This document shows, one piece after another, positions 1 to 11,589 of a stretch of DNA of 11,589 bases (the stretch's first letter is position 1; each line of letters starts with the position of its first letter). Under the pieces are notes generated by a model. The model searched no databases. It had not been told where the DNA came from and saw only the letters and a program-made list of their open reading frames with translations. Position numbers and translations under genes: made by a program. Source of the stretch: Candidatus Heimdallarchaeota archaeon. GTDB taxonomy: Archaea > Asgardarchaeota > Heimdallarchaeia > Hodarchaeales > Hodarchaeaceae. Where the stretch lies: assembly GCA_019057635.1 (NCBI GenBank), contig DXJL01000142.1, forward strand, positions 1-11,589, written 5' to 3'.

Positions 1-191
1 TGTTGGAAAAGTATCTTTTTTTTATACTTGCTCCTCTGAATCTTTATCAATGTCACCAGTATAAAATTACCAAGCATTCTCCCTCTTCTTTTTTTTTTTC
101 CGATATTTACAGAAATTACATTTATTTAACCCAGAGTGTAAATGGAAACGTACCAACTTTCCCCTCAATCCAACTAATTTGGGTTTTTTCA

Positions 192-1109
192 ATGCCGTCC
201 GATATTTCTTACGAATTTATCCGCCGATTAGTGAAGTTTAGTGCAAGAATCGGATATCGATTAGAGGTTAAGGGCAGTGAGAATCTCACTAATCACTTAG
301 ATGGGTTGGGTGATGGTGTTATATTTGCTGCAAATCATGAAAGCGTCATTGATGCATTTTTAATGGGATTAATTGTTCCTCCAGAAATTTCTCGTGTTTT
401 TTTCCTGGGAAAACAATCCGCGTTATGGAGAAATCGAATTTGGGGGACAATGATGGATTATTTTGGCGTCATTCCAGTACAAAAACGAAATAACGATGAA
501 GCAATTCGGAGGGGTCTAGAGGTTCTTCAAAAAAACCAAGCTCTGGGAATCTTCCCTGAGGGACATATCCGTTATTCTCGTAAAAGTCTCGACGGGAAAG
601 TCGGTGTAGCTAGATTTTCTTTTGAAACGGAATCTCCTGTGGTGCCCGTTGGCATTGTGGGGACAGATGGGGTTCTTCCTTATGGGGGTAGTTGGCCATC
701 AGCTGGAAAGAAAGTCACCTTGACGGTCGGAGATCCAATCTATCTTTCATATGATTTCGATAAATCTGATATATACAGTTTAGGAGCATTACGACAAGCA
801 ACGGATCTGGTTATGCATAATATCCGAGTGTTAAGTTCAGGATATGGAGTTAATCCTCGTGATGTACCCAGTTTGAAAAGTATGAAAGGTGTTGACAAGA
901 TCCTGATACCACACCGCAGAATGAAAGTTCTTCATTCGCAACAGAGAATTCAACACCCGAAAAAAGATGTTGTAGATCAATTCACAGATTGGATGACGAC
1001 GTTTTCTGATGATTGGGAGAGAAATCCTGCAAATGAAGAAATTAGTAGGCCATTACCAAAAAAAGCAGCAAGTGATGAATTTTTAGCATGGTTAAACGAT
1101 CAATTATGA
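192..1109 (+). CDS. plsC: Lysophospholipid acyltransferase, PlsC/LPLAT family, with C-terminal extension
   Basis: Catalytic HX4D motif (NHESVID), F..GK block, IFPEG motif, GVARF, PVVPVGIVG. ATG at 192 (MPSDISYEF) is the likely start; the ORF-track extension from 3 runs through a poly-T tract and looks non-coding. Confidence 0.85.
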   Translation: MPSDISYEFIRRLVKFSARIGYRLEVKGSENLTNHLDGLGDGVIFAANHESVIDAFLMGLIVPPEISRVFFLGKQSALWRNRIWGTMMDYFGVIPVQKRNNDEAIRRGLEVLQKNQALGIFPEGHIRYSRKSLDGKVGVARFSFETESPVVPVGIVGTDGVLPYGGSWPSAGKKVTLTVGDPIYLSYDFDKSDIYSLGALRQATDLVMHNIRVLSSGYGVNPRDVPSLKSMKGVDKILIPHRRMKVLHSQQRIQHPKKDVVDQFTDWMTTFSDDWERNPANEEISRPLPKKAASDEFLAWLNDQL

Positions 1110-1134
1110 GTAATATAGGAAAGAACCAATGTTT

Positions 1135-2190
1135 TTACGAAGTGAATAGATCATCAATATGAGCTATGAGTAATCTAAACCCCACAAGAAGTGTTAAGTG
1201 ACCCCCAGGGTATCGATATAGTGGTTTTTGCAACATTCTAGCGAGCTTACTGACAAGATTGAACGGAACGATCCTATCATATATACCTCCGATGATTGCA
1301 GTATTTTGGTTGGTTGTATAGGGATGAAAATATTTTAGATTTGCAGAATAAAGAATCTTATAGTACGAGGCTAGTCCCAGTTCCTTATGCTGAAGGATTC
1401 CCCTATTAGCTATCGGGACAATATTTAATTTTGAAGCAAGTCCGAAGAGAAAAGGGCCGGCTAATGCAGTTATACAATCTATGTCAGCTACAAATTGTGA
1501 GGCTATAGCAACTAAATGACCTCCCAGAGAGACACCAAATAATATCACTCGCTCATAATTTTTCTTTAAATAGTTGACCAAGAATTGTATTTCAATGATT
1601 GACTGACGAAATGCTTCCAGCATTCGTACAGGGTTTCCATTTAGGAAGTATGCCCCTGAAAAAGGAGAATCATAAGGTACACGATGATGATGATACGGTA
1701 ACTCAAGAGCATAAATATCGCTTTTAAATTGATTGTACGTTAAACGAAAGTAAAATTGTTCATGAAAAATGAAGTGTGACTCTGCATACCCATGGATAAA
1801 AAGGAAAGCCGTTTTTTGATTCTTAACGTTCTTTCTTTGATATTTATGGACAATCAATTGTTTAATAGGATCAAATTTTGAATCACTAAATAATACGCCA
1901 GATTTTGGTTGGTACGGTGAATAAGCAGAGCCAATAGATTCACAAAACATTCCTCTCTTAACAGAATCTTTCCAAATAATGGTATTCTCGATTTTAGTAT
2001 CAAGCGCAAAGAACGTACGAGGATTTTTTTTGTAATACGGCAAATATTTTTGAATAAGGTTTTGTGTGGGCTGAAAATCTTCAATATATCCGTTATTTCG
2101 GTATTGAAAATAATTAATGACTGGATATTCAAGCAAATCAGAGGGAACAAAATGGATAGTTTTGACTAACCGCTTAAAAGTCGCATTCAA
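1135..2190 (-). CDS. Alpha/beta hydrolase (serine esterase/lipase), ABHD18/DUF2048-like
   Basis: FIHGY oxyanion region, LELPYHHHRVP..SG, nucleophile elbow GVSLGG, acid in YDRIVP, His in YPGGH. TTG start. Subfamily assigned from remembered motif pattern only. Confidence 0.8.
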   Translation of the reverse strand: MNATFKRLVKTIHFVPSDLLEYPVINYFQYRNNGYIEDFQPTQNLIQKYLPYYKKNPRTFFALDTKIENTIIWKDSVKRGMFCESIGSAYSPYQPKSGVLFSDSKFDPIKQLIVHKYQRKNVKNQKTAFLFIHGYAESHFIFHEQFYFRLTYNQFKSDIYALELPYHHHRVPYDSPFSGAYFLNGNPVRMLEAFRQSIIEIQFLVNYLKKNYERVILFGVSLGGHLVAIASQFVADIDCITALAGPFLFGLASKLNIVPIANRGILQHKELGLASYYKILYSANLKYFHPYTTNQNTAIIGGIYDRIVPFNLVSKLARMLQKPLYRYPGGHLTLLVGFRLLIAHIDDLFTS

Positions 2191-2211
2191 ATAGATCTGC
2201 CCCTTGATATG

Positions 2212-2219
2212 TTTATAAA
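2212..2219 (-). promoter_or_regulatory. Putative archaeal TATA box for the hydrolase (near-leaderless transcript)
   Basis: TTTATAAA ending 21 nt upstream of the TTG at 2190. The AT-rich background lowers specificity. Confidence 0.4.
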
Positions 2220-2316
2220 TCCTAGGAATTGCAGATTTAAAAAACTAGTATTATTGCTCAGAAATAGAAATGAAGATCAGTGATAATCCAAGTATGTCTA
2301 GAGAAATTATCACTTG

Positions 2317-3204
2317 CTAGAAAAGATGTTTACTGTTATTTTTTAGAAAAGTACCATTACGATATTCTTCAAAGGCAATACGCAATTCTTCTTGGGTATT
2401 CATAACAATAGGACCTGCCCAAGCTATAGGTTCATTTATTGGTTTACCAGAAATTAACAGGAAACGTAATTTATCGTCCTCACTTGCGGTGACTTGAATT
2501 CTATCCCCTTTTCGATTATAAATGACTAAATTGTCCATGTCAAAGTACTTGTCGCTATCTGGAGCGAATTTACCTTTTCCTTTGAAAGTATAAGCAAAAG
2601 CGGTATGTCCATCTTTCAGAGTGTGCTTAAAAGTTTGGCCTGATGGAATTTCAACCTCAAGATATTGGGGTTCAGTAATGATATCTTTTACTGGTCCTTT
2701 AGTCTTATTATATTCCCCCGCGAGTACCCGAATTTTTACACCATCCTCTAATACAATTTTAGGTACTTTTGAAGCGGTAATATCTTGATATCTAGGATCT
2801 ATTAATTTATGAGATTTTGGGAGGTTTACCCACAGCTGGAAACCAGCTAATTTTCCCTCTGATACCTGGGGCATTTCTTGATGAATAATTCCTCCACCTG
2901 CTGTCATCCATTGAATATCTCCACCGTTTAGAATGCCTGAGTTCCCAATACTATCTTCATGTTTGACAAGGCCCTCTAACATGTATGTTACAGTTTCAAT
3001 TCCCCTATGAGGATGCCATGGAAATCCAGCCATGTAATCGTCTGGGTTTTCGGATCCAAACGCATCGAGTAATAAAAATGGATCCAAGAGACTAGTTTCT
3101 TGATGACTAAAGACACGTTTAAGTTTAACTCCGGCTCCATCCGTTGTTGGAAAGCTGGATTGGGTTCGATGGATAGTTCGAATATTACTCATAATAGAAG
3201 TCAT
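2317..3204 (-). CDS. Pirin family protein (Fe-binding bicupin)
   Basis: DPFLLLD, GFPWHPHRGIETVTY, WMTAGGGIIHQE, FQLWVNLP, GPIVMNT: all canonical pirin motifs, including the His/His/His/Glu metal ligands. Confidence 0.95.
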   Translation of the reverse strand: MTSIMSNIRTIHRTQSSFPTTDGAGVKLKRVFSHQETSLLDPFLLLDAFGSENPDDYMAGFPWHPHRGIETVTYMLEGLVKHEDSIGNSGILNGGDIQWMTAGGGIIHQEMPQVSEGKLAGFQLWVNLPKSHKLIDPRYQDITASKVPKIVLEDGVKIRVLAGEYNKTKGPVKDIITEPQYLEVEIPSGQTFKHTLKDGHTAFAYTFKGKGKFAPDSDKYFDMDNLVIYNRKGDRIQVTASEDDKLRFLLISGKPINEPIAWAGPIVMNTQEELRIAFEEYRNGTFLKNNSKHLF

Positions 3205-3333
3205 TAAAGGATATCATTTAAGCATAGTTATGAAAAAATCACATTTGCCGATCTAAAATATCCAGAAAAAGGAGAGATTTCACTAATGATTGTTGTTATT
3301 TAATTCATACATACCATTCCATCTGGCATGTTG

Positions 3334-3360
3334 AAAAAAGCTCTCTGACCTCTCAGAGAG
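3334..3360 (-). terminator. Stem-loop plus U6 tract downstream of the histone gene
   Basis: Minus strand reads CTCTCTGA-GAGG-TCAGAGAG-C-TTTTTT: perfect 8-bp stem, 4-nt loop, then a T run, 39 nt after the histone stop. Confidence 0.65.
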
Positions 3361-3399
3361 TCAGTAAATGAATAAATAAAATGTGCAGAACTACTATTC

Positions 3400-3675
3400 T
3401 CACATTTTAGAGGCTGCGAGTCTGATGTCATCATTTTTAACTGTTTTACGTCCAGAGTTATTACAAATCTCGACGGCATATTTCGACAATTTCAAACTAT
3501 ACTCGGTAAGTTCTGTATTAAGTGCACCGACTGCATCTGCTGAAACACGGAATGCGCCTGCATCACGGATCAATCGTTCCACTCTTGCACTTGCAAATCC
3601 GCCAGCTCCAGAGCTTGATTTCTTTGCTGGTGCTGCTTTTTTAGCGGGTTTTTTGACTACTTTTTTCTTTGCCAT
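3400..3675 (-). CDS. Archaeal histone (HMf-like fold) with ~26-aa Lys-rich N-terminal tail
   Basis: RLIRDAGAFRVS and GRKTVKNDDIRLA align by eye to HMfB RIIKDAGAERVS and GRKTIKAEDIELA (R10, G16, R19, R52-K53-T54, D59 and L62 equivalents kept). Preceded by MAKKKVVKKPAKKAAPAKKSSSGAGG. Confidence 0.95.
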   Translation of the reverse strand: MAKKKVVKKPAKKAAPAKKSSSGAGGFASARVERLIRDAGAFRVSADAVGALNTELTEYSLKLSKYAVEICNNSGRKTVKNDDIRLAASKM

Positions 3676-3743
3676 TTTTTTCAGATTCCTTTTATTTTAT
3701 CATCAGGTAACTTGACGTGAGTTCTACATAAGGAACTATACCC

Positions 3744-3751
3744 TTTAAAAA
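3744..3751 (-). promoter_or_regulatory. Putative TATA box of the histone gene
   Basis: Minus strand GGAATAAG-TTTTTAAA (purine-rich BRE-like stretch then TATA-like box) about 70 nt upstream of the ATG; AAGGA SD-like element at 3687-3691. Confidence 0.45.
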
Positions 3752-4025
3752 CTTATTCCATCAGATGACGAATGATGAAGAAAGCTAACCCATGAAAAGA
3801 CTCATCTGAGTGTACATGAACAAGGAGAAATATAGCTAGAGGAGGGAAGATAGATCTTTCACATATTTATGAAAAAGAGCAAAAGCTGACACTAGTACTA
3901 CTTGGTTATGACCAATCACAATATCAAATACAAGAGTAACAATTTTACGTATTCCTGCATCAACTCAAAGAAGAATTAAAGATGATACAAATGTACCGAT
4001 TCTATCTGAAGTAAAAGCTGGAATA

Positions 4026-4100
4026 AGTCATGTGATGGGAAGATGCTCTGTTACTAGTCATTTAATGGGAAGTAATTTGTCACTAAAACATTAAATGGGT
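4026..4100. repeat. Three imperfect direct repeats with an exact 30-bp period, core CAT-N3-ATGGG
   Basis: AGTCATGTGATGGGAAG (4026), AGTCATTTAATGGGAAG (4056), AAACATTAAATGGGT (4086). Units 1 and 2 match at 15 of 17 positions. Confidence 0.7.
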
Positions 4101-4202
4101 ATTAGATTTAGAATAAGCGTATTTTCACTGACTTTAGTGCTTTTGTTCTCTAGGAAAATGACATAAAGCATTCTTAGTCGTTTTAAATTGAGGAATATTC
4201 TG

Positions 4203-5078
4203 TTGAAAATCACCTCTCATTCTAACATTAACGAATATAGTGATCATGTTCTACCCTTCTTACTAAAGCATGAAGCAGAAAATAACTTGCTCATCGGCAT
4301 ATTGAATACCTTGAGACAAGATTTTCACGCCTATAGTAAAGAAGAGAATCCGATATTCATTTCCGTGGAGAATGAAGGAGGTAAATTAAAGCTGGTTTCT
4401 ATTCGTACTCCTCCTTTTAATCAACTTATTTCTTATACAGACAACTTGGATACAATTGATATCCTTGTTAAGGAACTAATCAAAAAACAAATGGATATTC
4501 CAGGAGTTTTAGGATTTAAAGAAGGTACTTTGAGATTTGCCCAAATATGGGGAGAAGGTCAAGACCAGGATTACTTTTTAGAAACTCATGAACGAATATA
4601 TAGACTAGATACCGTAAATCCAGAGACATTAGGGGAAAATATATTCGAATTGGCAACTGCAGATGATAAAGAGATCATTCTTAAAATGGGAAAAGAATTT
4701 TTATTCGAAACCCTTCCCGAAGGATCAACTGAACCAGCACATATCGAATCTTCTCAACGAAGAATGGAACAAGGATTACAAAACCAGATGGTTTATGTTC
4801 TGAAGGTTAATGGGAAAATTGTTTCGATGGTAAAAAGAGCTCATGTGACACCGAATGGGCAGACAGTAAATGCAGTCTATACTCCTCCGAATGAACGTAG
4901 AAAGGGATACGCTACAGAAGTGGTGGCCAAATTGAGTCAGAAAATTCTCTCCGAAGGAAAAAAGTATTGTTTCTTATTTACTGACCTAGCAAATCCAACC
5001 TCAAACAAGATCTATCAGACAATCGGCTATCGACCAGTAACGGACATGGATTTATATCGCTTTCAAAGCAGGAAATAG
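4203..5078 (+). CDS. GNAT family N-acetyltransferase (two-domain, FR47-like C-terminal domain)
   Basis: Acetyl-CoA motif VYTPPNERRKGYA, LFTDLANPTSNKIYQTIGY, N-terminal EAENNLLIG. TTG at 4203 follows GAGGA (4190-4194) and is preferred over TTG at 4188. Confidence 0.9.
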   Translation: MKITSHSNINEYSDHVLPFLLKHEAENNLLIGILNTLRQDFHAYSKEENPIFISVENEGGKLKLVSIRTPPFNQLISYTDNLDTIDILVKELIKKQMDIPGVLGFKEGTLRFAQIWGEGQDQDYFLETHERIYRLDTVNPETLGENIFELATADDKEIILKMGKEFLFETLPEGSTEPAHIESSQRRMEQGLQNQMVYVLKVNGKIVSMVKRAHVTPNGQTVNAVYTPPNERRKGYATEVVAKLSQKILSEGKKYCFLFTDLANPTSNKIYQTIGYRPVTDMDLYRFQSRK

Positions 5079-5312
5079 TTTGCAAAAGAAAAAAAGTGCC
5101 AGAACTGTGGTGGAGCATATATAGTCTATATTCCTAACAACTTTTTCGAAAGAGAAGAACATATGACCATGAAATACCCTTATTGTCGGTTTTCGTTGTT
5201 CATGATAATAGAAGATGGACAATTAATTGCGGAATCAGACACAAGCCCGTGCCTGAGAAAATTTCCTAAAAAGCAGATAAACACACAACCTTGGGTAGAA
5301 TTGCTGAAATAA
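5079..5312 (+). pseudogene. Start-less 77-codon Zn-ribbon-like frame, in frame after the GNAT TAG (frameshifted gene, remnant or readthrough extension)
   Basis: Manual translation: FAKEKKCQNCGGAYIVYIPNNFFEREEHMTMKYPYCRFSLFMIIEDGQLIAESDTSPCLRKFPKKQINTQPWVELLK*. CxxC plus degenerate YPYC knuckle. Absent from the ORF track. Confidence 0.5.
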
Positions 5313-5507
5313 ACATCAATAATTACTTTTATTTAGATGTTTTAGCTATTACTCCCTTTTGTAAACTTACGACTTTCGTAGTTCAAATTTTCTTTAACTG
5401 AGGGATTTACGTAACTGTTTAAGTAAATCTATAAGTTAATCTTCCATGATAATGTATTTAGATATATACCCAAGTATAAACCTAAAATTCAAGGAAGTAG
5501 ATAAATA

Positions 5508-5714
5508 ATGAAAACGCTTGAAGAGCTGGAAAAGGAAAACATTACCCAAAGAACGAACTGTTGGTGGTGTGGAACAATCTTTAAGAGAGGATCAATATGG
5601 AGTGATTCGAATAAGCATGGAATCGCGCTATTAGGAAAAAGTGAAAAACAACTGGTTTTTCTCCATTGTAATGATTGTGGTAATGATACCTCTTTAACCA
5701 AGTGGATTTCCTAG
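5508..5714 (+). CDS. Small Zn-ribbon protein (68 aa)
   Basis: CWWCG...CNDCG pairs; ATG with upstream AAGGA. Confidence 0.7.
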   Translation: MKTLEELEKENITQRTNCWWCGTIFKRGSIWSDSNKHGIALLGKSEKQLVFLHCNDCGNDTSLTKWIS

Positions 5715-6078
5715 AAATATGAATTAGGGAAGGAGACTTAATAAATTTTAAGAAGCTAGCAATACCAATCAGTAAATTTTTTTTTGCTCCTTCTTTTATG
5801 GATTCTTGAACTTGATCCTCAACGGTATAAGCCGTCATCATCATTACAGATGTTAAAGGAGAAATTTTCTTGATTCTCTTGTAGGTTTCCACCCCGTTCA
5901 TGTGAGGCGTTTTAATATCCATGAAAATCAGTGTAAAGTATTGATTCTTAACCTTGTCAATAGCTTCCAGTCCATTTTTGGCTGTAGTAACAGTAAATCC
6001 TTTGTGTTTCAGAATGAAAAACAGGGTCTTGGTTAGGTTTATATTATCATCCACAATCAAGATTGAATTGTTTTTCAT
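5581..6078 (-). pseudogene. CheY-like receiver domain, 3'-truncated/degenerate
   Basis: ILIVDD, phosphoacceptor FMDIK, MMTAY and strong SD AGGAGGAGGGGTGAC. Homology stops at EGA (~5787) in an A run; I found no KP motif in any frame there, and the tail overlaps the convergent Zn-ribbon gene by 134 nt. Confidence 0.7.
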
Positions 6079-6093
6079 GTCACCCCTCCTCCT

Positions 6094-6204
6094 TTACGTG
6101 GACAGTAATCTAATCATGAAAGTTCTACCTATTCCCAGCTCATAATGCATTTGGATGTTTCCTCCATACCTCTCTACACGACTTTTGGATACATCTAAAT
6201 CAGG
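6094..6204 (-). pseudogene. Remnant of a histidine kinase HATPase C-terminus
   Basis: Manual translation PDLDVSKSRVERYGGNIQMHYELGIGRTFMIRLLST* resembles the consensus GLGLxxSKxxVExHGGxIxxxSExGxGTTFxIxLP. It ends just before the receiver SD; no upstream kinase body. Confidence 0.65.
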
Positions 6205-6494
6205 AATTCTTACTACAGTTCTAGTAATGTCAAACACAATGAATTCTGCGTTTCATCTGAATTAAGAGAATGGAAAGAAAAGAGTAAAGTTTTGTCAAAG
6301 AATAGATAATAAAATCTACTATTTTTCTTTATTATTTCTGATAATTTATTTTTCTCCCTTTGAGCTAATTTGGAATTTGATTGTGAAAGGATAACCCAAG
6401 GCCAATATGTCAAGACTTAGTAAAGGTAAATTCAGTGTTTTGCTATAGAGGGAGAACTTTTTATTTTATGCATAGTTACACCCGTTGATATTTA

Positions 6495-7943
6495 ATGAGA
6501 CAAGATTCTCTCGCCTCTGAGCTTATTTCTGTTTTAGACGCTATGGTCGATCCAGTTCACGTCATAGATCGAAATCTCAAATTTATTTTCTTCAATGATG
6601 CATTTAAAAAATGGAATGCTCACTTAGGGTATAAAACCCAAGTTATAGGTGAAAAATTAACTGATGTTTTCCCCTTCCTAGCAGCTCGACCATTAGCTGA
6701 GTATGAATACATTTTCAAGACAGGAAAAGCAATGGCTATTCCTGAAAGGATAAATTATAGTCGAGAAGGCGTTTATAATATCCAACGAATCCCAATACTC
6801 GATGAAATTTCTTGTGAAGTAACTCACATTGTTACAATCTTACGCGATATCACTCAAAATGTAACAATTCTGGAAGCTCTCAAAGAATCCGAAAGAAAAT
6901 ATCGTTCGCTGATACAAACGATGGGAGAGGGTGTATGGGTAACGGATAAACTGGATAGGACAATTTTGGTTAATGCAACACTGCTAAATATGTTGGGTTA
7001 TACAGAGGGAGAATTACTAGGGAGAACTGTTACAGAATTCATAAGTCCTGAATATTTAGATATTTTTAAGGAAGTCCGTGAACAACGGTTATCAGAAAAG
7101 GTTGCTGCTTCCACATATGAATTAGTGTTTATAACGAAGAATGGCTTAACGGTTCATACTCGTGTGGCTGGTACAGCTTTATACAATGCAGAGAATAATG
7201 AATTGATCGGTTCAGTTGGAGTCATATCTGATATTTCTGCGGAGAAAAGATTTCAGCAACTTCAAGAACGTTTCATAGGAGTTACGGCTCACGAATTAAG
7301 AACACCTTTAGCAATTATTTCTGGTTACTTAGAACTTCTTCAAAAAGACCCCTCAAATACACAGGAGCATCAAGAAATATACGATGCTATGTTTAATAAT
7401 GCAAGTCGATTGCAACAGCTAATACAGTCAGTACACGATCTTACAGCAATAAAAGCAAATGTTTTCACCGTCAACCCGACTAAAACGAATCTGAATGAAT
7501 TTGTAAACCGATTTAAAATGCAAATTAAAATGCTTTACCCAGATCGTTTACTAATCATTGACGAACAGAATATTAACAATCAAATTGAGATTCTGATTGA
7601 CACCGATAGGATTACCCAAGTTCTTGAAAATCTTGTAGATAATGCTGCTAAAAATTCCCCAAGTAACAGCCTAATTTCGATCGTTGTAAGTCATTTAGAG
7701 AATTCCCTTCATGTCATGGTACAAGATGAAGGAACGGGAATCTCTAATCAAGTTTTATTTCAATTGTTCCAACCTTTTTCCCATATTCCAACTGAATATT
7801 CCCGAAGAGGAACAGGGCTTGGACTTTACATAGTTAAATCAATAATATCTGCTCATAATGGTACTATGAGTGTCATAACCCAAGAAAATAAGGGTAGCTG
7901 TTTTACTTTTACCATTCCGAGCAAAAATGAAAACAATGCCTAA
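6495..7943 (+). CDS. Soluble PAS-PAS sensor histidine kinase (HisKA + HATPase_c)
   Basis: Two PAS/PAC units ending RDIT and SDIS, H-box AHELRTPL, N-box ENLVDNAAK, G1 DEGTGI, F-box LFQPF, G2 GTGLGL. No transmembrane helix. Confidence 0.95.
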   Translation: MRQDSLASELISVLDAMVDPVHVIDRNLKFIFFNDAFKKWNAHLGYKTQVIGEKLTDVFPFLAARPLAEYEYIFKTGKAMAIPERINYSREGVYNIQRIPILDEISCEVTHIVTILRDITQNVTILEALKESERKYRSLIQTMGEGVWVTDKLDRTILVNATLLNMLGYTEGELLGRTVTEFISPEYLDIFKEVREQRLSEKVAASTYELVFITKNGLTVHTRVAGTALYNAENNELIGSVGVISDISAEKRFQQLQERFIGVTAHELRTPLAIISGYLELLQKDPSNTQEHQEIYDAMFNNASRLQQLIQSVHDLTAIKANVFTVNPTKTNLNEFVNRFKMQIKMLYPDRLLIIDEQNINNQIEILIDTDRITQVLENLVDNAAKNSPSNSLISIVVSHLENSLHVMVQDEGTGISNQVLFQLFQPFSHIPTEYSRRGTGLGLYIVKSIISAHNGTMSVITQENKGSCFTFTIPSKNENNA

Positions 7944-7952
7944 AAAAAGTAT

Positions 7953-8831
7953 TCATATTGCTTGAATCAGGAAATCCAAGACTTTTTTCCTGTATTCAGG
8001 AAGGTACTCATGGTTAAAATGTGTACCATCTTCAGGAACCCAAAGAGTGGAATTCGTAATGTGTGAATTTAATTCATAGGAATATTTGTAAGGAAATATT
8101 GCATCATGTTTCCCATGAATGATTAGAGTTGGGACATCAATCTTAGGAGCAATGTCAATTGGACTGTATTCACCTTTGCGAAATCTTCTGAACACTCTTA
8201 AGGTAGCAAATCTGACTCCTGGGATCAGAATTGGAGTAAACATTTTGAGTGCAGGTTTGTAAACATATTTCAAACTGAATGGGAAAGCATAAGGAGGAGA
8301 TTCAGCGATAATTGCTTTTACTTGAGGATTCTGCGCTCCTGCTAACAAGGCTGCACCTCCTCCTATTGAATGACCACATAATACTACAGGTTGGTTCCAC
8401 CACTTTATGCAGGCCTTCAAGTCTTGAGTGAATCGTATTATACTCATTCCAAGTAATTCTTTATCAGATCCTCCGTGATCACGGGCAGAAAAAAGGATAG
8501 TAGTATATCCCTGTTCCCCATAAATTTTTGCTCGTGCAACCATTCGTCCCCTATTACGTCCCCAACCGTGAAGAAGGACAATTGCAGGAAGTTTATTAGA
8601 TAATCCATTCTTAATAGCTAAATTTTTGTTTGGTCTGACCACCCAGCATTCTAGCAGTTTGTTATTTACAGTAGGAATTCGATGTTCCTCTATCGTACCC
8701 CAATCGGGAGAATCTGATATTGGATCTCTGGGAAATTTTGCTAATACAAGCATAATGATCAAACAACCACCTAGATAAATAACTAACCCAATACTAAATA
8801 TCACAAGCAATTGGAAGAGTAGTTCAAACAC
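7953..8831 (-). CDS. Membrane-anchored alpha/beta hydrolase
   Basis: Hydrophobic N-terminal helix, LLHGWG, SARDHGGS, GHSIGG nucleophile, IIHGKHD, GTH. GTG start with GGAGAG upstream. Confidence 0.9.
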   Translation of the reverse strand: MFELLFQLLVIFSIGLVIYLGGCLIIMLVLAKFPRDPISDSPDWGTIEEHRIPTVNNKLLECWVVRPNKNLAIKNGLSNKLPAIVLLHGWGRNRGRMVARAKIYGEQGYTTILFSARDHGGSDKELLGMSIIRFTQDLKACIKWWNQPVVLCGHSIGGGAALLAGAQNPQVKAIIAESPPYAFPFSLKYVYKPALKMFTPILIPGVRFATLRVFRRFRKGEYSPIDIAPKIDVPTLIIHGKHDAIFPYKYSYELNSHITNSTLWVPEDGTHFNHEYLPEYRKKVLDFLIQAI

Positions 8832-9013
8832 CTGTCAAGACTCTCCAAAGATAATTTGTTGGGAACAAAAATCTCTTCTAATTAACAATCTTTCAACAAT
8901 CCTTTATATTTCATTCTTGAAACTAAGTTATAAATTAATTAATAATGAATAATCGTATTTCTATAGAGTAACTGGTTGGAGTTTAATACAAATCAAATAG
9001 ATGAGGATTAAAC

Positions 9014-9592
9014 ATGAGTGACAAAACTGAATATGAATATTGCCGATTATGTGGTTATGTACGACGAGTGGGAAAAGGAGAAATATGTCCTGCATGTGGA
9101 GCACGAGAAAAAGCTTTTCTACCTTATGAACATAAAGCCTCAGAACAAAGACGCATGTTTCTCAAGCTCGATGTTCATCCAGTGTCTGTTCACTTTACTA
9201 TTAGTTATATAGCTGTTATCGCACTACTGTATATCATATCCATATTTTCCTCCGAACTGCTGGGAATATCTATTGACGGGACAAGGGATTTACAAATAAT
9301 CTTTTTCCCTCTTCTAGTTATTGGAGGAGGAATTACAGGAATCATTGATGGGAAAGTACGGTTTAGGAAACTAACTACTCCGTATCTGCAAAGAAAGATC
9401 ATATTAGGAAGTGTTCTCTTTGTTATATCTGTTCTAATCTTATTCATCCATAATCTTGAGGTTACAGACGGGATAACTGGTTTACTCGAAGGTCTTCTGA
9501 TCTTTTCTGCTTTTGGAATAGCAAGTTACCTTGGTTGGATTGGAGCAGAGATGATCTGTCCAATTGTTCCTGTTGGAAGACCGAAAGAGTAG
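9014..9592 (+). CDS. Rubredoxin-like Cys4 domain fused to a DUF2231-like 4-TM membrane domain
   Basis: YCRLCGYV...CPACGA...F, then HPVSVHF and four hydrophobic segments; GAGGA SD. Confidence 0.8.
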   Translation: MSDKTEYEYCRLCGYVRRVGKGEICPACGAREKAFLPYEHKASEQRRMFLKLDVHPVSVHFTISYIAVIALLYIISIFSSELLGISIDGTRDLQIIFFPLLVIGGGITGIIDGKVRFRKLTTPYLQRKIILGSVLFVISVLILFIHNLEVTDGITGLLEGLLIFSAFGIASYLGWIGAEMICPIVPVGRPKE

Positions 9593-9683
9593 TATAATTC
9601 AAAGGCTACCTCTGAAATTCGATGTCTCAACCTTAAGAACAGCCTATATTTCGTTTTATACAAACGAAAAGATGGAATTAATG

Positions 9684-9830
9684 ATGTCTACAAGAAATCG
9701 TCAATATAAACTAACCTGTTCATCCTGTGGAAAACAACAAGGCACCTGTTTTGCCTACTGTGTCGTTTGTGGAACAAAACTTGTTCCAAGGTCTCATGAT
9801 GTAAATCACTCACATCTATCAAAAGGGTAA
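9684..9830 (+). CDS. Small zinc-ribbon protein (~48 aa)
   Basis: CSSCG-x9-CVVCGTKL. Plausible ATGs at 9672, 9681 and 9684 rather than the overlapping start at 9564. Stop lies 1 nt from the convergent kinase stop. Confidence 0.6.
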   Translation: MSTRNRQYKLTCSSCGKQQGTCFAYCVVCGTKLVPRSHDVNHSHLSKG

Positions 9831-9831
9831 T

Positions 9832-11346
9832 TTATTCATCACAATTGGGAAGCTTAATAGTAAAAATACAACCAGTGTTTTCTTCACCGCTAACAACCTC
9901 AATGGTGCCTCCATGGGCTTGAATGATAACTTTGATGATATAAAGACCCAAACCAGTTCCACTCTGAGAATATTGGGTCGGCTTATGAGCGAAAGGTCGG
10001 AATAATTGAAGCATACCCTCATTAGAAATCCCTGTTCCTTGATCTTGAACGACTATAGACAATTCGTCAGATTTACTGAGAATTCGAATATTAATCGGTG
10101 AATCTTTAGGTGAATTTTTCACAGAATTTTGAGTTAAATTCTCAACAGTTTGTTTAATTCTTTCACTATCCATGTTAAAAGATAAATTTGAGTCTGAAGT
10201 AACATTAGTATCCCAGAATATATTTCGAGTTGGAAAAAGAATTGCTATTTGATCTTTTATTTCATTAATGAACTCAAATAAGTTTACATCTTTACGATCA
10301 ATGGTAAACAGATTCGTTCGGACGGCGGATAGATCATGTACATTTCTAACTAATCTCACCAGTCGATTTACATTACGAGACATTTTCTCAATAATGGCAA
10401 GGAGATCTTCTTGAGAAAGATCAGGACCAATTTGTAAAACATCAATGTAGCCACTTAGGACAGTTAATGGAGTTCGAAGTTCGTGGGCTGTAGTTGCAAT
10501 AAAACGTTCTTGCAACTCCTGAAGTGATTTTTCTTGTGTGATATCCGAGATAACACAAAAATTTCCAACTACTTGATTATCTGCATTTGTAAGTGAGGAT
10601 AGAATTAATCTTGTCTCTACATCCACACCCGATTTATTTAAAAAAGTAATTTCAGTGGGATTTGAAGTTGATTGAGTATCTAGTGATAGTAAAACTTTGT
10701 TAAATTTGTCGTGGGATGTTGCAACCATAAAATCAGTAATTATATTGCCAATGAGCTCACTTTCTGAAAATCTCAACATTTGACACAAAGCTTTGTTGAT
10801 GAAAATAGCTTTTTGAGATGAATCAAAGAGCCAAACTCCGTCTGCCATTTGAGCAATTAACTTTCTAAATTTATCTTCACTTTCACGAAGAGCTTTCATC
10901 ATGCTTTCGTATTTCTTTTCGATATACATAATTTTTTTAGAAATTTTTTCATCATTTGATTGATACTTGATGATTGTGGTCACTAAATTAGGATTTTTTG
11001 TCTTTATCGTTGGTATTTTATGAATAGTATAGACAGTGGGATCCTTATGGAAGGTATCAACTCTTTCAATTAGTGATTCTTGAGAATTAAAGACCTTTCT
11101 ATAATCGCCTATCCAAGCGTCGGTTATGAAAGGGATAGCCTCTGTAATATGTTGATCTTTACCTGGGGGTGGTAATTCCCAACTATTCATCAAACGTACG
11201 AGTGCTTCATTAAAAAACTGGATTTTCAAATTAGTATCTACTACAAAGAGTGGGTCTGAGATTAAACTAAATGCCTGAAAAAGTTGCCTAACTTGACTCA
11301 CATCACTTTGTCTGATGTCAGTATTTGTAGTTATGATTTTAGGCAT
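9832..11346 (-). CDS. Soluble PAS-PAS sensor histidine kinase, paralog of 6495-7943
   Basis: Two PAS units, LQERFIATTAHELRTPL, ENLTQNSVKNSP, DQGTGI, LFRPF, GTGLGLYI. Confidence 0.95.
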   Translation of the reverse strand: MPKIITTNTDIRQSDVSQVRQLFQAFSLISDPLFVVDTNLKIQFFNEALVRLMNSWELPPPGKDQHITEAIPFITDAWIGDYRKVFNSQESLIERVDTFHKDPTVYTIHKIPTIKTKNPNLVTTIIKYQSNDEKISKKIMYIEKKYESMMKALRESEDKFRKLIAQMADGVWLFDSSQKAIFINKALCQMLRFSESELIGNIITDFMVATSHDKFNKVLLSLDTQSTSNPTEITFLNKSGVDVETRLILSSLTNADNQVVGNFCVISDITQEKSLQELQERFIATTAHELRTPLTVLSGYIDVLQIGPDLSQEDLLAIIEKMSRNVNRLVRLVRNVHDLSAVRTNLFTIDRKDVNLFEFINEIKDQIAILFPTRNIFWDTNVTSDSNLSFNMDSERIKQTVENLTQNSVKNSPKDSPINIRILSKSDELSIVVQDQGTGISNEGMLQLFRPFAHKPTQYSQSGTGLGLYIIKVIIQAHGGTIEVVSGEENTGCIFTIKLPNCDE

Positions 11347-11468
11347 ATAATCCCAATCCTTTCTTCATTAAAGTGGAATTTATAATTTTTTATTGCATAT
11401 TAGTAATTTGGAATTAAAAAGATGACATTTGTATGCAATCTTTTAAAAGAAATTTCAGAGGTTTTAAA

Positions 11469-11588
11469 TTATTTTTGTATTTTTACCATAGCCTTCTTAG
11501 TAGCTTGAAGAGGTTCATCCACCATATATTCTTGAGATGCTTTCCATTTTCCACTTGTGAAATCAAAATTTTCTGGATAAAAACAATA
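11469..11588 (-). CDS. 3' end of an unidentified gene entering from the window edge
   Basis: Open frame YCFYPENFDFTSGKWKASQEYMVDEPLQATKKAMVKIQK* running from the window edge. Confidence 0.55.
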   Translation of the reverse strand, partial: YCFYPENFDFTSGKWKASQEYMVDEPLQATKKAMVKIQK

Positions 11589-11589
11589 A

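Follow-up and report, generated by a model that had tools for sequence, protein, structure and literature searches.

N-terminal tails have already been described on Asgard histones (Henneman 2018; Hocher and Warnecke 2024; Cho et al. 2026 preprint), and the gene analyzed here is a further example. The initial annotation of this DNA spoke of such tails as only predicted for a few archaeal histones, which understates the case, as the text of the Cho et al. 2026 preprint now describes the class experimentally. The tailed histones HMpB of Ca. Margulisarchaeum peptidiphilum HC1 (Hodarchaeales) and HLoB of Ca. Lokiarchaeum ossiferum combine a nucleosomal fold with a disordered, lysine-rich tail and form a single tailed family alongside several tail-less paralogues. 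They are reported to be abundant, lysine-methylated, and acetylatable in vitro, with HLoB co-localizing with DNA and the HMpB.1 tail methylated at K3, K4, K5, and K9 (10.64898/2026.07.02.735847). According to the same text, tail peptides were acetylated in vitro by LoHAT2 and deacetylated by LoSIR2b, tail acetylation in vivo was sighted a single time, and MD indicated that the modifications hardly affect hypernucleosomes (10.64898/2026.07.02.735847). The class is delimited there by a disordered N-terminal tail of ~16–32 aa with >30% Lys (Supplementary Fig. 3 legend, 10.64898/2026.07.02.735847). A 2024 review argues that Asgard archaea may gain and lose such tails with ease (PMC10919886).

Two histones of Hodarchaeales LC3 are also close to the present one. 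HA (HHoA) of Hodarchaeales (formerly Heimdallarchaeota) LC_3 likewise has a lysine-containing N-terminal tail and carries the H49N substitution (Henneman et al. 2018, PMC6136690). Its tail includes three consecutive arginines (R17–R19) and was likened to that of H4 (PMC6136690), whereas the tail described here has no Arg and ends in a Ser/Gly hinge. HHoB, for which structures 9QV5, 9QV6, and 9QV7 are available, has the same fold and is the nearest solved structure (10.1101/2025.05.24.653377), although it is tail-less.

Comparable tails occur outside the archaea. Among prokaryotic chromatin proteins, mycobacterial HupB/MtHU and Streptomyces HupS carry a disordered lysine-repeat tail (PMC11229371, PMC6135046), which in those proteins is C-terminal and attached to an HU fold, whereas the archaeal protein has an N-terminal tail on a histone fold. 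An Eis-type GNAT is reported to acetylate the HU tail at multiple sites and a sirtuin to remove the acetyl groups, with affinity for DNA being lower in the acetylated state (PMC11229371, PMC6135046). The C-terminal tails of eukaryotic histone H1 are described as K/A/P copolymers that condense DNA electrostatically (PMC11331069).

We consider it likely that the window (the whole 11,589-nucleotide stretch of DNA analyzed) encodes the single long-tailed nucleosomal histone of a Hodarchaeales (Asgard) archaeon, that it belongs to the published HMpB/HLoB class, and that it has a tail proposed to bind DNA and to be modifiable. With a tail of 26 aa, 34.6% Lys, and low pLDDT ahead of a nucleosomal fold, the protein falls within the class definition; it comes from a species other than that of HMpB and is placed in the class by sequence and model. 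The KKK reported as K3–K5 in HMpB.1 lies in about the same place as K3–K5 (MAKKK) of the window protein. The HMpB.1 peptide motif was absent from the 120 matches and the loci searched, and an apparent match in P0022 was judged a coincidence. The window gene is a clean member of the published class with a well-supported start codon, and it adds to the published texts examined an H1-like tail composition, the association of the tail with loss of an interface histidine, and a repeated adjacency to GNAT genes.

The tailed histone gene and its start codon

The gene and its flanking signals are as follows.

3400..3675, minus strand: tailed histone gene (P0001), 91 aa, stop codon included, from the ORF list and translation; Pfam PF00808 matches residues 29–87 at E 7.6e-13.
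3685..3693, minus strand: Shine-Dalgarno-like AAAAGGAAT, whose GGA lies 11 nt 5' of the ATG, from comparison of upstream sequences.
3717..3722, minus strand: conserved ACTCAC, ~25 nt past the TATA-like block, a likely transcription start region; present at 6/6 orthologous loci and upstream of several paralogues.
3741..3754, minus strand: conserved AAGTTTTTAAAGGG block, ~70 nt 5' of the ATG, a likely archaeal BRE/TATA element by putative function; identical at 6/6 close orthologous loci.
3334..3360, minus strand: terminator-like hairpin of 8 pairs with a 4-nt loop, then CTTTTTT, ~40 nt 3' of the stop codon, from a terminator search.

Translation of 3400–3675 gives a 91-aa product that starts MAKKKVVKKPAKKAAPAKKSSSGAGG, with codons 1–26 at 3598–3675. 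A stop stands in frame at 3697–3699, 8 codons 5' of the histone ATG, and no in-frame ATG occurs between the start of the tail and the fold. The next start-type codon is a GTG at Val32, within helix 1, which we disfavor because it would cut away F27, A28, A30, and R31, all invariant across 42 aligned relatives. At 10 other long-tailed loci among those listed, an in-frame stop lies 1–3 codons ahead of a Met-(Ala/Pro)-Lys-Lys-Lys start. The initial annotation had named a true start farther downstream as a result that would overturn its reading; the upstream stop, the lack of an ATG, and the conserved helix 1 contradict such a start. Judged from these sequence comparisons, the annotated start codon is secure.

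Since AT-rich genomes commonly have AAA/AAG-rich leaders, the tail might be thought an annotation artefact, with the lysine-rich stretch forming an untranslated leader ahead of a start that is really downstream. We give this almost no credence. Besides the missing ATG and the truncation of invariant helix-1 residues from Val32, 69 sequences share the frame, the start motif, and indels that preserve the frame, the Shine-Dalgarno-like motif precedes the annotated ATG, and tail peptides of the class are reported from mass spectrometry of a cultured relative.

More distant histone loci have TTTATAAAG at the distance where close orthologues have AAGTTTTTAAAGGG, and tail-less paralogues have GAGAAAAGGTGA at the position of the Shine-Dalgarno-like motif. 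Three terminator-like sites were found in the region, compared with 0.4 expected from shuffles. A search of sequencing-run records returned no RNA run containing this DNA.

Composition, conservation, and descent of the tail

In the tail, a Lys/Ala/Pro polycation of 19 residues (+9, Arg absent) is followed by a Ser/Gly hinge of 7 residues, after which the canonical fold begins.

3619..3675, minus strand: basic module of the tail, residues 1–19 (MAKKKVVKKPAKKAAPAKK), containing 9 Lys but neither Arg nor acidic residues; pLDDT <50.
3598..3618, minus strand: Ser/Gly hinge of the tail, residues 20–26 (SSSGAGG), from the translation.

The Lys/Ala/Pro tail of residues 1–26 appears in the translation exactly as the initial annotation described it, and the particulars given there are all confirmed: 9 Lys in residues 1–19 (K3, 4, 5, 8, 9, 12, 13, 18, and 19), repeated PAKK units (10–13 and 16–19), a Ser triplet (20–22), and a Gly hinge (GAGG, 23–26). 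Lys accounts for 6.6% of the 2,945 residues in the window's nine remaining long ORFs; at this background, the binomial probability of at least 9 Lys in 18 residues is 6e-7. Searched alone against Pfam, the tail matched no family. The AlphaFold2 model, which predicts that the tail is disordered, has pLDDT <50 at residues 1–8, 10–16, and 18–23.

By composition (K 34.6%, A 23.1%, P 7.7%, Arg absent), the tail quantitatively matches H1 C-terminal tails, for which a mean of K 34.6%, A 24.0%, and P 10.6% over 94 tails is published (PMC11331069), rather than H4. As the percentages match, the earlier remark that the composition is near that of H1 C-terminal tails holds. The likeness covers a disordered K/A/P copolymer with few acidic residues and a near-identical composition (PMC11331069), and by analogy the window tail probably acts as H1 tails do, through weak electrostatic binding to DNA. 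However, H1 possesses a globular domain of the winged-helix type and, at its C-terminus, a tail several times longer (~100 aa), compared with 26 aa at the N-terminus of a histone fold here. A Pfam search of the whole protein at E<=1 returned histone-fold families only, with the Linker_histone (H1 globular) domain absent. The protein stands outside the H1 family, and its likeness to H1 is best read as functional analogy rather than common descent.

Descent has some points in its favor. Hodarchaeales are described as the closest known relatives of eukaryotes (PMC10919886; 10.1101/2025.05.24.653377), the tail has the composition of H1 tails (PMC11331069), and the core histone family PF00125 matches residues 8–88 just above its cut-off (28.4 vs 26.4 bits), more weakly than PF00808. 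We nevertheless find it very improbable that either a eukaryotic histone tail or the C-terminal domain of H1 descends directly from this tail as its homologue. The H1 globular domain is absent, and in the published analysis Asgard tails show no discernible homology to those of eukaryotes, from which they differ in tri-/tetramer content (PMC10919886). The clade is also limited in our sample to one genus-level group (24/351 Asgard genomes, E<=1e-18), and such composition converges easily, as the similar tails of bacterial HupB and HupS indicate (PMC11229371, PMC6135046).

Within the clade, the tail is conserved in kind. Across 69 distinct long-tailed relatives, tails are 14–35 aa long (median 23) and average 35.9% K, 21.8% A, and 8.8% P. 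Their basic module reaches 48% K, 25% A, and 12% P, and the last 7 tail residues are 26% G, 24% S, 15% A, and 9.5% T. The start M-[APSVT]-KKK is present in 66/69 long tails and Arg in only 3/69; a tail of Arg-rich type occurs separately at one metagenome locus (L081). Synonymous and non-synonymous differences in the tail compared with five close orthologues number 6:1, 6:2, 3:2, 5:2, and 3:2, and tail indels among the same five comprise whole codons in every case. The comparison indicates that the tail is translated and under purifying selection.

A tree restricted to fold positions (167 rows, 64 columns; the HMpB.1 sequence not among the rows) puts the 69 long-tailed rows and one truncated form together on the same side of a single branch (support 99/89), which places the long-tailed histones as one clade of paralogues. 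Conservation of the tail, on which the initial annotation had made its reading depend, is borne out by its retention as a class throughout these relatives. Long-tailed copies were found in 15/22 genomes of the GTDB genus (own genome counted), and the other 7/22 have short-tailed or tail-less copies only. Close relatives (E<=1e-18) occur in 24/351 sampled Asgard genomes and in 21/21 of the own genus. Relatives carry the labels Hodarchaeales, Hodarchaeota, or Heimdallarchaeota. A phylum-wide search with a distant K/P/A-tailed relative (P0246) returned the same Hodarchaeales loci only (23/351 genomes, E<=1e-12) and no Loki families. The own genome has one tailed copy, compared with seven other histone genes.

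Two loci were set aside. One of the five contig-search loci, from a bacterium of the Oscillospiraceae (L015, E 2e-4), was rejected as a low-complexity match confined to tail residues 10–35. L044 satisfied the numeric rule for long tails but was counted as a control, having an internal M-A-G start without M-x-KKK and grouping with tail-less histones.

Tail length and inner sequence shift fast, by whole K/A/P units, even among orthologues that are 88–96% identical. Such change would suit a generic, lineage-wide polyanion tether or a near-neutral low-complexity expansion with no histone-specific or regulatory role and perhaps no preference for DNA over RNA or polyphosphate; the H1-like AlgP of Pseudomonas has been linked to polyphosphate granules (PMC9239181). 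We regard this account as improbable, given that M-x-KKK is kept in 66/69 tails, that the two-module layout is common to the clade, that the tail is retained across at least 69 distinct sequences, and that its changes are mostly synonymous. Reports on relatives also stand against it, as the KKK motif is site-specifically methylated in one and HLoB co-localizes with DNA (10.64898/2026.07.02.735847).

Histone fold, dimer-dimer interface, and proposed role

3403..3597, minus strand: histone fold, residues 27–91 (helices 29–38, 46–74, and 81–90); AlphaFold2 pLDDT ~90 over 31–90, best PDB match HHoB 9qv6 at E 4.2e-21.
3457..3462, minus strand: codons for Asn72-Asn73, at the position of Arg50-His51 of HHoB (His49 of HMfB) in the dimer-dimer interface; 'cnn' compared with 'arh' in the 9qv5/9qv6 alignment.

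Identification as an archaeal histone (Asgard, Hodarchaeales) stands on all three lines of comparison: the PF00808 match (49 bits vs a cut-off of 21.4), the PDB relatives (HHoB, HPhA, HMfA, and HMfB, with the three HHoB structures nearest at E 4.2e-21 to 1.1e-20), and the AlphaFold2 fold. None of the extra helices of eukaryotic core histones is present in the AlphaFold2 model. The segments sGRKTvk and aRVErlIR are conserved in alignments to 9qv6 and 1ku5, and 42 relatives keep G75, R76, K77, T78, R31, and R37 without exception. We take the GRKT loop and the helix-1 arginines to be DNA-contact residues, as in HMfB.

Six of the seven listed dimer-dimer residues of HHoB are identical in the window protein (Y66, E69, I70, R76, D83, and K90; interface list from bioRxiv 10.1101/2025.05.24.653377). 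The difference lies at Asn72-Asn73, where HHoB has Arg50-His51, and His51 is described as part of both the closed and the open interface (10.1101/2025.05.24.653377). Position 73 is N in 50/69 long-tailed relatives but H in 90/90 tail-less or short-tailed ones; 18/69 long-tailed relatives keep the interface His, and the basic residue before it is also lost in the tailed clade. Within the clade, the tail goes along with loss of the interface histidine. A histidine in this four-helix bundle (HMfB His49, HHoB His51) is required for tetramers and hypernucleosomes to be stable. The corresponding H49N substitution was predicted to weaken the dimer-dimer interface (Henneman 2018, PMC6136690), and Asn73 weakens any claim that this protein forms stable hypernucleosomes, leaving its identity as a histone unaffected.

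These data raise the question of whether the tail mainly modulates assembly by steric or entropic means, in a 'capstone' variant, and together with the His-to-Asn change stops or loosens hypernucleosome growth, perhaps forcing heterodimers with tail-less paralogues, rather than serving as an extra DNA-binding arm. An interface Asn in 50/69 long-tailed histones and 0/90 others, with the preceding basic residue lost too, fits such a role, as do the predicted effect of H49N (PMC6136690) and the ratio of one tailed to seven other histone genes in the genome. The HHoB preprint suggests a capstone or roadblock function for other variants and a tolerance of tails by open assemblies (bioRxiv 10.1101/2025.05.24.653377), and the 2024 review notes that tails can disfavor homodimers (PMC10919886). 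Even so, we think a mainly steric role unlikely. An H1-like, lysine-only polycation of +9 beside DNA is unlikely to avoid it, and retention of His in 18/69 tailed relatives means that the tail and the interface change are separable. A steric contribution would also be compatible with a DNA-binding tail, not exclusive of it.

In the DNA-binding role that we favor, the fold would pair with itself or with tail-less paralogues and wrap DNA as HHoB and HMfB do, and the hinge of small residues would free the tail from the histone-DNA core. The lysine-only polycation could then bind DNA phosphates weakly and dynamically, in the manner of H1 C-terminal tails, on a neighboring gyre, flanking DNA, or another duplex, adding charge neutralization and compaction or bridging. 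Tail lysines, chiefly those of the near-invariant N-terminal KKK, would be methylated and possibly acetylated, as suggested by relatives, which would tune binding, with the neighboring GNAT as a candidate writer. Replacement of the interface His, and of the Arg before it, by Asn probably loosens dimer-dimer contacts, and with contacts so weakened the tailed histone may sit at hypernucleosome ends or breaks. The role of built-in linker-DNA binder proposed in the initial annotation is purely putative; to our knowledge, archaeal hypernucleosomes have no defined linker.

GNAT genes beside tailed histone genes

4188..5078, plus strand: GNAT acetyltransferase gene, 296 aa, divergent from the histone gene and 512 nt from its start, a candidate tail-modifying enzyme; Pfam FR47, GNAT_acetyltran, and Acetyltransf_1.

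This GNAT (GNAT-296) adjoins the histone gene at 6/6 loci of the closest histone subclade, with the GNAT itself diverging down to 60% identity. More widely, a GNAT gene adjoins the histone gene at 18/23 distinct long-tailed loci compared with 2/42 control histone loci. The 18 cases do not count as independent events; the genomes are related, and the arrangements underlying the linkage number about four. The domain search behind these counts covered 110/188 neighbor ORFs, the omitted 78 belonging to distant non-Asgard histone loci (L083–L130). At one locus (L021), no GNAT was found within 1.5 kb. An Eis-like gene (Acetyltransf_9, Acetyltransf_17, and SCP2_2) is adjacent or one gene away at 12/23 long-tailed loci. 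GNAT-296 and the Eis-like protein have no BLAST similarity, which rules out a single relocated family; the window's neighbor belongs to a family different from the Eis-like one and is a candidate by gene order. No Eis-like orthologue was found in the own genome at E<=1e-10.

The initial annotation saw the tail as a modification platform. For the class, this gains support from tail lysine methylation in a cultured Hodarchaeales strain and from acetylation and deacetylation in vitro in Loki (10.64898/2026.07.02.735847), to which GNAT linkage adds circumstantial support; for the window's own protein, modification would follow by extension from relatives. We found no account of the GNAT linkage in the literature searched, and the text of the Cho et al. 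2026 preprint, supplements apart, mentions neither this linkage nor the H1-like K/A/P match.

A more specific possibility, which we put forward tentatively and hold to be less probable than its opposite, is that the tailed-histone and GNAT genes form a selected writer-substrate pair in Hodarchaeales. The dedicated tail acetylator, tuning DNA binding, would then be the Eis-like three-domain GNAT in most lineages and, in the subclade of the window, the unrelated GNAT of 296 aa. In archaea, such a pair would correspond to mycobacterial Eis and its HU substrate with the lysine-repeat tail, and it would amount to a genomically encoded precursor of histone-tail acetylation, legible in gene order. 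If the linkage is functional, it names candidate tail modifiers of Hodarchaeales out of ~30 GNAT genes per genome. A predicted complex of GNAT-296 with histone residues 1–45 scored 0.02, compared with a mark of 0.32, and the method made no call.

A SET-domain methyltransferase was not found in the own genome (91.6% complete), which contains 32 PF00583 matches, 2 SIR2 genes, and 3 HDAC-type genes. Similarity between solved Eis and the archaeal Eis-like protein is only distant (E 8.7e-4). Eis-like genes also lie away from histone genes, both in genomes with a long-tailed histone (G002, G004, G018, and G020) and in genomes without one (G001, G013, and G016).

Translation and conservation of the lysine-rich tail

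The histone gene lies on the minus strand of the window, and its first codons encode the tail.

3400-3675, minus strand: histone gene, an open frame of 91 codons
3598-3675, minus strand: tail, the first 26 codons, MAKKKVVKKPAKKAAPAKKSSSGAGG

The tail is as the initial annotation described it, with nine lysines in residues 1-19, two PAKK units, a serine triplet and a GAGG stretch all present. Lysine makes up 6.6% of the 2,945 residues in the nine other long open reading frames (ORFs) of the window, and at this background at least nine lysines in 18 residues would be rare (P = 6e-7). We consider it extremely unlikely that the start codon was mis-called. A stop codon lies in frame eight codons 5' of the ATG at 3675, which is the first start codon thereafter, and no other in-frame ATG precedes the fold, as had been noted: the sole other start-type codon up to the end of helix 1 is a GTG at Val32. 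Starting there would remove F27, A28, A30 and R31, all invariant in 42 aligned relatives. In 10 other loci encoding long-tailed histones (those with a similar lysine-rich N-terminal tail), an in-frame stop occurs 1-3 codons ahead of the common Met-(Ala/Pro)-Lys-Lys-Lys start. Compared with five close orthologues, the tail codons had synonymous to non-synonymous ratios of 6:1, 6:2, 3:2, 5:2 and 3:2, and differences in tail length among these orthologues were whole codons throughout. In an AlphaFold2 model built with 42 relatives, pLDDT was below 50 at tail residues 1-8, 10-16 and 18-23. We conclude that the tail is translated, disordered and conserved, and consists of two modules.

Alignment across Asgard relatives, the check proposed initially, found the tail conserved with this two-module layout in 69 distinct long-tailed sequences, which were obtained by pooling the best 120 of 233 database matches with genome and metagenome loci. 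Among those best 120, the first ~50 were 84-98 aa long and began M-[AP]-KKK. Across the 69 sequences, tails were 14-35 aa long (median 23), 66 began M-[APSVT]-KKK, and just three contained arginine. Composition without Met1 was K 35.9%, A 21.8%, S 9.3%, P 8.8% and G 8.3%; the basic module contained K 48%, A 25% and P 12%, and the final seven residues G 26%, S 24%, A 15% and T 9.5%. In a fold-only maximum-likelihood tree (167 rows, 155 different, 64 columns, unrooted), one branch with support of 99/89 separated the 69 long-tailed rows and one row with a truncated 11-aa tail. A single origin of long-tailed histones is likely but, given an unrooted tree with so few columns, short of proof.

Of the 22 genomes in the GTDB genus, counting the window's own, 15 carry a long-tailed copy, and in the other seven the best match was short-tailed or tail-less. 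Matches at E <= 1e-18 occurred in 24 of 351 evenly sampled Asgard genomes, among them 21 of 21 from this genus. Relatives were labelled Hodarchaeales, Hodarchaeota, Heimdallarchaeota or Promethearchaeota, which places the organism among the Hodarchaeales within the Asgard archaea. Tails rich in K, P and A are also found on more distant cluster representatives (e.g., proteins P0246 and P0279). That the tail is a generic Asgard polyanion tether, or a near-neutral expansion, we regard as improbable. One metagenome histone (L081:2935-3201, plus strand) is alike in fold type, but its 23-aa tail is arginine-rich and partly acidic (MEEYNESIPEPRVPRRRARQKYG) and may be of the type seen in HA, the tailed LC_3 histone; its gene adjoins genes for Hsp20 and ribosomal protein L16/L10e.

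[quoted passage not shown] Unlike H1, the protein has no globular linker-histone domain by Pfam scan, and its tail is a fraction of the H1 tail's length, which rules out identity as H1. An analysis of Asgard tails in 2024 deemed them non-homologous to eukaryotic tails (PMC10919886), and we consider it very improbable that the window tail is truly homologous to a eukaryotic tail or to H1, even with so close a composition.

Histone class, fold and dimer-dimer interface

A 2018 study reported tails on Heimdall/Hodarchaeales histones and modelled them (PMC6136690), and a July 2026 preprint studied tailed Asgard histones experimentally (10.64898/2026.07.02.735847). [quoted passage not shown] These data from relatives support the earlier suggestion that the tail is a platform for modification; the role of linker-DNA binder that was also suggested is a hypothesis. 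The window gene has the published HMpB/HLoB characters and is almost certainly a genuine HMpB-class histone, the class being assigned by these characters and not by alignment to HMpB.1, whose sequence was not found among the matches listed.

The fold matches Pfam PF00808 (archaeal histone / CBF-NFY) over residues 29-87 (E 7.6e-13), is modelled as helices 29-38, 46-74 and 81-90 with pLDDT ~90, and carries the usual DNA-contact motifs. Among solved structures, PDB 9qv6 (E 4.2e-21) and 9qv5 (E 1.1e-20) match best, followed by HPhA, HMfA and HMfB; the 9QV entries are HHoB, a tail-less histone of Hodarchaeales LC3 (10.1101/2025.05.24.653377). The HHoB dimer-dimer residues are Y44, E47, I48, H51, R54, D61 and K68 (10.1101/2025.05.24.653377). 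By alignment, six are identical in the window histone (Y66, E69, I70, R76, D83 and K90), whereas His51 and the arginine before it are replaced by Asn73 and Asn72. Residue 73 of the 69 long-tailed histones is most often N (50), otherwise H (18) or E (one), and it is H in all 90 tail-less or short-tailed histones; position 72 is basic in 2/69 versus 78/90. For HA, Henneman et al. described the change H49N, which they expected to weaken the interface (PMC6136690).

Overall, we think it probable that this is a wrapping histone with a DNA-touching, modifiable tail and a weakened interface. The protein would dimerise, probably with tail-less paralogues too, and wrap DNA, and the Ser/Gly hinge would let the chain exit the histone-DNA core, a path modelled through a minor groove for the LC_3 tail (PMC6136690). 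Like H1 tails, the +9 lysine-only arm may then contact DNA phosphates in a weak, mobile manner, either in cis or in trans; modification of its lysines, chiefly those of the N-terminal KKK (methylated in HMpB.1), would tune this binding. The Asn-for-His change should weaken dimer-dimer contacts, and the tailed histone may therefore mark where hypernucleosomes end or break. That the tail acts chiefly in a steric way, as a "capstone", is a less likely account, which we hold to be doubtful.

In the window's own genome (3.19 Mb, 91.6% complete), nine genes account for the ten PF00808 matches: one long-tailed, six tail-less (~67-72 aa), one doublet and one of 366 aa. The doublet (C131:2307-2714, minus strand; loci L003/L008) has two folds in one frame of ~141 aa, in agreement with the Hodarchaeales doublet of PMC10919886. 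In the 366-aa protein (C183, L010:1456-2553, plus strand), the histone fold is N-terminal (PF00808 E 6.2e-8, residues 16-74) and is followed by a long stretch without a Pfam family; the protein ends in KKPTKKKKRKKSRKRRK. One tail-less paralogue has a conserved context, flanked upstream by an N6_N4_Mtase DNA methylase gene and downstream by a single-domain response regulator gene that runs on the opposite strand (both flanks in L030, L049, L059 and L063; methylase in L044 and L058).

Acetyltransferase genes beside tailed histones

A GNAT acetyltransferase gene lies divergent from the histone gene.

4188-5078, plus strand: GNAT-296 gene (296 aa), 512 nt from the histone gene

For histone genes of both genome and metagenome loci, we surveyed the nearest ORFs of at least 90 aa; once duplicates were merged, the set included 23 distinct long-tailed loci.

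GNAT genes at the 23 distinct long-tailed loci
GNAT-296 family, divergent upstream: L016, L011, L017, L018, L019, L051 (6 loci)
Eis-like, directly upstream, same strand: L012, L013, L014, L023, L024, L025, L028, L056, L065 (9 loci)
Eis-like, upstream with one 111-114 aa ORF between (zinc-ribbon by Pfam in L022): L022, L064 (2 loci)
Eis-like, convergent downstream: L052 (1 locus)
None seen: L021, L057, L026, L054, L055 (5 loci)

A GNAT neighbour was present at 18 of the 23, and a GNAT was the nearest neighbour at 2 of 42 control loci with tail-less, short-tailed or other histones (L060 and L082; 66 neighbour ORFs scanned). In the window's own genome, a PF00583-type GNAT is nearest neighbour to 55 of 2,926 ORFs (1.9%). 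Because the genomes are related, the 18 loci represent about four arrangements, not 18 events. Flanks of the GNAT-less loci were full in L021, 1.7 kb upstream in L057 and less than 700 nt upstream in L026, L054 and L055. Matches from tblastn with each linked GNAT were confined to long-tailed loci.

BLAST found no similarity between the two families. The Eis-like GNAT (~423 aa) has Acetyltransf_9, Acetyltransf_17 and SCP2_2 domains and weak PDB matches to 2i00, 3n7z and Eis 3sxn. It also occurs away from histones in four genomes (G002, G004, G018, G020) and in three without a long-tailed histone (G001, G013, G016), and no orthologue was found in the window's own genome at E <= 1e-10. The GNAT-296 family is large in Asgard archaea (1,444 matches). 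Within its group, histone folds are 91-95% identical and GNAT identity falls to 60%; the L051 copy aligns over residues 2-244 only and has no Pfam match.

The pairing of tailed histone and GNAT can be likened to bacterial Eis: when this enzyme acetylates the lysine repeats in the tail of mycobacterial HU/HupB, DNA binding by HU/HupB drops, and in Streptomyces HupS a sirtuin reverses the acetylation (PMC6135046, PMC11229371). The own genome carries two SIR2 genes and three of HDAC type; a search of this 91.6% complete assembly for SET domains found none. An HDAC-family gene (C152:35863-36720, plus strand) lies ~3 kb from a divergent histone gene (C152:39638-39826, minus strand), and a SIR2 gene directly adjoins a GNAT gene (C157:21555-21806, plus strand, and C157:22042-22569, minus strand).

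Tailed Asgard histones are a known class, and the GNAT linkage may be the sole part that is new. On Hodarchaeales histone-tail acetyltransferases, our search found only the preprint 10.64898/2026.07.02.735847, whose main text does not mention Eis, synteny, adjacency or operon; the 2024 review (PMC10919886) mentions neither acetyltransferase nor GNAT.

Gene signals and remaining window genes

Four candidate signals flank the histone gene.

~70 nt before the histone ATG, minus strand: block AAGTTTTTAAAGGG, identical in 6/6 orthologous loci
3717-3722, minus strand: ACTCAC, conserved, ~25 nt after the AAGTTTTTAAAGGG block
5' of the histone ATG, minus strand: Shine-Dalgarno-like motif AAAAGGAAT
3' of the histone stop codon: hairpin and T-run

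In more distant histone genes, TTTATAAAG and GAGAAAAGGTGA stand at matching distances. Judged from sequence, these putative signals fit a monocistronic histone gene with its own promoter. The gene keeps its own TATA-like element, and co-transcription with the GNAT is therefore not implied. ACTCAC recurs 30-45 nt before the start codons of several genus paralogues (L005, L032, L035, L038, L045), after a TATA-like box; it may be a transcription start region that they share, or a site for a common regulator. The presumed leader contains an out-of-frame four-codon mini-ORF (3692-3703, minus strand; ATG ATA AAA TAA), which is retained in L019, changed in L017 (same ATG, but a longer frame of six codons) and missing from L018, L011 and L051, and is therefore probably meaningless.

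The remaining window genes on both sides are ordinary. The left half encodes a pirin, two alpha/beta hydrolases and an acyltransferase, and the right half a response-regulator receiver (5581-6078, minus strand) and two PAS-HisKA-HATPase sensor kinases (6495-7943, plus strand; 9832-11346, minus strand).
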